Part shown: piece by piece, positions 1-64,000 of the stretch | Position numbering within the stretch: position 1 is the stretch's first letter | How the letters are laid out: each line of letters begins with the position of its first letter | Source of the DNA: a virus | DNA: 64,000 nucleotides | Strand: one strand, 5' to 3' | IMG/VR virus record: IMGVR_UViG_3300020020_000003 | Location: 1,075 to 65,074 of that record | Position numbers and translations under genes: made by a program | Notes under the pieces: model-generated | What the model saw: the letters and a program-made list of their open reading frames with translations, nothing else | Told to the model about the DNA's origin: nothing | Database searches by the model: none

Positions 1-9
1 TAAAAGGCT

Positions 10-954
10 TCATTTGTAGTGATCCGCTATCTTGTACAGTGGGCAACCTATGAGCTGCTTTTCTGTACTTAGTATAGCACATTGAGTCGGGTGAGTGCAA
101 GCCCATCGTCCTTCGGATTGGACTTGAACATATTTGCAAGTTCGACAGTTTCTGTCAGGTGCTCGTTTCATATGACAGATAGGTTTGTGTTCGCACCAGG
201 TACATTTCCAGAACCCCGGCGAGGTACTGAGCTTAGTTGGGGGCGTCGCAGCTTGTATCAATTTCTCGCCTCTCTCAATGTACTGATCTGCATGCTCAGG
301 ATTGAGAGTAAGTATCTCGATATAAAGATCATCCGTGTTCTTGTTGACTGCCATATAGAGACAGCTCGCAATACCCATCTTACGCATGTAGATTTGTGCT
401 TGAACAAAGTGTTCTGGTTTTCCATCGCGAACACCTTTACCTTTAAAATGACCTTCGCTAGCTAGATATGCCCGCCATTCTTCCAGCTTTCCTGCTAACT
501 CGATAAAAGATCTTTCGTTATGAGTTTTGCATTCAAGAAGAGTGGGGCTGTTATTATAATGTGTGACCCCGTCACCACTTCCACCACCGTGGCCATCCCC
601 AAACTGAATTCGAAATTGCTTTCCTTCTGCGTCTTGTTGATAGACAGGCATTCCAACAGTGAGTAGCATCGCGATGAAACGCGCTTCCTCAATGTGCCCA
701 CGATTAAATAGACGGAGCATACGACCTTGGTGCGCAGCCTTGGTAGCCCATCGAAAACTGTACCATACGGCGCGGCCACAGTCATGACCGAGCTGAGAAG
801 CTCCCATGTGGCTTCGATGAGACTCTTCAGTGTCTCTGTATGCATCCGACATATGCGGAAGTACCTGACCGAGCCAACCTCTGTATGCAGCACCTTGATC
901 AATTGCAATAGCTTTATCGATAGCGAGACATAAATCCCGAGCAATATCAACCAT
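10..954 (-). CDS. Cas4-like PD-(D/E)XK exonuclease (phage recombination type)
   Basis: GASQLGHDC...W N-terminal motif, GSGDG and LECKT nuclease motifs, HFVQAQIYM helix, C-terminal CxxCxxxxxC Fe-S-type cluster; neighbours are SSB and Sak4. Confidence 0.8.
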   Translation of the reverse strand: MVDIARDLCLAIDKAIAIDQGAAYRGWLGQVLPHMSDAYRDTEESHRSHMGASQLGHDCGRAVWYSFRWATKAAHQGRMLRLFNRGHIEEARFIAMLLTVGMPVYQQDAEGKQFRIQFGDGHGGGSGDGVTHYNNSPTLLECKTHNERSFIELAGKLEEWRAYLASEGHFKGKGVRDGKPEHFVQAQIYMRKMGIASCLYMAVNKNTDDLYIEILTLNPEHADQYIERGEKLIQAATPPTKLSTSPGFWKCTWCEHKPICHMKRAPDRNCRTCKYVQVQSEGRWACTHPTQCAILSTEKQLIGCPLYKIADHYK

Positions 955-1115
955 TAAGATTCATCCTTCTTCTTTTGAAATTCTAAGTACTCAATAAGAG
1001 TCTGATATAATTTCTGAGATATTAGATCATTTCCTGGAGTAACAATTATTGTTCCAAGAATTGTTACTTTCTTTTCTGTAACAAGGATTGCAGAATCACC
1101 AAGAAACGTGATCAT
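954..1115 (-). CDS. small hypothetical protein (53 aa, not in ORF track)
   Basis: hand-translated MITFLGDSAILVTEKK...; start overlaps upstream stop, stop overlaps the Cas4-like start. Confidence 0.45.
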   Translation of the reverse strand: MITFLGDSAILVTEKKVTILGTIIVTPGNDLISQKLYQTLIEYLEFQKKKDES

Positions 1116-1264
1116 TGGGATTTATCCTTATTTAAGGCGTCGTGAATAGCTTGCTTTAATTCTTCATTCGGTGCAAGTAGACCATAATCAGTCTCTCTCC
1201 ACCAACGTTGTCGCAATGCGAGTGGAAGTTTAGACCAGATTTCATTTGTCATTTCCCAACTCAT
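1112..1264 (-). CDS. small hypothetical protein (50 aa, not in ORF track)
   Basis: hand-translated MSWEMTNEIWSKLPLALRQRWWRETDYG...; GAGGTGG RBS; translationally coupled to next ORF. Confidence 0.55.
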   Translation of the reverse strand: MSWEMTNEIWSKLPLALRQRWWRETDYGLLAPNEELKQAIHDALNKDKSQ

Positions 1265-1279
1265 TATCCACCTCTATTG

Positions 1280-1312
1280 AAAAGTAGGGGGCCCCCCGAA
1301 TGGAGCCCCCTT
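1280..1312 (-). terminator. intrinsic terminator after SSB gene
   Basis: minus strand GGGGGCTCC-ATTC-GGGGGGCCCCC followed by TACTTTTC. Confidence 0.6.
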
Positions 1313-1329
1313 GAGTTGGTTACGTTCAG

Positions 1330-2184
1330 TTACGAAGGCTGCCTGGCCCATGGCGGCTGGGCAGTTTGAGCAGCAGTGACAGCAGGATCTTGCGGCTGTT
1401 GAACAGCCTGAGGAGCCTGTTGAGTCGGAGGAGGCGCAGCGAACCCAACGGGCGCGGACTGTTGTACCGGTGCCTGTTGGGGTTCGGCCTGCTGTACAGG
1501 CTGCGTCTGCACAGGTGCCTGCATCTGTTGCGGAGCTTGCTGCGGAGGCTGTCCCCAAGGCTGCTGAGTCTGAGGTTGCTGCCAACCACCGTTTGGAGGA
1601 GCTGCCTGTTGTTGCGGAGGCTGCTGGTATACTCCGTTCTGCTGCGGAGCTTGCTGCTGCGGAGGTGCCCAAGTCTGCTGTGGTGCTTGCTGAGGTGCCT
1701 GTTGAGGCGTCCAGCCAGTGGGTGCTGCTGCGGGAGCTCCCTGAGGTTTCGTTCCGGGTTGAGCAAGAACACCAGGAACCACATAGTTGATGGGCTTGTA
1801 GCTCTTAATCTCCGACTTGTCGTCGTAGACACCGTTGGGGTCCTTGATGGTCTTGACACGTCCCTTCAGCGGGATGTTGTGAAGCTGCTGGGTGTCCTGA
1901 ACGTAAGGCAGATTGAGAGCGGCACAGATTGCGCTCAGTTCGCGATTCGCAATCTCCATTGTCTGGATATTGGTGTGCCGCATATTCAGGCCAGTGAACA
2001 CCTTACGTCCCTGGTGTGGTCCGTCGATGATGGAGAATCGAAGAACGAGACGCAGGTGGTTAGGGTTGCCGTCTTTTGTCGGCATCGCGTTAGATTCGTC
2101 GATGATGAAGTTGTACCAGCCTTCAGGAATGACATCGTTGTCGAGAGGTGTAAACTGTCGAGCGTCGAAATTGAGCTGCACCAT
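1330..2184 (-). CDS. DUF669-type phage ssDNA-binding protein with long Q/P-rich disordered tail
   Basis: IPEGWY...IDES...L.L.F.IIDGPHQGRKVF..LN...A..ELSAIC.A fold, then about 145 aa of QQAP repeats; adjacent to Sak4. Confidence 0.75.
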   Translation of the reverse strand: MVQLNFDARQFTPLDNDVIPEGWYNFIIDESNAMPTKDGNPNHLRLVLRFSIIDGPHQGRKVFTGLNMRHTNIQTMEIANRELSAICAALNLPYVQDTQQLHNIPLKGRVKTIKDPNGVYDDKSEIKSYKPINYVVPGVLAQPGTKPQGAPAAAPTGWTPQQAPQQAPQQTWAPPQQQAPQQNGVYQQPPQQQAAPPNGGWQQPQTQQPWGQPPQQAPQQMQAPVQTQPVQQAEPQQAPVQQSAPVGFAAPPPTQQAPQAVQQPQDPAVTAAQTAQPPWARQPS

Positions 2185-2196
2185 TAGATGGCTCCT

Positions 2197-2925
2197 TTAC
2201 GAGTTGAGGATCTTGTTGAAGATGTAGCCTAGATTTGGAGGCTCCATATTTGCTAGAGCTCCACTTCTATCCTTTGCTTCGAATTGAAGGTCAGGTTGCG
2301 TCTGCAGGAAACGAAACTCCTGCTGAGTCGTTGGATCTTTCCCAACCCCAAGACGAAAGACTTCGTCAAAGAAGTAAGGTAACTTCGGTCCAAGTTTAGC
2401 GCCCGGCATCGATGGACCATATTTAACGATACCAGATAATTCATCTTTTGTCGGCTCCATCTTTGCGGAGACGAGCACATTCTTACCTTGGAGATCTCGG
2501 AAAGCTCTGATCAAAGTCTCCATTTTTTCAATCAGTTCCCCGTAAGCCTGACGAGGATCTTTTACTTGTCGTTTGGCATTGTTGAGAACAACTTCACCAA
2601 TCTCGGTTATGCTGTCCAATCCAATGCTCTGAAAGTTACGAGCTTCTGCGCTCTGCAGACACCAGAGATGAGCATCTCGCAAATCGTCTGCAGTCTCAAT
2701 GGTAATGATAGGCATGTTGTAACAGACAGATTGATCATTACCAAATAGACGTCTCAGGTTAGATTCGCGAAGAGATAGAGCACCGGACTCAGCAGAGATT
2801 AGAACGGGGGTTGGAAGTGTAGCAGTAAGAACTGTTTTTCCAACTCCTGCACCCCCGTAGACAAGAACTTTGATCCCATTGGACAAAGATTCTTCCGAAG
2901 CAGTAGAAAAGTGAAGTGCCATCAA
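2197..2925 (-). CDS. Sak4/AAA_24-like single-strand annealing ATPase
   Basis: KVLVYGGAGVGKT Walker A, GLDSITE Walker B, FDEV and AKDRSG C-terminal motifs. Confidence 0.8.
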   Translation of the reverse strand: MMALHFSTASEESLSNGIKVLVYGGAGVGKTVLTATLPTPVLISAESGALSLRESNLRRLFGNDQSVCYNMPIITIETADDLRDAHLWCLQSAEARNFQSIGLDSITEIGEVVLNNAKRQVKDPRQAYGELIEKMETLIRAFRDLQGKNVLVSAKMEPTKDELSGIVKYGPSMPGAKLGPKLPYFFDEVFRLGVGKDPTTQQEFRFLQTQPDLQFEAKDRSGALANMEPPNLGYIFNKILNS

Positions 2926-3359
2926 GTACTCCTTTTTGGAATGACGATATCGAGTCCGGGCATACCCGGCTTGATCACAAGCACCTGATCGAACAAATTA
3001 CGCTGCTCGTCAGTAAGAGTACGATACTCTTTGATTGCAACTTCAGGCTTCCACTTGACCAACTTCTCCAGTTCCAACTTGGGAAGATTGTGGTCAGGCA
3101 GGGATTGCGACTTTGCTAGTTCTTGAAGTAGATCGATCTGAACAGCACGATTAATAGTGTGTACTGCTTTCAGAACTGCACCGGTCCCGTCGTTCAGTGG
3201 ATGGCTGTTGGTACCCTCTTCCGGACTTGGGAACAGTCCAGCGAAAATAAATTGACGAAGAACGATTTCCTTGTTCTTCATCTCCTCCATTTGCTTTTTC
3301 AATTCGTACCACTCTCTAAGGTGGTCGAGGGAAACTTGCCGTTCTGGTATCAAAGTCAT
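2922..3359 (-). CDS. conserved phage replication-module hypothetical protein
   Basis: GGAG RBS before ATG 3359; N-terminal coiled coil; operon-coupled. Confidence 0.6.
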   Translation of the reverse strand: MTLIPERQVSLDHLREWYELKKQMEEMKNKEIVLRQFIFAGLFPSPEEGTNSHPLNDGTGAVLKAVHTINRAVQIDLLQELAKSQSLPDHNLPKLELEKLVKWKPEVAIKEYRTLTDEQRNLFDQVLVIKPGMPGLDIVIPKRST

Positions 3360-3422
3360 AGGAAGTACTCCGTTGTTAGATGGACCATACTTTATAGCAT
3401 AATAAGCGATCGGATGCAAGTA

Positions 3423-3776
3423 TCAATGCTTGGGATATTGCACCTCAATGACAGGAATACCAGCAGCGCGTGCTTGTTTCATCATGTTAGCTGTACCTGG
3501 TCCGCCTGGAAATGCGATCACAACATGTGGCCCTTCTAATAACATCTGTGCATTTCGTCTAGGCCCAGCTTGGTGTCCAAAGATATGCCAATCTGCTTCG
3601 ATCTTACGATGATCAATAGCATGTTCGACGGCCCATGCGCCAGCTATAGCATCGACATGCAATGCACCACCCTCGATCAGAGTACTAATTATATTTCCAT
3701 TATGATACCAATTAAGCCATTGACGAATAAAGTTAGGTCGACTGTAAAGATGACTACCGCAGACGATGACTTTCAT
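3423..3776 (-). CDS. SLOG-superfamily (DUF2493/YspA-like) protein
   Basis: MKVIVCGS, IEGGA..VD..A..WA, AGPRRNAQML, VIAFPGGPGTANM motifs. Confidence 0.75.
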   Translation of the reverse strand: MKVIVCGSHLYSRPNFIRQWLNWYHNGNIISTLIEGGALHVDAIAGAWAVEHAIDHRKIEADWHIFGHQAGPRRNAQMLLEGPHVVIAFPGGPGTANMMKQARAAGIPVIEVQYPKH

Positions 3777-6136
3777 GTTCCCCTGACCCAGTATAGATCA
3801 CCTGTTGTCATTCCTTTTTCATTTGGATCTTTAATCTCTTTAAGTCTACCCAATCTACTCATGGTTTGAATTGCTTCTCTTAATTTCTTATCATCAAAAT
3901 TACCATCAGTTCTGAAACAAGCTATCTGGAGCATTCTAGCTCTAATATAAGAATACGGAATCTTTCCTGCTGCTTGAAATTCTGCTGAGATTCGATAGGT
4001 GACTGCTACTCGCTTGTTCACATATTCTTCCAATAGTCCTTCAAGCTTTTTAATCTGTACACTATTTCCTGTTCCAAGATCTCCAGAAGCTTGCTTAGTC
4101 TTAAAATTATTGATATCATTCATAACAAAGCGTTCGAAGTAATCCCAATGAGCCTCAGTCACAATCGGAACATTTACATTTCCTTGCGGTGTTGGTGGAG
4201 GTGTATCTAAGATTGCAGCAAGAGTTGCTAGAACGTTGATTCGCAAAGTAGAACGAGACCACATATGATGTTCAATATCACTACCTTTATTGTCGATAGA
4301 AAGATTATAACTGTTGTCACAATACTTTGTAAATCTATCATATCGTGCTTCAGCATCTGAATCCAATATAGCAACGATTGGAGGTTTCTTTTGAGTAAGA
4401 ACCAGATCCGCAACTCGGGCAAGTATAACTAGATAATCTACAAAGTTCGGATCGATTGAATAATCTACTTTCTTATTTATATCGCTTCGTTTCCCTTTAT
4501 ATTCAAAAATATTAAATCGAGATATGAATCCACTGTTAAGAAGAAACGCATTGATACTTTCAAAGACCTCTGGTGTAGTGTCTCCAAGGATACTATACGC
4601 AGGAGAATGAAGAGATTGTACATTTTTAGTGGCATCGCTGTAATTGATTGCATCGGATGTTGAACCAGGATTAGATTTAGAATGTAGACCGAGCATTACT
4701 GTCATTAGACCTTGTATATTCTCATCGCGAGCATTTGAAAATCTTTTCATTAATCCACCAAACTCGCCTAGGATTTGTGCAAACGATCCCCGTGTTGGGG
4801 TGAAATGCTTTGTAAGACCTTGTCCACTTGCAAAACTTCCAAAGTGAAAAGCATCTTTGAATGTTGGGAACTTTTCAGAACAGATTTTAATCAGTCTACT
4901 GATCCCAGTTGACATTGCTTCCTTACCCATTCCAGAAGGAGCAACGACAAGATTATAAGTATTCAATCCAGAATTAGTATTGGTATTCCAACCCCGTCCA
5001 CAAAGAGCTGATACCACAGTGATCGCGGCTGCCACTGAGAATTCAACATTGGGATAGATTGAACCTCTATAAAAATATCGAGCTAAGTATCCAAGGCCTC
5101 CAGTAGGAAAATCGATATGAGATACAACTTCTTCGGGATCGGGTAAAGAATCAAAATCAACCGTATGTTCAACTGTCTGAAATTGAATAGGATCTGGAGT
5201 GAAAACAACAGCTCCATCAGCGGTGCGTAAAAGAGCTTGTTCAGCTTCGTACTTGGCAATGATAGCATCTGCACTGCGTTTGCCAGCTTCGATATCTACC
5301 ATCTCAGCTTGGCGGATAAAACGAGCATGACGTAGGGTACGCAAGATATAATCTGAACGATTTGCTTTGGTTCTTTTTCCAAGCCCGGATTGACGAAATA
5401 GACGTTTACATTGATCATTCGATGGACTATGACGTACAAGATGAACCATTAGATCAAGATCACCTTCTGACTGTGATGGATGATCTAATTCACGCCACAT
5501 TCCTTGCCAGAGCATTCTTGCGTCTTCGTTCTCCCATAACTTGCGGCCTACGTCTTCATCAGTTTCAGTTTGAGGTAACTCCTCGAGAACAACTTCATCG
5601 TAGCCTTCAGACAAAGGCATCTGACTAAGCATTTTCATCAGCATATCTTGTCTAGCTTCTAATTGTTCTTTACGATGCAGGACGTTGCCGGTACAGACCA
5701 TAAATCTATTTTGACTGTAGATCTCTACGCCATCGCGTCGCCGGCCGAGTCCAATGCTCCCCTTGCACCAAATATGGATTCCATGCCCACCGATGGATCG
5801 TTCTGTGTAACTGTCAAAGTTCTTAACGATAGTCTGAAATAGATCTAGATACTCCTTTGTGGTGTTGGGCTTTACGTCAAGATCAATACAAGTAATATCT
5901 TCGCCTTCCATAATGACGAAGCCGATTGCAAGATTGTGGGTTAGCGCAAGAGTTGTAGCTTCTTCAAAGCTCATCCATTGCGAGTTGAGGTGCTTTGAAA
6001 CAGATGCGTTAAAGAATTGTCCATCCTTAGAAAAGATAGGACTTTTATTTACAGGGTGAGCAACGAGCCACTGCCTTTTCAGACGCAGCTCCATAGGCAA
6101 ATTTCGCCATTGGAGCAGACGTGGATCGTCAGTCAT
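3773..6136 (-). CDS. primase-polymerase (NrS-1-like N-terminus) fused to DUF3987-like helicase
   Basis: CIDLD, YTERSIGGHGIHIW, EIYSQNRF primpol motifs; SQSEGD helical domain; VAPSGMGKE Walker A. Confidence 0.8.
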   Translation of the reverse strand: MTDDPRLLQWRNLPMELRLKRQWLVAHPVNKSPIFSKDGQFFNASVSKHLNSQWMSFEEATTLALTHNLAIGFVIMEGEDITCIDLDVKPNTTKEYLDLFQTIVKNFDSYTERSIGGHGIHIWCKGSIGLGRRRDGVEIYSQNRFMVCTGNVLHRKEQLEARQDMLMKMLSQMPLSEGYDEVVLEELPQTETDEDVGRKLWENEDARMLWQGMWRELDHPSQSEGDLDLMVHLVRHSPSNDQCKRLFRQSGLGKRTKANRSDYILRTLRHARFIRQAEMVDIEAGKRSADAIIAKYEAEQALLRTADGAVVFTPDPIQFQTVEHTVDFDSLPDPEEVVSHIDFPTGGLGYLARYFYRGSIYPNVEFSVAAAITVVSALCGRGWNTNTNSGLNTYNLVVAPSGMGKEAMSTGISRLIKICSEKFPTFKDAFHFGSFASGQGLTKHFTPTRGSFAQILGEFGGLMKRFSNARDENIQGLMTVMLGLHSKSNPGSTSDAINYSDATKNVQSLHSPAYSILGDTTPEVFESINAFLLNSGFISRFNIFEYKGKRSDINKKVDYSIDPNFVDYLVILARVADLVLTQKKPPIVAILDSDAEARYDRFTKYCDNSYNLSIDNKGSDIEHHMWSRSTLRINVLATLAAILDTPPPTPQGNVNVPIVTEAHWDYFERFVMNDINNFKTKQASGDLGTGNSVQIKKLEGLLEEYVNKRVAVTYRISAEFQAAGKIPYSYIRARMLQIACFRTDGNFDDKKLREAIQTMSRLGRLKEIKDPNEKGMTTGDLYWVRGT

Positions 6137-6214
6137 GGGTGGCTCCGCCGAGCGATGTAGGAAGCGATAGGGGATGCAAATACTATAGCATGGAGACTCG
6201 GGAGGGTCAAGCCC

Positions 6215-6826
6215 CTAAATATGGGGTTCTGTCTCCTTGAGAGTCACAAGTGACTTCTGCCAGCGGCCAAGCTCGTTACTGCTAGTCGAAACCTTTATCT
6301 TATGCTCATCATTAAGCACTTTCATAATCGTTTGACGAAGAGAAAGTATAGTTGGAATGTCAAAAGGTTTACCCGCAGCCTCCCACATTTCGGTAGCAAC
6401 TCGATGTATCAAAGGACCAACTGAGCCCCGTCGCGCGTTAGGCAGTCGTTGCGGCCGAGGAGGGGGAAGAGGTGCGCTGATAACAATATTGGGAGCCTCT
6501 AATGTAGGGAGCCGGCTGGGTTCAAAGCGTAATTGCTTCGCAATCGCAGCCCTAATCTGTAGACGTAAGGTAAGAATTGCCTTTTCATCCATCTTTGCTG
6601 GACTAAGGGGTGGATCTAACTTTAACCAATGATAAAGACGTCGAAGTTTAATCTCGGACCAGTGTGAAAGAGCGCCTAGGAATATAGGATCATCAATTGC
6701 TTCGACTCGAGAGCTCCTTACCAGCTGAAGGTGAGTTGGAAGTTCCCCCTCTTCGAACCGCAATTGATCCGGAACCGGCGCTACGTGCAGAATCCGTGGG
6801 TTGACCAGGTCAAATAGAAGCCACAT
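6215..6826 (-). CDS. hypothetical protein with possible KfrA_N-like DNA-binding C-terminus
   Basis: C-terminus AAG...PT..SLR...VSTSSNELGRWQK aligns by eye with the 12722-13108 product. Confidence 0.5.
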   Translation of the reverse strand: MWLLFDLVNPRILHVAPVPDQLRFEEGELPTHLQLVRSSRVEAIDDPIFLGALSHWSEIKLRRLYHWLKLDPPLSPAKMDEKAILTLRLQIRAAIAKQLRFEPSRLPTLEAPNIVISAPLPPPRPQRLPNARRGSVGPLIHRVATEMWEAAGKPFDIPTILSLRQTIMKVLNDEHKIKVSTSSNELGRWQKSLVTLKETEPHI

Positions 6827-7032
6827 TATGCAGCACCTTTTCCCTCGGCAGAGAATTGCGCCTTGAGCGCCTCTATCTCCCGTTGATCAATTAGACTGTA
6901 GGTGTATCTGGGGTCACTTAATTTTCTTATCTGAATGAACAACTCGTTCGCCCAGATTGGATTGTCGGTTGAATGCACTACCGATTCCTTGTGTTCAAGA
7001 TGATCGATCTCAACGAGCTGAAAGCGTTTCAT
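6826..7032 (-). CDS. small hypothetical protein
   Basis: GAGG RBS, coupled to next ORF. Confidence 0.5.
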   Translation of the reverse strand: MKRFQLVEIDHLEHKESVVHSTDNPIWANELFIQIRKLSDPRYTYSLIDQREIEALKAQFSAEGKGAA

Positions 7033-7173
7033 TGTCTGTACCTCTGGTTAAAGTGAATGCGTGCGTCGATGTCCTTGTACGGCGCTATGATTACCCCTTA
7101 CGGAGACCGCAGGACACCTTTCTGTAAACCGAGCCGCACGCTACCCGATCGAAGTACTCTCCGCAGGGGTGGC

Positions 7174-7389
7174 TCATTTAACCTTTGCTGCTCGAACAGC
7201 TAGAGTCTCGTTCTCGTCGAACGTTTCCCACCAGGCCTTTAAGATTCTCTTTGCCTGGGATTCGGAAACATCGAATTGGTTCTGAATGTACGGAACCGAG
7301 CCGAACATATTGGTCACACCTGATTCCCTCAAGAGGTCCAAGTATTCGAAGTAGGTCTCCCAGAGTTGAGGAGTGATAGTTTCTTCCAT
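7174..7389 (-). CDS. conserved small phage protein
   Basis: YLDLLRESGVTNMFG..PY motif typical of a small phage protein family; GGAG RBS. Confidence 0.6.
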   Translation of the reverse strand: MEETITPQLWETYFEYLDLLRESGVTNMFGSVPYIQNQFDVSESQAKRILKAWWETFDENETLAVRAAKVK

Positions 7390-7401
7390 GGCGAGTTCTC
7401 C

Positions 7402-7469
7402 GGTCGAGTTAGAAGTTGAGGTCGAGTCTTTGGTCGAGTCCTTAGCCGGCGACCGAGTCTTTAGCCGGT
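7402..7469. repeat. GGTCGAGT direct-repeat array, copy A
   Basis: units at 7402, 7420, 7432 and degenerate 7451; shares CGAGTCTTTAGCCGGT with array B. Confidence 0.75.
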
Positions 7470-7764
7470 TGATCTATAGAAATATTCTGTACAAAGGGAG
7501 TACGTGGATTCGTCTGCAGATAGTATAGACGCTGTCGATCGCATTTCTCTCTTTTACAGAAAGTAACACCTGCCGGTGTCAACCTGAAATTGCTTCGAAC
7601 AAGGGAACTGGCTCCGCAGTTGACACATTTGAAGTTAGGCACAGAATTCACTCCGTTGTTTGTACCAATTATAGTGTAGCAGGATTCTAGGCTCGATGCA
7701 AGCAACAAATGGCCTATCGATTTTCGTTTGTATATCATGGTGCCATGCTGCGTTGCACTGTCGA

Positions 7765-7793
7765 TATATAATGTGTGTCAGCGCCTGCCGCAA
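7765..7793 (-). promoter_or_regulatory. putative sigma70-type leftward promoter
   Basis: minus strand TTGCGG-N17-TATATA. Confidence 0.45.
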
Positions 7794-7930
7794 GCCAAGC
7801 CGAGCCGCGCCGCGTCGCCAAGATCGAAAAAGATATCGTACTGAAATCGAAATCAGACATGCCGACTGTCGGCTTCGAGATTCGGTACCGTTTCGCGGCC
7901 GGAGACGAACTTTCCCCGGCCGCTTCAGAA

Positions 7931-8116
7931 TCATATGAACGTCTGAGTGTCGTCTAGAGACAGATCAAGATTGTGTTTCACAGCACTGAAGCGATCACAC
8001 CAACCAGAGACCCATTGTCCATACGAGTAAGGTTGCTTTGTCTCATCATATGGATTGCCCGAATTATATCCATCTTTCTGGGCGAGCCAACCATCGAGAT
8101 AGGGTGCAGATTTCAT
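7931..8116 (-). CDS. small hypothetical protein
   Basis: ORF in tightly packed minus-strand cluster; NPY...W..GW motif. Confidence 0.55.
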   Translation of the reverse strand: MKSAPYLDGWLAQKDGYNSGNPYDETKQPYSYGQWVSGWCDRFSAVKHNLDLSLDDTQTFI

Positions 8117-8117
8117 C

Positions 8118-8357
8118 TCACATCCCCGTCATTAAGATTTCACGCTGAGCCGGTGTCAGCTCAGGCAGGGCGTCTTGGATAAGAATCCCGCTTTCCATCC
8201 ATTCGAGATACTTCAAGTACTGGACGGGGGAGAGATCGATATACTTTCCTCCTTTGATTCCCGTCCATTCGGGCGGAGTAACTGTGACGCGAAATCCACC
8301 TATGATAGGCGTTACTTCGCGCAAGGGACCCATATTCAGCTTGTCGATTGGCTTCAT
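8118..8357 (-). CDS. small phage protein (PELTPAQREILMTG family), paralog of 12471-12656
   Basis: GGAG RBS; shared Y.EW...P.LTPAQ.E.L motif. Confidence 0.6.
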   Translation of the reverse strand: MKPIDKLNMGPLREVTPIIGGFRVTVTPPEWTGIKGGKYIDLSPVQYLKYLEWMESGILIQDALPELTPAQREILMTGM

Positions 8358-8375
8358 TTGCTAGTTCTCCTTCTT

Positions 8376-8597
8376 TCAGTAGGATGCACTGTAGATTGCG
8401 GGATCGCGTTCACCTCGGACGAATGTCTCTGCTTTCGCAAGGACATCGTTTACGTCTTGGGAGATGTATTCCAAGCAGGTGTTTCCCGAGTTCGGGTACG
8501 CACGGAACAAGAACCATCCGCCCCAGTTGTGTTTCCGAACGTGGGCGCTGTAGATTCCTTTCGGGAGTTGGGTGTAATTCCAGCTACGGATGTCCAT
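8376..8597 (-). CDS. small hypothetical protein
   Basis: GGAG RBS, in operon. Confidence 0.5.
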   Translation of the reverse strand: MDIRSWNYTQLPKGIYSAHVRKHNWGGWFLFRAYPNSGNTCLEYISQDVNDVLAKAETFVRGERDPAIYSASY

Positions 8598-8620
8598 ATC
8601 AAGTACTCCATTGCGAGCGG

Positions 8621-8673
8621 GATTGCTCGAACATGCCCCATCTTTTTATGGATGGGGCATGGGCTTGCAATCA
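8621..8673 (-). promoter_or_regulatory. conserved intergenic RNA hairpin, copy 1
   Basis: TGATTGCAAGCCCATG-[7-bp stem, 8-nt loop]-CATGTTCGAGCAATC. Confidence 0.6.
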
Positions 8674-8994
8674 ATCCATCCTGCAAACTTCGAATGAGTT
8701 ATCTGGCTGTTTGATAACAACCACATCACTCGAATACAGAAGGATCAGTTCATCACGTAAATGAGTCACCGCTATTGGGATAAGCGGTGGATCACCGGGG
8801 TACTTCAGAATGTGAGTATCAGTCAGAGTAAACTTACCCTGACCGAACGGACGCCAGCCCCCGTGGATATAGCGTTCGTTAAACTGTTCAGCTGCCTTGC
8901 GCTCGTCCTCGTTAACGAGAAACGTCGGAAGGTAGGGACCCAGATGCTCTTGTGTCATCCTGTGGTGCAACAGTGTCCATATCGGATGCGACAT
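8671..8994 (-). CDS. conserved hypothetical phage/plasmid protein
   Basis: GGWRPF, LKYPGDPP and FEVCRMD motifs; in operon. Confidence 0.6.
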   Translation of the reverse strand: MSHPIWTLLHHRMTQEHLGPYLPTFLVNEDERKAAEQFNERYIHGGWRPFGQGKFTLTDTHILKYPGDPPLIPIAVTHLRDELILLYSSDVVVIKQPDNSFEVCRMD

Positions 8995-8995
8995 C

Positions 8996-9238
8996 TTAGT
9001 CTTCCAACAGCGAGTTGACTACGCCTTCGACCGTGCGCTCTTTGCCACATTTCGTCTTGCGGAACTCCACCCACGCCGCCAACCGATTGCCTTTGCCGGG
9101 ATCGACGTAGCCGACGGAGGCCTTGTGTTCCTTCCACATCTCAGAGCACTTGGAAACATCAAGCGACTTCTTCTCTGCCGCGAAGGCAGTCGTCGTCAGT
9201 GTGGCGAAAAGAGCGAAAGCACTTAGGATATTCTTCAT
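8996..9238 (-). CDS. small exported protein (signal peptide, 2 Cys)
   Basis: MKNILSAFALFATLTTTAFA-AEKK signal peptide with AxA site; GGAG RBS. Confidence 0.6.
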   Translation of the reverse strand: MKNILSAFALFATLTTTAFAAEKKSLDVSKCSEMWKEHKASVGYVDPGKGNRLAAWVEFRKTKCGKERTVEGVVNSLLED

Positions 9239-9263
9239 AGGTGTAGTTCTCCGTTTCGAGCTT

Positions 9264-9310
9264 GATTGCTCGTACATGTGGCACCGAGATGCCACATGGG
9301 CTTGCAATCA
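9264..9310 (-). promoter_or_regulatory. conserved intergenic RNA hairpin, copy 2
   Basis: TGATTGCAAGCCCATG-[5-bp stem, 6-nt loop]-CATGTACGAGCAATC. Confidence 0.6.
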
Positions 9311-9403
9311 GGGCTTCCGCCTATGCGGACGAGGTCCGCATTTCTTAACCCATTTCTCTTTATCGTGCCCGAGGAACAGGGCTTCGTCATACTCTACAAT
9401 CAC
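9308..9403 (-). CDS. possible 31-aa peptide (not in ORF track)
   Basis: GTG start overlapping upstream stop; TGA stop is the first triplet of hairpin copy 2. Confidence 0.35.
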   Translation of the reverse strand: MIVEYDEALFLGHDKEKWVKKCGPRPHRRKP

Positions 9404-9660
9404 TACTTGTTCCTTCCGGTGTATTTCAGAACGCGCATTGCGTAGACGTCTTCGGCTTCTGCTCGATTCTCGCAGTAGCTTCCCATGTGGAAGCCGCCGT
9501 CTTGCTCGTTGAAGAAGTGAATCGCAAAGGGGCGAGTCACGTCATGTATCCTGCACATTACGATAGCGCCGGGCGCCTGCACGCCATCGCCAGCCACAGG
9601 GACCGATTTAATCACTGTCCATCCTTTGTAGGTGGCGCAGTCTTGTATTGAGTATGTCAT
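9403..9660 (-). CDS. small hypothetical protein
   Basis: coupled ORF; GGFHMGSY motif. Confidence 0.55.
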   Translation of the reverse strand: MTYSIQDCATYKGWTVIKSVPVAGDGVQAPGAIVMCRIHDVTRPFAIHFFNEQDGGFHMGSYCENRAEAEDVYAMRVLKYTGRNK

Positions 9661-9962
9661 TAGCGCACCACCTTATTGAGCGTCTCGCCGCACAGATCGA
9701 CGTATGCAGCGGTGCTGTTCGTGCTGTCGTGATAGAAAGCGTCTCTGTGCGAGCGGGGTGTCCCATTCGCTAGATTGTTGTCGTACCAGTGCATAACTTC
9801 TACCTGGTTGAACTGGCAGTGAAGTCCAAGCTTGAACTCACCGCAGACCATGCGGTCGATGTCATGGAACGTAACGACACCATCATCGTGCAGCGTTGCA
9901 ATGATACGTTGACCATGAACAGTATATTTCCGGCCGGTGTTGAATGCGATCTTCTTAGACAT
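9660..9962 (-). CDS. small hypothetical protein
   Basis: FNTGRKYT..GQRI..F.DIDR motif; coupled ORF. Confidence 0.55.
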   Translation of the reverse strand: MSKKIAFNTGRKYTVHGQRIIATLHDDGVVTFHDIDRMVCGEFKLGLHCQFNQVEVMHWYDNNLANGTPRSHRDAFYHDSTNSTAAYVDLCGETLNKVVR

Positions 9963-9967
9963 AGCGT

Positions 9968-10186
9968 TCAGTCCTTCTGTTGTGATTTACCAAGATTGTT
10001 AACGAGAGCAGTCCATTGCTCTTCAGTCTCGCAGTACACTCCCGCGTCGTCACCCCATTGCTCGTTTGTGGTGTCATAGATGTTGCGATGCGGACCGTCG
10101 TGTCCCGCAAACCGGTTGCAACCCTTCAGGTTGAACTTAGCGTGCGAGCACACATTAGGATTCTTTGGTCCAGCGTACCAGCCCAT
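9968..10186 (-). CDS. small hypothetical protein, possible Zn-binding
   Basis: C...C...GHDGPH motif; GGAGG RBS. Confidence 0.5.
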   Translation of the reverse strand: MGWYAGPKNPNVCSHAKFNLKGCNRFAGHDGPHRNIYDTTNEQWGDDAGVYCETEEQWTALVNNLGKSQQKD

Positions 10187-10187
10187 G

Positions 10188-10370
10188 TCAGACCTCCGTA
10201 GGGGTTAGAGTAACGGTATACGCCGCCGGCAGATACTCGTTTCTGCGGACGTAGATCGGTTGCAGCGTAGGCTTGAATTTCTTCTCGCCCTTGTCGTCAA
10301 GCTCAGCATACTCTGCCACAGACTTGTGCTCTTTGATGAGCGTCATAACAACGGTGATTGTGGGGCTCAT
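10188..10370 (-). CDS. small hypothetical protein
   Basis: coupled ORF. Confidence 0.5.
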   Translation of the reverse strand: MSPTITVVMTLIKEHKSVAEYAELDDKGEKKFKPTLQPIYVRRNEYLPAAYTVTLTPTEV

Positions 10371-10627
10371 AACGAAGCAACCTTCTGTGTGGCAGTCTGG
10401 AAGCGCACTGTCTCACCAACGATGTCGTAGGGGACCTTTTTGGTGATCAGCTGCTCGGCAGCGAACTTCGGAATGTTCCAAGTGGACGCCACAATGTGGA
10501 TCATCCGCTTGCGATCATCGGCGAACTGCGCTGCATTGATCGCCCACTGAACGATGCCAGGGGCGTAGACGAGCTTGGAGGAAGCTAAGGAGTAGACGCG
10601 GGATACGGGTTTTGCGGTTGGAGACAT
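10367..10627 (-). CDS. small hypothetical protein (first gene of left operon)
   Basis: AAGGAC RBS before ATG 10627; the longer ORF-track start overlaps the predicted promoter. Confidence 0.5.
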   Translation of the reverse strand: MSPTAKPVSRVYSLASSKLVYAPGIVQWAINAAQFADDRKRMIHIVASTWNIPKFAAEQLITKKVPYDIVGETVRFQTATQKVASL

Positions 10628-10687
10628 AGCGGGTAAGTCCTTCTGTTGGCAGAATGAAGCAGTGTTGGGTTCTGGACCCAAAGTAAA

Positions 10688-10716
10688 ATGTAGCATGGAT
10701 CTGGCGGTGATTGCAA
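10688..10716 (-). promoter_or_regulatory. putative sigma70-type leftward promoter
   Basis: minus strand cTTGCAA-N17-CTACAT, close to alphaproteobacterial CTTGAC-N17-CTATAT. Confidence 0.55.
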
Positions 10717-11402
10717 GTATCAAAGCTTTACGAGATGGTGGGCAGTAGCACGGTGGAATAGGAGGTACGTGTTGGTTACACCGGCGCAATGACAAGGGGT
10801 CATAGTTGTAGACAACTTATCATAGTTGTACGAGTTACCGGGCTGTAGTGGGGCTGTCTAAGCTGGTTTAAATAGGTAGTCGAGTAGGATAGGGTGAGGA
10901 ACGGCAAATGGGGAAATCTAGGAAATATGAATTACAATGGTGTAGGGATGAATTCTAAAAGAATACCCGGCAAATCTGGAAAAGGGCTGGCACGGGGAAA
11001 TATTTTTCGCCGGGGGGCCCCCTTTAAGGGGAGCGTGTCAAACGTGTCATGTAGTTTGCAACCTCGAACGTGACAACAGAAAAGAGATGAGCTCTTACTT
11101 AGTTATATATTTATATATTTCTATTATATATATAATTAAAGAAAACAAGCACTTAACCCCCGAATGTCCACTTATCTTCTATATTTATCGTTTTTATATG
11201 GGATTTTCGCTTGTCTTCCTCGAGTATTCATGTTTATCTCTTTGTTTTTTCTTATTCTTGGTCGAGCTAATTTGCCCCTAGGCCAACTTTCGCCTGACGC
11301 ATTTTTCATTTGCATCCCACAACGTTCTATGCTACGGTAGCAAATGGAGCGCGTCATCAGTTTCCTAAGGGAGACCAGTGCTCCAGTTAGAGTAAGTTCG
11401 GA

Positions 11403-11504
11403 GCTCGAGTCTCTGCAGGGGCTCGAGTCTTCGGTCGAGTATGAGTTCGATGGTCGAGTAGATGGTCGAGTCTTTTCTCGGCTCGAGTCTTTAGCCGGTC
11501 GAGT
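11403..11504. repeat. G(G/C)TCGAGT direct-repeat array, copy B
   Basis: seven units at 11403, 11421, 11433, 11452, 11464, 11481, 11497. Confidence 0.8.
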
Positions 11505-11564
11505 CTTCTTTCGATCGGATCTATCCTGCGCTGTTTGACATTGTGGAAGGTTCGTTCAAGACAA

Positions 11565-11700
11565 ATAAGCCGAGGCAGGGCTTATCTGCCTATTCTGATA
11601 GTGAGACCAATGCCACTGAGATACCTCCAGACAGAGCGATGTATAGTCCCTATAGGGGACGCCGAAGCGGCGGCTGGAGAATGACTGTCAGTGTGGTGTG
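11565..11700 (+). ncRNA. putative structured RNA upstream of tRNA-like element
   Basis: nested helices CACTGA/TCAGTG, CTCCAG/CTGGAG, GTCCC/GGGAC, GCCG/CGGC, ATAAGCC/GGCTTAT; TTGACA at 11535. Confidence 0.35.
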
Positions 11701-11712
11701 AAATCGAATGTA

Positions 11713-11782
11713 TCGCAAGTAGTGTAACGGAAGCACCAGCTCCTCCAAGGCTGAGATCGGTTCGACTCCGACTTGCGAGCCA
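11713..11782 (+). tRNA. atypical 70-nt tRNA-like gene (anticodon most simply TCC, Gly; Trp-like features)
   Basis: acceptor TCGCAAG/CTTGCGA, encoded CCA, D-arm GTGT/GCAC, TTCGACT T-loop; lacks N26, 4-bp T-stem, C33, G73. Confidence 0.6.
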
Positions 11783-12032
11783 ATCTGTGCGAAGTGCCGA
11801 TATATAATATATGTGCGTCGGTGCCGTCTCACCATCGAAGAATTTCGATTTTCGAAAATATATAGAATCGCCCGAGGCCACTCGACTACCGGTCGCCTCA
11901 AGCCTCGAGAAACGGTACCAGGATCAACCTCCGGTGTCGCCGAAAATCAACTCGACGCATATCAGCGATGCATTTCTGCATATCCCTTGAATTTTTGAAT
12001 TTCGTGTTTAGCTTCAGTTGAGGAGATTGAAA

Positions 12033-12194
12033 ATGAAGAACGAAGTGACAAAAATTGAAGTGTTGATTTCGGACGACACGGTTTTCGTGCGGCTTGACGG
12101 CGACTGCGTGGCGGTGCTTGAAAAAGCGGAATACGCGGTGCAGATGGGCGACGGGGCGACGCTCATTGTGTTTTCAAAGAAGACAACTGACTAA
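12033..12194 (+). CDS. 53-aa hypothetical protein, lone rightward gene (not in ORF track)
   Basis: GAGGAG RBS; MKNEVTKIEVLISDDTVFVRLDGDCV... Confidence 0.5.
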   Translation: MKNEVTKIEVLISDDTVFVRLDGDCVAVLEKAEYAVQMGDGATLIVFSKKTTD

Positions 12195-12217
12195 CCGGGC
12201 GCTGCGCAGCGGTCACG

Positions 12218-12248
12218 AAAAAGCGACCCCTCTTGCGAGGGGCCGCTT
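12218..12248 (-). terminator. intrinsic terminator (GCAA tetraloop)
   Basis: minus strand AAGCGGCCCCTC-GCAA-GAGGGGTCGCTT-TTT. Confidence 0.65.
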
Positions 12249-12267
12249 CTGCAGATCAGCTATGCGA

Positions 12268-12474
12268 TTAGCGCCGGATGCGAATGCGACGGTCGCAAGA
12301 CGTGGAGCCAGCGTTGTCCACCGCGTAGCGCAGGCCTCGCTTGGCGATAAGCGTTTCCAGGCATGCAGCGTATTCTTTATCGCTGCGAATGACTGTCGCT
12401 TCAGTAGCAGCGACAGCAGAAGCGGCGCAAGCGGCCGCGAGTAGCGCGAAAGCGCGAAGGGCGTATTGCCTCAT
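12268..12474 (-). CDS. small exported protein (signal peptide)
   Basis: MRQYALRAFALLAAACAASAVAA hydrophobic leader; 2 Cys in mature part. Confidence 0.55.
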   Translation of the reverse strand: MRQYALRAFALLAAACAASAVAATEATVIRSDKEYAACLETLIAKRGLRYAVDNAGSTSCDRRIRIRR

Positions 12475-12656
12475 TGAAGTAGCTCCCATTGTGCAGGTGT
12501 CAGATCAGGAAACACGACCGCGAGCGGCTCGTCGTTATTGAGCAACCACTCGCGATAACGTTCAAACTGATTTCGCGTTAAGTCTAATGACTTCCCATTG
12601 ACGGTGACCACGTAGTGATCGTCGTCAATTTCAGCTGATGTGCGAATCGTACGCAT
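12471..12656 (-). CDS. small phage protein, paralog of 8118-8357
   Basis: YREW...FPDLTPAQWELL; GAGGA RBS. Confidence 0.6.
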   Translation of the reverse strand: MRTIRTSAEIDDDHYVVTVNGKSLDLTRNQFERYREWLLNNDEPLAVVFPDLTPAQWELLQ

Positions 12657-12676
12657 TTTCAGTTCCTCTGCTATGC

Positions 12677-12704
12677 AAAAAAGGGGGACGCTTGCGCGTC
12701 CCCC
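12677..12704 (-). terminator. strong intrinsic terminator (GCAA tetraloop)
   Basis: minus strand GGGGGACGC-GCAA-GCGTCCCCC-TTTTTT. Confidence 0.8.
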
Positions 12705-12721
12705 GATTTGCGGTGTGTCGC

Positions 12722-13108
12722 TTACTTGCGGCCGTGGAACTTGCGCCAGGCGTAGAACTCCTGGCTGGCGTTGGACACGTTCCAGTTGTTCTCCACTGCG
12801 TGATCACGGAGGTGCTTCACCGTCGGGTGAGTACCAGCTGCGACGAGCTCATCGCAGGCGTTCCACACCTGCCAGCACTTGCCCCCTTCACGCGGGTACT
12901 TCTTGGTCTTGACAACTTCTGCGGGGGCAGCGACTTCCGTCGCTTCCGCAGGGGTTTCCACCGTTTCCGTGGGCGCAACGGGCGCTTCCGGGGTTTCCAC
13001 CGCTTCCACGGGGGTCTCCACCGTTTCCACGACGGTGGTGGAAATCTCCGACTCCACCACAGGGGTGGCGACGGTGACGGACTGCGACTTGCGATTACGA
13101 CGAGACAT
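12722..13108 (-). CDS. probable DNA-binding protein: acidic VETP-repeat linker plus KfrA_N-like C-terminal domain
   Basis: own promoter, GGAG RBS and terminator; CDELVAAGTHPTVKHLR...ASQEFYAWRK resembles the KfrA N-terminal HTH. Confidence 0.65.
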   Translation of the reverse strand: MSRRNRKSQSVTVATPVVESEISTTVVETVETPVEAVETPEAPVAPTETVETPAEATEVAAPAEVVKTKKYPREGGKCWQVWNACDELVAAGTHPTVKHLRDHAVENNWNVSNASQEFYAWRKFHGRK

Positions 13109-13184
13109 AGCGATAACTCCAGCTTATGTTTGACGCGCGCGGCGGATGCAGGGCGCGGAAACAGCAACACGCTGCTTCCCCCTA

Positions 13185-13213
13185 TATATGCGACTTGCAT
13201 GCCTAAGATGCAA
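13185..13213 (-). promoter_or_regulatory. putative sigma70-type leftward promoter
   Basis: minus strand TTGCAT-N17-CATATA. Confidence 0.55.
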
Positions 13214-13429
13214 CGGCGGTAAACGCATACCAGGTATGCCCCCCGGGGTGAACACCAAAACCACCTCAATTATCCACCGAGGCGGCAGGTCGTTCGCACG
13301 TTTTCCCATTTTTGATTCGGTCCTCTAAATATCTTCACCCCTAAAATTCCTCTCCTTGATTTTCACTTCTTGCGCGCGCCCTAAAACTGAATCGGTCATC
13401 TGACCCCAACAACCCAGAAGGCTCCGTCC

Positions 13430-14005
13430 ATGCAGACAGACCCCATCCCACTCCTAGACCCCACCTTCCTTATCCTTAGATGTCACCCACGCGACACGAT
13501 TCCCCTTTCAATCCTCCATCCCTATCTCTACTGCCCGACTACATCTATTCTCATCCGTAAAGGACCCTCCCGCACACGAACCCATGTGGTGTTCCCTATT
13601 CTCCCTTCGTTTCTTTTTCTTCCGACCCATCTCCCACTCCCAACTCCAGCCCACAAACTCCATGCGATGAAACGACCCCACTCACATCCCTCCCACCCCC
13701 ATCTTTTCTCCATCAATAACCCCCTACCTGACACCATCCCCAGACGACCTCCAACATCTTTCGCTTATTGTTTTCTTTCTGAGATAGAGGTTATGACATC
13801 GCAACACCATATCCTTTCTCTTCCGGCTGACTTTCCCTTTACGATTGGTTCTCGTGTTGAGGTCACTGATGGCCTCCTTGCTGGCGCGCAAGGAATAATT
13901 ACAAATATTAGGACAAATAGAGATATCACATTGAAAATCCAGCAACATTTGGGATGGCAATTTTCCACTTGCATCGTTAACGCGAGTGTGTTACGCTCTC
14001 TGTAG
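13430..14005 (+). CDS. NusG/RfaH-family paralog (NGN + KOW), candidate late antiterminator
   Basis: FLILRC...LYCPT...R...V.FPILPSFLF resembles NGN; FTIGSRVEVTDGLLAGAQGII is a clear KOW motif. Confidence 0.65.
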   Translation: MQTDPIPLLDPTFLILRCHPRDTIPLSILHPYLYCPTTSILIRKGPSRTRTHVVFPILPSFLFLPTHLPLPTPAHKLHAMKRPHSHPSHPHLFSINNPLPDTIPRRPPTSFAYCFLSEIEVMTSQHHILSLPADFPFTIGSRVEVTDGLLAGAQGIITNIRTNRDITLKIQQHLGWQFSTCIVNASVLRSL

Positions 14006-14154
14006 GTGTTCAAGTTGTGCCTCTCTTTAACTTTCAGGTGTGTTCAGCCGCAAGCGCACACCGACCCCTGCGATGTAGTGGACCCCTTCACACATCGCCT
14101 CGCCTCTGATCCCGCTCAGAGGCACTGTTGAAGTCATGCGTGCAATTGAACACC
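14005..14154 (+). ncRNA. putative 150-nt multi-stem RNA element
   Basis: closing helix GGTGTTCAA/TTGAACACC plus inner hairpins GGTGTG/CACACC, GCGATGT/ACATCGC, GCCTCTGA/TCAGAGGC. Confidence 0.5.
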
Positions 14155-14216
14155 AACCTGTTTTCTTTGTACCCTTGAGTACCACGACCTCTAAGATTCG
14201 CCAATCTACTACTTCA

Positions 14217-14250
14217 ATGACTGGGCCCCCTGAGAGCCCAGTCATTTTTT
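14217..14250 (+). terminator. intrinsic terminator just upstream of terS
   Basis: ATGACTGGGC-N9-GCCCAGTCAT followed by TTTTT. Confidence 0.75.
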
Positions 14251-14269
14251 ATGACTATATATCAGCACC

Positions 14270-14779
14270 ATGAGCACACCCTCCCAACCCTCCTCTATTC
14301 AGGTGAATCTGACTCCCGTTAACCTTACTGCGGAGTTGCAGAAGGTTCACTTGTCCGATTCCCTTACTCGTGATCAGCACGCTGACTTACGCACGTTGAT
14401 ACTGGACGCTGCGGCGGCGATCGGTATGGATGGGTCCGGGCGTGATGGTCTCCTTGGTTATTTGAAATACGCAGCGAGCACCTTCCCGAAGCAGTATCTC
14501 CAGGTTATTGCTAAGGTGCTTCCGTTACAGATTGATTCCAAGTCCACGATCAACGTGATCGAGCATGTGAACATCGTGTCGGTACCTTCTGATCGATACA
14601 TGCCTCGCCAGGCTTTCGCTAACGAGAAAGTTGAGGTTCCCAATCTAGCTAACAATCTGGTAGATATTACTGATCTGAATCTTGACGCCACCTCCGACGC
14701 CATTCAGACCATCGAGGATGTGTTGAACAACCCCACTCCTGTTTCACTCGATGTCACACTTCCAGACGATGCTGCCTAG
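14270..14779 (+). CDS. terS: terminase small subunit (probable)
   Basis: DGLLGYL..AA...PK.Y...IAKVLPLQI motif of alphaproteobacterial phage TerS-like proteins; position before TerL. Confidence 0.6.
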   Translation: MSTPSQPSSIQVNLTPVNLTAELQKVHLSDSLTRDQHADLRTLILDAAAAIGMDGSGRDGLLGYLKYAASTFPKQYLQVIAKVLPLQIDSKSTINVIEHVNIVSVPSDRYMPRQAFANEKVEVPNLANNLVDITDLNLDATSDAIQTIEDVLNNPTPVSLDVTLPDDAA

Positions 14780-14781
14780 CA

Positions 14782-15063
14782 GTGAGGTTCCGTCCTGGAG
14801 ATCTACCAGAAGGTGACCCCTCCCAGCCCAATACTCCCGTCGAGTGGGAAGACAATGCAATCTCCAATCTCTTTGCTTACCTCAGCCACAAGCTTACTCC
14901 TTCCTGGTGTCAGACACCCGAGCACTGGACGTCCCGACTCACCCAATACCTGTTTACGGACTGTCCTTGCTGCATTCTGTTTCGTGGTATCTCTGTTGGT
15001 CTATTACTGGGTCTACCGCTTGGTATGGTCTTGGTTATCTTAATCGCCTTGGTTACAAAATGA
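14782..15063 (+). CDS. small membrane protein with CPCC motif
   Basis: C-terminal hydrophobic helix; fills the gap between terS and terL. Confidence 0.45.
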   Translation: MRFRPGDLPEGDPSQPNTPVEWEDNAISNLFAYLSHKLTPSWCQTPEHWTSRLTQYLFTDCPCCILFRGISVGLLLGLPLGMVLVILIALVTK

Positions 15064-16310
15064 ATGCTCCTGCCCCAAAGGCCCAACTAGATCTCCATCT
15101 GGGAGAGAAGTTTGTTCGAAATCTTTGGGCTCCGGCTCGTCACCACGCACTGTTTGGTGGACGAGGTTCTGCGAAGTCTTGGTCCGTCGCCAGCTTCCTT
15201 ACTGTGATCGGCGGTCAACAGACTAAGAAGATAGTGTGCGCCAGGCAATTCCAGAATTCTATCCGTGACTCCTCCAAGGCCTTGATTGAGAAGCGAATTA
15301 CTTCTCTCGGCTTTACAGGCCACTATAAGGTAACGGATCAATATATTACGCATGTCGAGACTGGCTCTGAGTTCTCTTTTGTTGGGCTTGAGCGTAATAT
15401 TGATTCTATTCGTTCTCTCGAAGGTGCTGACATTGTTTGGGTAGAAGAGGCGCGTACGATTCGCGCTAAGTCAATGGAAGTGTTGCTCCCTACGGTACGC
15501 TCCCCAGGCAGTTTCTTTATCTGGACGTGGAATCCCGAGAAGCCTACTGATCCTGTGGATTACTACTTCCGGAACACGAAAGAAGGACCTCCGCCTCGCT
15601 CCCTTGTGACGTTCGTTGATTGTTCGGACAATCCGTATTTTTTCCAGACTGAGCTACCCGAGGAGCGGGAGACACTTAAGAGAGGCAACTTCGAACGCTA
15701 TAAGCATGTCTGGCTCGGCGGATACGATACAGCAGCCGACTCCAAGGTCTTCTCGAACTGTACTACTGGTATCGTTCCTGTCCCGATTGATTGTCCGCCA
15801 CGATATGGGATGGACTTCGGCTTCGGAACAGATCCGTCGTTTATTGTTAAGGTCTACTTGATCGAGGCAATCAAGACAATCTACATCGCAGCGGAGGCTA
15901 GTGGTCGTGTTCCTATGGATCAGCTGCCTACACTTATCCGCTCTGTGGTTGACTCAGACTATGATCTTATCAAGGCAGACAGTTCGCAGCCTGGAACAAT
16001 TGAATTTCTTAATGCTCGTGGATTCCCAAATATCGTTGGTGCCCAGAAAGGCCCAGGTTCCGTTAAGTCCGGCATCAACTTCATGTCGGGTTATAAAATT
16101 GTCATCCATCCGCAATGCGAACAAATGCGCGATGAGGCGCGGCTTTACTCGTTTATGACGGACAAGCTCAGTGGGAAAGTATTACCTGGCCGTATTCCTG
16201 TGGATGCTAATAATCACGGTTGGGATAGTTCTCGTTACGCGCTAGAGGACGTTATCAGCAACCCTGCTAATGATGACGATCCTTTCGGCGGCGTTGTGAA
16301 GCTCTGGTAG
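15060..16310 (+). CDS. terL: terminase large subunit (PBSX family)
   Basis: GGRGSAKS Walker A, WVEEA Walker B, TWNP, YGMDFGF RNase H-like nuclease, DANNHGWDSSRY; real start ATG 15060. Confidence 0.92.
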   Translation: MNAPAPKAQLDLHLGEKFVRNLWAPARHHALFGGRGSAKSWSVASFLTVIGGQQTKKIVCARQFQNSIRDSSKALIEKRITSLGFTGHYKVTDQYITHVETGSEFSFVGLERNIDSIRSLEGADIVWVEEARTIRAKSMEVLLPTVRSPGSFFIWTWNPEKPTDPVDYYFRNTKEGPPPRSLVTFVDCSDNPYFFQTELPEERETLKRGNFERYKHVWLGGYDTAADSKVFSNCTTGIVPVPIDCPPRYGMDFGFGTDPSFIVKVYLIEAIKTIYIAAEASGRVPMDQLPTLIRSVVDSDYDLIKADSSQPGTIEFLNARGFPNIVGAQKGPGSVKSGINFMSGYKIVIHPQCEQMRDEARLYSFMTDKLSGKVLPGRIPVDANNHGWDSSRYALEDVISNPANDDDPFGGVVKLW

Positions 16311-16323
16311 ATAGGAGAGTACT

Positions 16324-16524
16324 TTGGGTTGTGGGTGTGGTAAGTCGTTTTCAAATTCGTATGCCACAGGTCAGCGACATCGGAGCGTGGGCGTGTCTCA
16401 TGTTCCGAATACGCGGTCTGCAGAGACGACCGTGAGTATCAAGAGCAAGTCGCTCCAGGCCCGCACTGCTTCTAGCACCCCGGCTCCAACTCAACAGGTT
16501 TCCTCGGCAAGGCGTAAAGTCTAG
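16324..16524 (+). CDS. small basic protein with MGCGCGK N-terminus
   Basis: AGGAG RBS before TTG; fills terL-portal gap. Confidence 0.45.
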   Translation: MGCGCGKSFSNSYATGQRHRSVGVSHVPNTRSAETTVSIKSKSLQARTASSTPAPTQQVSSARRKV

Positions 16525-16525
16525 C

Positions 16526-17869
16526 ATGTGGCCTTTCAACCACCTAGTTAAGAAGCCGCCGAAGCGGGAGATAGCCGAAGAACCGGTAAGTCCGATCTTC
16601 ACGATTTCGGGACAACCGATCCGCCTTGTGTCTTCTGCGGCGATTATGGGAGCGGAAGAGGCGCAGCGCAGCATCCCGCAGCTATACCGTGTGACGCACC
16701 TTGTTGCCTCTAGTGCCCAAGCTATTCCCTGGTTCTGTGAAGCCGATCCGACTGTTCCGAAGAGCGAGCAGGCTCCGCCCGCAAAGATTAAGGCGATCAA
16801 TAGCCTTCTTAAGTCTCCGAATGATAATTTCACCCCGGAGAATATGCGCTATTGGATGACTTTGAATCTGATGCTCTATTCCCGCGTTCATTTCAAAGTG
16901 GGCATTGGTACAGGTGGGCTTCCGAACGGGATCTATCCTCTTGCTACCAAGTATATGAAAGGGGTTCCTAATTCGCGCGGTACGATTGACACTTATGTCT
17001 ATGGCGAAGGGACGCAGCAAGAACAGCGTTATCCTTCGAAGCGCAAGGCTTCTCCAGGAGAGGCTTATGCTGCTGAGATCAGTTTTCCGAGCCTTTCTGG
17101 TCTAGTCGAATATAATAAGTCTCCAGCGGCTATTGAGTCGTTGATGATTCCTTTGATGATTATTAAGTGTCTGATGCAACGTGCTCTCGACACTGCCGAC
17201 GGTCATCCAAATATTAAGTATGTGGTTACATCGGATAAGACTCTTACAAAACAACAGGTCGAGGCGCTTAAAGAGCATCTTGAATCTGCTGGTCCTGGTG
17301 AAGAACACGGCGGAACTGTTCTTTTCCTCTACAACACGAAGATCGAAGTTCACACGCTTGATAACAAGATGGGTGATATCCATTCCAAGATACCGCTAGA
17401 TGATATGACACGTATCATCGCAGGTGTCTTTGGTGTTCCGATCGCACTGTTAGGTCTGAGCAATGCCGACTCGGCAAAGTATTCGAACAATTATGAACAA
17501 TCCCGTCTGGCGCTATGGCAGGATACTGTGGTCCCCAATTATATTGCTCCGCTTAGTGCGGGTCTCAGTGCTTGTATCTGCCCTTACGGTTCTCGGGTGG
17601 CTTTTGATTATGATGCGATTCCTGCTCTGTGGGAGGGACGAGCCAAACTCGGACAGACCCTCAGCCATGTTAACTTCCTTACCACCGACGAGAAGAGAGA
17701 GATCCTCGGATTCGAGCCGGATCCGGATCTCCCGAAACTGATTGGTTCGACTACGTCTACGCCGATCCCGACTGATGGCGATACCGAACCTGAGGATGGC
17801 GAAGACAAACCTAAAGACGAATCAGTTGACAAAGACAAAGCAACTCCCCCGCTCAAGCTCGTAAACTGA
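16526..17869 (+). CDS. portal protein (HK97-like)
   Basis: LLKSPN..TP, IAGVFGVPIALLG, FLTTDEKREILGFEP motifs; position. Confidence 0.9.
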   Translation: MWPFNHLVKKPPKREIAEEPVSPIFTISGQPIRLVSSAAIMGAEEAQRSIPQLYRVTHLVASSAQAIPWFCEADPTVPKSEQAPPAKIKAINSLLKSPNDNFTPENMRYWMTLNLMLYSRVHFKVGIGTGGLPNGIYPLATKYMKGVPNSRGTIDTYVYGEGTQQEQRYPSKRKASPGEAYAAEISFPSLSGLVEYNKSPAAIESLMIPLMIIKCLMQRALDTADGHPNIKYVVTSDKTLTKQQVEALKEHLESAGPGEEHGGTVLFLYNTKIEVHTLDNKMGDIHSKIPLDDMTRIIAGVFGVPIALLGLSNADSAKYSNNYEQSRLALWQDTVVPNYIAPLSAGLSACICPYGSRVAFDYDAIPALWEGRAKLGQTLSHVNFLTTDEKREILGFEPDPDLPKLIGSTTSTPIPTDGDTEPEDGEDKPKDESVDKDKATPPLKLVN

Positions 17870-17880
17870 GAGACAGAGCT

Positions 17881-18660
17881 ATGGCCCAGAAATTTAAGTC
17901 CGGTGACCTGATCACCAAGGCTAATGAGAAGTACAGGTCTGGTGATCAGATCAATCTCGATCTTTCGATGGAACTCGCGAAGACCAAGCTGGAGAATCAA
18001 CCTGAGGGATTCTTCGCTGGCATTGCGAGTACTCCATCCGTTGACCTTTATGGTCACAAGGTTCTCAAGGGAGCCTTTGACAAGTCCATCAGGCAGAAGG
18101 GTCTGACGGGTCCTCGTGGTGTGAAGCTTCTGGCTCATCACGATTGGAGCAAACCTGCTGGTGTAATTTCGAAGCTCAAGACCGTGGGCGACAATCTCGA
18201 GATCGAAGGTCAACTGAATTTGAATGTCAGTTATGTTAAAGACGTTCATGAGGTTGCTCTTCAGAATGGTGGTCTCAATTTCAGCGTTGGCTTCACGCTG
18301 GACCAGTTCGAATACGTGGACGAAGAGAAGTCTGAAGACGGAGAATACCTTCTCATCAAGTCCGGTGACCTGCTGGAAGTCTCCGTTGTGGTTTTCCCTG
18401 CCCAGCTCGAGGCAGAGATGACCTTTATCAAGAATCACGATACGATGTCACAGCTCGAGAAGGCTCTTGTAGCCAATGGGCTGTGCCGAGGCAGACGCGA
18501 TGCGCACAAGTTGGCGAACTACTTGAAAGCGAATTCGCATCTGTTCCTAGACAGGCAACAACCTTCGGTTGAACAGCCTGGTGACGAGCATCCCCTGCTG
18601 GATGTACAATTGCTGCAACCAGTTCGCGATCAACTCGCCCGCATCAAATCGATGCTCTAG
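17881..18660 (+). CDS. HK97-family prohead protease
   Basis: FAGIAS...D...HKVLKGAF, LLAHHD, FSVGF, LLEVSVV.FPA. Confidence 0.85.
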   Translation: MAQKFKSGDLITKANEKYRSGDQINLDLSMELAKTKLENQPEGFFAGIASTPSVDLYGHKVLKGAFDKSIRQKGLTGPRGVKLLAHHDWSKPAGVISKLKTVGDNLEIEGQLNLNVSYVKDVHEVALQNGGLNFSVGFTLDQFEYVDEEKSEDGEYLLIKSGDLLEVSVVVFPAQLEAEMTFIKNHDTMSQLEKALVANGLCRGRRDAHKLANYLKANSHLFLDRQQPSVEQPGDEHPLLDVQLLQPVRDQLARIKSML

Positions 18661-18673
18661 AAGGAGACATCAA

Positions 18674-20113
18674 ATGAAGACCAAATTTATGGCAAGTCCC
18701 GCCATTGTGACGCGGGGCATGTATCTGAAGAAGGAAGCCCCGGTCGACAAGAAAGCGGCTGAGGAGGCTCTTGCTCTTTTGAGCAAGGAACTCGGCGACA
18801 TCACTGGTCTGTTGACCAAAAATCGGACCGAAACCGAGCAGCAGTACAAGGACCTGACGAACCATTTTGGTACCGTCAAAGCCGACAGCGATGAACTGAA
18901 GAAGACGGTTCTGAAGCACGCCGAAGAATACGCCGCCCTTGTGGCGCAGCAGCAGGCCCTCACGCAGGCTCTCGACCAGGTGAAGAAGGAGCTCGATGCT
19001 CCGATCATCAAGGGCGGAAGCGATCTCGTCGAGTCCGACAAGAAGGCTGGCGTCGAGTGTCAGAAGCGCGCCCATATTTTCAAGGGCGGCTCGGAAGACG
19101 ACTTCAAGCCCGATATGAACAACCTGATCGACGCGAGCGCCTATCGTTCCGCCGTTCGGAAGATGATGCAGGTCGGCATCGAGTCGAAGCAGAAGGTCGT
19201 TCGTTCACTGACGGAGATCGAACGCAAGGCATTCGAAGCCTCGTCTCTCGACAGTGCGTTCTTCTCGCCCGAGCTGCTCGGGATCGAGGTGAACTGTATC
19301 ATCGAGTGCGCCGAACTGCTGGATCTCTACGGCAGTGTGACGGTCAGCAAGTCGCAGTTCATGTACCCGCAGGTTATGGACTACGGTCAGATCGGCAAGT
19401 ACGATTGCGATGCGAAGTGCGACGCCGAATACGGGCCAGAAGGCAATATCCAGTTCAAGTCGGGCGCGGTGTCCGACTTCCGCGGCGTGTTCTGCTTCCA
19501 GCGCAAGGTGCTCCAGGAGGCCAACTATCCGCTTCTGGACTTCATGTTCCGCGCGGCGGCTCGTTCCTATCGCATCAATCGCAACCGCGCTTTGATGGTC
19601 GGCGATGGCATCAACGAGCCGCTCGGCTGGTTGAATGCCCAGTGCTTCACCAAGATGTCGACATCGGTCCCGGCGGCTTTCAATCACATTGACTTCCGCT
19701 TATTCTACGCCAGCTCGCCCGTCGAGTACGGACCCGTCACCGCTGTGATGCACCAGAACATGTTTGCGTATCTGGCAGCGCAGGTTGACAGCAACGGACG
19801 CTTTATCTTCGGTGACGGTCTGATGACCTACTCTCCGAACGATGTGCGCGAGAACATCCGCATTTCCAACTGTCTGCCGGATCCGACCGCAGGCCTGACC
19901 AAGGGTTCTGCTGCCAATCCGTTTACCGCTGGCGACTTCCTTGTCGCTGCCGGCAGCTGGTCTCAGGCTTACTACATGGTGAACAAGCGTTCGCTGTGGA
20001 TGGAGCAGTGGGAAGGTCAGTCCACCGCGTGGTGCGTCAAATACGTCTTCGGTGCCGAAGACGGCGGCTTTACTGCCTGCTGCCCCGCCGCCCGGATCCT
20101 CACCGTCGGGTGA
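18674..20113 (+). CDS. major capsid protein (HK97 fold, Cys-rich)
   Basis: AAGGAG RBS, N-terminal coiled-coil delta domain, MVGDGINEPLGWL, strong codon bias. Confidence 0.9.
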   Translation: MKTKFMASPAIVTRGMYLKKEAPVDKKAAEEALALLSKELGDITGLLTKNRTETEQQYKDLTNHFGTVKADSDELKKTVLKHAEEYAALVAQQQALTQALDQVKKELDAPIIKGGSDLVESDKKAGVECQKRAHIFKGGSEDDFKPDMNNLIDASAYRSAVRKMMQVGIESKQKVVRSLTEIERKAFEASSLDSAFFSPELLGIEVNCIIECAELLDLYGSVTVSKSQFMYPQVMDYGQIGKYDCDAKCDAEYGPEGNIQFKSGAVSDFRGVFCFQRKVLQEANYPLLDFMFRAAARSYRINRNRALMVGDGINEPLGWLNAQCFTKMSTSVPAAFNHIDFRLFYASSPVEYGPVTAVMHQNMFAYLAAQVDSNGRFIFGDGLMTYSPNDVRENIRISNCLPDPTAGLTKGSAANPFTAGDFLVAAGSWSQAYYMVNKRSLWMEQWEGQSTAWCVKYVFGAEDGGFTACCPAARILTVG

Positions 20114-20172
20114 TCCCAACTTACCGTTGAGTGTCATCCACACCATTGGGTGACATCAACCAGGAGGTTACG

Positions 20173-20379
20173 ATGGCTAAAGAAGCTAAGGTCAGTGAGG
20201 GGCAGGTCACGGAATTGAAACGTGAGGTTCCTCCGGTCCGCTGGAATCAGACCGTAAACGCCGGTTGGCACATCTCGAATGAGACGTTTCGACGGGTGGC
20301 TCATACGGGAGAGTTCTCACCCAAGAAGACAGCGGAGCCGAAGGCTGCTTCGCCGAAGGCTGCTGCTCCGTCCGCCTAA
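20173..20379 (+). CDS. small virion-associated hypothetical protein
   Basis: AGGAGG RBS; immediately after MCP. Confidence 0.55.
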   Translation: MAKEAKVSEGQVTELKREVPPVRWNQTVNAGWHISNETFRRVAHTGEFSPKKTAEPKAASPKAAAPSA

Positions 20380-20403
20380 TCAAGTCAACTCGCAGAGGTT
20401 CTC

Positions 20404-20796
20404 ATGAATATCAATGTGGCGAGCCAGAACAACGGCATCGTTGCCTGGACTGGAACGGCGGGTCGTCCGATCGACATCCGTCAACATATCAACTTCGCTT
20501 TTACCTTCGAGACAACGGCGGATCTTGCTGCCGACGCTGTCTTCAAGGCTCAGTCGGCTCCTGCCAGTGATGCGGATCCTTGCGTCCCCGGTGCATTCAC
20601 CGACGTGCCGGAGACGCTTACCTGCATGCAATTCGGTCCGCCGGATCCAACCACCGGATTCGTTATCCCGTCCGGAACCAAGAAGGGAACCATCTGTACG
20701 GCTACCCTTCCGTGCCGGCCGGATGCCTTCGTTCAACTGGTTGGCACCGGAGCAGCGACAGTTCTTGCTGTGGCTGTTCTCGGAGGTCCCCGCTAA
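20404..20796 (+). CDS. capsid decoration/minor capsid protein, paralog A
   Basis: GAGG RBS; aligns end to end with 20806-21222 (IDIRQH, GTK.GT.CTAT.PCRPDAFV, AVL.GPR). Confidence 0.6.
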   Translation: MNINVASQNNGIVAWTGTAGRPIDIRQHINFAFTFETTADLAADAVFKAQSAPASDADPCVPGAFTDVPETLTCMQFGPPDPTTGFVIPSGTKKGTICTATLPCRPDAFVQLVGTGAATVLAVAVLGGPR

Positions 20797-20805
20797 GGAG
20801 CTGCC

Positions 20806-21222
20806 ATGAACTTGAATATCGCTTCTCAGCATCAAGGGCTTATCGCCTGGTCCGCTCTTGCTGGACCAGTCAACCCTGGAATTGATATCAGACAGCATAA
20901 CGGGTTCTCGTTTACCTTCAATGTTGATTCTGATATCACTGCCGATGCTGTGTTTGAGGTCAGGTCAGCACCTCCTCTCCCTACAGACAACTGCATGGGA
21001 GACGTTGCCAACGCTTCTGACATTCCGGAAGTTATGATGTGCGCGATGCCAGGACAGATAGCTGCTCCGAAGTCGCAGATTATCATTCCTACCGGAACTA
21101 AGGCGGGTACGGTCTGCACGGCTACCATTCCCTGCAGACCAGACGCCTTTGTTAAGGTATTTGCGGTCAGTGGAGATACTGGTCGTATCACCGTTATTGC
21201 TGTTCTCTCCGGTCCCCGGTGA
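20806..21222 (+). CDS. capsid decoration/minor capsid protein, paralog B
   Basis: AAGGAG RBS; paralog of the preceding gene. Confidence 0.6.
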   Translation: MNLNIASQHQGLIAWSALAGPVNPGIDIRQHNGFSFTFNVDSDITADAVFEVRSAPPLPTDNCMGDVANASDIPEVMMCAMPGQIAAPKSQIIIPTGTKAGTVCTATIPCRPDAFVKVFAVSGDTGRITVIAVLSGPR

Positions 21223-21620
21223 GACGAACTGCTACCAAAGCGGTGAAGGTGCAGCCGGGCGATCAGATAGTCGTCCGAGCTGCTCTTCCTCCCGATACGG
21301 GTCTCGCACGTCTGTACGTCTGGGCAAGAGAATTCGGGTGCGGTCAGTTTTCTCCTTACGTTCTTGATACCAATGCTGTTGCTCTTAATGGCCGGCCTAC
21401 GATGCTTCCGACGTTAAGCATGAGATTGGTTTCGCAACGTCCTGAGCATACGATTAGTTTCATGTCTGATATAAAAGGTCAGATTGTTATTGTTCAAGAA
21501 GTTGATACTTTAGATGATAAGCTTGCTGAAGTGAAGCTCGACCTCTATATGGCTACCAGGTCTAGACTAAATCGATTCAAACGGAGACTGACCGAATGGC
21601 CGAAGACAGTGACACTCTGA
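21219..21620 (+). CDS. hypothetical head-region protein
   Basis: coupled ORF in structural operon. Confidence 0.55.
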   Translation: MRRTATKAVKVQPGDQIVVRAALPPDTGLARLYVWAREFGCGQFSPYVLDTNAVALNGRPTMLPTLSMRLVSQRPEHTISFMSDIKGQIVIVQEVDTLDDKLAEVKLDLYMATRSRLNRFKRRLTEWPKTVTL

Positions 21621-21964
21621 CAGTTCGTATGCTCCGCGTTAGCGGAAAGAACAAAGAGACTCAATGGTTCGAGTATCGACCCTCGTTTCGCGTTGACATT
21701 GTACGGATCGAATGGGAACTCGACACAATGGTTGTTGAGCTTGATACTGCTATTGCTGACTACTTGCTGCGCGCGGGTTATGCTGCACCCCTTCCCCAGG
21801 GTTCGGCCCCTCCTTCAGTACCCGCAGAGCCAATATCTCAGGCAGCGCCCCAGGCAGCGCCTGTTTCTCCTCCTTGGAAACCAACAATCGAAGAGCCCGG
21901 CACTGAAACAGCGGAGACACCACCGCCCGCACCGTCGTGGCTCAAATCTGCCGGTGGCTCATAG
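21596..21964 (+). CDS. hypothetical head-region protein with P/A-rich tail
   Basis: GGAG RBS; coupled ORF. Confidence 0.5.
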   Translation: MAEDSDTLTVRMLRVSGKNKETQWFEYRPSFRVDIVRIEWELDTMVVELDTAIADYLLRAGYAAPLPQGSAPPSVPAEPISQAAPQAAPVSPPWKPTIEEPGTETAETPPPAPSWLKSAGGS

Positions 21965-21975
21965 AGGAGGAATCA

Positions 21976-22074
21976 ATGATTCCGGTTACTTGTCGTCCGG
22001 GTTGCGGCCCCGGGACTTCGACTGCTCTTGCCGCACCGCCCTGTTTCACCTGCGTTGCGCCCGTCGTACCGTAG
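21976..22074 (+). CDS. 32-aa Cys-rich capsid linking-peptide candidate (not in ORF track)
   Basis: GAGGAGG RBS; MIPVTCRPGCGPGTSTALAAPPCFTCVAPVVP, CRPxC...PPCFxC pattern. Confidence 0.6.
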   Translation: MIPVTCRPGCGPGTSTALAAPPCFTCVAPVVP

Positions 22075-22083
22075 GTGAGATGA

Positions 22084-22125
22084 CCCCTCTCTACTCCCGC
22101 CCCCCAAAGTATGAGTAGGGAGGGG
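22084..22125 (+). promoter_or_regulatory. intergenic hairpin (attenuator or mRNA-stability element)
   Basis: CCCCTCTCTACTC/GAGTAGGGAGGGG; weak U-tract. Confidence 0.4.
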
Positions 22126-22151
22126 ACCCTTCTACTTTAGAGGTGAATCCC

Positions 22152-22844
22152 ATGCTCCAGTTCAATGTAGACGACGCTATTCGTGATTCGTGTCAGGTCT
22201 GCTGCTGTGAGCAGGTCGCTCTGAGACCCGGAACAACGTCACGGCTTACGATCAATTATGCCCCGTGGGCAGTTCCCATCGGTCGGTTACATTGTGAACC
22301 TCAGTTCGCTCTGGAACAGATGGCCGCGTGCGGTATTATTTCCGGCGCGCCTGTAAAGGTCGACGGAGCCAATGTGGCGTTCGATGTTCCATCGCCGCCA
22401 CTGAATGAAGATTTCAATACCAAGATTGTGGATCCAGACGGAGGTACGTTGACTTTTAAGTCCGTCCCGTTCTATGGACCAAAACATGGTGTCGTTTCTA
22501 TCAATACGGATGGAACGTTCACCTACACTCCCCAAGGTGGATACAACGGTCCAGATCGTTTCTATATCACAGCTACTGACGAAACCGATAAGACTTCAAC
22601 TTTCGAAGTTCTGATCGGTGTCGGAAGTTACGATTCTGAGGATATGGTAGAAACACCACATGTCAGCGTCGAGAGTTGGACTGTTAACTACCAACATTAT
22701 TTTGTCAACGTCGCAATCAAGGTTGCGCCGAATGCCGATCAATGCGAAGTGTGGCGTCTCACTTCGAAGATGAACGCGATCGATTGTGACTGTGTCTGTT
22801 ATGACAAGATCGATTGCTTCGATATTCGAATGAGTAAGTGCTGA
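22152..22844 (+). CDS. collar/neck-sheath protein with Ig/cadherin-like domain (Cys-rich)
   Basis: CQVCCCE N-terminus, GTFTYTP..GYNGPDRF Ig-like motif, CDCVC...C C-terminus. Confidence 0.65.
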   Translation: MLQFNVDDAIRDSCQVCCCEQVALRPGTTSRLTINYAPWAVPIGRLHCEPQFALEQMAACGIISGAPVKVDGANVAFDVPSPPLNEDFNTKIVDPDGGTLTFKSVPFYGPKHGVVSINTDGTFTYTPQGGYNGPDRFYITATDETDKTSTFEVLIGVGSYDSEDMVETPHVSVESWTVNYQHYFVNVAIKVAPNADQCEVWRLTSKMNAIDCDCVCYDKIDCFDIRMSKC

Positions 22845-23539
22845 TGTTGAGCAGTCCTGCCTATACTCTTACCCCAACTCCGGATCGTATTGATCCCATC
22901 AAAGAGGGTGAGGAGACTGGCGTCGATTGGGACCAGTATCTGAGTATGGATATTATTCGTCAACATACTAAGACAGATGATGTCCCAGGTGTGACTGATG
23001 AACAACTACGTCTTTATCGCAGGGCGGCTGTTGAGGCTGCAGAATTCTATACTGGTCTTACTCTTAACAAACAGAAGATACTCAGTGAGATTATTCCTAT
23101 GCCGAAGCGTCGGCCTGGGCATGAATATTATATCGTTAAACTCAAGTATGCGTCGAGTGATGGAATAGTCTACGTCTATGGAGATAATCGTAATCCCGAG
23201 ACTATTCACATTACTCCGAATACTCGTAAAGTGAGGATGCAATCACGTTTCTTCTATAACCCAGATATGAGCAATTGCTGCGACCCGTGCGCGGTGGCGA
23301 CAAATGGACTCCGAATCATGTACCGAGCTGGATTCTCCTGTGCCGCCCAGGTTCCTGCTGGAGTTCTACTTGGTATTCTTCAGTTCATTGCCTGGGTTGT
23401 TGAGCATCCTGGTGATGAAGTTCTTAGCATGCGCAACACTCTTTCTGCCCGTGGCGGAGCGATCATCGGTACCAACAACATTGCTCTAGTTAGCGGTGCG
23501 TTGGAATCTTGGCGTCAATTCGATCCCGAGGCATTCTAA
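22844..23539 (+). CDS. head-tail connector (adaptor, neck 1)
   Basis: IRQHTK.DD...D..L..Y..AA.E.AE.YTG, Y.AGF...VP..V..GILQ motifs. Confidence 0.7.
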   Translation: MLSSPAYTLTPTPDRIDPIKEGEETGVDWDQYLSMDIIRQHTKTDDVPGVTDEQLRLYRRAAVEAAEFYTGLTLNKQKILSEIIPMPKRRPGHEYYIVKLKYASSDGIVYVYGDNRNPETIHITPNTRKVRMQSRFFYNPDMSNCCDPCAVATNGLRIMYRAGFSCAAQVPAGVLLGILQFIAWVVEHPGDEVLSMRNTLSARGGAIIGTNNIALVSGALESWRQFDPEAF

Positions 23540-23962
23540 ATGGCTAGGGTCAAGATCAGCGAATTTAAGCATCGTGTTGCAATCTGCACGATGAAGGATG
23601 TTGTTGTGTCTTCGGATCGAATGGATCTGCGCCGCGAAGCTGTGGTGTGGACTAGAGCGAAGATCGAGCATCAGCAACATCTGCCTTCGTTTGTGTCAGA
23701 GATGGGTTATGCAATCAAGGAGTTAGCAACAAGAGGAACGCATCGAATTCGAGTTCGATCTGCTCTAGGCATCGATTACAGTTCAGCGGCTTGGATCTAT
23801 GAGGAATTCTTTAAGAGTCCTCCTCGTTGGTATAAGGTATTAGGTTTTGTTGATGAACCACGAGGAACGATAATGCTCGAATGCCATCTAATAGAGAGCA
23901 GCGAGCTTGCTAAACCGACAGAGAGTGACCTCAATCCTGAACGTATGCAGGTAACTCTATGA
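23540..23962 (+). CDS. head closure (neck 2) protein
   Basis: position; THRIRVR and W.Y....W YKV motifs. Confidence 0.7.
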   Translation: MARVKISEFKHRVAICTMKDVVVSSDRMDLRREAVVWTRAKIEHQQHLPSFVSEMGYAIKELATRGTHRIRVRSALGIDYSSAAWIYEEFFKSPPRWYKVLGFVDEPRGTIMLECHLIESSELAKPTESDLNPERMQVTL

Positions 23963-24321
23963 TCGAGATTAGTTTCAAAGCATGGGCGCCCTTCGAAGCT
24001 AAGTATGACAAGCGGGCCTTTAAACGATGGCTTGACGCGGTAGCTAGAGAGTCTGAAAAGGCTTTCAAAAAGATGGGAAGTTATCCTCCCGCGTCGAGGC
24101 CTGGTCAGTATCCTGCTGTCCGAACAGGTGCGTTGCGAGCATCTATTAGAACAAGGGTGACAAACGATAGCGTAGAAATCAGCAGCAATCGACCATATTC
24201 AGGATATCTGCGCCACGGTACGCGCAAAATGCAGCGTCGTAAGATGTCGGATAATGCTCTGCAGGAGGGTATCGAAGCTGCTAAGAGACGTTCATCTAAA
24301 TGGGTTGGATGGTCTCGCTAA
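23959..24321 (+). CDS. HK97 gp10-like tail completion protein
   Basis: PAVRTGALRASI, Y..YLRHGTRKM..R motifs. Confidence 0.6.
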   Translation: MIEISFKAWAPFEAKYDKRAFKRWLDAVARESEKAFKKMGSYPPASRPGQYPAVRTGALRASIRTRVTNDSVEISSNRPYSGYLRHGTRKMQRRKMSDNALQEGIEAAKRRSSKWVGWSR

Positions 24322-24917
24322 TGGATGCTATTACGCCTAGAGATGCGCTTCCTAAGGTTGAGACTCGTCTCTTGCCTGCTCTTGCAATGGCAATCGCGGA
24401 ATGGTTTCCTGAGCTTGGTGGCCGCGCAATGGCGGTTTCTGAAAGCACAGTAACGAAGGAGAATATTCCAACTCTTCCTTTAGTCGTAACTGCTTTTGTT
24501 CGTAGTGTTGGTGATCAGAGTGATAAATCAAGACAGAGTCAATTTGAGATTGTCGATCATTTTATAGTTGAATTTTGGTTACCTCCTGAGAAATATAAAC
24601 GTGCTAATGGAACTGAGGCGCCTTTCTGGAGTTATTACAATTACGAAGCGATTCGTGATAAACTTCTAACACATATGGCGACTTGGCAGGCGCCACGAAG
24701 TGCTCGGATTGCTTATCGAACCTTAAATACAGAAGCAGACCATCTAGCTGTGACATTGACATTCAATTTCATAGCTTCTATCAATTGGAAGGCTTGTGTA
24801 AATTCTCCACCAGACTGGATAATAGACGGTATCCAGTTTAATCTCTGTGCTCCAGCTTCTGAATGCTGTGTGCCAGAATGTTTCGATCCCGTCCCGTGTG
24901 AAGATCCCTGTCCATAG
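24321..24917 (+). CDS. tail terminator protein with Cys-rich C-terminus
   Basis: position before sheath; ends CAPASECCVPECFDPVPCEDPCP. Confidence 0.65.
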   Translation: MDAITPRDALPKVETRLLPALAMAIAEWFPELGGRAMAVSESTVTKENIPTLPLVVTAFVRSVGDQSDKSRQSQFEIVDHFIVEFWLPPEKYKRANGTEAPFWSYYNYEAIRDKLLTHMATWQAPRSARIAYRTLNTEADHLAVTLTFNFIASINWKACVNSPPDWIIDGIQFNLCAPASECCVPECFDPVPCEDPCP

Positions 24918-24926
24918 GAGAGCCCG

Positions 24927-25139
24927 ATGGCCATGATTTACGTTCGTACCAAACCAGGCCGCAAGGCCTTCTTCCAGGGGAAAGTAATTCCTCAGGACAA
25001 GTTTGTTCCTGTTCCCGATACCCCATATATCCGTCGGCTTGTTAAGGTATGGGGAGACCTCGACGTCCAGGGTGGCGACGAGAAGCCGAAATCGAAAGCG
25101 GCTGCGCCGACCTATACTCCCCCGAAGCCTGCTGCGTAA
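24927..25139 (+). CDS. small pre-sheath protein (Mu gp38/DUF2635-like)
   Basis: AGGAG RBS; VP.TPY.RRL...GDL motif; position. Confidence 0.55.
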   Translation: MAMIYVRTKPGRKAFFQGKVIPQDKFVPVPDTPYIRRLVKVWGDLDVQGGDEKPKSKAAAPTYTPPKPAA

Positions 25140-25180
25140 ACCGTCCGATACCGGACACTCACTCATAAGGAGATTGATTC

Positions 25181-26710
25181 ATGTCAATCGATAGTCTGCG
25201 GTCCGGTGCAATCCGGATCTGTTTTGATCCTTCTTTGAATGCTTACCCCAATCGATGCCGTATCTTGGTCGAAGGCCAGATGCTTGACACCGGTATGGCG
25301 GAAGACGGCGAGCTGATCAAGATGCCGTCGTTGAAAGACGTCGACCTGTTGTTCGGCGAAGGCAGTATCATCGCAGAAGGTCTCAGAACGGCATTTCTGT
25401 GCTGCCCCGAGGGTGTGATGGAGTTCTATGCTCTGCCGCACAAGGACGCCAGCGTTGGCGCTGATCAGAAAGCGTCCTATGCGGTGACCTTCACTGGTGT
25501 GGCAACCACCGACGGGCGCGCGGATCTGTTCTTGGTCGATGGTCGTTACAACACCTCGACTCGGGTGTACGAGGGCGATACGGCAGATGTAGTTGCCACC
25601 AATGTGGCATCGGACCTTAATGAAACGCCGGGTCTGCCTTTTGAGGCTGTCGCAGCCGGCGGTGTCGTTACCTTGACGGCGAAGAACGCCGGCACGGTTG
25701 GTAATGCCATCAACATCATCTACAATTGGCATCAGCGTCGTGGTTATGCTCCGGTCGGCATCGAGGCGGAAGTTGCCTTGGTCACTGAGGGTACCCATAT
25801 CGATTTCGTGGTGCCGGACTATCAGGCGATTCTGGGCGAGTGCTGCTACTGCTGTATCGCAATGCTTTATGCCAACGACGATTGGCAGGATGCGATGATC
25901 GCTTATATCGCATCGGCTTGGGACTGCTCGAAGCCCCAATGCTTCGGTCACGGCTACACCTACAATTACGGTACGTTGGGTCAGGTTCTTGCTTCTGACA
26001 CCAACTCGGCCGAGGTTAGCCGCATTGCTCACTGCTACGCCGATCCGATTGCAGGTTGGCAGAAGGCAGCAGCATACGCGGCGCATTCCTGCTGTGCAAC
26101 TATCGACCATCCGGAGATGAACATTCAGGGACCGAACTTTGGTGTTCTGGGATGTCTCATTCAACCGGAGAGCTGCTTCCAGTGTTTCACATTCGAAGAG
26201 CAACAGATTCTTCAAGAGTCTGGCTTCGTTGTGACGGTTCCGCTTCAGGGCGGCACTGGTTTGATGACCAGTCCGATGGTTGTCAACGACGTAACGAATA
26301 ATCGTTACGACGAGAAGGGCCGCTTCAACGCCACATGGTGGGCTGTCAGCAGCCGTCGCCTCGCAGCGGCAACTGCGGATCAGGCCGCGCTCACTCTCGG
26401 GCGTGTTCTGGGTCTTGGTCTCTATACCAAGAATACAACCATCCCCGCTGGTGTCCGTGGTACCAACCCGAAGCTTATCCTCGGCGCGTTCCGCGCCTGG
26501 GCCAAATCGCAGATCGGTATTCTCTTCTCTGAGTTCGAGGATATCGATAAGGATATCAAGTTGATGACGGACTTCGAAGTTGCTCCGAAGTGCCAGGGTA
26601 TCCCTGGCAAGCTCTGGATCGACTTTGTCTATCGTCCGCCGGTCCGCATCACCAACATCATCATCAACGCCAAACCGTCGTTGTTGACCAACTGCGATCG
26701 CCCGTACTAA
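25181..26710 (+). CDS. contractile tail sheath protein (Mu-like, Cys-rich)
   Basis: LFGEGSI, LTAKNAGTVGNAI, EQQILQESG motifs; AAGGAG RBS. Confidence 0.9.
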   Translation: MSIDSLRSGAIRICFDPSLNAYPNRCRILVEGQMLDTGMAEDGELIKMPSLKDVDLLFGEGSIIAEGLRTAFLCCPEGVMEFYALPHKDASVGADQKASYAVTFTGVATTDGRADLFLVDGRYNTSTRVYEGDTADVVATNVASDLNETPGLPFEAVAAGGVVTLTAKNAGTVGNAINIIYNWHQRRGYAPVGIEAEVALVTEGTHIDFVVPDYQAILGECCYCCIAMLYANDDWQDAMIAYIASAWDCSKPQCFGHGYTYNYGTLGQVLASDTNSAEVSRIAHCYADPIAGWQKAAAYAAHSCCATIDHPEMNIQGPNFGVLGCLIQPESCFQCFTFEEQQILQESGFVVTVPLQGGTGLMTSPMVVNDVTNNRYDEKGRFNATWWAVSSRRLAAATADQAALTLGRVLGLGLYTKNTTIPAGVRGTNPKLILGAFRAWAKSQIGILFSEFEDIDKDIKLMTDFEVAPKCQGIPGKLWIDFVYRPPVRITNIIINAKPSLLTNCDRPY

Positions 26711-26749
26711 TTCACCAGCGCCGAGGCGCATAGCTTAGGAGACGTCATA

Positions 26750-27196
26750 ATGACGTGCGAGAATCAAGTCGGTGTAAAGAATATTCTTATCTCATTCCGA
26801 GACTGCGACACCGACGCAGTCTACGGACCCATCAGTCACGAGCTTTCGTCGGAAGATCTTCCGACATGGCGACTGTGTGCGTTCAACAATGAGGCTATGC
26901 CTCACGGATACGTTAAACGGCAGCCCACCAATCCGGAGGTCGAGATCAAAGTTATTCGCGATCTTCGTGTTCCTCTTTCGATGTATCAGGGCTGTAGTGA
27001 CGTCAACCTTCAGGTCGAATATTACAACGGTCTTGTGTATTCGGCTTCGAAAGGGACTGGAACGGGAGATACCAAATCCGATAGCCATGAAGTCGAGATG
27101 ACGATTTCCTTTAAGGAGATCGACGAAATGCTGCCGGCGGGAACTCTCGAGCCGACACCTGATGTGGTTCAGCCGACATTCGCCGTCGCCGCGTAG
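26750..27196 (+). CDS. tail tube protein
   Basis: AGGAG RBS; size and position after sheath. Confidence 0.75.
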   Translation: MTCENQVGVKNILISFRDCDTDAVYGPISHELSSEDLPTWRLCAFNNEAMPHGYVKRQPTNPEVEIKVIRDLRVPLSMYQGCSDVNLQVEYYNGLVYSASKGTGTGDTKSDSHEVEMTISFKEIDEMLPAGTLEPTPDVVQPTFAVAA

Positions 27197-27204
27197 GAGT
27201 TTCT

Positions 27205-27822
27205 ATGGCTAGTGAGAAATTAGTTCTGCCTGCACCCTGGCAGTTGCGTGATAAGATCATCGATGGGGCTGTCGTCAATAGGCTTTCATTTCAAGCGTTT
27301 GCGGACTATATTGTCGAAGCGCAAAACATGAAGAAGCCGAAGACGTTCGAGGGTCGACTGCGTAGATTACGTCTTGCTAAACAGGTATCTTATTACGTCA
27401 ACGGCTCTACGACTCCAATTGGGGTCGATGACGTAATAGAAATGCCTATCCCTGATGCGCGTATGTTGACGACATATCTTGATAACGACGAAGGGGAGGC
27501 TGGTAAGATTATTCGGGAAGGCGATGGGATTTCTACATCTATCGTCTATGAGCTTGGTACTCCGATTCCTGTACAGGGAAAGGATCCAATAACTGAACTC
27601 GAGTTCCTTGCTAAGACTTATGGGGATATCGAAGATGTTATGTCAGCTCCCGATAGTATTAACCAGACAGCAATGTTGATTTCAACGATAGGTAAGCCAC
27701 CTGGAATGTTGGCTCTCCCATCATGGGCTACATCACAAATCACTGTGGCCGACGGTGTCACGATCGCTAAACTTGTGACTCCGCGTTTTTTAGGGTCGCC
27801 GGACGAGTCGCAGACCGAGTAG
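27205..27822 (+). CDS. tail assembly chaperone (G-like)
   Basis: between tube and tape measure; slippery site near the 3' end. Confidence 0.75.
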   Translation: MASEKLVLPAPWQLRDKIIDGAVVNRLSFQAFADYIVEAQNMKKPKTFEGRLRRLRLAKQVSYYVNGSTTPIGVDDVIEMPIPDARMLTTYLDNDEGEAGKIIREGDGISTSIVYELGTPIPVQGKDPITELEFLAKTYGDIEDVMSAPDSINQTAMLISTIGKPPGMLALPSWATSQITVADGVTIAKLVTPRFLGSPDESQTE

Positions 27823-27965
27823 AAGAATATCGTTACTATTCCGCCTCGGCCGGAGATCTACGACCTCTGACTATCGGTCAGTTGACTACTCGAATTAGTA
27901 ACTTCTCTAAAGTTCATCAGCGAGAGATCCGTAACAGGATTCTTTTAGCCGGAGGCAAGCCGTAG
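27786..27965 (+). other. programmed -1 frameshift extension (GT-like chaperone)
   Basis: in-frame T-TTT-TTA heptamer at 27786-27792; -1 frame open to TAG 27963-27965, which overlaps the tape-measure GTG. Confidence 0.8.
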
Positions 27966-30553
27966 TGGCTTCTTTTACCGAAAGAGCAACTCTCGAGGTC
28001 AAAGACAAATCTACGTCTCAGATCCGGAAGATTAATTCCGAGCTGAAGAAGCTTCAGGCTACTGCGAGATCTCTTCGAACAATTCGAATAGACATAACAG
28101 GGCTTTCTGCCGCAACGAGACAGGTTAATAATCTTACTCGTGCTTTAGGTAATTTAAAGAAAGTTTCTACCTCGTTGAATATTAGAGTTGGTACGCAGGG
28201 TCTTAGTCAGGCTCAACGTCAAATTAGTACTCTACGAAATTCTGCTAGACGACCTATCAATGTCCGTGTAAACTACTCCGGTAACCAACCTCCTCGCCTT
28301 CCTCCTCATGGAGGTGGACCCCGTAGTCGAGGTGGAGGTAGTGGTTCTCGCGGTAGAAGCTTTTTCGGCACTGCGATGCAGGGAGCCAGTGCTGGAGCCG
28401 GGGGAGGTATGGGGTTCGGCCTAATGGGGGGCCTTGCCGCTATCAATCCCGCATTTCTGGCTGTGGCGGCTGCTGCATATGCGGCTGCGGCTGCTTTGAA
28501 ATATGTCGGACAGCAAGGAGCTAAAGCAGACCGCGCTGATCTTATGATGCGGATGGCGGCGACAAAAGAACAGCAACCAATTATTCAGGCTGCTGTTGAT
28601 AAATATGCCGAAGGTGATCGTGCTTTAGGCATGTCTAAAGCCGACATGAAGATGTTCATAACGGGCATCCTCGGCGACGTCGGTGGAAAGAATGCAACAG
28701 AGCGAGCTACGGCTGCCGCAAATATTGCTCCTGTTATTGCTGACAAGTTTCTTCCTCTTGCTTATGCTTTAGGTGGTCCGGATGTAACTAAAGAAGCAGC
28801 TATCAAAGATCTTGCGGTTATTGTTAAGGGTCTGAATATTGCGTCTGGTGATTTGACAACTGCCGCAGGACAATTGTCTAAAGACGGTTTGCGTGTTTTT
28901 GAAGGTGTGGCTCTTGCTAAGGCTATGAATCCTCTGCTTGATTCCGAAAGGATTCGAACCACACTTGCTAATTTGAAGACACTGGCATTCACCATGCAGC
29001 CAGAAGCTCTTGCTCGATTGCTTTCTTCATCTGGAGATAGAGGTGTTCGCGTAGCGAACGAACTTTATCAAGCTGTGCGTTCGATGAGTGGCACAGTAGA
29101 TAATAAGGCTCTGAATCGAGCTCTTTCGAAGCTTGGTCTTCTTGAGGGCGGCACACCAATTACTACTCCAAAAGGGAAAGTTAAGACGGGTCAAGGCGCC
29201 GGTATGGTGCTTGGATCTCAGAAACCTATTGATGCTGAATTTCGTCAGCGTGATCCATTCGGGTGGATGATTAAATATGTTCTACCCAAGATAGAGGCTG
29301 ATGCAAAGAAAAGTATTACGAAGGCAGAGGCTAAAGCAGCTGAGGAACGTGCAAGACAAGTTAAAGAAGAAGGTGGAACTGCTGAAGAGATTGCAGAAGC
29401 CCGTGCGCCGCTTCGTTCGAAGATACAGTCTGTTATGGATTCTATGTTCCCGGGAATGGCTGCTACGGCTCGAACTGCACTTTCTGATACTATATTTGGT
29501 CATGCACAAGCTCGGGGTGCTATCGAACAGGGTAAAGATGTTCTAAAACAGGATCCTAAAGCGATCTTTGCAGCCTCTTGGACTGCGCAGTTAGAGAAAC
29601 TCAAAACAACTTTAGAGACTAGAGCTCAAGATGCTGGAGATTCTGTAGCTCAGGCTATTGGATTAGATAAGAAGATAGCTGTGATCGAAGAGGCTATTAG
29701 AACAAAAGATTACGGGCAACTTGGAAAAGCAGTAACTATGGGTATGAATACCCTTGATACTCTTCTTACTCCATCAAAATTAAGTGCAGAATTGTTATAT
29801 AAAGGTGCTCTTAAATTGTGGGAAGTTGGTGTTGCGCTTGCAAAGAAATTCAATATAGTAGAAGATACTTCACCTGAAGGAAAAGCAGCAGCAGCAAAAG
29901 CATTAGAGGAGACACAACTTCGTGCTATAGCAGATAAACCTGTTATGTCTCGTACTGAAAAAGAAGTTCAGAAATTAATTGACTATGGTAGAAGTCTTAA
30001 CGAAAAAAGACAGGCACAGATCGATGAAGCAATGCGTAGAGGCGATAAAGCTGGTACTGCCGGATTATTGAAAGATATTCATAACGCAAATGTGACGATA
30101 ACAACTATGATGGCAAGTATCGGTACCTTTAAAGTTCCGGATAAATGGGGATTAGGTAAACCTGGATTTCCATCTCCAACATCTCCAAAACCTATTGATG
30201 CTGGAAAACCTTTTGATAGTCCAGTTGCACCTAATTGGGTACCAGATTTTAAGACAACTCTTGATGATTTCAAAGCGACTGGTGGTAACTGGGTCACCGA
30301 TATGTTGAATGTCCCAACTAAATTTGAAGCGACTTTTGAGACACTTAAACAAGCGGGTGTCGAAGGTGGAAACAATTTCGGAACCAATGCTAATTCAGCG
30401 ATCACTGCTGGAGCTGCGGAGGGCGGTGGTATATTTGGATCTACTGCGATAACAACTATCAAAGCTGGTCTAGCTAATCTTAATTTAAGTGCTCATATCA
30501 ACGTCAGCGGTGTAACTCAGACCGGTGACAAAGGCGCGAGGCCTGCTGACTAA
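27965..30553 (+). CDS. tape measure protein
   Basis: 862 aa, Ala/Gly-rich helical; follows chaperone. Confidence 0.85.
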   Translation: MASFTERATLEVKDKSTSQIRKINSELKKLQATARSLRTIRIDITGLSAATRQVNNLTRALGNLKKVSTSLNIRVGTQGLSQAQRQISTLRNSARRPINVRVNYSGNQPPRLPPHGGGPRSRGGGSGSRGRSFFGTAMQGASAGAGGGMGFGLMGGLAAINPAFLAVAAAAYAAAAALKYVGQQGAKADRADLMMRMAATKEQQPIIQAAVDKYAEGDRALGMSKADMKMFITGILGDVGGKNATERATAAANIAPVIADKFLPLAYALGGPDVTKEAAIKDLAVIVKGLNIASGDLTTAAGQLSKDGLRVFEGVALAKAMNPLLDSERIRTTLANLKTLAFTMQPEALARLLSSSGDRGVRVANELYQAVRSMSGTVDNKALNRALSKLGLLEGGTPITTPKGKVKTGQGAGMVLGSQKPIDAEFRQRDPFGWMIKYVLPKIEADAKKSITKAEAKAAEERARQVKEEGGTAEEIAEARAPLRSKIQSVMDSMFPGMAATARTALSDTIFGHAQARGAIEQGKDVLKQDPKAIFAASWTAQLEKLKTTLETRAQDAGDSVAQAIGLDKKIAVIEEAIRTKDYGQLGKAVTMGMNTLDTLLTPSKLSAELLYKGALKLWEVGVALAKKFNIVEDTSPEGKAAAAKALEETQLRAIADKPVMSRTEKEVQKLIDYGRSLNEKRQAQIDEAMRRGDKAGTAGLLKDIHNANVTITTMMASIGTFKVPDKWGLGKPGFPSPTSPKPIDAGKPFDSPVAPNWVPDFKTTLDDFKATGGNWVTDMLNVPTKFEATFETLKQAGVEGGNNFGTNANSAITAGAAEGGGIFGSTAITTIKAGLANLNLSAHINVSGVTQTGDKGARPAD

Positions 30554-31749
30554 TGTCTAGAAGCGCCTGTGCAATTGGCAAGGATGTTGTTCCTGCTTCC
30601 TTCAAGGGAGTGGGGTTCCTTTGCACTGAAGCCGATGTTGAAGGCGGACGTCGTGGTGCTGAAGGAGAGTTCCCATTCGGCGAAGATACTGCATATGCAG
30701 ATCTCGGTCGCAAGATACGAGTTTTTAATCTTACTGCGGCATTCAGAGAAGATGACCATGTATGGGATAGTCAGGCTCTATTCGCAGTCTGTGAAAGTCC
30801 GCAGCCTGGTATCCTTGTTCATCCTACTCGTGGGACACATCTTGTTGCTTGTCGTAAAGTTAAGGTTAGCGACAAACTGGAAGAAGGAGAAGGTGAGACA
30901 ACTGCTGAATTAGAATTCGTCGAAGCTAATCCTGTTGGTACTGGACTTGGCGGATCTCTATTTGGACTCATCTCTGGAGCGGTTCTTGCTATCAGTTCTG
31001 AATCATTTAGACGAGATTATACTCCGATAAGAATAGCGCATCCATGGATTGTTGATATTGTAGATTCTGCTCAATCTCTTATTACGTCAACACACGATGC
31101 CTTGGTTCAGACATTTACTACGGATACAAGTTCGTCCCAGTGGCGTGTGGCTCTGAAGATGAAAGAAGTGGCTGGCGATCCTGGGTTGGCGATGTCTGCA
31201 GAGGCTGTTGATAAGGCGCTCACTTCTGGGGTCAATGGAATCACCTACAATGTTCAAGACCCTGAGACAAGATGGCGGATATTGAGAAAGCTTGCCAATA
31301 AGGGCGCAGTCACAAGTACACTTCCAATTGTTGGAGGTGCGGCTGCGGTAGAGAATTCTTTGTACAGTCGATTTCGTGTATTGACTGGCGTTGCAATGTC
31401 TGAGACTGCAATGGCTCGTAAGTATCCAAATGTTCAGGCAACAAAAGCAGCAATGGATATTGTGTCTGCTGTTCTCGAAGATGAAGCTAAAGTCGCTTAC
31501 AGTATCTGTGACAATGCTCTGTATCTTGAGCTGCGAAAGTACATCGTTAATTTTGAAAAAATGATGAACGATCTTTCTTATCGTCTGCCTGGTCTGATAA
31601 CAGTTAATTTCCATGGTGGAGTTCATCCGTTAGTTGCAGCCTACGTAATCTATAACGATTCGAAACGTCACAGGGATCTTGAGCCCAGAAATATAATTGA
31701 CGCGAATGGACGTTTCGGTCGCCTAGTTAGAGCGGTTTCTCCAACATGA
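30553..31749 (+). CDS. Mu DNA-circularisation-like baseplate centrepiece / tube initiator
   Basis: ASFKGVGF...GGRR...EFP....DLGRK, L.HP..G N-terminal motifs. Confidence 0.8.
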   Translation: MSRSACAIGKDVVPASFKGVGFLCTEADVEGGRRGAEGEFPFGEDTAYADLGRKIRVFNLTAAFREDDHVWDSQALFAVCESPQPGILVHPTRGTHLVACRKVKVSDKLEEGEGETTAELEFVEANPVGTGLGGSLFGLISGAVLAISSESFRRDYTPIRIAHPWIVDIVDSAQSLITSTHDALVQTFTTDTSSSQWRVALKMKEVAGDPGLAMSAEAVDKALTSGVNGITYNVQDPETRWRILRKLANKGAVTSTLPIVGGAAAVENSLYSRFRVLTGVAMSETAMARKYPNVQATKAAMDIVSAVLEDEAKVAYSICDNALYLELRKYIVNFEKMMNDLSYRLPGLITVNFHGGVHPLVAAYVIYNDSKRHRDLEPRNIIDANGRFGRLVRAVSPT

Positions 31750-33065
31750 AACCCGTTGTGATTACCGTTGGCGGTTCCGAGCTCACTACGTGGACCGAGA
31801 TGACTTTGCAGCGTAGCAAAGAAGAGATGACTGGAAGTTTATCAGTCACTATCTTTGCTGGTGCTATGCCATCGGGTCCAATGGTTCGAGCGGCAGTAGC
31901 CGGCGCAGAGATATTGGTTTATATCGTTGGGCAACTTGCTTTCACTGGAACTGTTGATAAACGAAAAGGAACAGGGTCGAAGAAAGGTAGAGCTGGGACT
32001 AAAGAAAAGGATACCGGTAAAGCTGGAACTTCGATGTCTACCAATATTGGGCCAGAAGAATATACAATCAAACTCACAGCCCGGGGTAAGACCAAGCGTC
32101 TGATCGATAGTTCGCATCAACATCCAACTACTAATATGTTGAAACCGACAACTAAAGAAGTCTGCGAAAAATTGATTGAACCATTCAAAGTACAACTCGA
32201 TTGGAAGGGTGAAACTATTAAGCTAGATAAGATGCGCTTTCGCGATGGATCCCGTGTGGTGGATGAACTCAATCGTGTTGCAGTTGAAAATTGTTATTTC
32301 ATGTATGAGACCCGTGAGGGGAAATTGTGTGTCACAGACGGTTGCGCTGGGCAGAGCGGCGATCCTTTGATCCTCGGAATTAATATTCTGGAGTTTTCTG
32401 CAGAGCAATCCGAAGAGGAACAGAAGTCAAAGGTTAAAGTGAAGGGTCAGCGTTCTAAGAAAAAGATATGGGGTGAGAAGGCTGTTCTGAAGACTCATAA
32501 GGAGATGGAAAATAAGAAGATGAAATCATTCGTGCCCCATATCGTTCAACATAATGGGGATGCTGATGAAAAGACATTAGAACGCCGTGCTCGATTTGAA
32601 ATGAATGCGCGAGCTGCCAAAGGTAAGAAAATTGAGATTGAAGTATTTCATGTTCAGTCTGAGGGTGGTCCGTGGGATATTGGTAACATGCACTATGTCG
32701 AAGTACCGCCCGAAGGTATTTTTGATGTATTTGAATGTACTGAATTAACATACACTGTGAATCATGATAAGACAATCAAGACTAAACTAACCTTATCTCC
32801 GCCGCCTTCTGGAGGGGCAGATGGTGCAGCGGGTGGATTTGGACTTAGCAGTATCAATTTCAATACGGGATCTGCACGTAAGTCTCAATCTGGTATAACA
32901 ATGGCGGAGGGACAATTCCCAGATGCGTGGTCACCGTTAGATTTGTCTGTTATGCCTTTCATGTCTGCTGCTGAATCTTTAGAACAAATGGCAAAGAGTG
33001 AACCGGAGAACCCTCCGAGTCCGCCACCTCTTACTTTACCGCCGTGGTTCGGAGAGACTACATGA
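31746..33065 (+). CDS. baseplate hub (Mu P/gp44-like)
   Basis: ITVGG..L..WTEM...RS, GRTKRLIDSS, LILGINI motifs. Confidence 0.8.
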   Translation: MKPVVITVGGSELTTWTEMTLQRSKEEMTGSLSVTIFAGAMPSGPMVRAAVAGAEILVYIVGQLAFTGTVDKRKGTGSKKGRAGTKEKDTGKAGTSMSTNIGPEEYTIKLTARGKTKRLIDSSHQHPTTNMLKPTTKEVCEKLIEPFKVQLDWKGETIKLDKMRFRDGSRVVDELNRVAVENCYFMYETREGKLCVTDGCAGQSGDPLILGINILEFSAEQSEEEQKSKVKVKGQRSKKKIWGEKAVLKTHKEMENKKMKSFVPHIVQHNGDADEKTLERRARFEMNARAAKGKKIEIEVFHVQSEGGPWDIGNMHYVEVPPEGIFDVFECTELTYTVNHDKTIKTKLTLSPPPSGGADGAAGGFGLSSINFNTGSARKSQSGITMAEGQFPDAWSPLDLSVMPFMSAAESLEQMAKSEPENPPSPPPLTLPPWFGETT

Positions 33066-33628
33066 CCAGCTTTACTCGTTATCGTGAACGTTCAAGAGAT
33101 ATAAATGACGGCACGGAACGTCATGTTTGGGGTAAGCAAGAATACATCAAAAATGCAGGTTCGATTATTAAAGTACGAGGAACTGACACTGAAGATCAGG
33201 AAGCTGCTGTTCTGAATATCGGAGGTGTTTCTTTTAACGTTAAAGAGAAATTTAACACTGAGGTTATGCTTCTTGCTTCCTCATCCGACACCACATTGAA
33301 GATGGCATTGCTTACTATTCCCAAAGATAAGCAACGACGTTGGATGGAAGGACACGGTGGTGTTCAGCATCCGACAGATGATACATTTGCTTTGGATTTC
33401 AGCGATTCACTTGCTCATCTAACTAAGAATAAGTTTGCGGTCGGTGAGAAAGGTGAATTCGAAGTCAAGGGTGATAAAGTCTATATCCGTGCTAGTCAAG
33501 TAATTATCGAGGGTGAGCTGGTTGTCAATAAGCTCGTTAAGACACCTCAAGTTGTATCAGGTAAAGAAACCATTCCTGGCTTCGAAGGCAGTAAACAAGC
33601 CGAGGCTAAGGATGACGATAATGAATGA
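33062..33628 (+). CDS. baseplate central spike (Mu gp45-like)
   Basis: position and beta-rich C-terminus; ATG 33062. Confidence 0.7.
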   Translation: MTSFTRYRERSRDINDGTERHVWGKQEYIKNAGSIIKVRGTDTEDQEAAVLNIGGVSFNVKEKFNTEVMLLASSSDTTLKMALLTIPKDKQRRWMEGHGGVQHPTDDTFALDFSDSLAHLTKNKFAVGEKGEFEVKGDKVYIRASQVIIEGELVVNKLVKTPQVVSGKETIPGFEGSKQAEAKDDDNE

Positions 33629-34157
33629 TACGGATTGCCTAACCGGTACGGAGGGGAATCGTCGTATATTCTGGACCACAATGGATTCCTGTGGACGATA
33701 TAATCTATGTGGAGCGGAATGCTCTATACCAGGACTTCAGTATATTGATAAGACAGAAGGTCGAACGATTGCTAATGATGATTGGATTCGAAGCCTTATT
33801 TTGAATATTCTTAATACGCGAGCAAGAAGCGATATCAAGTGTGCAACGCCTGCTGGAACTTATGGACACTGGTCTGAGAGTTACAGAGACGATGGACTTT
33901 ATATCGGAACCCGTGTCTACAATGTTGCTGAGAAAGCGTATGCTAAGATTCTAGATGGAGTCAAGGCAATCGGCGCAGCTATCCGTAGCGATATAGGTAA
34001 ATTGATTATCCTCGAGATAGCTGACGACGTTGATGTTGATGTAGTATATCGAGGTCGTTCTCGAGTTGATGTCACAATCACAGTTATGTTGCGTTCCGTT
34101 CGTCGAACAGTTAACCTTTCCGGTACTTACAGTACCGATACATGGGTATGGAACTGA
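33621..34157 (+). CDS. baseplate wedge protein (Mu gp46-like)
   Basis: ILNILNT.AR, GHWSESY...G motif. Confidence 0.7.
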   Translation: MNDTDCLTGTEGNRRIFWTTMDSCGRYNLCGAECSIPGLQYIDKTEGRTIANDDWIRSLILNILNTRARSDIKCATPAGTYGHWSESYRDDGLYIGTRVYNVAEKAYAKILDGVKAIGAAIRSDIGKLIILEIADDVDVDVVYRGRSRVDVTITVMLRSVRRTVNLSGTYSTDTWVWN

Positions 34158-35380
34158 TGTCCTGCGTCATTCCTAGGCCGGACCCTAAACAACTGTTCGA
34201 TCAGATTAAGAATCAATTCTCATCGACGGTATTGGGTGGCGCGCAAGTTATCCCGGAATCAAACGAATGGTATGTCGTTACTAACGACTATGCCGCCGCT
34301 GAACAATATTTCGCAATTGCTGATCAAATGTGGCGTGAGGCAAACCCAGAGACAGCATGCTGTGATAATCTCTACAAGATGGCAGCGCAGAATGGTGTGT
34401 ATCCACGTCCACCATCTCATGCTGAAGGATATGCTAAGCTAACTGGTGTTCCCGAGAGTCCGGTCCCACCATATCTTGAGATCTTAACTGAGATAGGTAC
34501 ATTTGTCTCAGTTGGTTCTGTTCCACTTCAATTGTCCTCTGAGGGGAAATTGGTTATTCAGATTCGGGCGTTGACACCTGGATCAGAGATGAATTCAAAC
34601 GGTACTGTGACTGAAGGAACTTTGGTTACTCCGGCTCCGGGAATCGATACCGATGTACAGATCTGCGGTGGTCAATTCTGCGGTGGGGCAGGCGAGGAGA
34701 CCTGCGAGGAGTTTAGAAAGAGATATCTTGAACGCCTGGCTTATCAACCGCGCGCCACAATGGCGTGGATCAAAGAAAAGTTTATGGAATACCCGTGTGT
34801 ATCTCGAGTCTGTATCAGAGAAGGCTCTTGCTGTCGCTGTACCGCCGACTGTGGTGAATGCGGTTGTAAGAACTGCGGGAACAAGATGGAGTTTTACGTT
34901 TTGTTTGACGGAGTTTTCCCCTGTGGAATTCCTCCTCAACACGTTGTCGATGACATTACAGACTGGATGTTTGGAGAACATCAAGGGTACGGTGAAGGTC
35001 AAGTGGAGATAGGTGTGTGCGGACAGGTATTTGTTCCGAAGCCACTCCCGGTAAATGTCATTATTGATATTGCTGGTTGTCCGAGTACAGCGCAGAAACA
35101 GATTATATCTGATTACATTACTGAATTATTCTTGAGGATCTGTCCTTCAATGCCGCTTAGGGTCAAACAGATAGATCTTATCATAGCATCTGTTATTGGT
35201 CCTGAGATCAATGCTTCAGCTCACTTTGAAGTAGTCGGATACGAAGATCAGGTTCCTCCATACCCACGAGAAGACGTTTGGGTTACTTCGTGCGGTGATC
35301 TTGAGCCGGAATGTGATGTATTGCCATGTCTCAATGAGATCACTTATTCTGGGCCTGAATCAATGAGGCCGCCGTGTTGA
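34157..35380 (+). CDS. baseplate J-like wedge protein (Cys-rich)
   Basis: GGAGEETCEEFRKRYL, insertion CCRCTADCGECGCKNCG. Confidence 0.85.
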   Translation: MSCVIPRPDPKQLFDQIKNQFSSTVLGGAQVIPESNEWYVVTNDYAAAEQYFAIADQMWREANPETACCDNLYKMAAQNGVYPRPPSHAEGYAKLTGVPESPVPPYLEILTEIGTFVSVGSVPLQLSSEGKLVIQIRALTPGSEMNSNGTVTEGTLVTPAPGIDTDVQICGGQFCGGAGEETCEEFRKRYLERLAYQPRATMAWIKEKFMEYPCVSRVCIREGSCCRCTADCGECGCKNCGNKMEFYVLFDGVFPCGIPPQHVVDDITDWMFGEHQGYGEGQVEIGVCGQVFVPKPLPVNVIIDIAGCPSTAQKQIISDYITELFLRICPSMPLRVKQIDLIIASVIGPEINASAHFEVVGYEDQVPPYPREDVWVTSCGDLEPECDVLPCLNEITYSGPESMRPPC

Positions 35381-36318
35381 GATCTTCGCCACCATTGACT
35401 GGTCAACCGCCAATGGCGATGATCCCGGTCACAATACTGGGTGCCGATGGCTGCGTTCCATTTATGGTACCTGAGGAAGATGGCTGTTGTCCTCCTCCTC
35501 TTTGTGGGAATGATCTGTGCTGCACATTTGTAGCGTTTTTCAATCTACTTCCTTCTGGACCAATGTGGGATTATTGGAAGGCGGCTGCAATCAGTTATTT
35601 TGAGCGTAATGAGAATGCAGACGAATGTCCTCTTGTTAAGGATCCAGATTGCCCATCTTTGATCTTGCATGCTATCTATACAGTTCTTAGATTGCGCAAT
35701 GTCGTTCACAATGCACTCTGGCCGGCTTTCAGAGAGAGCAATCCTGCTACGGCTGTTACTACACTCGATGCACATCTTGCCCGTCTACATTGGGAAGATT
35801 GTTACCGTCAACATTGCCGTTCGGTTCTGCTTGGAGAATTGACTCCTTATGAGATATGGACTGAATGTGGTCCTGTATTCTGCGAAGTCGATTTTCCACC
35901 TGAGCTTGAAGCTGCGGTTAAGAAAGGAATCGTCACTGCCCTAACTAGAGCCAACATGGGAGTGATCAAAAATCTGTGTACTTTGAATTGGATTATCGAA
36001 CCACTTGGTGCTAAGATTGTACCGATCTATCCTCCTTCTGCTCCTGATCAGTCGTTACCTGACGGTTGTGATCCATACGATTGTTCCAATATTGCATTTG
36101 AGATTATTCATAGTCAAGATTGGCTCGAGGGTGTCGGCTCTGGAGATATCTGTGAGCTGAATCAACCTCCCGATAAAGTTCCAGGGATGTGGGATCGCGC
36201 TTGTAATAAACCAGCGGGTCTTCCTGATCAGATATGGCCAGGAGTATTGGCCGCCGAATGTATCGTTAGATCAATGATGCCTTCGAATTGCCCAGCCAAC
36301 ATCACACGGGGCTGCTGA
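35374..36318 (+). CDS. baseplate wedge protein (Mu gp48/DUF2313-like, Cys-rich)
   Basis: LLPSGPMW, RESNPATA..TLD motifs. Confidence 0.65.
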   Translation: MLRSSPPLTGQPPMAMIPVTILGADGCVPFMVPEEDGCCPPPLCGNDLCCTFVAFFNLLPSGPMWDYWKAAAISYFERNENADECPLVKDPDCPSLILHAIYTVLRLRNVVHNALWPAFRESNPATAVTTLDAHLARLHWEDCYRQHCRSVLLGELTPYEIWTECGPVFCEVDFPPELEAAVKKGIVTALTRANMGVIKNLCTLNWIIEPLGAKIVPIYPPSAPDQSLPDGCDPYDCSNIAFEIIHSQDWLEGVGSGDICELNQPPDKVPGMWDRACNKPAGLPDQIWPGVLAAECIVRSMMPSNCPANITRGC

Positions 36319-36319
36319 A

Positions 36320-37489
36320 ATGCCAGGTATTTTTCCAGAGATCGAAACCGCAGGTGCAGTCGTTTATCGCGACGCGGCTGGTAATCCAACTCATCCGCCA
36401 GAGGTGCAGAATGCTTATCCGCCCTTGCCTGCATTTCTGTCTAACTGCGAATTGACAGCACTCCCCGCAGACTGTGACGCAAGAATCGAACCGAAGCAGA
36501 TCAATGCAATCGTTTCGGAGTTACTTAGCTTTGCAGAATGTCTTGATCCCGATGGACCATGGGATTGTAGTTCGCTCAAGAATCTGTGTGCGTCGTTTAC
36601 TGCCTGGGGATTGCTCCATCTTAAGTTTGTCGTTGTCAGTGATACACCTCCCCCAAATCCGCAACCAAATCAATTGTGGTGGGAGAGTGACACCGCTGTT
36701 ATGTGGCTCTGGTACAACGATGGTAACTCGACTCAGTGGGTGAAAGTTAACGGGACTCAGAGTGGTGAGAGCGGAGACGTAGTCCGCGCGGCTAGCGAAA
36801 CAGAGATGATCGCTGGCGTTACCAATGAAGCGTTTGGTACTCCGTTCAATACTATGGCTCTCACTGGGCTTAGGGTTGACCAAATTGATTCTGGGCTGAC
36901 TCCTAAGATCGTTCCAGCTATTAACGAGCTAAAGGGAGCAGTCGACGCTTTAGCTGCATCCAGCGAGTTTGTTGGATCGTTTGCTGCAGATGATGGTTCT
37001 ATCGTCTGGACGGCGACGTCCGGTATGACTGGTAACGCATTGCCTACTCCTGCGCTTGCTAATAAGGGATGGTATCTTATCTGCGATACGGCTGGATCAG
37101 TTCCTCCTGCAGGTACCATTACTGGTATACCAAATTATGAGAAAAGCGATTGGCTGCTTTCCGACGGTGTTGAATGGACGCATCTTCCGTTCGGACCAAT
37201 GTCTACAGTTACAGCTTCTGCTGTTATTGTTTCTCCTGCTGTAGCTGGAGCCGATGATGTTCAGGAAGCCCTCGAAGCACTCGATGCTAAGAATGCAGAA
37301 CAGGATGCGGCGATTGCTAGTCCTGTTGTTGCTGTGACAGCTCCTGAATTGACAGGGAATGGGCAAGCTGCTACTCCTATCACTTTTATGGGTATCACAA
37401 TTGCTCCTAATTCTGCATCTGCACTTCAAGGTAATGGTCTTTCAACATCTGGGCTCGATCTAGTATTAATCGACGGTGGAACATACTGA
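36320..37489 (+). CDS. baseplate-anchored short tail fibre / fibre hub
   Basis: Cys-containing N-terminal anchor; PPPNPQPNQLWWESD...DGNSTQWV module; ends IDGGTY. Confidence 0.7.
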   Translation: MPGIFPEIETAGAVVYRDAAGNPTHPPEVQNAYPPLPAFLSNCELTALPADCDARIEPKQINAIVSELLSFAECLDPDGPWDCSSLKNLCASFTAWGLLHLKFVVVSDTPPPNPQPNQLWWESDTAVMWLWYNDGNSTQWVKVNGTQSGESGDVVRAASETEMIAGVTNEAFGTPFNTMALTGLRVDQIDSGLTPKIVPAINELKGAVDALAASSEFVGSFAADDGSIVWTATSGMTGNALPTPALANKGWYLICDTAGSVPPAGTITGIPNYEKSDWLLSDGVEWTHLPFGPMSTVTASAVIVSPAVAGADDVQEALEALDAKNAEQDAAIASPVVAVTAPELTGNGQAATPITFMGITIAPNSASALQGNGLSTSGLDLVLIDGGTY

Positions 37490-37499
37490 GGGCACATAG

Positions 37500-38600
37500 A
37501 TGGTCGTACCTATCCAAATCAAAAGAACTGCGACTCCTGGTTTTAGTCCGACTGGACTTCGCCCAGGTGAGCTCTCTGTCGAGATGGCTAATCCAACTAG
37601 ATTGTGGGTAGGTGTTCCATCGTCGATTGATCCATCAGAACGAAAATTAATTGGTGGAGGTATTGCTTTAGGTGATGCCCCTCCGATGAATCCCGCAGCC
37701 GGACAATTGTGGTGGGAGACTGACTCTGGGGTTCTCTGGTTCTATTACGACGATGGGAACTCTAAACAATGGGTTCAGGTCAACAGCGGTGGAAATACCG
37801 GTGGTGGAGCGACGGGTGAATTCTTGCCACTTGTTGGTGGTAATATGTCTGGTGATATTATTATCAGTAAAGGAGCTCCGGGTTTATTTCTAAATAATAC
37901 CGAAGCGTCTGCTGGTGGGCTAGTTGGTATGCTCAACAGTACACGTCGTTGGATTTTGCAGCCTGGCGACGGGACTGTTGAAGGAGGAGGAAATACAGGA
38001 ACTAATTTCTTAATCTACCGTTATGATGATCTTGGTGTTATCAACGGAACTCCTGTTCTAAAGATAGATCGTTCCACAGGTATTTCAAGATTCAGTTCGC
38101 CTATCGAGATCGGTCCTGACCCGATGCCAACCTTGGCAGCGGGAATCAAAGTCAGTTATCCGGGTACAACTGTTCAGAATGGCATTGCTCTCCGACCAGC
38201 AGCAGATGAGAGTACTGCTCTCTTATTTTATAATGCTGCTGGAACTGCAATTGGAAACATCTATCAGACAGCACTTACTGTGGCCTACAATACTGGGTCG
38301 AGTGGTGAGCATAAGGAAGATCTCAAGGAGTTTGATTCTGGGCGCATTATTGACAGTACCAATGTTTATGATTTTGCATGGAAAGGAACTACTGATCGAA
38401 GTTATGGTGTTATTGCTCAACAAGCAATGACAGTTTATCCAATGGCAGTTACTCATGTTAAGATGAGTGAAGGACATGATTACTGGGGTGTTGATTATTC
38501 CAAGTATGTCCCTGTTTTGCTTCGAGAGATGAAATCATTGCGAGAGCGTGTCAGCGAACTTGAATCTGCTCTTTTGAAATTACTTGGGAAGAAAATCTGA
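37500..38600 (+). CDS. tail fibre with Mtd-N-like start and C-terminal S74-like chaperone
   Basis: IQIKR...GELS; PMNPAAGQLWWETD...DGNSKQWV; SSGEHKEDL...GVIAQ...VDYSKYVPVLL. Confidence 0.75.
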   Translation: MVVPIQIKRTATPGFSPTGLRPGELSVEMANPTRLWVGVPSSIDPSERKLIGGGIALGDAPPMNPAAGQLWWETDSGVLWFYYDDGNSKQWVQVNSGGNTGGGATGEFLPLVGGNMSGDIIISKGAPGLFLNNTEASAGGLVGMLNSTRRWILQPGDGTVEGGGNTGTNFLIYRYDDLGVINGTPVLKIDRSTGISRFSSPIEIGPDPMPTLAAGIKVSYPGTTVQNGIALRPAADESTALLFYNAAGTAIGNIYQTALTVAYNTGSSGEHKEDLKEFDSGRIIDSTNVYDFAWKGTTDRSYGVIAQQAMTVYPMAVTHVKMSEGHDYWGVDYSKYVPVLLREMKSLRERVSELESALLKLLGKKI

Positions 38601-40663
38601 TGTTTGATTTTCCTTCCGGTCCAGTTCCAGGTCAGGAATACACGTTAGGTGGCGTGAGCTACGTATGGAACGGATACGGCTGGGCAGTCAAGGTTGAAGA
38701 GGATACTGGAGGAGAAGTAATAGACGCTTATAACAAATCGGAAAGTGATGCTCGATTTGTTAATGTTGCCGGCGATACTATGACCGGTACTCTTCAGATA
38801 ACAAATGGCGGTGCCTTACGGGTCTATGTAGATGCAAACCATCAATTTCAAGCGTATAGTAATGCAGTACTGGGAGCACAACAGAGCGGTATCGGACAAG
38901 GTGGTCGTGTTGAAGTATCCAGTGCAGGTGTTCTGAGTGGGATAAAGACTTATCCCGCATTTCCATCATATAATTTATTGATTACAAATGAGGGTCCAGT
39001 AGGTTTTAAACTCGTAAGGCATGATGCTGGATCGACCCCAACTGATGGAGCACTTACAACATTATTGCAAGTTGATGGAGTAAGAGGAAATGCTAGTCTT
39101 GGTGGTGTTGCTCCATCTATATTCACCACATATGCTGCTCCTGCGCGTATATTGAATGTGCGAACAGATAACGTACCCAGTGCGATTGCTGTTCTTGATC
39201 TTACCGGTAACGCTACGGTAGACTATCCTATCGGTCATGTGTCATTTAGTAATCAATCAAATACTGCTGCGGATAAACGAATTGGTGCCATTGGTGTATC
39301 ACGTTTTGGTAATGATGCTTCAGGAAAGATGGACTTCCTTGTATGGGAAGCTGGAACGTTTAAGACTGCTTTGAGTATATTTCCGACTGGATTGATAGAA
39401 AGCAAAGGTGATATTAAAATTAATAAGGTACAGCCTGCTCTTATTCTAGATAAGACAACCGATGCAGGAAACGTAATCTATGGACGAAAAAACGGAGTTA
39501 GTCGTTGGTATATAAATGTCGGTGCTGCTGATCCAGAAACTGGAGGTAATGTTGGTTCTGGATTTTATCTAACTCGTTGTGCAGACGATGGAAGTGTTAT
39601 ATCCGATGTTCTAGGTATTAGTCGCGCTACGGGTGCGATGTCATATTCAGGTGATATTGGAATTAGTGGTAATTTAACTGTCTGGGGTTCAAGCACAAAT
39701 CTTAATGGACCATCCGGTCAAAGCACGTCTCTTAATCTAGCAAAAGCAATTGCTAGCGATGTTTGTCAGTCGTATTTTAATTCAGAAGGTAAAGCTAAAT
39801 GGCTTGTACGCTGGTGCGATGCTGGCGAAGGCCACATGAATTTTTATCGTTATAATGCAGATGCATCTGCTATTGTCGGAACACCGATTTCGCTTAACTG
39901 GACCAATGGTGATATAAATCTTAATGCCGGAGTAGGAACGCTCTTGCTTCAAGGAGGCAGCCTCTACGTCGGTCCTACTGCGACATTTGCTTCAGGAGCT
40001 CTTTGGGTTCATAATAATACAGCTGACGGTACTATCTATCTTGGTAATACAGCAACCTGTTATCTGCAGTCTTCTGGTGGAGCTATGTATCTGAATGGCC
40101 CACCTTTAACTATATACCCTCAAGTAACAATGAGTGGAATGCTTCTTGCTAATGGTAAGATATCAATCAATTCTAGTACAGGATTAATTGCTAATAGTTC
40201 TGGATATCATGCACTAGAAGTTAAATCTGCTGGCGTAGGTAACTCAGCATTTATGGCTTTCCACATACCTGGATCATTTGCTGCTAATTTTGGTGTTGAT
40301 ACTGATACATTTTGGAAGGTTGGCGGATGGAGTATGGGAGGTGTTGCGCATAAAGTATTCCATGAAGGTGTGTGCCCGAATAATTCCAACTATTTCAAAT
40401 TGACTAGTGGAATGATGTACGTAATGGGCACATGTCCTGTTAGTATGGGTAATGGATGGGTTACGTTTCCAGTAGCATTTCCAAATCTGTGCATCGGTGT
40501 TGTTGTAACAGGTGTAGCGGCTTTGGGAGATGGTTCTTCAATTACTTGTAATAGTCAGGCTTTTGAACCTAGTAGATTTTTCTTTCAACCAAGATACATT
40601 AACAGTGGCGGTGCTGTCGGAGTAGCTACTCAGGAATATAGATATATAGCGTGGGGATATTGA
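38600..40663 (+). CDS. tail fibre (MFDFP type) with gp53-like C-terminal domain
   Basis: MFDFPSGP..GQEY...WNGYGW; VTFPVAFPNLC...Y.AWGY. Confidence 0.8.
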   Translation: MFDFPSGPVPGQEYTLGGVSYVWNGYGWAVKVEEDTGGEVIDAYNKSESDARFVNVAGDTMTGTLQITNGGALRVYVDANHQFQAYSNAVLGAQQSGIGQGGRVEVSSAGVLSGIKTYPAFPSYNLLITNEGPVGFKLVRHDAGSTPTDGALTTLLQVDGVRGNASLGGVAPSIFTTYAAPARILNVRTDNVPSAIAVLDLTGNATVDYPIGHVSFSNQSNTAADKRIGAIGVSRFGNDASGKMDFLVWEAGTFKTALSIFPTGLIESKGDIKINKVQPALILDKTTDAGNVIYGRKNGVSRWYINVGAADPETGGNVGSGFYLTRCADDGSVISDVLGISRATGAMSYSGDIGISGNLTVWGSSTNLNGPSGQSTSLNLAKAIASDVCQSYFNSEGKAKWLVRWCDAGEGHMNFYRYNADASAIVGTPISLNWTNGDINLNAGVGTLLLQGGSLYVGPTATFASGALWVHNNTADGTIYLGNTATCYLQSSGGAMYLNGPPLTIYPQVTMSGMLLANGKISINSSTGLIANSSGYHALEVKSAGVGNSAFMAFHIPGSFAANFGVDTDTFWKVGGWSMGGVAHKVFHEGVCPNNSNYFKLTSGMMYVMGTCPVSMGNGWVTFPVAFPNLCIGVVVTGVAALGDGSSITCNSQAFEPSRFFFQPRYINSGGAVGVATQEYRYIAWGY

Positions 40664-41010
40664 TGAACGAATCTGAGACCCCGTCAGGAATGGCAGATCC
40701 CGTCTTACGCTTCTATGGAGTGTTTGACGAGGAAGGTAGAGCTGTTGGTTTCTATACGAGCGATATCTATCCACCTGTAAATGAGAATGCTCGTAGCGCA
40801 AAGATACCGTTAGAAGCTATTGAGATCACAGAGGAGGTGTGGAAAGAATTACTTGCTAAACAAGGGTCTGCACGGTATATTGATGGTGCAATTGTCGATG
40901 TACCATTTCCACCGATACCTCCTCCACCACCTAGTCCTATAGAAGTGATAGAAAAAGCAATCGAAGAGTTGGCTAAGGAAGTTCAAGAACTCAAACGGAG
41001 TAAGAAATGA
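40663..41010 (+). CDS. tail fibre assembly chaperone
   Basis: FDEEGRAVGFY...IP.EAIEITEE.W..LL motif directly after fibre. Confidence 0.7.
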   Translation: MNESETPSGMADPVLRFYGVFDEEGRAVGFYTSDIYPPVNENARSAKIPLEAIEITEEVWKELLAKQGSARYIDGAIVDVPFPPIPPPPPSPIEVIEKAIEELAKEVQELKRSKK

Positions 41011-41189
41011 ACGAAGAGCAACAGGCTATTAGTCAATATGTCGAACAGAATGTTCGACTACTTATTGGTGATCTGCAGATGCAGATTCTTGTGTTGAGAG
41101 CAACCATTGCCTCGATGCAACAGGCAGAGCAGAATATCAAAACGAACGGAGCGGCGCATCCAAAAACAGAAGTCGAGCGGCGAGTATAA
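41007..41189 (+). CDS. small coiled-coil hypothetical protein
   Basis: GGAG RBS, coupled. Confidence 0.5.
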   Translation: MNEEQQAISQYVEQNVRLLIGDLQMQILVLRATIASMQQAEQNIKTNGAAHPKTEVERRV

Positions 41190-41192
41190 TTG

Positions 41193-43184
41193 ATGTTCGA
41201 TTTTCCTGCATCACCTTCTATCGGCCAGGAATACACGTCTAACGGTGTCTCGTACATCTGGAACGGGTATGGCTGGGCTGCGATGGAAGATGATACCGGT
41301 GGTACCGGAGGTGAGTTTGTTAACACCTCCGGCGACATTATGACGGGTGATTTAATCATCTCGAAAGATACTCCGGGGCTTGGTCTGAATAGAGTTGGAG
41401 TACCTGACGCTCAAATTCGGGGACTGAAAGACGGACTGTCACGTTGGACTGTGGTGTTAGGAGATAATGTTGTCGAAGGGGGTGGTAATATAGGTTCTGA
41501 CTTCAGAATATCTCGATATGATGATTCTGGAGGTAGGATAGGTAATCCTCTCCTGATTAGTCGTCAGACTGGTCTTATAACTATTGAAGGAGATCCCACA
41601 GTTCCTCTAGGAGTTGCAACAAAGCAATATGTTGATAGTCATGTAGATACCGGATCGTATGTCCTTAAGACTGGCGATACAATGTCCGGTCCTTTAAACA
41701 TTACTTCTGCAAGTCCATTCATTACATTGAATAAGACTAGCGGTGCGGCATACATTCAAGGAGCAAATAATGGTCTAATTCGTTGGCGTATGAATCTCGG
41801 ATTGAATGTAGCTGAAGGTGGGGCGGATACTGGTTCTGATTTTAGTCTGGTTCGATATAGTGATGCGGCCACCGCTATCGGTGGAATTAACATTTCTCGT
41901 AAGACAGGTCTGCTTACCACAGACGGTGATATACGTATTGACAAATCCGTTCCGAAGATCACGGTTAATGGTATTGATGCTGGAGGAGCGTACCTCACAG
42001 CTATGCGCGGTGGATCTGCGCGTTGGAATCTTCTAATGGCCTATGGGGCCGGAGCAGATTTCTATATTCAGGCCTGTGATGATACTGGTACTGTTATCAA
42101 TAACCCCTTGACAATCAAACGTGCAGACAGCACGGTCGAGGTTGCCCGCGATCCTCTGCTTCCATTAGGCGTCGCCACAAAGCAATATGTCGACGCGCGA
42201 GTTGGGTCTTTTGTTCTAAAGACCGGCGATACCATGACCGGTGGTCTGACTGCACCTGCTGTCAATGTCACTGGACAGGACAGTCTTTCGCAGACTGTGG
42301 TAAACGGTGCTCACGCACGATTGGCACAGACGGTAACTGGTACGCGTACCTGGTACACTGGGCCACAGGCAGATGGTGCGTATTACATTCGTGATGCTTC
42401 GACTAACGTGCGTATGTCGATCGATCTTGCAGGTACGGTTAGTTTTCAGGGTAATGCGGTCTACGCTGGATCTTTCAATGGTACGTTCAATGGAAATGTT
42501 AATGGAAATTGTACCGGAACTTCTGGCGGTATCGCAGCGGGTGGCATTATAGATGTGACAGCTATCGAGGGAGTCCAGTATATGGACTTCAGGTATGCAG
42601 GTCACAGTGAAGATTACTGTGCTCGTTTTCAGATTCAGAATGATCATCAGTTGACATGTTTCACTCCTCGTTTCAGTGTCGCAGGAGGGTACATCAATTC
42701 TGATACTTATATATCTTCAGTTCAAGGTTATTTATGTAATACTGGAGGAGCTGCTCCTACCTATACCTTTGCAATTAATTGGCCAGGCGGTGCTCTTTAC
42801 ATTAGTGGAACTTATGTTGGCAACGTAGTAGGTGGATCAGACTATCGTATTAAGAAAGACATCATTGATCTCACCAGTATGTGGGATACGGTGAAAGGAT
42901 TGCGACCGATCCGATATACCCACAGAGACTACACTCCTGTTTCTCAAGTTGAAATGGAGCAGAGAACAGGAACACCATTTATTGCAGGAGATGAGATTGA
43001 ACGATGGGGTTTTGTTGCGCACGAGCTTCAGGAAACGTTAATCGAAAGTGCAGCGACTGCCGTCAAAGATGCTCCTAACGCAATACAATCACCCGATCCG
43101 ATGACTGTGATTGCTGCTCTGACTAAGGCACTTCAAGAAGCGATGACTCGTATTGAACAACTCGAAACGGCAACGGGAATCTAA
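41193..43184 (+). CDS. tail fibre (MFDFP type) with S74-like intramolecular chaperone
   Basis: MFDFPASP..GQEY...WNGYGW; ATKQYVD repeats; SDYRIKKDI...GFVAHELQE. Confidence 0.8.
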   Translation: MFDFPASPSIGQEYTSNGVSYIWNGYGWAAMEDDTGGTGGEFVNTSGDIMTGDLIISKDTPGLGLNRVGVPDAQIRGLKDGLSRWTVVLGDNVVEGGGNIGSDFRISRYDDSGGRIGNPLLISRQTGLITIEGDPTVPLGVATKQYVDSHVDTGSYVLKTGDTMSGPLNITSASPFITLNKTSGAAYIQGANNGLIRWRMNLGLNVAEGGADTGSDFSLVRYSDAATAIGGINISRKTGLLTTDGDIRIDKSVPKITVNGIDAGGAYLTAMRGGSARWNLLMAYGAGADFYIQACDDTGTVINNPLTIKRADSTVEVARDPLLPLGVATKQYVDARVGSFVLKTGDTMTGGLTAPAVNVTGQDSLSQTVVNGAHARLAQTVTGTRTWYTGPQADGAYYIRDASTNVRMSIDLAGTVSFQGNAVYAGSFNGTFNGNVNGNCTGTSGGIAAGGIIDVTAIEGVQYMDFRYAGHSEDYCARFQIQNDHQLTCFTPRFSVAGGYINSDTYISSVQGYLCNTGGAAPTYTFAINWPGGALYISGTYVGNVVGGSDYRIKKDIIDLTSMWDTVKGLRPIRYTHRDYTPVSQVEMEQRTGTPFIAGDEIERWGFVAHELQETLIESAATAVKDAPNAIQSPDPMTVIAALTKALQEAMTRIEQLETATGI

Positions 43185-45514
43185 TGTTTGATTTTCCTCC
43201 ATCGCCAGCACTTGGGGAAGAGTATGTCTCCGGCGGAGTGACATACTTCTGGAACGGTTACGGATGGGCTGCGAAAGCAGGAGACCCGAGCGCCTCCTTT
43301 GTCGACGTTGCAGGCGACACGATGACAGGTGATCTGAAGATCACTAAGGCAGCTGACGATCCGATAGGACCCAATATCTTCGGTCAGCGCGATGCCATTG
43401 ATCGCTGGTGCGTCCAGCTTGCCGGCACACCTGCTGCCGATTTCTACGTCACGTATTACAACGACGCAGGTGTGGCTCAAGGTCACGCGCTAGTCGGCAA
43501 TCGAGTCACTGGGCTGCTGTCGGTCAAGGGAGACCCGACTGTACCACTCGGTATTGCGACCAAGCAGTATGTTGATTCCAACGCAGGCAGCGGCGGTCTA
43601 GATCAAGCTACAGCCGACGCTCGTTATGTCAATGTGGCCGGCGATATGATGAGTGGTAATCTTACTATCTCGACAGCGACAGCTAGTCCCGCACTCACAT
43701 TAAATGGAATACCTGGAACAGGACCTCAGATTTTTGCTCGTATTAATAATGTAGCACGTTGGCAATTAATGCTCGGTGATGGAGGCGCAGAGAGTGGTGC
43801 CAATGCTGGTTCAGATATTGCACTTGGCGGTTTTGATGATGCGGGTGCCTTAATCAATTACCCACTTCGTATTAAACGATCAAGTGGTCTTGCTACTGTT
43901 GTCGGAAATCCAATTGTTCCTCTTGGTATCGCTACCAAACAATATGTCGACGGTGCTGTCGGTGCTGGATTTCTACCACTCACTGGCGGTACGTTGAGTG
44001 GTGATTTGACAATTCAGAAGGCGTCTCCATCCCTGCGATTGATAGCATCTGCCTCTGGGCAGGGCATGTCGATCATTGGAATGAGTGAGGCATTGGCGCA
44101 ACGCTGGAACATGGAACTTGGCAGCAATGACGCAGAGAGCGGAGGAGCAACTGGTGCAGGTGGTCGTAGCTTCATTCTTCATGCTTATAAGAATGATGGT
44201 AACTACATAGGTCAGGCACTCAATATCAATCGTGAGACTCGTGCTGCTATGTTCAGCGGAGAGATTACGATTGCTAAACCACAATCCATTCTCTGGCTTA
44301 ACGGTCAGTCTGGAAATGCCCGTGCTGTTGTAGGTCAGAGCAATGGAGTTTTTCGCTGGTCGATGAACCTTGGCGACTCCCAAGCGGAGAGTACAAGTAA
44401 TAAAGGATCGAATTTCAATCTTATTCGTTTTGATGATGCCGGTAATGCTATCGACTCACCTATTCTTATATGGCGTGAGACTGGAATCATAGAAAGCCGT
44501 GGACAGCAGATTGCTCCCGCTACGATTGATATGAGTAGTAACATACTCATCAACGGCGGGTTCGATATGAACCAGTTCGTCGGAACCGGTGGAATTTCTG
44601 TTGGTGGTGGAAATCTATATACTTATTTCGCAGATGGTTGGAGGATCAATAAAGCAGGAGTATCTGCATTTGCACTGCAGACAAAAGCTCTCGGACAGGT
44701 CCCAGAATTTCGTTATGGATTTTGTCTGATTGGTATAACGGTTGCACAACCATCAATGGGAGGTGATTACGTTCTTATTGAACAACCAATTGAAGGGGCC
44801 CGCATCGCTCGTGCGCGTCAAGGTACAGCAAATGCTACACCTATATCATTTTGTTTCCGTGGCTGTTTTCCACAAGCGGGACCTATATTAATGCGACTGG
44901 TTAGTGGTGATAACTCAGCTGTAACAGATGTCACATTAAACGTGACAACTGCAAATGTCCCTCAGTGGTTTACTGGTACTTTTGCTCCGTGTACAATTGG
45001 AGTGTGGCCTACTGATGATACAAAAGGTGCAACGCTCGTAATCTATCTTGCATTGTCTGGATCACATATTAATTGTGTTGCTGATGTATCATATCAGACA
45101 GTGATAAGTGGAGTTATGCTGGTTCCAGGCAATATCCCTCCAATGTATACACATCTGCTTGTCCGTCCTTGGTCTGAAGAATGGCAACTGTGCAAACGAT
45201 ACTATGAGAAATGTGGCTCGGGTTGGACTGGAGCGTGGAGTGGTGGCACCACAGCACAAGTCTTTGGTTCATTTGAAGTTCAGAAAAGAGTAGCACCCAC
45301 ATTGTTTCTTTCGTCTAGTGACAATGTCTATATGGAATTATCTAATATCGGTGGCTCAGTTACGCCTCCTGGTGTTGCAACGATCGTTAATTCACAGATA
45401 TCGAGACTGGGTGCGCGTGTGTCTTTTGGTAATCTAGTTAATTCCAGTGCGCCGAGTCAAGGGCCGGCTGGTCTATCATCCGATCCCATGTGTTTCGATG
45501 CGAGACTGCAATGA
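43184..45514 (+). CDS. tail fibre (MFDFP type) with carbohydrate-binding-like C-terminus
   Basis: MFDFPPSP..GEEY...WNGYGW; ATKQYVD repeats; NILINGGFD and EWQLCKRYYE motifs. Confidence 0.8.
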   Translation: MFDFPPSPALGEEYVSGGVTYFWNGYGWAAKAGDPSASFVDVAGDTMTGDLKITKAADDPIGPNIFGQRDAIDRWCVQLAGTPAADFYVTYYNDAGVAQGHALVGNRVTGLLSVKGDPTVPLGIATKQYVDSNAGSGGLDQATADARYVNVAGDMMSGNLTISTATASPALTLNGIPGTGPQIFARINNVARWQLMLGDGGAESGANAGSDIALGGFDDAGALINYPLRIKRSSGLATVVGNPIVPLGIATKQYVDGAVGAGFLPLTGGTLSGDLTIQKASPSLRLIASASGQGMSIIGMSEALAQRWNMELGSNDAESGGATGAGGRSFILHAYKNDGNYIGQALNINRETRAAMFSGEITIAKPQSILWLNGQSGNARAVVGQSNGVFRWSMNLGDSQAESTSNKGSNFNLIRFDDAGNAIDSPILIWRETGIIESRGQQIAPATIDMSSNILINGGFDMNQFVGTGGISVGGGNLYTYFADGWRINKAGVSAFALQTKALGQVPEFRYGFCLIGITVAQPSMGGDYVLIEQPIEGARIARARQGTANATPISFCFRGCFPQAGPILMRLVSGDNSAVTDVTLNVTTANVPQWFTGTFAPCTIGVWPTDDTKGATLVIYLALSGSHINCVADVSYQTVISGVMLVPGNIPPMYTHLLVRPWSEEWQLCKRYYEKCGSGWTGAWSGGTTAQVFGSFEVQKRVAPTLFLSSSDNVYMELSNIGGSVTPPGVATIVNSQISRLGARVSFGNLVNSSAPSQGPAGLSSDPMCFDARLQ

Positions 45515-45891
45515 GTGAATATCAACTCACTACAACTGATTATATAATTCGCACGAGCGACGGTGCTCATATTCCACCTGATCCTCATAACGCGGATCGT
45601 ATGGCTTATGAAACATGGCTCGCTGAAGGTGGAGTACCTGATCCTGCTGCACCAACCCCTCCGCTTGTGATGCAACGGGATGCAAATGAACGTATCGATG
45701 CTGGTATAGCAGCATCGCTTACTGTTGCTAAAGATGCGTCAGAAGCTTTGCACGCAATCTCATCTGGTTTTAATCCACAGACTTTTGCAGTGTTTCTATT
45801 ACAGATGAAGATTATGACAGATGCTTTCGTTGCTATGCTACAGGCGCAGGCTACTACGACAACAGACGAACGACCGAAACAGGACATCTAA
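45511..45891 (+). CDS. tail fibre assembly chaperone
   Basis: IIRTSDGAHIPPDPHNAD...Y..WLAEGG.PDPA motif. Confidence 0.7.
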   Translation: MSEYQLTTTDYIIRTSDGAHIPPDPHNADRMAYETWLAEGGVPDPAAPTPPLVMQRDANERIDAGIAASLTVAKDASEALHAISSGFNPQTFAVFLLQMKIMTDAFVAMLQAQATTTTDERPKQDI

Positions 45892-45893
45892 TC

Positions 45894-47207
45894 ATGGCTA
45901 TTGATTTTCCATCTAATCCAGTTCTGGACCAGGTCTACAAGGACCCGCTCACAGAGATTGAATTCAAGTGGAACGGATATGGATGGGATGCAAAGCCAGT
46001 TCCTCCTTCCTATAGTCAGGAGGAGTCTGACGCTCGCTTTGTTCATATCACCGGCGATCTAATGAAAGGAGTTCTCTACCATCCGTTCACACCGACTGTT
46101 CCTGACCATGTTGCTAATAAAAGATATGTTGATATGGTTATTGAGATGCTTCCAACGCCGGAAGAACCTGGAATTAGTCAAGCTGCTGCCGATGCACGAT
46201 ATGTTAACATTACCGGCGATGCGATGACAGGCTATCTGTCCTTGCATGCGCTTCCGACCGATCCGATGCATGCCTCGACTAAACAATACGTCGATCAGGC
46301 CATTGCTGCGATTCCTCCTCCTGCTCAGAGTGGAATTAGCCAAGGTGATGCTGATGCGCGCTACGTCAATATAACCGGCGACACGATGTCGGGTGGACTT
46401 CAGATTAATTCAAATCTTGGAGTCGCGGGGCGTACAGATACGAATTATATCTCAAACGTTGGAGACATGGATAATTCTGGCCAGATGCGTATGAATACGA
46501 TTGTCTGTGCCAGCTCGTCGACGTTCAACGGTCACATGTTCAGTAACTATGGCCGTTTCTCCATGTTCGCTAATAATAATCCTTGCGTTCAACTCTTTCA
46601 CTCAACTGGTTCGTCATTTGGGCTTTGGTCTACTCAAGGTCCGGATTTTTATATGGCAATGGGTAACACCGACGGAAATGGAAATTCTTTGGATGCTATG
46701 TGGTGGGTCAATGGCGCAAAGGTTCAGGCTTGGTCAAACCAGGCTTATAAGCCTGCGGGTGGTGCCTGGTTTGCATCTTCTGATGCACGCATCAAGAATG
46801 TTCTCGGAAATTACGAAGGCGGTCTTACTCAGATTCTTTCGATACAGCCAGTTCGATACAAATATAGAGGTAATGATACAGCCAGAACACCAGAGCATCA
46901 TGTCGATCTTGATGAAAATCATAATCGCATGCCGACGCCGCAAACTCCCCCTGCGGCTCCTTATGGAAACAGTCCACACTATATGGTGGCAATTGCTGAT
47001 AAAGAATTTATAGGTCTTGTTGCTCAAGATGTCGAAACGATTATGCCAGAGATGATTGTAATAAATCCAGGCATGATTGATGGAGTTCTGGTCTCAGATC
47101 TTCGAGATATAGATTCAAGTGCATTGACTTACGCTCTGATCAATGCCGTCAAAGAACTTAACGCCAAGGTCGAGGCGTTAGAAGCTCAACTGGCTGCTCG
47201 CAGCTGA
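45894..47207 (+). CDS. tail fibre (IDFP type) with S74-like chaperone
   Basis: MAIDFPSNP...WNGYGW; SDARIKNV...GLVAQDVE...ALINAVKEL. Confidence 0.8.
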   Translation: MAIDFPSNPVLDQVYKDPLTEIEFKWNGYGWDAKPVPPSYSQEESDARFVHITGDLMKGVLYHPFTPTVPDHVANKRYVDMVIEMLPTPEEPGISQAAADARYVNITGDAMTGYLSLHALPTDPMHASTKQYVDQAIAAIPPPAQSGISQGDADARYVNITGDTMSGGLQINSNLGVAGRTDTNYISNVGDMDNSGQMRMNTIVCASSSTFNGHMFSNYGRFSMFANNNPCVQLFHSTGSSFGLWSTQGPDFYMAMGNTDGNGNSLDAMWWVNGAKVQAWSNQAYKPAGGAWFASSDARIKNVLGNYEGGLTQILSIQPVRYKYRGNDTARTPEHHVDLDENHNRMPTPQTPPAAPYGNSPHYMVAIADKEFIGLVAQDVETIMPEMIVINPGMIDGVLVSDLRDIDSSALTYALINAVKELNAKVEALEAQLAARS

Positions 47208-47226
47208 CAAAAGGAAGTAACCAACC

Positions 47227-48579
47227 ATGCCCATGTTCCCAGACAGTGGCGTTCCAGCAGCAGACGCCAAGAACAGTATTGACGTAAACACCCCTGCTGG
47301 ATGTAATGAACTGTGGTACAGCACCAGTCGCTGTCAGCCACGGTTTGATCCAGCCGCAGCTAACGCGATGTTAGCTGAAGATATGAATCTGATTATGAAG
47401 GGAGAGTTGCAATACGACTGCTCCCGTCTTGATCACATCGAACGTGCGGTGCGATATATTAATCAGCGCGGATTGCCTCGATCGACATATATGACAGGAG
47501 GGCCGAATAACTATTCGGCTGCTCTCGATCCGGTAGCCACACGCTACAACAATTTCATGACATTGACTGTTGTTCCTGAGACAACTAACCAAGCTGTTGT
47601 TACAATCAATATCAACGGTCTGGGTGGAGTATATCTTCTGCGCAACGATGGGCAGCATCTCGAACGGCTTGATCTGCGCGCAGGCATCCCGTACATTATC
47701 TGCTATCTCAATGGTTACTTCTACGTCTGCGGAATGGTTGCCAGTCAGGTCCCATTGCTAGTCAAAGGCGGCATCGACTGTTGGATTCGCACTGACGGAA
47801 ATGATGCGACCGGTGATGGTACGCTGAACACGCCCGATAAGGCGTTCCGTACTATTGCTGGCTGCTGGAACGCGGTTGGTTCACGTTATGCGGCTACGCC
47901 TTTGTTCTCGATCAATATGCGACTTGGTATCCCGGGAACCTATGACGGTACTTCGATCAGTGCATTCGGCGGTGCTGTATCACTAACTGGAGATCAGAAC
48001 AATCCAGGCTCGTATCGAATTCGATCTGCATTTATGCACATCGATTTATATTCTTGCATGTGGATGGAATCGATTGCGAGCATGTCATTCCTGGGTGTCA
48101 CTTTCGAGATGGCTCATGCAGGACCAGACGCTATGGCAGGTGTTCGTGCTATGGGATCTCGAGTCTTTGTGAACAATTGTCAGTTCGAAATGTTGGTCGA
48201 TAACCCGCGTTCACGTTTCGTTGACTGTGCAGACGGAGAGTTTGCTCAGTTCAAGGGTAACAATCGTTTCCTTGGCAACAACCATATAATGGGTGGAGCG
48301 ATTGTCTGTTACGGTCACGGTTCGGTTGGACATACTTATCTTCTTCTTGGAGAGACAGGCTTCTGGCACTTCTCAAACATTCGTATGAATGCAGGTGCAG
48401 TATTCTTCTGGTGTACGTCTCTCGGTGTTATGAGTTGGGGCGGCACTGATGTACTTGTCAGCAACTGTACTGGAATTCAATACTTTGTTGCTGAGAATGC
48501 CATCATTAACATGAACGGGCATCCGTGTCCAGGTAATACCCCAGGCAGTGCAAGTTCGGGTGGTCAATTCCTAGCATAA
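47227..48579 (+). CDS. baseplate-anchored tail spike (beta-helix-like C-terminus)
   Basis: N-terminal anchor similar to 36320; WIRTDGNDATGDG...AFRTI motif preceding a pectin-lyase-like region. Confidence 0.7.
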   Translation: MPMFPDSGVPAADAKNSIDVNTPAGCNELWYSTSRCQPRFDPAAANAMLAEDMNLIMKGELQYDCSRLDHIERAVRYINQRGLPRSTYMTGGPNNYSAALDPVATRYNNFMTLTVVPETTNQAVVTININGLGGVYLLRNDGQHLERLDLRAGIPYIICYLNGYFYVCGMVASQVPLLVKGGIDCWIRTDGNDATGDGTLNTPDKAFRTIAGCWNAVGSRYAATPLFSINMRLGIPGTYDGTSISAFGGAVSLTGDQNNPGSYRIRSAFMHIDLYSCMWMESIASMSFLGVTFEMAHAGPDAMAGVRAMGSRVFVNNCQFEMLVDNPRSRFVDCADGEFAQFKGNNRFLGNNHIMGGAIVCYGHGSVGHTYLLLGETGFWHFSNIRMNAGAVFFWCTSLGVMSWGGTDVLVSNCTGIQYFVAENAIINMNGHPCPGNTPGSASSGGQFLA

Positions 48580-48591
48580 CAGGAGAATAAA

Positions 48592-48789
48592 ATGACTGAG
48601 AGCAAGACGCCTCCTTTCCCCGGTCCATGGGAACCGGAGATCAAAAACATGCCTGAGCCTCCGGTTGCAACTGTGAGAGAAGAGATTCCAAATCCAGCTC
48701 TACTTCCGCCTGCGCAGTGGCCGGCAGAAAATCCAGTGTACATCGCCATGATGGCGAAGTCGCGCGAAGGATTGACTTCTACCGAATGA
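48592..48789 (+). CDS. small Pro-rich hypothetical protein (possible spike chaperone)
   Basis: AGGAG RBS. Confidence 0.5.
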   Translation: MTESKTPPFPGPWEPEIKNMPEPPVATVREEIPNPALLPPAQWPAENPVYIAMMAKSREGLTSTE

Positions 48790-49193
48790 CGAACAACGGA
48801 AAGCTGGAACAGGCTTTTGGAATAGTCAGATCACTCAATCTGACCAACATTCTAATCCTGTTCCTTATCGTTGTTATTGCCATTCCGGCTTACTTCGCCT
48901 ATCGCTTTATGAGCGATATAGGATTTCGGCGCGAGTTCATGTCGTCGGCAATCATTCTAGATCAGCATGTTCCTTGCATCGTGTTGGAGGGACATCGCTA
49001 CGGGGCGCAGCAGGCTCGCCACAGTGTCTTTGTCGTATATGGTTTAGACGGTCGCATGGAGAAACTACTTGGCCTACGCGCACCTGGACCATTAGATGGC
49101 GACGAGCTAACCGATCTGTGCAAGCGAGTTGTGACGTTGTCTGAAGAGATCAATGAGTTTCGACGTAAGGAGATGTTGGAGAAAGACAAATAG
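48786..49193 (+). CDS. single-TM membrane protein, holin/antiholin candidate
   Basis: one N-terminal hydrophobic helix, soluble domain with 2 Cys; immediately before endolysin. Confidence 0.5.
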   Translation: MTNNGKLEQAFGIVRSLNLTNILILFLIVVIAIPAYFAYRFMSDIGFRREFMSSAIILDQHVPCIVLEGHRYGAQQARHSVFVVYGLDGRMEKLLGLRAPGPLDGDELTDLCKRVVTLSEEINEFRRKEMLEKDK

Positions 49194-49202
49194 GAGGATC
49201 CT

Positions 49203-49850
49203 ATGGCCTACGGTCGAGTTGTTATATCATCCGGGCATGGTAAGTATGTGCGCGGAGCAAGCGGTATTATCGATGAGGTAGATGAAGCTCGACATGTGGT
49301 CGAGCAACTTGCCACCGAGTTAGATAATCGAGGTGTTGAGGTCGATATTTTCCACGACGACACTTCAAAGGATCAAAGTACCAATCTCGATACCATTGTT
49401 GAGTATCATAATTCGCAACAACGCGATTTAGACATATCAGTTCATTTCAATGCGTTCGAACAACGCGAAGGCCCTGTGGGAACTGAGGTTCTCTACGTCA
49501 CACAGGCGGCACTCGCTGGCCAGGTCAGCGCCGCCATAGCCGCATGTGGCTTCATTGATCGTGGTGCGAAGAAGCGCACCGATCTCTACTTCCTCAACAA
49601 TACATCGAAGCCTGCGATCTTGATCGAGGTGTGCTTTGTAGACAGTGAGGCTGACTGCAACATCTATGGTGGCAGTCTTGATGCGATCTGCAATGCTATT
49701 GCTACCGTTCTTGGGGGTCCAATTACTGATGAAGAAGAGGGTGAGGAAACCCAACCTCCGATTCAGGCTGCGTTACCCCGGGTCGATATCGAGGTCTCGG
49801 GCGAGGTGCTGATCTACGTCAACGGTCAGCAAGTTGGAACCAAAGGATAG
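49203..49850 (+). CDS. endolysin, N-acetylmuramoyl-L-alanine amidase (Amidase_3)
   Basis: ISSGHG, ISVHFNA, GTEV, PAILIEVCFVD Zn-amidase motifs. Confidence 0.92.
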   Translation: MAYGRVVISSGHGKYVRGASGIIDEVDEARHVVEQLATELDNRGVEVDIFHDDTSKDQSTNLDTIVEYHNSQQRDLDISVHFNAFEQREGPVGTEVLYVTQAALAGQVSAAIAACGFIDRGAKKRTDLYFLNNTSKPAILIEVCFVDSEADCNIYGGSLDAICNAIATVLGGPITDEEEGEETQPPIQAALPRVDIEVSGEVLIYVNGQQVGTKG

Positions 49851-49859
49851 GAGAACGTC

Positions 49860-50036
49860 ATGGGTGCGAATATCTGGTTCTGGTTGATCTACGTTCTGAT
49901 TGGTGTCCTCGGTATACTTGGTCTTGGACCTTGGAGAACTCAACAGTATCCGTGGGCTCCATTCGGTTCCTGGCTCATTCTATTCGTTCTGATCGGCATT
50001 CTCGGAATCGCGGTATTCGGATCCCCTATACGCTGA
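49860..50036 (+). CDS. 58-aa two-TM protein, holin candidate (not in ORF track)
   Basis: AGGAG RBS; MGANIWFWLIYVLIGVLGILGLG...WLILFVLIGILGIAVFGSPIR. Confidence 0.6.
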   Translation: MGANIWFWLIYVLIGVLGILGLGPWRTQQYPWAPFGSWLILFVLIGILGIAVFGSPIR

Positions 50037-50159
50037 GAGGGAATCGCCTCCAATAGGCGATCCCTATATTGGAATGGATCGGAGCAAGGTGCCACCACTG
50101 CCTCCATATCCACCGGCACCTCCTTCGATCTGCAAAGGGTGTTGAAACGGAGATAAGCA

Positions 50160-50345
50160 ATGCGGGTGATACTTAGGGACAATCGTGTGGTATCGTTATC
50201 TACTTCGACAACACAATACCTTCTGCCTCTGATAGAGGAAGAAGTAGTGGATGCACCCCCTCGTGTTAATCTAGGTTGGTATCGCGAAGGGAGAGACTGG
50301 GTTCCACCCGAACTTCACAACAACGAAAGGAGAACCACACTATGA
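50160..50345 (+). CDS. small hypothetical protein
   Basis: GGAG RBS. Confidence 0.5.
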   Translation: MRVILRDNRVVSLSTSTTQYLLPLIEEEVVDAPPRVNLGWYREGRDWVPPELHNNERRTTL

Positions 50346-50419
50346 AGATCATCTGTCGGCCCGGTGGCTGTACGGTGCCGATCCCTCTACCAGCAGACTA
50401 CCCACAACCCTTGCCTTGA
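50342..50419 (+). CDS. 25-aa CRPGGC peptide (not in ORF track)
   Basis: AAGGAG RBS; MKIICRPGGCTVPIPLPADYPQPLP; last ORF before terminator. Confidence 0.45.
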   Translation: MKIICRPGGCTVPIPLPADYPQPLP

Positions 50420-50434
50420 ACTAGGTTACATTTG

Positions 50435-50475
50435 AGTAAGCGCGGCACTGCGGGAGCGTGCTGCGCTTACTTTTT
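50435..50475 (+). terminator. intrinsic terminator ending the late operon
   Basis: AGTAAGCGCGGCAC/GTGCTGCGCTTACT then TTTT. Confidence 0.8.
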
Positions 50476-50500
50476 GATCGCTATACAGGCCGCGTGCGGG

Positions 50501-50575
50501 GCGGCTACAGCAAGATCTAGTTGTAGCCGCTATAGGGGGTGCGGCGCAATTTGCGCCGCTGTACAAGCCCCCTAG
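50501..50575. repeat. cluster of inverted repeats at the transcription convergence point
   Basis: GCGGCTACA/TGTAGCCGC, GCGGCGCAA-T-TTGCGCCGC, GGGGG/CCCCC. Confidence 0.65.
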
Positions 50576-50748
50576 CGCCCCTCTTTATCATCTTCTTTAT
50601 CTTGTTTTCTACGCTTAGTTTCATTCTCATATCTAACAAGTTCAAGGTAATCTTTATTGAATTCGATTGTCCTTCTTCTTAATCTTTCTTTCTGAGATAA
50701 ACCTTTCTTGATAGCTTTCTTAGTTCTTTGACGTCCAAGGCCAGTCAT
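50572..50748 (-). CDS. 58-aa highly charged protein (not in ORF track)
   Basis: AGGAGG RBS; MTGLGRQRTKKAIKK... Confidence 0.5.
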   Translation of the reverse strand: MTGLGRQRTKKAIKKGLSQKERLRRRTIEFNKDYLELVRYENETKRRKQDKEDDKEGR

Positions 50749-50804
50749 AGATTTTTCCTCCTACGCCCCGTTAACTTTCTTTACCCTGACTCCTCTATTT
50801 TTAC

Positions 50805-51002
50805 TCATATCTTATCCGAGTCCATTCTAAGTACTGCATTCTTATCATTGATGCGTGTGTACTCACCTGACTTAAGCTTCAGAAAGATATGGGTACCACA
50901 TTCTGGGCAATAGTTCGGAAGGCGCGGATTGACCCAACACAGCATCAGATGACAGCACGGCATCTCCATTAGCCGGAATTGGATTATTTGATTAGTTATC
51001 AC
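50805..51002 (-). CDS. small Zn-ribbon-like protein
   Basis: PCC...C...YCPECG. Confidence 0.5.
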   Translation of the reverse strand: MITNQIIQFRLMEMPCCHLMLCWVNPRLPNYCPECGTHIFLKLKSGEYTRINDKNAVLRMDSDKI

Positions 51003-51017
51003 GGGGTTCTTCCTGTG

Positions 51018-51305
51018 TCATGCGACTAACCTCAGTTTGGGCTTGCGCCTGACTGTCTTGCGCTCGCCGATGCGGAAGCTTGCCCTCACCGAATTGGCGA
51101 CGGCCGCGACGCAACAATAACGCGGTGAAATGGTGGCTCCGAAGAACCAATTGCGGAGTGTGGTGTTCGTCACGCCGCTCGACTTGGAAATTTGAGCGAT
51201 CACCGTGCCGAACTTGACGCCTTGGGCTTCCGCTTCGAATTGCAGCGCCGTGCGCAACAGATCGATCACGGGGTCTTTGGTCTTGAACAGATAGGACTTG
51301 TACAT
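51018..51305 (-). CDS. XRE-like helix-turn-helix DNA-binding protein
   Basis: IAQISKSSGVTNTTLRNWFFG.TISP; AAGGAG RBS. Confidence 0.65.
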   Translation of the reverse strand: MYKSYLFKTKDPVIDLLRTALQFEAEAQGVKFGTVIAQISKSSGVTNTTLRNWFFGATISPRYCCVAAVANSVRASFRIGERKTVRRKPKLRLVA

Positions 51306-51333
51306 CTTAGTCTCCTTGTGTGATTGGTATCTT

Positions 51334-51642
51334 TTATTTGGTATCCCAGACAGTCTGCATGAAACGTTCTAATTTAGCCTGCTTACCATCCCATCCGCTA
51401 TCCATGGCGGTCGTCCGCATCAGACCCATTTTGTGGGCCATCATTCCGATGTAAATAGTTTCACCGTATTCGATACTTAGATGATCAACGTTTGCCATGC
51501 CGTCTGGCCGATTCTCTTTCCCAAAGCGAATCAATTTAGAGGCGGCTAGGATAACCTCAGCACATTCCTCCATTAGGATTGTGAGAATTTCCTTCTCGTG
51601 GGCACTGAGGGGTGTTCCTGTAGGTGTGTACTTCTTGGTCAT
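51334..51642 (-). CDS. MazG-like nucleotide pyrophosphohydrolase
   Basis: EECAEVI.AASK.IRFG...L..E.GE motif. Confidence 0.6.
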   Translation of the reverse strand: MTKKYTPTGTPLSAHEKEILTILMEECAEVILAASKLIRFGKENRPDGMANVDHLSIEYGETIYIGMMAHKMGLMRTTAMDSGWDGKQAKLERFMQTVWDTK

Positions 51643-52290
51643 TTGTTTTCCAGACTGTTTGGTGGTAGTGAATAGACAATTATCCAGCTTTTCTTGCACT
51701 GACTGGTTTTCTGCGGAATTCTTCTTTTGATCACAAGCCCTCGCACTACAAGCGTCTCGAGGGTCTTTCGCATGTCGGAGTAACCCATCCAGGTCCATTC
51801 CGACTGTGTAGTCCACGACCCGTGGACGTTGAGCGCCTTCAACACCATCATTTGGGTGTGCCCGATAGGCCTCATGACTTCTTCCTTGAGACAGTACCCA
51901 TCAGAAGATGAGTAGCGTAGGCTTTAGTCTCCGGTTCACCGTTGACGAACCAAGCGAACCGATTGCATGCTGGATAGTAGGCGCAGGCCACGTTGCCCCG
52001 TGTAGCCTTTCCTGTCGTGCTTCCGGCGATACCCTTACTGGAGTTTCGTATTGCCTCAGCTTGAATTGATTTTACGAGTGGAGACTCCGTTTTCACTTCA
52101 ATCCCCACAGATCAATTTGCTGCTCCTGAAGTGTCTTCCACTGTGTAGCGCCACCGTCGTGGAAGGATTCCATGTGGCGATCGTACGCGGCTTCTTCTGC
52201 ATTTTCGGTACACGATTTGCAGATGAGTTCCCCGTAGTCGTTCGGGGGAAGATTACAGGGGCAGGCACACTTCTCGCAGGGAGGGGTCAT
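51639..52290 (-). other. three small coupled hypothetical ORFs (51639-51875, 51872-52108, 52093-52290)
   Basis: overlapping starts and stops; the first is winged-helix-like, the last has CxxC pairs. Confidence 0.45.
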
Positions 52291-52634
52291 TTGAGTTTCT
52301 CCAGATATCCAATCTCGACTGACTTACTATCGAACACCTCAACCATGGCTTCGCCAAGTTGGAAACCGAGCGACTGTGCTATCAGATCAAGATAGACACC
52401 AGTATCGCCAATCTCCTTGCGCAGCTTCGCACGTAACACATCGTCAGCTTCCTTGTTTCCAGGAATGCCGTCGCGCGAGCGATTGAGTTTCTTAGCGATG
52501 TTGGCCGCCTCTCCAAGCTCCCCCATGATCGCAACGAACCAGTCGCTGGTTGACCAACCAGATAGCGGATGATTAAAACCATCCCGTGCTTCGCAACGGG
52601 TACGATTGGCCTTGCTGAATTCCTCGAACGTCAT
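52287..52634 (-). CDS. MazG-like nucleotide pyrophosphohydrolase
   Basis: GELGEAANIAKK...EIGD..VYLDLIAQ.LG..L. Confidence 0.75.
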   Translation of the reverse strand: MTFEEFSKANRTRCEARDGFNHPLSGWSTSDWFVAIMGELGEAANIAKKLNRSRDGIPGNKEADDVLRAKLRKEIGDTGVYLDLIAQSLGFQLGEAMVEVFDSKSVEIGYLEKLK

Positions 52635-52639
52635 CTTGT

Positions 52640-53401
52640 TTATCTCCCGTCTACTTGTGAAGGTAACATGGAACGGATTTTACTGATCTCATCTTCCCAA
52701 TGTCCTCTATCGGGGTGCCCGTTGCCATTCGGTATGGATGCAGGGGTCTGCAGACCTTTGAATAGGTCAGCGGTCTTGCCACAGAACGCTACATAGGATC
52801 CGATGACGTCAGTAATCTCGAGTGTTCGTGCGCCGATATCGTTTTCGAATTTAGTAGCTATCTGGCGTATAGCTTCTGCCATCTTATCCGATTGTTCGAC
52901 CACGGCTTTGATATCCGCAACCATACGGTCAGCAGATGTTCGAACTGCATCAGTAGTCAGGCTAGCGATTCTTTGGTTCTCAGTCATTCAGATCTCCTGG
53001 TTGCTTTGTCGTAGAGATGGGGTATGCAGTACTTGACTAGGTCTAATGTTGCCTTTACAGATAAAGTTGTCTCGCAGATGATTGTTCCATCCGCGCGATA
53101 AGAAAAGATGTGAAGACCAATTGCTGGGTCGTCACAAAATGTGACGTCATAATGATCAGCCTTCTCGACCTCAGGACCGGAAGGTCGGTAGTCGAATTCC
53201 ATTTTTGTCACCGGCTTATACTTTATGATAATAGTCGAGCACCATCTCTATGCTGCACGATTGTTTGAGACCGTTATCCATCTTGACGAGGTGGGTGATA
53301 CCATGCCCCATTAACATACGCAGAATTGCTGCACCATTTGGCGTGGTCTGCAATTCTTTACCTAAATTGTCCCACTTGACTTCGATATCTTTCATCTGCA
53401 A
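52640..53401 (-). other. three small hypothetical ORFs (52640-52987 coiled coil, 52984-53211, 53216-53401)
   Basis: coupled minus-strand ORFs with RBS-like motifs. Confidence 0.45.
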
Positions 53402-53811
53402 CTCGTCTTGACGACGCTCCCTGAACGGTAACTACGACATTGTGAATAGAAATCCTTGCCGTCGCAGGTTGTGATGCTCACTGAACCACTACGGCGTGTA
53501 GTGCAGCTGGCTGCCTCACTAGGGTTCGGCAGCAGAAATGCTGTGAGCAACATTAGCGTTGCGGCAATTCTTTTCATCTTTAACTTCGGGCGCTTTCTAG
53601 GTAATACTATGCAGACTCGCCCTACGAATTGACTGAATCCCGATTCTGAATTAGCTAGACGAGCAATATTATCTCGATCGACTGCAATAAACATTCGAGA
53701 TATAGTTACTTCGTGTTGAACTCTATCAGCCACACTCTGGGCGGCATTGTGAGCGTTTGTCTTATTGGCAAAGAAACGTTTCTCTCCGGCATCTATGTAG
53801 TAGAGATTCAT
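53392..53811 (-). CDS. hypothetical protein with internal signal-peptide-like segment and 4-Cys C-terminal peptide
   Basis: internal MKRIAATLMLLTAFLLPNPSEA-ASC (ATG 53577). Confidence 0.5.
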   Translation of the reverse strand: MNLYYIDAGEKRFFANKTNAHNAAQSVADRVQHEVTISRMFIAVDRDNIARLANSESGFSQFVGRVCIVLPRKRPKLKMKRIAATLMLLTAFLLPNPSEAASCTTRRSGSVSITTCDGKDFYSQCRSYRSGSVVKTSCR

Positions 53812-53842
53812 TGCTTACTCCCGTTTAGCTTGACGGTAACAC

Positions 53843-53871
53843 ATTATTGCACATTACGCAGTGGATGTCAA
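53843..53871 (-). promoter_or_regulatory. putative sigma70 promoter
   Basis: minus strand TTGACA-N17-AATAAT. Confidence 0.6.
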
Positions 53872-54739
53872 GGGCGAGCCTTTCGAGGTTGAATAATGAT
53901 ATCTACCTCAGAACCTGTCTCGAGACCTTCTGGTTTTTCGTACCCAACAAAGAGAGCTTCCCAGCTTCCCTCGAAGTGTACAAACCATCCTAAGTTTTCC
54001 ATTATAGTTATTGCTTCTCCATTCTTATCTTTTCTGCTATAAGAAATACGTTTCTTTTCCTCAAGTTTCTTTACTCGAGTCGGGATGCGAATGTTCACGC
54101 TTCTCCACTCCAGATCTTATCTAGTTGATCATAATCTTTATCGATATGAACAGGTAACATGCCCAACTTCATCCACATTTCATAATGTTTATTGACTTGA
54201 TAAAGTAGATAGAAATATCTGATGTGTCTTATGATGATCCAGCGTTTCATTTTCTTATCTTTCTAATTCTTCACGAGTAGCAAGCCAGGTGCATTCACCA
54301 AGTAATCTTACCTTATCTCGATTTTTATTTATCCATTTTAAGATATCAACACTGGATCTCGCAACCATTAATTCTTTTGTACGTTCTGAAATACGTATCA
54401 TAGCTTCGGTATCAAGTTGATCTACAGCTTTCATTTTCTGAATCCCTTACAGGCTAATTTCACTGAGCGGGGATCGTCTGCGCGACCTGCGGTACTAATA
54501 CTAACACGAAGGTCGCATTTCGGACATTCAATGATATAATACCCTATTCGTTTTGCTGGATAGGGTAACATGACAAGGCACATCTCTTTCTGGCCCTTAG
54601 ACATATCGAGATCAATGCCAAGAGGGTATTTCGGATTGGGTCTACTTTCAGCCTCTGCTTTACTGTCGACCCATTGAATTCTGTGATTCATTGACGTGGC
54701 TCCAATGCATCGCTCTCTTCGACACATAGTTTGCCACAA
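53868..54739 (-). other. small hypothetical ORFs (53868-54098, 54431-54739 with CxxC)
   Basis: ORF track; the intervening AT-rich stretch probably holds further sub-60-aa ORFs. Confidence 0.4.
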
Positions 54740-54897
54740 GTCACGAGACCCACTACTGTGGCGTTGAAATCCTTTCCGTCCGATTTAGCTATCTCAATAA
54801 TCTCCTTGAACAACTTGGGTGGAAAACGAACAGCGATCTGTTTCTTACCATCGCCTCTGATTATTCCAACTGGATATTTCATCTTCTGCATCTCCAT
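54688..54897 (-). CDS. ribbon-helix-helix (Arc-like) DNA-binding protein
   Basis: KKQIAVRFPPKLFKEI...AK...D.NA.VV.LV pattern. Confidence 0.55.
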   Translation of the reverse strand: MEMQKMKYPVGIIRGDGKKQIAVRFPPKLFKEIIEIAKSDGKDFNATVVGLVTCGKLCVEESDALEPRQ

Positions 54898-55256
54898 TTA
54901 TATCTTCCTACGTAGACTTTACGCATACCATGAGCTCTACAGATTTCTGATCGAGCTGGTCTAAATCTAGTTCTTCTATGGGGTCTTTTAATCTCTTCTT
55001 CTATCTGAGGCGCAACCTCTTTTACTTCAACTGTTTCAATGGGTTCTCGAGTGATTGCAATAGTTTTAACGGTATTAATCTTCGGAGGAGAGACTATAAC
55101 GTTGCTCGGTGTGTTACCCCATCGCTCCTGAAGTGTGGCGCGTATCTCCTGTTTAACGATTGGCTGTTTTCGCGGTGGTTCTCGCCCGATAAAAGTTATG
55201 CCCCAGGCAATAAGAGTGGCGCCGAAGCCGGCAAATATGAAGATAAGTTTTGTCAA
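54879..55256 (-). CDS. membrane-anchored protein with C-terminal 2-Cys basic domain
   Basis: N-terminal TM helix; ICRAHGMRKVY...WRCRR. Confidence 0.55.
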   Translation of the reverse strand: MTKLIFIFAGFGATLIAWGITFIGREPPRKQPIVKQEIRATLQERWGNTPSNVIVSPPKINTVKTIAITREPIETVEVKEVAPQIEEEIKRPHRRTRFRPARSEICRAHGMRKVYVGRYKWRCRR

Positions 55257-56001
55257 TGTGCTCGACCTGACCCACTTTGACGAATCTGGTGACGAATTTC
55301 TGTCGCGGCTTTATTGTCTGCGTCTTCTCTAGACATGCCAGCAGCTATCATTTCTCGTTTACGTTTCTCGAACTCTGCAAACCAGATTTCAAGTTCTGCC
55401 AATGTCTTGAGTTTATTCATGTTTTTCTCCGCCACTATTCTCAATCAATTGGAATAGCATCTTGCGAGCATAGGCGGATGTAAAAGCAGATTCATGTTGA
55501 AATAGAATGGAATCTTCAAAATTCCTATCTGCAAGATGCGTTGCTGCCCATCGTGCATAGCTGGCTGCCACCTCTTGAAGATGGATAAGCAGATTGCAGC
55601 TATCTTCTTCACTCATTTCTTTTCCAACTCTTGAATTGCCCATTCGATGTCGCCAAGTGTGATCTCCTGGCGACCATTAAGTTTTGCTCGATGTTGGATT
55701 AGTCGTAATGCACGAAGCACAGCAAGAGTCTCTGGAGATAGGTTGATCTGATGGGTCATGGTTGCTGTCCCTCCACGATAATCTTAGGCAAGGATTAACG
55801 CCCCGTTTTTCTTGCCATTAAAAGTCCCTCGAGCATGAGAGTTGCTTTGATAAGATCTCTCGCTTCCGATACTTTGAGAGCAACACCAAAGTAATCACCC
55901 CCACTACTGATTCTCGAATCAGCAGTTTTAGCTATCTCATTAGTTACTGGACGAATGAGAGTGAGAAGCGTTTCGAGTGTTTCGACGTCCATAACTGTCA
56001 T
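55253..56001 (-). other. small hypothetical ORFs (55253-55444, 55413-55643, 55795-56001)
   Basis: coupled minus-strand ORFs. Confidence 0.4.
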
Positions 56002-56274
56002 CTAAGTGATTCCGTATTTGTCAGTCGGAGGCGGCGGAACTACAGTTTTTCCGTTGAACATCATGGCTAGTGCTGTTCGATTCTTCGTTCCGGTCTTAGT
56101 ATAGGCCGTGTGTAGCCACATCTTAACAGTTCCTTCGGCAACACTCATCAGTTTTGCTATCTCTTTATTAGACAGCCCTTTGATGAGATGCTCGACAACT
56201 TCGCGCTGACGCGGTGATAATTGTCCAATGTTCGTAAGAGGACAATCATGACACGGTCTCTCTATTGAGCCCAT
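56002..56274 (-). CDS. stand-alone LuxR/GerE-type HTH regulator
   Basis: LSPRQREV...GLSNKEIA..M.VAEGTVK..L...Y.K.G.KNRT. Confidence 0.85.
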   Translation of the reverse strand: MGSIERPCHDCPLTNIGQLSPRQREVVEHLIKGLSNKEIAKLMSVAEGTVKMWLHTAYTKTGTKNRTALAMMFNGKTVVPPPPTDKYGIT

Positions 56275-56303
56275 GACAAATCTCCCAGCCTTTGTCTCTC
56301 ATG

Positions 56304-56735
56304 TTAAGTTTCCTTTCGATACATACGCCGCCCCAGTTTTCGTGACTCTTCGTGAGACAGACCTTTTATTCCAACTTGACTAGCAGGTGGCATGCGCGGA
56401 TGCGGAAAGTGAGTATCACGCCACATGTGAAGTACATAAGGATGATTGTCGATGTGGTCTTCTTTAGGCACATGATATTGAATAACTAATTCAGTCTCTT
56501 CCCAAAATAGATCTTTAATGAAACACATCTCTTCCCAATTCGGGCATCTTCTTTCGGTGCTCACACTAACATGTTCCCAACCGTGTGCATCTGGATGTTC
56601 AGCACCATTAGATATAATTCGTAATGACGCGCCGCAGGGACCCATCAATTGAAATGCTCCTGCCAGCTCCGATTTAGGATAACCGTAGCCCTCGAGACGT
56701 GCTGTCTTAAGTTTCGTTGGAACAACCCTACGCAT
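56304..56735 (-). CDS. conserved phage protein (WEHVSVS...CP.WEEMC family)
   Basis: HGWEHVSVS.ERRCPNWEEMCFIKDLFW...HP.VLHMW. Confidence 0.7.
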   Translation of the reverse strand: MRRVVPTKLKTARLEGYGYPKSELAGAFQLMGPCGASLRIISNGAEHPDAHGWEHVSVSTERRCPNWEEMCFIKDLFWEETELVIQYHVPKEDHIDNHPYVLHMWRDTHFPHPRMPPASQVGIKGLSHEESRKLGRRMYRKET

Positions 56736-56952
56736 GGCGTTTATTCCAGTTCGCCGCTGCTTCAACCCGACGCGCGTATCCGATTGAGTTTGTGTATCCG
56801 ACTGGACATTCATCTTTGACATCGCGGCAATAAACGTACCACGATGCCAAGTCCCAACTTTTGTCATGTTCGAATGAACAAGGTGAACCGCAGAATGGGC
56901 ATGGTAATAGTTCGCCGGGTTCGGCTTCGATGATCACCCGTTCTGCGGCCAT
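56728..56952 (-). CDS. Lar-like (restriction alleviation) Zn-ribbon protein
   Basis: LLPCPFCG...C...C...EAAANWNKR. Confidence 0.7.
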   Translation of the reverse strand: MAAERVIIEAEPGELLPCPFCGSPCSFEHDKSWDLASWYVYCRDVKDECPVGYTNSIGYARRVEAAANWNKRHA

Positions 56953-57008
56953 AGGCTTGTGCTCCGTTAGCCGCACAGTATATGTAGATCTGCCTGTTGA
57001 TGCAAGCT

Positions 57009-57449
57009 TTATTTTTGGAGGGTGGCTTTTACCCACCCGGTAAACCAAATCCGAAAAGTATCCCAATCGATTTCTGCAATAGCCTGCATCTGGTGACCCT
57101 CGGGAAGGGGCATTGAGATGTAGGTTCTGACTCGCCACGGTTTTTTATTCTGTCTATAGATAAGAACAGGAATTGCATTGTCTCGCTTTGCAGACGTCTC
57201 ACATTGCTTCCACCAAGTATTGACACTAAGTGTCTCTTGCCGTTTAACTTCGACTGAAAGACCGTAGCAACCAATCAGATCCGAACCTCCAATAGCAGTT
57301 TGTATCTGATTCCTCTGGATGGTACACATTCCTTTAAGACATTCTTCTCTCGGATAACCTAAGTCTGTCATTGCGAGGTAGATACAATAGTTCATTGCAT
57401 CTGCAACCTCACGTTCTCCCGTCTTTCCCTTATTAACAATGTGAATCAT
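57009..57449 (-). CDS. Holliday-junction-resolvase-like PD-(D/E)XK nuclease
   Basis: KGKTGEREVA...GSDL...VEVKRQE..SV..WW.Q. Confidence 0.75.
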   Translation of the reverse strand: MIHIVNKGKTGEREVADAMNYCIYLAMTDLGYPREECLKGMCTIQRNQIQTAIGGSDLIGCYGLSVEVKRQETLSVNTWWKQCETSAKRDNAIPVLIYRQNKKPWRVRTYISMPLPEGHQMQAIAEIDWDTFRIWFTGWVKATLQK

Positions 57450-57526
57450 TTGTTGGTACCCCTCGTTGTTAGCTGTGCTTTTTGATGTGTGCGTAGGCCG
57501 CAGCGCCGCCGCTACAGTGCGTTTCT

Positions 57527-59563
57527 CTAGCTGGCCTGTGCTGCTGTGACCGTTTGTTGATCAGGGGCTACAGCCGGCGCTACAGTGGCACCAATATCGA
57601 CTAGTATTCTCTCTGCCTCTGTAATATACCATTCATAGTTTATGTCGGTAGGGAGAGAGTCTGGAAGTACCATTAGTTCCCGAGCTCCGTCAGAACGAGG
57701 TACTTTGTTACCTGAGATAACATAGACTAATTCCCCCTCGACTCCCGTTGCATAGTACCATCTAATGGCACGACCGATATATTCGTTCCCAGCGGGTTGA
57801 ACCCTCGCAGCTCCCCCGCGTACATTGCGGACGCTGACAAACTTCGTTATGTCGGTGCAAGCTCGAATTGTGGTTTCCAATGGAATTCCCTTAACGAGAT
57901 AATTAATTACCGCATCTAGACAGACAGTTGCTGTTGGATTCTTATGCAGCTTCTGTTCAGGCTGTTCAGGCTTCGCATAAGCTCCTTTAGATTTAGTCTT
58001 TCCATCCATTTTGATTGCGATGTAGTTATTAACATCTCTAGAATAGAGAGCTTTGAATTCAGATCCCTCAGTTTCAAAACGAGTATCGAATTCCCAGGCT
58101 TTAACAATCTCATTCATTCTAGTCTGAAGAGGACGAGGGCACTTAATTACAATACCATCTGTGTTGGCACTGACAACACGAATCCCTGCAAGCTCTAGAC
58201 GTTCGATCAGAAGTAGAAGACTTAGCTGACCTGTAAGTGTGACCTGGAATAACAAATCAGGAGAATAGATAATGGAGTGCATGTTGCCTAGCTTACCGAA
58301 CGTTCCATTGACAACAATCTTCAAGGACTCAGCGACGGCCTTATTTCCAGCTCGCTTTGCCTCGAGTCGTTTGTTGACAATGGATCGATATACAGTGAGG
58401 AACGCATCTCCCATATGCTGTGGCGTCAATCCAAGATTTAGGATAATGAATGGATAATATGATGTCACGTCTTTATCTAACAGTATGAAATCATTATCGC
58501 TTATATGAGCAGCAGTCTGTTCGGAGCTGTGCAGACCTCCGATTCCCATACGATACACGGAACCATTCATCTCAATCGGAAGTTCTTTGATCTCTTTCGG
58601 CATTGCAATCGATCCGGTATAGTCGACAATGAACTCGGCGTTCGCAACAACATTCAAAGCATATTTCATCAAGTCAGATTGGAAGTTAAGATAATAAGGA
58701 ACCTTATATTTATAGACTGTACCGACTTCAACTTTAGGTCTGGTTGGGAAGCGTCCTGTAATTCTTTTGAGTTCCTTATTGATAACAGCCTCTGCAATTT
58801 GTGCGTCAGATTTCGAACGTAGGTCTACACTGAATTCATTGCTCAATTCGTAACGTAGTTCGATCTGTTCCTTCAGACATTCGCGAAGGAGTTGGGTGTT
58901 GAGAGTATCGTTTACGCAATACCAACGAACAATGATAATCTGATCTTCGCTCAGAACAGTATCTGGGTGGAATGGAAGATCTTGCATCTTCTTTGCATGG
59001 AGTCTTCCAGCATACGTTTTCAGACTTGCAAACAATGGAGCGACTTCAATTAAATCGATGTGATTAACACCGAACTTCTTAATCCTATACCTATGATGAA
59101 TCTCATAGGGGCTTACATTGAGTTTGATTAGAGCATCCGAGATCTCTTTTACGAATTCGGTTGATAAACCTTCACAGACGCAGTAACAGATTGTCAGATC
59201 GTATGAGATAGAATTGAATCCGATCGTAAGACAATTCGCCATAATCCAACGCAACCCGTGTTTATATTCGGATTGCGTAGAATCCAGATAGAAGACTTTA
59301 CCTGAGGCCACATGGGTAAATACAGCGAGGAAGTAGTTTGAGAATACTTCGACGTCGACTATAAGTTCTTCTTGCTTTACAGAGATGTCAAGCAGTTCTT
59401 CATAGGTCAATAGCTTGACTGGAAATGCCCGGGCTTCTTCAAGTCCGGGCAAATGATCGAGCCAAGTTTGTTCAGGAGGAGTACGCTTCTCCCGTTGGAT
59501 CTTTTCCTTCGGGGGTGGTGGGCTATCATCCCAAAAAAGACCCTCGACAGGATTGATCGGCAT
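57527..59563 (-). CDS. family B DNA polymerase with 3'-5' exonuclease
   Basis: DVEVF and FNSISYD exonuclease motifs; DVTSYYP (A), K..VNGTFGK (B), ANTDG (C). Confidence 0.9.
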   Translation of the reverse strand: MPINPVEGLFWDDSPPPPKEKIQREKRTPPEQTWLDHLPGLEEARAFPVKLLTYEELLDISVKQEELIVDVEVFSNYFLAVFTHVASGKVFYLDSTQSEYKHGLRWIMANCLTIGFNSISYDLTICYCVCEGLSTEFVKEISDALIKLNVSPYEIHHRYRIKKFGVNHIDLIEVAPLFASLKTYAGRLHAKKMQDLPFHPDTVLSEDQIIIVRWYCVNDTLNTQLLRECLKEQIELRYELSNEFSVDLRSKSDAQIAEAVINKELKRITGRFPTRPKVEVGTVYKYKVPYYLNFQSDLMKYALNVVANAEFIVDYTGSIAMPKEIKELPIEMNGSVYRMGIGGLHSSEQTAAHISDNDFILLDKDVTSYYPFIILNLGLTPQHMGDAFLTVYRSIVNKRLEAKRAGNKAVAESLKIVVNGTFGKLGNMHSIIYSPDLLFQVTLTGQLSLLLLIERLELAGIRVVSANTDGIVIKCPRPLQTRMNEIVKAWEFDTRFETEGSEFKALYSRDVNNYIAIKMDGKTKSKGAYAKPEQPEQKLHKNPTATVCLDAVINYLVKGIPLETTIRACTDITKFVSVRNVRGGAARVQPAGNEYIGRAIRWYYATGVEGELVYVISGNKVPRSDGARELMVLPDSLPTDINYEWYITEAERILVDIGATVAPAVAPDQQTVTAAQAS

Positions 59564-59564
59564 C

Positions 59565-59762
59565 TTAGCCCAGTACGGTCCGAGTTGCGTCCTTCAACTC
59601 TTGGACTGCTTTCGAATATTCTTCTTTGGACATATCATACGCTTGATGTGCCCGTTCCAGAGCTCGCTCATCCGCTGCAAACTTCTTTCGAGCTGCAATC
59701 AGATTGTCCTGGATAGTTCCGAGATCAACTGACTTGGTCTTGAGTGCCATTGTATCCTCCAT
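59565..59762 (-). CDS. small coiled-coil protein
   Basis: GGAGG RBS; between clamp and polymerase. Confidence 0.5.
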   Translation of the reverse strand: MEDTMALKTKSVDLGTIQDNLIAARKKFAADERALERAHQAYDMSKEEYSKAVQELKDATRTVLG

Positions 59763-59774
59763 TGGGTTTATGAT

Positions 59775-60728
59775 TTATCCACGCATACCAACAATCGCAC
59801 CACGCAACTTTTGTCCAAAGAACAGAACTGGTTGTGGATAACGTGTGAAGTCTGCTGTCTCAGCGACTCCCTCGAGTAAACGAAGCATCTTAATCTGATA
59901 GATTCCTCCAATGCCCAGACCGTTTACTTCGTAGCTGGCTCCAGTTTCTTCATCTAGATGGGTTTGGAGAACTCCGTCTTTGATATGAATGCGTGTAAGG
60001 TCATCTGAGAATGCAGTTAGATTATCAAGCGCAGGATAGAGGCGTGGGTCAATTGGAACTGGTTCACATTTATGATCTAACACTTTGCTGATGTCCGGCC
60101 ACTCTGTAACGTAGAGTTGAGTACGAATCCATCTACCACCTGGGTAATGAAAGGTGACAGAGTTATTATCAAGCTGAAGGTGGGAGGGGGGTTCCCCAAC
60201 TCGGATCACTTCTTTAACTGCCGAGCCCGGAATGTTAACCACAAACGGGATGTCGATCGCAAGCCAATATTCAATCACGCAGACGTTGTTCGTTGCGAAA
60301 GCGGACTGACCTCGTAACAGAATACCATTGGTCCAAGGACGAGATGCATCGTTACCAACAAAGGCGCTAATCTTTTCGAATGAGTCAAGTAATGCTGATC
60401 CATCGATATGAACAATGTTACCTGACGGCTCTGGATGTGTTGCATCGGTGTCAACGGTTTCAACAAAGGCTTTGAAATTACCACTCTGTACACGAAGACG
60501 TTTCTTCTCAGTCAGAGTGAGAACAACTTCCTCTTCGCAATTGGAGATTGCACGAACTAGAGTTTCAGCCTTCGGTACGCATTCCAAGTCCAATGCAATG
60601 GGACTGCAGATGGCTAGGTTACCGTTGAATGATCGAACGGTTCCTTTCTCGATACGGAAATGAGTCATTGCGGGAACAAAATCCTTCTTAGCGACCGCGC
60701 CTTGCACAAAACGAAGTTCTTTTAACAT
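59775..60728 (-). CDS. DNA polymerase sliding-clamp (beta-clamp-like) protein
   Basis: NDASRPWTNGILL...AFATNN resembles beta-clamp D.SRP.L.GV...ATD; ends GAIVGMR; adjacent to PolB. Confidence 0.7.
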   Translation of the reverse strand: MLKELRFVQGAVAKKDFVPAMTHFRIEKGTVRSFNGNLAICSPIALDLECVPKAETLVRAISNCEEEVVLTLTEKKRLRVQSGNFKAFVETVDTDATHPEPSGNIVHIDGSALLDSFEKISAFVGNDASRPWTNGILLRGQSAFATNNVCVIEYWLAIDIPFVVNIPGSAVKEVIRVGEPPSHLQLDNNSVTFHYPGGRWIRTQLYVTEWPDISKVLDHKCEPVPIDPRLYPALDNLTAFSDDLTRIHIKDGVLQTHLDEETGASYEVNGLGIGGIYQIKMLRLLEGVAETADFTRYPQPVLFFGQKLRGAIVGMRG

Positions 60729-61655
60729 CTAGAATAATTCCCTTACTCTGCCTTTATAGATGCCACCGTTAACTGCGTCGACCAAAGCGTTTATAACACC
60801 ATACGACCAGAGATTGTAAGCTGCACGAGACTCATAAACGGTGGACAACCGTTCGTAGGTAAAACCCATATCCTCAAGATGCTTGAAGATAACATCTTGT
60901 TCGATCGAAGACAAAGTTGTGGCGTGCTGACCAGCGTCATGCCGCTGTGGGCTCTTCGAGGAGACGTTAATCGGACCCCATTGTGGTGTCTGAATACCAC
61001 CGAACGCAGCAGTCTGCACCCAGGAAGATGAGTCGCAGCTATACCAAGGATATGCTTCCATAATTGGAATAGAAGTAATTCCGAATCCGTGTACTTTAAT
61101 ACGCGGGCGGCCACTGCCATCGACTAGATACTTATCCCAGATTCTATCGAGCCACTTCATAAGCTGTGTGGATGAAGCTCCGACCATGCCGCCTAATGTG
61201 ATGTATTCATAATTCTTAACATAGTGCTCAAGATAACGTTCGTCCTCACCTGAATGGAAACAAGGTAACGGACGGACACCCCGAGCTTCCATCTCGCATT
61301 GGTTGCGATATGTCTGAAGTGGGTCACCAATACCGTCGAGCACAGACGCCATTACAACTCCGTCTTCGACGCGTATGATATCTAAATTGCGTTTGATGTA
61401 CTCACAGTATTCGGCAACCGAAAGATCTACCTTGAGTGTGTAAGCAGAGAACGCTCCTGAGTCAAGGAACACCCGTACTTTATCTTCGCGCATGGCGTCG
61501 ACAAACTTTTGCTTTCCGACGTAATGATATGATTCTAGAATGTGCGGGACGGCATCAACTAACCGTTTCTCATTGTCGGTCAAATTCTGGTAGCGACCGG
61601 AGTTACCCCCGGCGCGATATCCGTTTGTGTAGATAGCAGCTAGATAGATATGCAT
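60729..61655 (-). CDS. dpdA: DpdA, 7-deazaguanine DNA transglycosylase (TGT-like)
   Basis: FLDSGAFSA, P.FH.GED, LGGMV, KVHGFG, PWYSCDSSSW; clustered with folE and queD. Confidence 0.88.
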   Translation of the reverse strand: MHIYLAAIYTNGYRAGGNSGRYQNLTDNEKRLVDAVPHILESYHYVGKQKFVDAMREDKVRVFLDSGAFSAYTLKVDLSVAEYCEYIKRNLDIIRVEDGVVMASVLDGIGDPLQTYRNQCEMEARGVRPLPCFHSGEDERYLEHYVKNYEYITLGGMVGASSTQLMKWLDRIWDKYLVDGSGRPRIKVHGFGITSIPIMEAYPWYSCDSSSWVQTAAFGGIQTPQWGPINVSSKSPQRHDAGQHATTLSSIEQDVIFKHLEDMGFTYERLSTVYESRAAYNLWSYGVINALVDAVNGGIYKGRVRELF

Positions 61656-61667
61656 CCGATGACCCAA

Positions 61668-62525
61668 TTATTTTGATCTTCTGTCTGTACCAACTGTACG
61701 CATAGCTTCACGTTCTACTATTAGAGCATCTCTTTTATCAATATCGAATTGGGAAGGGGTCAATTCGATATTCATATTTTTCCAATTGAATTGAGTTGCT
61801 CCACGAAGATGTTTACGAACATAGATTTCCATATCGGGATCGTGACGTTTTTGTCTCCAATGATTAGTAATCCAAGTCATTAACGCTTCACGACGATCTT
61901 TACCCTCAGGAAGATCACGAACTCGAAACATATCTTTAATACCAGTCGGATCGGTAGCAAAACGAATTGAAGGAGTATCTTTAAACGAAAGTGAAATTGC
62001 CCATTCATAACGTTGACTTAACGCGACTGCAATGGATGCACTAACAACGTGACCTTGACTATTGTTACTTTCTCTCAATCTTTTGAATTGTTTTGTAGCG
62101 TCTATCCAAGAATTATTAATCCATGCAAACAGGTCTGAACCAAAGATTAATCTACCATCTGATTCAGTAGCATAATCTAAACGAATCATGAATTTACTAA
62201 ACCGACTGGCGTAAGGTCGAGCTTCTTTCATATTAATGGTTTTGACATTAGCGAGAAATAAATCACCAAGACGACCTCCTTTCTCAACTATTAATCCAAC
62301 ATCGATTGGCCAGATTACATCGGGAATGCACTCTTCAGGACTAAACCATGTCTTATTACGAACTTCTTCTATCCCAAAACCCAATGGTTCTAATCGTCTA
62401 AGTTTACTTAATTGTGAAAAAGAAAGTAGATCATTTCTTGTTTCAGCTTTCTGTTTAGGTAATTCCTCTATGATCTTAATGATCTTAATAGCAGAGTTGT
62501 AAATCTCATCTCTAGTCATAACCAT
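61668..62525 (-). CDS. AT-rich hypothetical protein inserted in the dpd cluster
   Basis: about 33% GC in sampled lines vs about 50% in dpdA; NHWRQ...VRKHLRG motif. Confidence 0.6.
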   Translation of the reverse strand: MVMTRDEIYNSAIKIIKIIEELPKQKAETRNDLLSFSQLSKLRRLEPLGFGIEEVRNKTWFSPEECIPDVIWPIDVGLIVEKGGRLGDLFLANVKTINMKEARPYASRFSKFMIRLDYATESDGRLIFGSDLFAWINNSWIDATKQFKRLRESNNSQGHVVSASIAVALSQRYEWAISLSFKDTPSIRFATDPTGIKDMFRVRDLPEGKDRREALMTWITNHWRQKRHDPDMEIYVRKHLRGATQFNWKNMNIELTPSQFDIDKRDALIVEREAMRTVGTDRRSK

Positions 62526-62551
62526 AACCGCTCTCCGTTGATATTATATTT

Positions 62552-63106
62552 CTATTTCATCCCAAGAAATTCCGAACGAGCGGAGTCTTCGGTCTTAAAC
62601 ACACCACGTAGAGCACTCGTGACAGTGTAGTGTCCCTGTTGACAGATGCCTCGCGACTCCATACACAGGTGACGGGCCCGCACTATAACGCCACAACCCA
62701 GAGGGTTCAGTGCTTCACTAATGGCGTCAGCGATTTGACACGTCAGGCGTTCCTGTACTTGCAGGCGGCGGGAGTAGATCTGTAGTAACCGCCCGAGCTT
62801 ACTCAATCCAACAATACGTTTGTGAGGTAGGTAACCTATTGTCGCAGTGCCAAAGAATGGAGCAAGATGGTGTTCGCAATGGGAATAGAAAGGTAGATCT
62901 TTGATTACGACCATCTCGTCTACACCTTCGGATCCATCAACAAAGGTCTTGAGAACACTAAGGGGATCCATCTCGTAGCCTGAAGTCCAGAACTCCCAGG
63001 CGCTAGTTACACGATCTGGTGTCTCGATTAGACCTTCTCGATTCGCATCTTCTCCCTTGATGTTCTTGAGAACAGCTCTGAACGCTTCGCGCAGAGTCTC
63101 GGCCAT
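62552..63106 (-). CDS. folE: GTP cyclohydrolase I
   Basis: REGLIETPDRV, SHCEHHLAPF, GLSKL.R...RRLQVQERLT, HLCMESRG. Confidence 0.95.
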   Translation of the reverse strand: MAETLREAFRAVLKNIKGEDANREGLIETPDRVTSAWEFWTSGYEMDPLSVLKTFVDGSEGVDEMVVIKDLPFYSHCEHHLAPFFGTATIGYLPHKRIVGLSKLGRLLQIYSRRLQVQERLTCQIADAISEALNPLGCGVIVRARHLCMESRGICQQGHYTVTSALRGVFKTEDSARSEFLGMK

Positions 63107-63140
63107 GCTTTGCTCCGTTGTGGCAATTATAAACGGGATG

Positions 63141-63539
63141 CTACGCTTTTACAAGTAGATTTTGCAAGAATAATTTGATATCTTCAAATCTAGGTACAAT
63201 AATCGTGCAGTGAAATTTGAGCCAAGGTCCAACAGATTTTTCAGTTGGATTCCAAGCAACGATTGGAATCATTAGGCTATGAGCGTAAAATATTTCCATC
63301 GCAGTCCCCCATGAAGGCATATCAATTAGAGCAAGAACTGCATCGCATGATTTAATAGCATCAAGATCACCCTTGACAAGTCTCTCTATAGCTTCTTCAC
63401 TGTCTTCGTTGTCGATAAATAATTCGATCTTAGTTGGATCAACTACTTCCCAGCCTTCTGGCATCTTAGTAGCGAGTTTGCGTCTCCATGAAATTGGATC
63501 CGCTACATTTCGTATGGGACCTGCGAGATATACTTTCAT
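63141..63539 (-). CDS. nucleoside 2-deoxyribosyltransferase / dNMP glycosidase-like protein
   Basis: KVYLAGP, DLDAI..CDAVLA, GTAMEI.YA...IPIV. Confidence 0.8.
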   Translation of the reverse strand: MKVYLAGPIRNVADPISWRRKLATKMPEGWEVVDPTKIELFIDNEDSEEAIERLVKGDLDAIKSCDAVLALIDMPSWGTAMEIFYAHSLMIPIVAWNPTEKSVGPWLKFHCTIIVPRFEDIKLFLQNLLVKA

Positions 63540-63724
63540 GAGTGATCTACCTTAACAAGTCTCCACTCTGCAACCCATTGTTCTTTTAGTTCACCGTTAT
63601 TCCACCACGATACCTGAATCGTTACATCGTGAGGGTAGAAAGCAAAGCCTATCACAAAGGCGTTGACACTACCTCCATCGATACGTACTACATCTCCAAA
63701 CGTGAACTTGCTTTCGAGCTTCAT
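63536..63724 (-). CDS. small SH3/KOW-like hypothetical protein
   Basis: FTFGDVVRI...; coupled between queD and the NDT-like gene. Confidence 0.5.
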   Translation of the reverse strand: MKLESKFTFGDVVRIDGGSVNAFVIGFAFYPHDVTIQVSWWNNGELKEQWVAEWRLVKVDHS

Positions 63725-64000
63725 TGTTCCTCCATAAAGATTGCAGAGTTAGCACCATGCTCACATACTTCAACAGACCGCATACGCACACGCGGATAGT
63801 AACCATTATCGACTAACCAGATCACAGCGCATTCATAAATCATCTGTGCGAACGCTTCGCACCCTGTGGCAGGCACGATAGTTATCTGGGCAAGCCCAAG
63901 GCTTGCCATGATCTCGAGAGCAGATCGATGTGGATCGTCTTCAGCAATCAACAGGCGATGATCAAAGGTCTTTTCTAACCAACCCTTGAAACCTTTCAGG
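63721..64000 (-). CDS. queD: 6-carboxytetrahydropterin synthase (QueD), 5'-truncated by window edge
   Basis: frame read from the edge gives LKGFKGWLEKTFDHRLLIAEDDP...GCEAFA...VEVCEHGANSA. Confidence 0.85.
   Translation of the reverse strand, partial: LKGFKGWLEKTFDHRLLIAEDDPHRSALEIMASLGLAQITIVPATGCEAFAQMIYECAVIWLVDNGYYPRVRMRSVEVCEHGANSAIFMEEQ

Follow-up and report, generated by a model that had tools for sequence, protein, structure and literature searches.

How does transcription enter the virion operon of this phage? The question arises from a short interval in which a NusG-like gene is followed, after a gap of 264 nt, by terS, the first gene of a long late operon, and in which the gap holds a structured RNA and an intrinsic terminator. 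The window, by which we mean the whole 64-kb stretch of DNA that was analysed, makes up most of a viral record that is complete (71.8 kb, with terminal repeats). A central control region in the window is flanked by leftward replication genes (primase, Sak4-like annealase, Cas4-type nuclease, SSB, DNA polymerase and clamp), and one rightward block encodes terS, terL, portal, major head protein, tail sheath, fibres and endolysin. As a sheath is encoded, the phage is a myophage. By TerL it comes closest, among cultured phages, to two Synechococcus phages (54% identity), followed by the Agrobacterium 7-7-1 group (40%). The DNA runs in which the phage occurs come from soil and freshwater sediment, and all 24 are DNA metagenomes.

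The late unit consists of the following features:

14270-14779, plus strand: terS, the first late gene, which has no Shine-Dalgarno sequence (phrog_11043, terL being next)
14270-50475, plus strand: late transcription unit from terS to endolysin with its closing terminator (gene calls, terminator scan)
50436-50475: strong terminator that closes the late unit after the endolysin gene

The genes of this unit occupy 14270-49850, with that of the endolysin at 49203-49850, and the distance of 36 kb from terS to the closing terminator agrees with the long virion operon proposed in the initial annotation. Terminator-like matches inside the unit occur at near chance expectation, and a stricter scan left one weaker hairpin-plus-T6 site near 27786. 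It had also been suggested that late expression is controlled here by a NusG paralog and an RNA instead of a sigma factor of the phage itself. Neither an RNA polymerase nor a sigma factor was found among the 24 ORFs scanned with PHROGs, a set that takes in only a minority of the small early ORFs, so this part of the proposal holds for the scanned ORFs only.

The specialised NusG paralogs RfaH, LoaP and UpxY are known switches for long bacterial operons, and a protein of this kind is encoded ahead of terS:

13430-14005, plus strand: gene of a specialised NusG paralog of 191 amino acids (homologues, profiles, AF2 fold)

It is the first rightward gene, as originally annotated, its neighbour at 12722-13108 lying on the minus strand. 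The ORF appears non-coding at first because of the many Pro, Leu, His and Thr residues in its product; however, 20 full-length metagenomic homologues (38-88% identity) share clear conserved blocks with it. The window protein alone reached no curated cut-off: it stayed below those of Pfam for NusG and KOW, the Pfam KOW models giving E-values of 0.25-0.27 only, and a PHROG labelled ‘transcription antiterminator’ matched its KOW part with an E-value of 4.7e-5. A family profile search of 1.8 billion cluster representatives yielded 102 proteins, from which 81 sequences were drawn for an extended profile. This profile matched E. coli NusG with an E-value of 7.5e-12 (query 19-154) and RfaH with an E-value of 1.7e-10 (query 2-149), both domains being covered.

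Structure prediction led to the same family. For the first AF2 model, the 30 best structure matches in Swiss-Prot were NusG proteins without exception, and the mean pLDDT rose from 64.5 to 86.6 with the deeper alignment of 81 sequences. In the model, the NGN domain spans approximately residues 10-125 and contains a low-confidence Pro/His-rich insert at about 80-110, and the KOW barrel spans approximately residues 132-191, with a pLDDT of about 94 at 140-191. The predicted NGN domain superimposes on that of RfaH (8pen_P) with a Z score of 8.0 (rmsd 2.8 Å, 91 of 101 residues), and the predicted KOW domain on the KOW of T. maritima NusG with a Z score of 9.3 (rmsd 1.9 Å, 55 residues) and on Spt5 KOW with Z scores of 9.0-9.1; the structures matched over two domains are those of Spt5 and NusG. 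The initial annotation had called an NGN plus KOW protein from the letters of the sequence and had named structure prediction as the check, and the NGN fold is indeed present in the AF2 model. The segment PILPSFLF occupies the position of the NusG motif, which is FPGY(V/L)F. The insert is unusual, as are several conserved Cys and His residues.

To place the protein among the known paralogs, we compared 21 family members with curated models. All 21 gave weak matches to the UpxY antiterminator model NF033644, the cut-off of which (100 bits) was not reached (22.1 bits for the window protein; E-value 3.1e-7 for the best member). The score required by the RfaH model TIGR01955 was likewise not reached, with seven of the 21 members matching and a best E-value of 0.0016, and no LoaP family model was among the NCBIfam matches of the 21 members at E-values up to 10. 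By its modelled fold and its profile matches, the product of 13430-14005 is a specialised paralog of the NusG family and belongs to a new, very divergent subfamily; as judged by their curated models, it lies outside RfaH, LoaP and UpxY. Seven of ten more distant relatives have no Pfam match at an E-value of 0.01. BLAST searches of GenBank phages with the DNA of the region, the window protein and two distant relatives returned no match. All known members of the family come from metagenomes, and a search of 185,579 bacterial and archaeal species genomes revealed no relative. In Synechococcus phage Yong-L2-223, the nearest cultured relative, a 169-aa ORF precedes terL, but with an hhalign probability of 0.4% it does not belong to the NusG paralogs.

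The second component of the locus is an RNA that begins at the stop codon of the paralog gene and comprises the following elements:

14005-14154, plus strand: multi-stem RNA, in the fold of the window's clade (MFE fold, z −5.2)
14005-14020 with 14140-14154, plus strand: outer helix of the RNA
14025-14031 with the tail, plus strand: P1
14037-14062, plus strand: H1
14070-14098, plus strand: H2
14102-14123, plus strand: H3
14127-14138, plus strand: tail GUUGAAGUCAUG
14066-14140, plus strand: conserved RNA core of H2, H3 and tail, common to all lineages (covariance model)

The region 14000-14275 folds with an energy of −86.8 kcal/mol, and none of 200 shuffled sequences was equally stable. Its fold consists of three hairpins inside a closing helix that runs from the stop codon to about 14155. 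The structured RNA noted at this place from the sequence alone is thus confirmed, both by the z score of the fold and by a core that covaries across about 10 lineages. The outer helix, P1 and H1 are limited to the window's clade or its nearest relatives, and the gaps between paralog and terS are mostly unalignable outside the core, which measures 75-105 nt across lineages. In H2, a lower stem with the consensus GCGRUG/CAYCGC, a conserved internal loop and an upper stem GUGGA/UYCAC carry a variable apical loop (CCCC, UUUG, CUCG or GCAA). H3 is a long hairpin with compensatory substitutions in its outer and inner stems, and the tail has the consensus GUUAAAGUCRUG.

A covariance model trained on seven lineages other than the window's found the window copy with 48.2 bits (E-value 1e-12) and no second match in the 64 kb. 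Over 150 fetched loci, every match of the model adjoined the paralog gene; each genome has a single copy of the core, which is always situated in the gap between the paralog and terS. In 12 distinct sequences, 92.6% of the cells are paired, compared to 83% in shuffles and 37-51% with slid partners, and 11 of the 23 pairs have changes on both sides, which none of 500 shuffles reached, although the alignment was fitted to the model and these figures are somewhat flattered by it. Rfam gave no match at E-values up to 1 in 12500-15000. In lineage L031, the RNA starts 8 nt past the stop codon of the paralog gene, so the RNA is probably part of the paralog mRNA.

Several other sequence signals were examined and set aside. 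Readout of bases in H2 of the kind seen with ops is contradicted by the change from GCGGT to GCGAT in other lineages, which is compensated in the pairing partner and therefore argues for a constraint on base pairing. A loose DNA pattern for H2 occurs in 115 viral contigs, of which the covariance model kept those of the same phage family only. A boxA-like sequence, CTCTTTAAC (14023-14031), is present in the window's clade only.

Downstream of the RNA, the path to terS is interrupted by a third element:

14216-14250, plus strand: intrinsic terminator with stem AAUGACUGGGC/GCCCAGUCAUU, a 9-nt loop and U6 (hairpin energy and T6)

Its hairpin has an energy of about −15.5 kcal/mol and is followed by T6, and 19 nt separate it from the terS ATG (14270). 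Only six comparably strong terminator-like sites exist in the 64 kb on both strands, this one and the terminator that closes the late unit being among them. A consensus terminator scan missed 14216-14250 because of its 9-nt loop. Each of the 11 loci compared has, at the same place, a hairpin with a differing stem and an energy between −15.6 and −21.7 kcal/mol; T5-T7 follows directly, and the U-tract lies 16-26 nt ahead of the terS ATG. These stems covary between lineages, and the strong terminator that the initial annotation placed just before terS is therefore a conserved element. In the window, the terminator also lies within a 45-codon ORF (14136-14273), whose ATGA end overlaps the terS start; since the frame, start and end of this ORF vary among lineages, attenuation by a leader peptide was rejected as a conserved feature.

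A conserved two-hairpin RNA upstream of a terminator could also act by itself, with H2 and H3 forming an antiterminator of the HK022 put type or an attenuator that senses a ligand or a protein, and with the adjacency of the paralog reflecting no more than a shared late function. The window offers a possible switch for such a mechanism, since its tail GUUGAAGU can pair either with 14025-14031 in P1 or with ACUUCAA before the terminator stem. Inspection of the sequences by hand showed, however, that the pairing of the tail with the terminator region is lost outside the window's clade, and the alternative pairing of 14017-14024 with 14118-14125, put forward in the initial annotation, is confined to that clade as well. 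Furthermore, the RNA core is separated from the terminator by about 40 to about 250 nt, depending on the lineage. This roughly six-fold variation is unlike the expression platforms of riboswitches and favours a processive factor over riboswitch-type alternative pairing. The RNA is also found beside this paralog only, and a possible miniature version of it (12.4 bits, E-value 0.007) accompanies a relative of the paralog with about 28% identity. We regard an RNA that works without the paralog as improbable.

Between the terminator and terS lies a fourth element, which bears on where the late mRNA begins:

14252-14265, plus strand: motif TGACTATATATCAG between terminator and terS, near-invariant in seven of nine lineages

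The motif is inverted in lineage L015 and altered in lineage L031, and is identical or nearly so in the other seven. The window and three complete genomes of about 70 kb have a single copy of it each. The terS ATG follows the CTATAT hexamer of TGACTATATATCAG by 5-9 nt. Many other genes of the phage have GGAG-type Shine-Dalgarno sites, in contrast to terS. Three candidate roles can be named for the motif: it may be the point from which a leaderless terS mRNA starts, a site of loading or pausing, or a site to which a protein binds.

The first of these possibilities would split the locus into two transcription units. The terminator would end a paralog mRNA with a structured 3′ UTR, the late operon would start at TGACTATATATCAG with a leaderless or nearly leaderless terS, and the paralog, which would be loaded at another site or in trans, would still assist that operon by promoting elongation, countering Rho or recruiting ribosomes. 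The near-invariance of TGACTATATATCAG next to terminator stems that change is in keeping with such a start, as is the combination, in seven of nine lineages, of the short spacing to the ATG with a missing Shine-Dalgarno sequence; the two lineages with a changed motif, L015 and L031, have a Shine-Dalgarno-like sequence ahead of terS instead. In addition, a TG stands one base ahead of CTATAT, as in extended −10 promoters. The plus strand of the motif, however, contains no TANNNT hexamer, the sole one, TATAGT, being on the minus strand, and the inversion in L015 also counts against a start at this point. Scanning 12500-15000 for σ70-type promoters gave no match, at TGACTATATATCAG or elsewhere, in line with the earlier statement that a convincing σ70 −35 element is lacking here. 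Occurring once per genome, the motif does not form a general class of late promoters, and a start at this point would leave the covarying RNA without a role. The suggestion in the initial annotation that CTATAT is a −10 element thus gains from the conservation and position of the hexamer, and loses from the lack of a TANNNT hexamer on the plus strand and from the inversion of the motif in L015. We consider two separate units unlikely, yet the strongest rival of the gate proposed below.

How widely the arrangement is conserved was determined in 35 related loci fetched from viral and metagenome collections. Wherever the loci reach, the order is a 128-aa ORF on the minus strand, the paralog, a gap of 186-422 nt, terS and terL. 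The synteny search proposed in the initial annotation thus found the paralog, the RNA and the terminator before terS in every related lineage of the clade; as the members of one phage clade share their gene order by descent, this conservation counts for less than co-occurrence that arose independently would. The comparison was extended to distant relatives of the paralog (about 20-30% identity, profile E-values of 1e-30 to 5e-5). In L151, L153, L156 and L158, the paralog lies directly upstream of terS of either the GP3_package type or the window's type, and the same probably applies to L154. In L152, it lies upstream of an HNH gene, of a kind that usually accompanies terminases. The possible miniature of H2, H3 and tail described above is situated in the gap of L153, which contains no terminator and is followed by a terS with a Shine-Dalgarno sequence. 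Judging by L153 and the other distant loci, the pairing of the paralog with the packaging operon is broad and the terminator is present only in some lineages. Taken together, the fold and profile matches of the protein, the covarying RNA with its terminator, and the position of distant relatives before terS support a functional link between the paralog and expression of the late operon.

A link of a less specific kind is suggested by the nucleotide composition upstream, where the paralog gene is preceded by a control region with these elements:

13109-13429, plus strand: divergent control region, probable 5′ leader of the NusG-like gene (recurring ordered elements)
13157-13179: hairpin
13182-13189: CTATATAT
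13225-13239: 15-bp palindrome GCATACCAGGTATGC
13279-13292: GAGGCGGCAGGTCG
13309-13333 (degenerate) and 13381-13404 (exact): two copies of the repeat AAAAnnnAATCGGTCATC

Most of the 10 lineages compared have these elements in unchanged order, and AAAAnnnAATCGGTCATC is absent from the rest of the window. Taken with the initial 360 nt of the paralog gene, the leader is strongly enriched in C and poor in G (C 150, G 36), in which it resembles a Rho loading site, and the same is true of all nine lineages. RfaH-type paralogs are reported to act largely by excluding NusG and Rho (PMC7819879), and the paralog might accordingly displace host NusG from all polymerases and shield phage transcripts from Rho, as part of a general takeover of the host; as a 3′ UTR, the RNA would then serve stability or autoregulation, and the terminator would be an ordinary gene end. 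A fixed place directly before terS genes of different families nevertheless points to a local, operon-specific role, and a covarying RNA of this size exceeds what a stabiliser usually needs. We therefore give a general anti-Rho function only a slight chance.

Considering these findings, we tentatively favour, at somewhat less than an even chance, a gate of the LoaP or Q kind, in which the paralog and the RNA let polymerase pass the terminator into the operon from terS to endolysin. Transcription to the right would begin within 13109-13429 and produce the paralog mRNA first, with the H2/H3 RNA in its 3′ part. Most polymerases would halt at the terminator. Once the paralog has accumulated, we infer that it would bind the nascent RNA element and, via its NGN domain, the elongating polymerase, as LoaP does with its leader hairpin. 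The polymerase so modified would resist the terminator and proceed through the 36-kb operon, and the late genes would in this way be timed by the paralog. The KOW domain may also aid the start of terS translation, as has been proposed for RfaH.

What favours the gate is the NusG-family identity of the protein with its weak UpxY matches, the kept gene order, the position of distant relatives before terS genes of two different families, the covariation of the RNA core in the gap, the presence of the terminator in all 11 loci, the lack of a detectable σ70-type promoter in the gap and, by analogy, the precedents of LoaP, taA, upxY and RfaH. Against it weigh TGACTATATATCAG, which could be a start point near the terS ATG, the H2 loop, which is not of the UNCG type bound by LoaP, together with the lack of an ops element, and the gap of L153, since a terminator is evidently not universal in the wider family. 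Readings that we have not thought of share the small probability that remains. A fuller version, in which such paralogs make up a large family so far unannotated, each joining with a dedicated structured RNA from the 3′ part of its own mRNA in a ribonucleoprotein that makes host polymerase resistant to terminators at the head of the late operon and also starts terS translation, is possible but, in our estimation, rather doubtful. If it were correct, this ribonucleoprotein would be a third early-to-late switch of phages, beside antiterminators of the Q/N type and phage sigma factors.

The locus is in any case a compact module of about 1.2 kb that combines a regulator, an RNA family absent from Rfam, a terminator and a 14-nt motif, and the natural covariation marks the base pairs that are worth mutating. 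Should the proposed mechanism be true, it would add a class of phage late-gene control, provide a second case in which RNA recruits a NusG paralog, and make it easier to annotate proteins of a family overlooked by curated domain libraries. In the papers that our literature search brought up, phage and prophage genes for NusG- or RfaH-like proteins and their use in the timing of late genes receive a passing mention only (PMC7593976, PMC11321410), and this search found no experimental study of phage NusG paralogs that time late genes.

Among the bacterial paralogs, the genes loaP, taA and upxY adjoin their target operons, and the targets of RfaH lack Shine-Dalgarno elements (PMC7819879). RfaH, which acts with ops in Enterobacteria, shares with the paralog described here the NGN and KOW domains (the profile match being full-length), a first target gene without a Shine-Dalgarno sequence and a long target operon, but reportedly has little effect on intrinsic terminators, and its gene lies apart from the operons that it targets (PMC7819879, PMC7593976), whereas the paralog gene adjoins the terS operon. 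In place of the autoinhibitory helical hairpin of RfaH, AF2 predicts a β-barrel, a prediction that is compatible with fold switching. The ops sequence GGCGGTAGnnTG has no plus-strand match with up to two mismatches in 13430-14300; the nearest ops-like sequence, GGCGGCAGGTCG at 13281-13292, lies upstream of the paralog gene. The best curated-model match, obtained with all 21 family members, is UpxY of the Bacteroides capsule operons (NF033644), which is likewise encoded by the first gene of the operon that it serves. The leader on which UpxY acts precedes the upxY gene itself. The scores are far below the cut-off, and no partner resembling UpxZ was seen here.

Two phage systems resemble the locus in other respects. 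Phage lambda Q, with PR′, qut and tR′, presents the same series of a regulator, a short structured and terminated RNA, a terminator and the genes for packaging, virion and lysis, and the logic of a delayed switch would, by analogy, be the same. The fold of Q is unrelated, however, no promoter was detected here between the regulator gene and the terminator, and in L031 the RNA follows the regulator stop codon at the short distance given above. HK022 put is a phage cis RNA of two stem-loops ahead of terminators, as is the RNA core, but needs no phage protein, whereas the RNA core always occurs beside the NusG paralog.

The nearest parallel to the proposed gate is LoaP of Bacillus velezensis, which serves the dfn and mln operons and gets past a NusA-dependent leader terminator only with the help of an RNA hairpin in the leader (PMC12691694). 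In both cases, the gene of a NusG paralog adjoins a very long operon, and a small structured transcribed RNA precedes an intrinsic terminator at the head of that operon, here at 14216-14250 before 36 kb of late genes; LoaP acts on hairpin terminators, and the paralog would, by analogy, do the same. Unlike LoaP, the paralog is borne by a phage and does not match the LoaP model, the RNA probably belongs to the 3′ part of the mRNA that encodes the paralog, and a two-hairpin core with a variable apical loop takes the place of a single UNCG hairpin. Relative to all of these systems, what is new here is a very divergent NusG subfamily, a covarying RNA family and an invariant motif, brought together at the entrance to a phage late operon.

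The intergenic region between the divergent 128-aa ORF on the minus strand and the NusG-like gene (the paralog gene, 13430-14005) contains recurring elements, namely a hairpin, CTATATAT, the palindrome GCATACCAGGTATGC, CCCCCCGGGG and the repeat AAAAnnnAATCGGTCATC, whose order is kept in most lineages of a 10-lineage comparison. The mapped features of this part of the window are as follows.

13109-13429, intergenic control region between the 128-aa ORF and the NusG-like gene
13225-13239, perfect 15-bp palindrome GCATACCAGGTATGC, abutting CCCCCCGGGG
11713-11782 and 11080-11140, tRNA-Gly(UCC) gene and very AT-rich TATATA-repeat tract, control region left of the paralog gene

The repeat AAAAnnnAATCGGTCATC is present in two to three copies, the final one 13-40 nt upstream of the paralog start codon, and was found nowhere else in the window. 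Taken together, the elements of 13109-13429 look like candidate operators or a dedicated promoter class, which would time the production of the paralog.

Also 5′ of the paralog gene is GAGGCGGCAGGTCG (13279-13292), which resembles the core of the RfaH ops element (GGCGGTAG) with a T6 to C substitution. This site is partially conserved among the lineages and overlaps a minus-strand hairpin that has a T-run after it.

In the leader and the 360 nt that code for the NGN domain (13250-13800), C is extremely abundant and G extremely scarce (C 150, G 36), with a skew of −0.52 to −0.64 in all nine lineages. The composition of the KOW-coding part is balanced. The C-rich, G-poor bias could reflect the richness of the protein in Pro, Leu, His and Thr, a conserved rut-like RNA for Rho loading, or both.

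Downstream of the paralog gene, the 5′ strand of helix P1 is formed by CTCTTTAAC (14023-14031), which matches the E. coli rrn boxA core. This boxA-like sequence lacks conservation across the lineages; L010 carries GCTCTTGA twice. In the long-gap lineages (L012, L013, L015, L025, L028 and L031), a second conserved GC-rich hairpin, with a GCGGGGACG/CGUCCCCGC stem and ACUUCUACUCCGUUGG within its conserved loop, separates the RNA core from the terminator, and a related tract, CUUCUACUUC, is found 5′ of the terminator in the window's clade. A 45-codon ORF (14136-14273) begins with an AUG within the conserved RNA tail, spans the terminator and ends in an ATGA overlap with the terS start, which is shared by L003 and L013 and absent from the other lineages.

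Two further hairpins followed by T-runs are found in the window, the second of which is probably the end of the late unit.

27750-27792, plus strand, the weaker of the two, just 5′ of the 862-aa ORF at 27965
50436-50475, plus strand, very strong (−25.6 kcal/mol), after the endolysin gene

In the paralog family, Cys18, His19, Cys35, Cys114, His173 and Cys181 are invariant or near-invariant. These residues could form a metal site or disulfides, and such a set is atypical among NusG proteins.

Follow-up and report, generated by a model that had tools for sequence, protein, structure and literature searches.

The 264-nt intergenic gap (14006-14269) between a NusG/RfaH-like gene and the putative small terminase gene (terS) of an uncultured phage encodes a real, evolutionarily conserved folded RNA, which, judged from its sequence and covariation, is a new family absent from Rfam. 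We propose that this RNA forms part of a late-gene leader in the style of lambda PR'/tR', on which the protein from the adjacent NusG/RfaH-like gene would be loaded in the fashion of LoaP and would let RNA polymerase read through a terminator, a reading to which we assign a probability of roughly 50%. The proposal rests on the arrangement of a predicted promoter, a structured RNA and a terminator between a NusG-type gene and the first late gene, together with the precedent of LoaP. An earlier reading of the locus, made from the nucleotides without database searches (the sequence-only reading), had marked 150 nt of this region as a multi-branched RNA and offered three explanations for it: a loading site for the NusG paralog, an antiterminator RNA like HK022 put, and a packaging-associated RNA or pac-site cruciform. 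By layout and analogy, the loading site appears to be the best supported of the three.

The stretch of DNA analyzed (64,000 nt, here called the window) belongs to an IMG/VR virus record of 71.8 kb that carries terminal repeats. The features of the locus are collected in Table 1. Directly 3' of terS lie the large terminase gene TerL (14844-16310; Terminase_3, E = 5.5e-25) and then the portal gene, while the terS product itself had a single match, to PHROG 11043, a family of unknown function. The gap between terS and TerL (14779-14844) is 64 nt long; the TerL start is listed as GTG, matches to the TerL of cultured phages begin only at residues 80-94, and the position of its true start is uncertain. 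This TerL is nearest to those of Synechococcus and Agrobacterium phages, and the cultured phages with the closest TerL (Synechococcus phages, 54%) have neither the NusG-like gene nor the RNA. Among the cultured phages of INPHARED we found no DNA match and no tblastn match of the NusG-like protein, and no prophage copy was present in the GTDB genomes searched. A search of the window for tRNA and tmRNA genes returned only a tRNA-Gly at 11713.

Table 1. Features of the NusG-like gene, leader RNA and terS region, with related promoter-like sites (window coordinates).
Feature	Coordinates	Strand	Description
NusG/RfaH-like gene	13430-14005	+	191 aa; NGN-like N-terminus, KOW-like C-terminus
Frozen silent codon block	13871-14005	+	Last ~44 codons of the NusG-like gene
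Predicted promoter	13969-13997	+	-35 TTGCAT 13969-74; TG 13989-90; -10 TACGCT 13992-97
Promoter-like family sites	71-100 (-), 7673-7701 (-), 10687-10716 (-), 11310-11338 (+), 13969-13997 (+)		
Multi-branched 5' domain	14005-14154	+	Closing helix 14005-13/14146-54; minimum-free-energy fold
Hairpin 1	14037-14062	+	Conserved apical UCAGCCGCAAGC (GCAA tetraloop)
Hairpin A	14070-14098	+	GCGAUG/CAUCGC outer stem, asymmetric internal loop, GUGGA/UUCAC inner stem
Hairpin B	14102-14123	+	GCCUCUGA/UCAGAGGC; relatives insert long apical sequences
Conserved 12-mer	14127-14138	+	GUUGAAGUCAUG; family consensus GUURARGUCRUG
Intrinsic terminator	14217-14250	+	10-bp stem AUGACUGGGC/GCCCAGUCAU, U run 14245-50; in minimum-free-energy fold
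Invariant box	14252-14265	+	TGACTATATATCAG; between terminator and terS ATG; single occurrence in window
Putative small terminase (terS)	14270-14779	+	169 aa; first late gene; assigned by position only

The sequence-only reading described a closing helix around three hairpins, and this arrangement is present and is the minimum-free-energy fold of the 150 nt from 14005 to 14154. The folding energy of -62.4 kcal/mol is better than that of dinucleotide shuffles (-38.9 +/- 3.6 kcal/mol, z = -6.46), none of the 200 shuffles folding as well, and the opposite strand of the same stretch reached a z-score of only -2.94. The boundary that had been drawn around the element was too narrow, the conserved non-coding unit being the whole 264-nt gap; 252 nt of the gap fold at -85.8 kcal/mol (z = -5.56). 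A second, mutually exclusive fold had also been suggested, in which GTGCCTCT (14017-24) pairs with AGAGGCAC (14118-25). The two segments are exact 8-bp complements, but their role as a switch did not hold up: the best fold containing the pairing (-47.3 kcal/mol) lies 15 kcal/mol above the optimum, the pair probability in the ensemble is 0.0, co-transcriptional prefixes form the local hairpin first, and the complement is missing from L045-type relatives (sequences read by eye). We treat this complementarity as incidental.

The whole window had no match to Rfam (release 15) at gathering score, and the region 13400-14800 had none even at E values up to 10, the phi29 pRNA family included. No open reading frame in the leader is conserved across relatives; the frame that begins at the ATG/GTG of the 12-mer varies from 2 to 75 codons, and a leader peptide was rejected.

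Relatives of the locus were gathered by protein-guided scans of IMG/VR and JGI metagenomes, which yielded about ten distinct contigs of uncultured phages that probably come from soils and sediments, to judge by the JGI sample series. Every relative with downstream sequence has the NusG-like gene, then a non-coding gap with the RNA (206 to 412 nt), then terS. This co-occurrence of the RNA and the NusG-like gene is synteny among kin and not an independent association. Hairpin A, hairpin B and the 12-mer are common to the relatives and present once per genome, and a covariance model of this core found exactly one copy per phage, at 40-102 bits; the sole other match in the window had an E value of 0.36. 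A motif scan of IMG/VR returned this phage group and one more contig (L034), where the match apparently falls in high-GC coding DNA and was taken as chance.

Covariation among relatives, which the sequence-only reading had proposed as a check, was found in the core. When 13 sequences were aligned by fitting them to the model, 94% of cells were paired and 9 of the 19 base pairs showed compensatory change. None of 500 shuffles reached the observed values, and sliding the pairing partners by one to three columns lowered the paired fraction to 32-53%. The signal is strongest in hairpin B, where both sides have changed at seven of nine pairs and 100% of cells remain paired across the 13 sequences. 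Hairpin A is present in all 13, with A-U replaced by G-C in the outer stem of five.

Around this core the leader architecture is modular, with extra hairpins in relatives. The loop of hairpin 1, UCAGCCGCAAGC, is kept in the window and in the L045/L059 and L048 clades, while its stem, compared between the window and L045, has changed on both sides at all six pairs and still pairs; hairpin 1 was not found in L050-type relatives. The 5' end also closes the domain in L045 and L048, with different sequences, and the whole leaders of two relatives fold with z-scores of -4.8 and -8.1. A pattern search matched the 12-mer in every relative but L049, which carries the looser GAAGGTGCTGAG instead. In the window, L045 and L048 clades the 12-mer has its pairing partner upstream, and in L050, L051, L053 and L069 the partner is downstream, so that what is conserved is the sequence of the 12-mer and not its partner. 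Relatives have an extra conserved hairpin, GCGGGGACGG...CGUCCCCGC with a CUUCUACU loop. A second conserved hairpin, GCGGGGACGGACUUCUACUCCGUUGGACGUCCCCGC, lies between core and terminator in L050 (L050:2184-2219) and at the same place in L051, L053, L063 and L069, and is absent from the window's clade; in the window and L045, a related CUACUUC motif is single-stranded just 5' of the terminator.

We assign the structure to the plus-strand RNA because G-U pairs are frequent in it and the minus strand folds less well. The same evidence weighs against the suggestion that the element is a DNA packaging signal (a pac site or cruciform) or a terminase packaging RNA, which the position beside terS and TerL brings to mind. 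Pairs that covary through G-U would be A-C mismatches on the other strand, the minus strand has a z-score of -2.9 against -6.5, a promoter-like motif and a terminator bracket the element, and neither phi29 pRNA nor any other Rfam family matches it. With the claim disfavored on all these counts, we consider a role in packaging exceedingly improbable.

The protein encoded upstream of the RNA appears, from its profile and fold matches, to be a divergent NusG-type paralog that stands outside every curated subfamily, and every family match we obtained for it lies below the curated cut-off of that family. A Pfam search with the 191-aa protein itself gave no match, the Q-family included. Its C-terminus matches PHROG 6386, annotated as 'transcription antiterminator' (E = 4.7e-5), and its profile matches the KOW domain of Spt5 (E = 0.0035); there is also a match to the NCBIfam UpxY antiterminator (E = 1.2e-4) that is far under the curated cut-off. 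A profile search of 1.8 billion representatives found 102 relatives, and some distant members of the family weakly match Pfam NusG (NGN), RfaH and UpxY over their full length. An AlphaFold (AF2) model built on 21 homologues has modest confidence (pLDDT 64.5), and its top Foldseek matches are chains of NusG, RfaH and Spt5, the best with an E value of 2e-4 and a TM-score of about 0.3. The NGN domain is seen only through this fold search and the weak matches of distant homologues.

A promoter-like sequence, TTGCAT-N17-TACGCT with a TG, sits within the last codons of the NusG-like gene. We counted five instances of the motif TTGCN{15,17}TGYTAYNNT, which is of the extended -10 type, in the window, where 0.23 would be expected; none of 100 shuffles reached five, and the other four sites are plausible operon starts. 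The site at 71-100 lies inside the 3' end of an open reading frame (10-954, minus strand), as does the site at 13969-13997 in the NusG-like gene, and an ATG at 11344 follows 6 nt after the end of the site at 11310, where a leaderless mRNA is possible. By hand count, the predicted promoter agrees with the classical consensus at only 6 of 12 hexamer positions, and a generic promoter scan did not list the site 13969-13997. Its style resembles that of alphaproteobacterial housekeeping promoters. The predicted start of transcription (14004-14006, 7-8 nt from the -10 element) falls just where the closing helix begins, at its first base.

The string ACT TGC ATC ... GTG YTA nnn T, which contains TTGCAT and TAnnnT separated by 17 nt that end in TGn, is invariant at silent positions in all relatives, and the -10 element stays TAnnnT throughout. 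In a codon alignment of nine divergent relatives, 11 of the 16 degenerate codons for invariant residues are identical from residue 148 to the stop; up to residue 147, none of the 29 columns with an invariant residue keeps a single codon, and silent variation is saturated. Frozen silent positions reach about 100 nt upstream of the -35 element (13871-13968; for example GAT ATC nCA TTG AAA), and for these the core promoter alone is an insufficient explanation. The fold of the RNA was rejected as the cause, the folding of the frozen block being unremarkable (z = -0.53). An antisense open frame (13765-14013) spans the block and is open in eight of the nine relatives. The freezing of 13871-13968 may possibly reflect an upstream regulatory site, a second signal or this antisense frame.

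At the other end of the leader, every close relative has a GC-rich hairpin followed by T5-T7 about 15-25 nt 5' of terS, and the stem sequences differ among them. In the window, a simple terminator scan missed the terminator at 14217-14250 because its loop is longer than 8 nt. From the predicted start and this terminator, we infer a transcript of about 245 nt that begins at 14005 and ends 20 nt before terS. Pairing of the 12-mer with the 5' arm of the terminator was considered as an antiterminator and rejected: the complementarity is 6-7 nt in the window and, by eye, 4 bp or fewer in L045 and L050.

A scan with more distant paralogs, for which we used the narrower alignment A7, the broad alignment A6 being too diverse for a locus scan, revealed two further lineages (L078:2001-2660 and L076:2001-2700). 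Their NusG-like genes are about 30% identical to the window's family and have a terS-like gene directly 3'. In L078, a gap of 85 nt separates the NusG-like gene from the terS-like gene, and the core lies 12 nt 5' of the terS-like start. This gap contains a compact hairpin A with UAGUGG...CAC and a covaried outer stem, then hairpin B (CUUCGAG/CUCGAAG), then GUUAAGAUCAUG; it is the best match of the core model in 21.6 kb (13.2 bits, E = 0.019) and lies at the syntenic spot. No terminator was found in the L078 gap. L076 gave no core-model match; its gap differs, and part of one hairpin overlaps the stop codon. The arrangement in L078 suggests that the core is older than the terminator gate and is a 5' UTR element in that lineage. 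It also indicates that the core is not tied to the leader terminator, which counts against the leader reading.

Two other readings of the RNA meet difficulties in L078 and elsewhere. An element that begins at a stop codon and ends in a terminator could be the 3' UTR of the NusG-like mRNA, transcribed from upstream of 13430, where it would stabilize or insulate the message and end an early rightward unit; strong 3' structures protect mRNAs. This would explain neither the internal promoter motif and its silent-site conservation, nor why hairpin A and the 12-mer are conserved in a sequence-specific way, nor the terminator-less arrangement of L078, and we regard it as quite unlikely. A helix junction close to the transcription start and followed by an intrinsic terminator is also the classic layout of a riboswitch, with the junction as aptamer and the terminator as expression platform. 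The distance from core to terminator, though, ranges between about 80 and more than 200 nt, hairpins being inserted there, the junction topology varies by clade, no conserved antiterminator alternative was found, Rfam gave no match at E = 10, and L078 again has no terminator; a ligand-sensing attenuator of this kind seems to us very improbable.

The leader reading must also account for the invariant box between the terminator and terS. The box TGACTATATATCAG is identical in relatives whose TerS shares only 65-75% identity, and more distant relatives have TATAGT, TATAAT or TATTAT at its place, which in four relatives reads as a fair -10 element. We saw no room for a -35 element between the terminator and terS, and found no Shine-Dalgarno sequence before terS, though many other genes of this phage have one. 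The box (14252-65) could be a late promoter with a -10 element only, a translation signal for a terS that lacks a Shine-Dalgarno sequence, or a processing site. If it is a separate late promoter, read-through is unnecessary, and this too counts against the leader reading.

A late start at the TATA-rich box would fit the main rival of the leader reading, a free-standing, stable and highly structured phage sRNA of ~245 nt that would act in trans on targets of the host or the phage, or on a protein, with the NusG-like gene an incidental neighbor. The RNA appears to own a promoter and a terminator, like stable RNAs it has a paired 5' end, its 12-mer and CUUCUACU-type motif keep their sequence while the pairing context changes, much as a seed or a protein site would, and the box at 14252-65 is invariant and reads as -10-like in several relatives. 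Yet the box has neither a -35 partner nor a match to the phage's five-member promoter motif. In L078, which has no terminator, the core sits 12 nt ahead of the terS-like start and is a 5' UTR there, a position better suited to a recruitment site than to a free-standing sRNA. We therefore consider an sRNA acting in trans unlikely, and return to the late leader with a loaded NusG paralog.

The cassette resembles the lambda late switch (Q/PR'/6S RNA/tR') in that a regulator gene lies directly upstream of the promoter and a short RNA, 194 nt in the case of lambda 6S RNA, ends at a terminator before the late genes, so placed that read-through would give access to a single, very long late operon. 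This architecture was found in silico in the gene at 13430-14005, the promoter motif at 13969-97, the terminator at 14217-50 and terS, terL and portal downstream. It differs from lambda in three respects: the phage protein is NusG-like and not of the Q-family, a Q-binding element or sigma-dependent pause could not be shown here, and the leader is strongly structured, with the structure conserved by covariation.

LoaP of Bacillus velezensis, which acts at the dfn/mln leader, shares with our system a specialized NusG paralog, a leader RNA structure 5' of a terminator and a long operon, and without a hairpin in the leader RNA it does not overcome a NusA-dependent intrinsic terminator (PMC12691694). 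The phage locus has the corresponding parts, namely conserved hairpins A and B, a terminator and an adjacent paralog gene. The target of LoaP is one small UNCG hairpin, whereas here there are two hairpins and a 12-mer with variable apical loops; no UNCG loop is conserved in hairpin A, whose loops are CCCC, UUUG, GCAA, UCAG and CUCG in different relatives. LoaP serves a cellular antibiotic gene cluster and not a phage, and the phage protein is no LoaP orthologue by any test run.

RfaH, which uses the ops site in Enterobacteria, and UpxY in Bacteroides act on the leaders of long, horizontally acquired operons. The phage protein may share their NGN and KOW architecture, which is predicted for it, and its best weak profile matches are to UpxY and, through distant members, RfaH, all with scores far under the family cut-offs. 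The ops site GGCGGTAGnnTG, with up to two mismatches allowed, has 50 matches in the window and none within 14005-14270, and the signal at this locus is an RNA structure in place of a 12-nt element in the non-template DNA.

HK022 put, the second of the three explanations offered in the sequence-only reading, consists of two stem-loops of about 70 nt and acts without a phage protein. Like put, the phage RNA is structured, close to a promoter and upstream of a terminator, and would be tied to its read-through, the nascent fold itself binding RNA polymerase. Here, however, the neighboring gene encodes a candidate protein partner, and the RNA is a larger, modular molecule, multi-branched with variable parts where put has two simple stem-loops. 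A constitutive antiterminator acting in cis would render the adjoining conserved terminator pointless, and Rfam gave no match. A put-like mode of action is possible but less economical than loading of the NusG paralog, and we rate it as very unlikely.

In the leader that we propose, a host-type promoter in the final codons of the NusG-like gene would start transcription at about 14005, and the nascent RNA would fold into a multi-helix domain made up of the 5' closing helix, hairpins 1, A and B and the conserved 12-mer. RNA polymerase that had not been modified would halt at the terminator (14217-14250), 20 nt before terS. Once enough of the NusG/RfaH-like protein had been made from the adjacent gene, it would be recruited to the elongation complex by way of hairpin A and the 12-mer, and the modified polymerase would pass this terminator and continue through the long late operon of packaging and virion genes. 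The ends of the transcript, the binding of protein to RNA and antitermination are all steps that we infer. We tentatively suggest, at somewhat less than even odds, that the conserved core, in which hairpin A has a UAGUGG/CAC internal loop and is joined by hairpin B and the 12-mer, may be a dedicated platform for recruiting the phage NusG paralog, and that together with the promoter and the leader terminator it may form a self-contained late switch that has no sequence relationship to lambda Q/qut, RfaH/ops or LoaP/UNCG.

Specialized NusG paralogs (RfaH, LoaP and UpxY) are known from cells and plasmids. Our literature search for a phage NusG paralog found no study. A 2021 review of the NusG family mentions phages in other contexts only and names no phage-encoded member (PMC7819879). 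The RNA family will be useful for annotating the boundary of the late operon in uncultured soil phages. If the proposed mechanism is true, the locus would represent a virus-encoded, RNA-guided antitermination system built on a NusG paralog, and would offer a compact, testable protein-RNA pair for studying how NusG paralogs are targeted. To switch on its long late operon, the task that falls to Q in lambda, this group of phages would then have borrowed a universal elongation factor and paired it with a new structured RNA.
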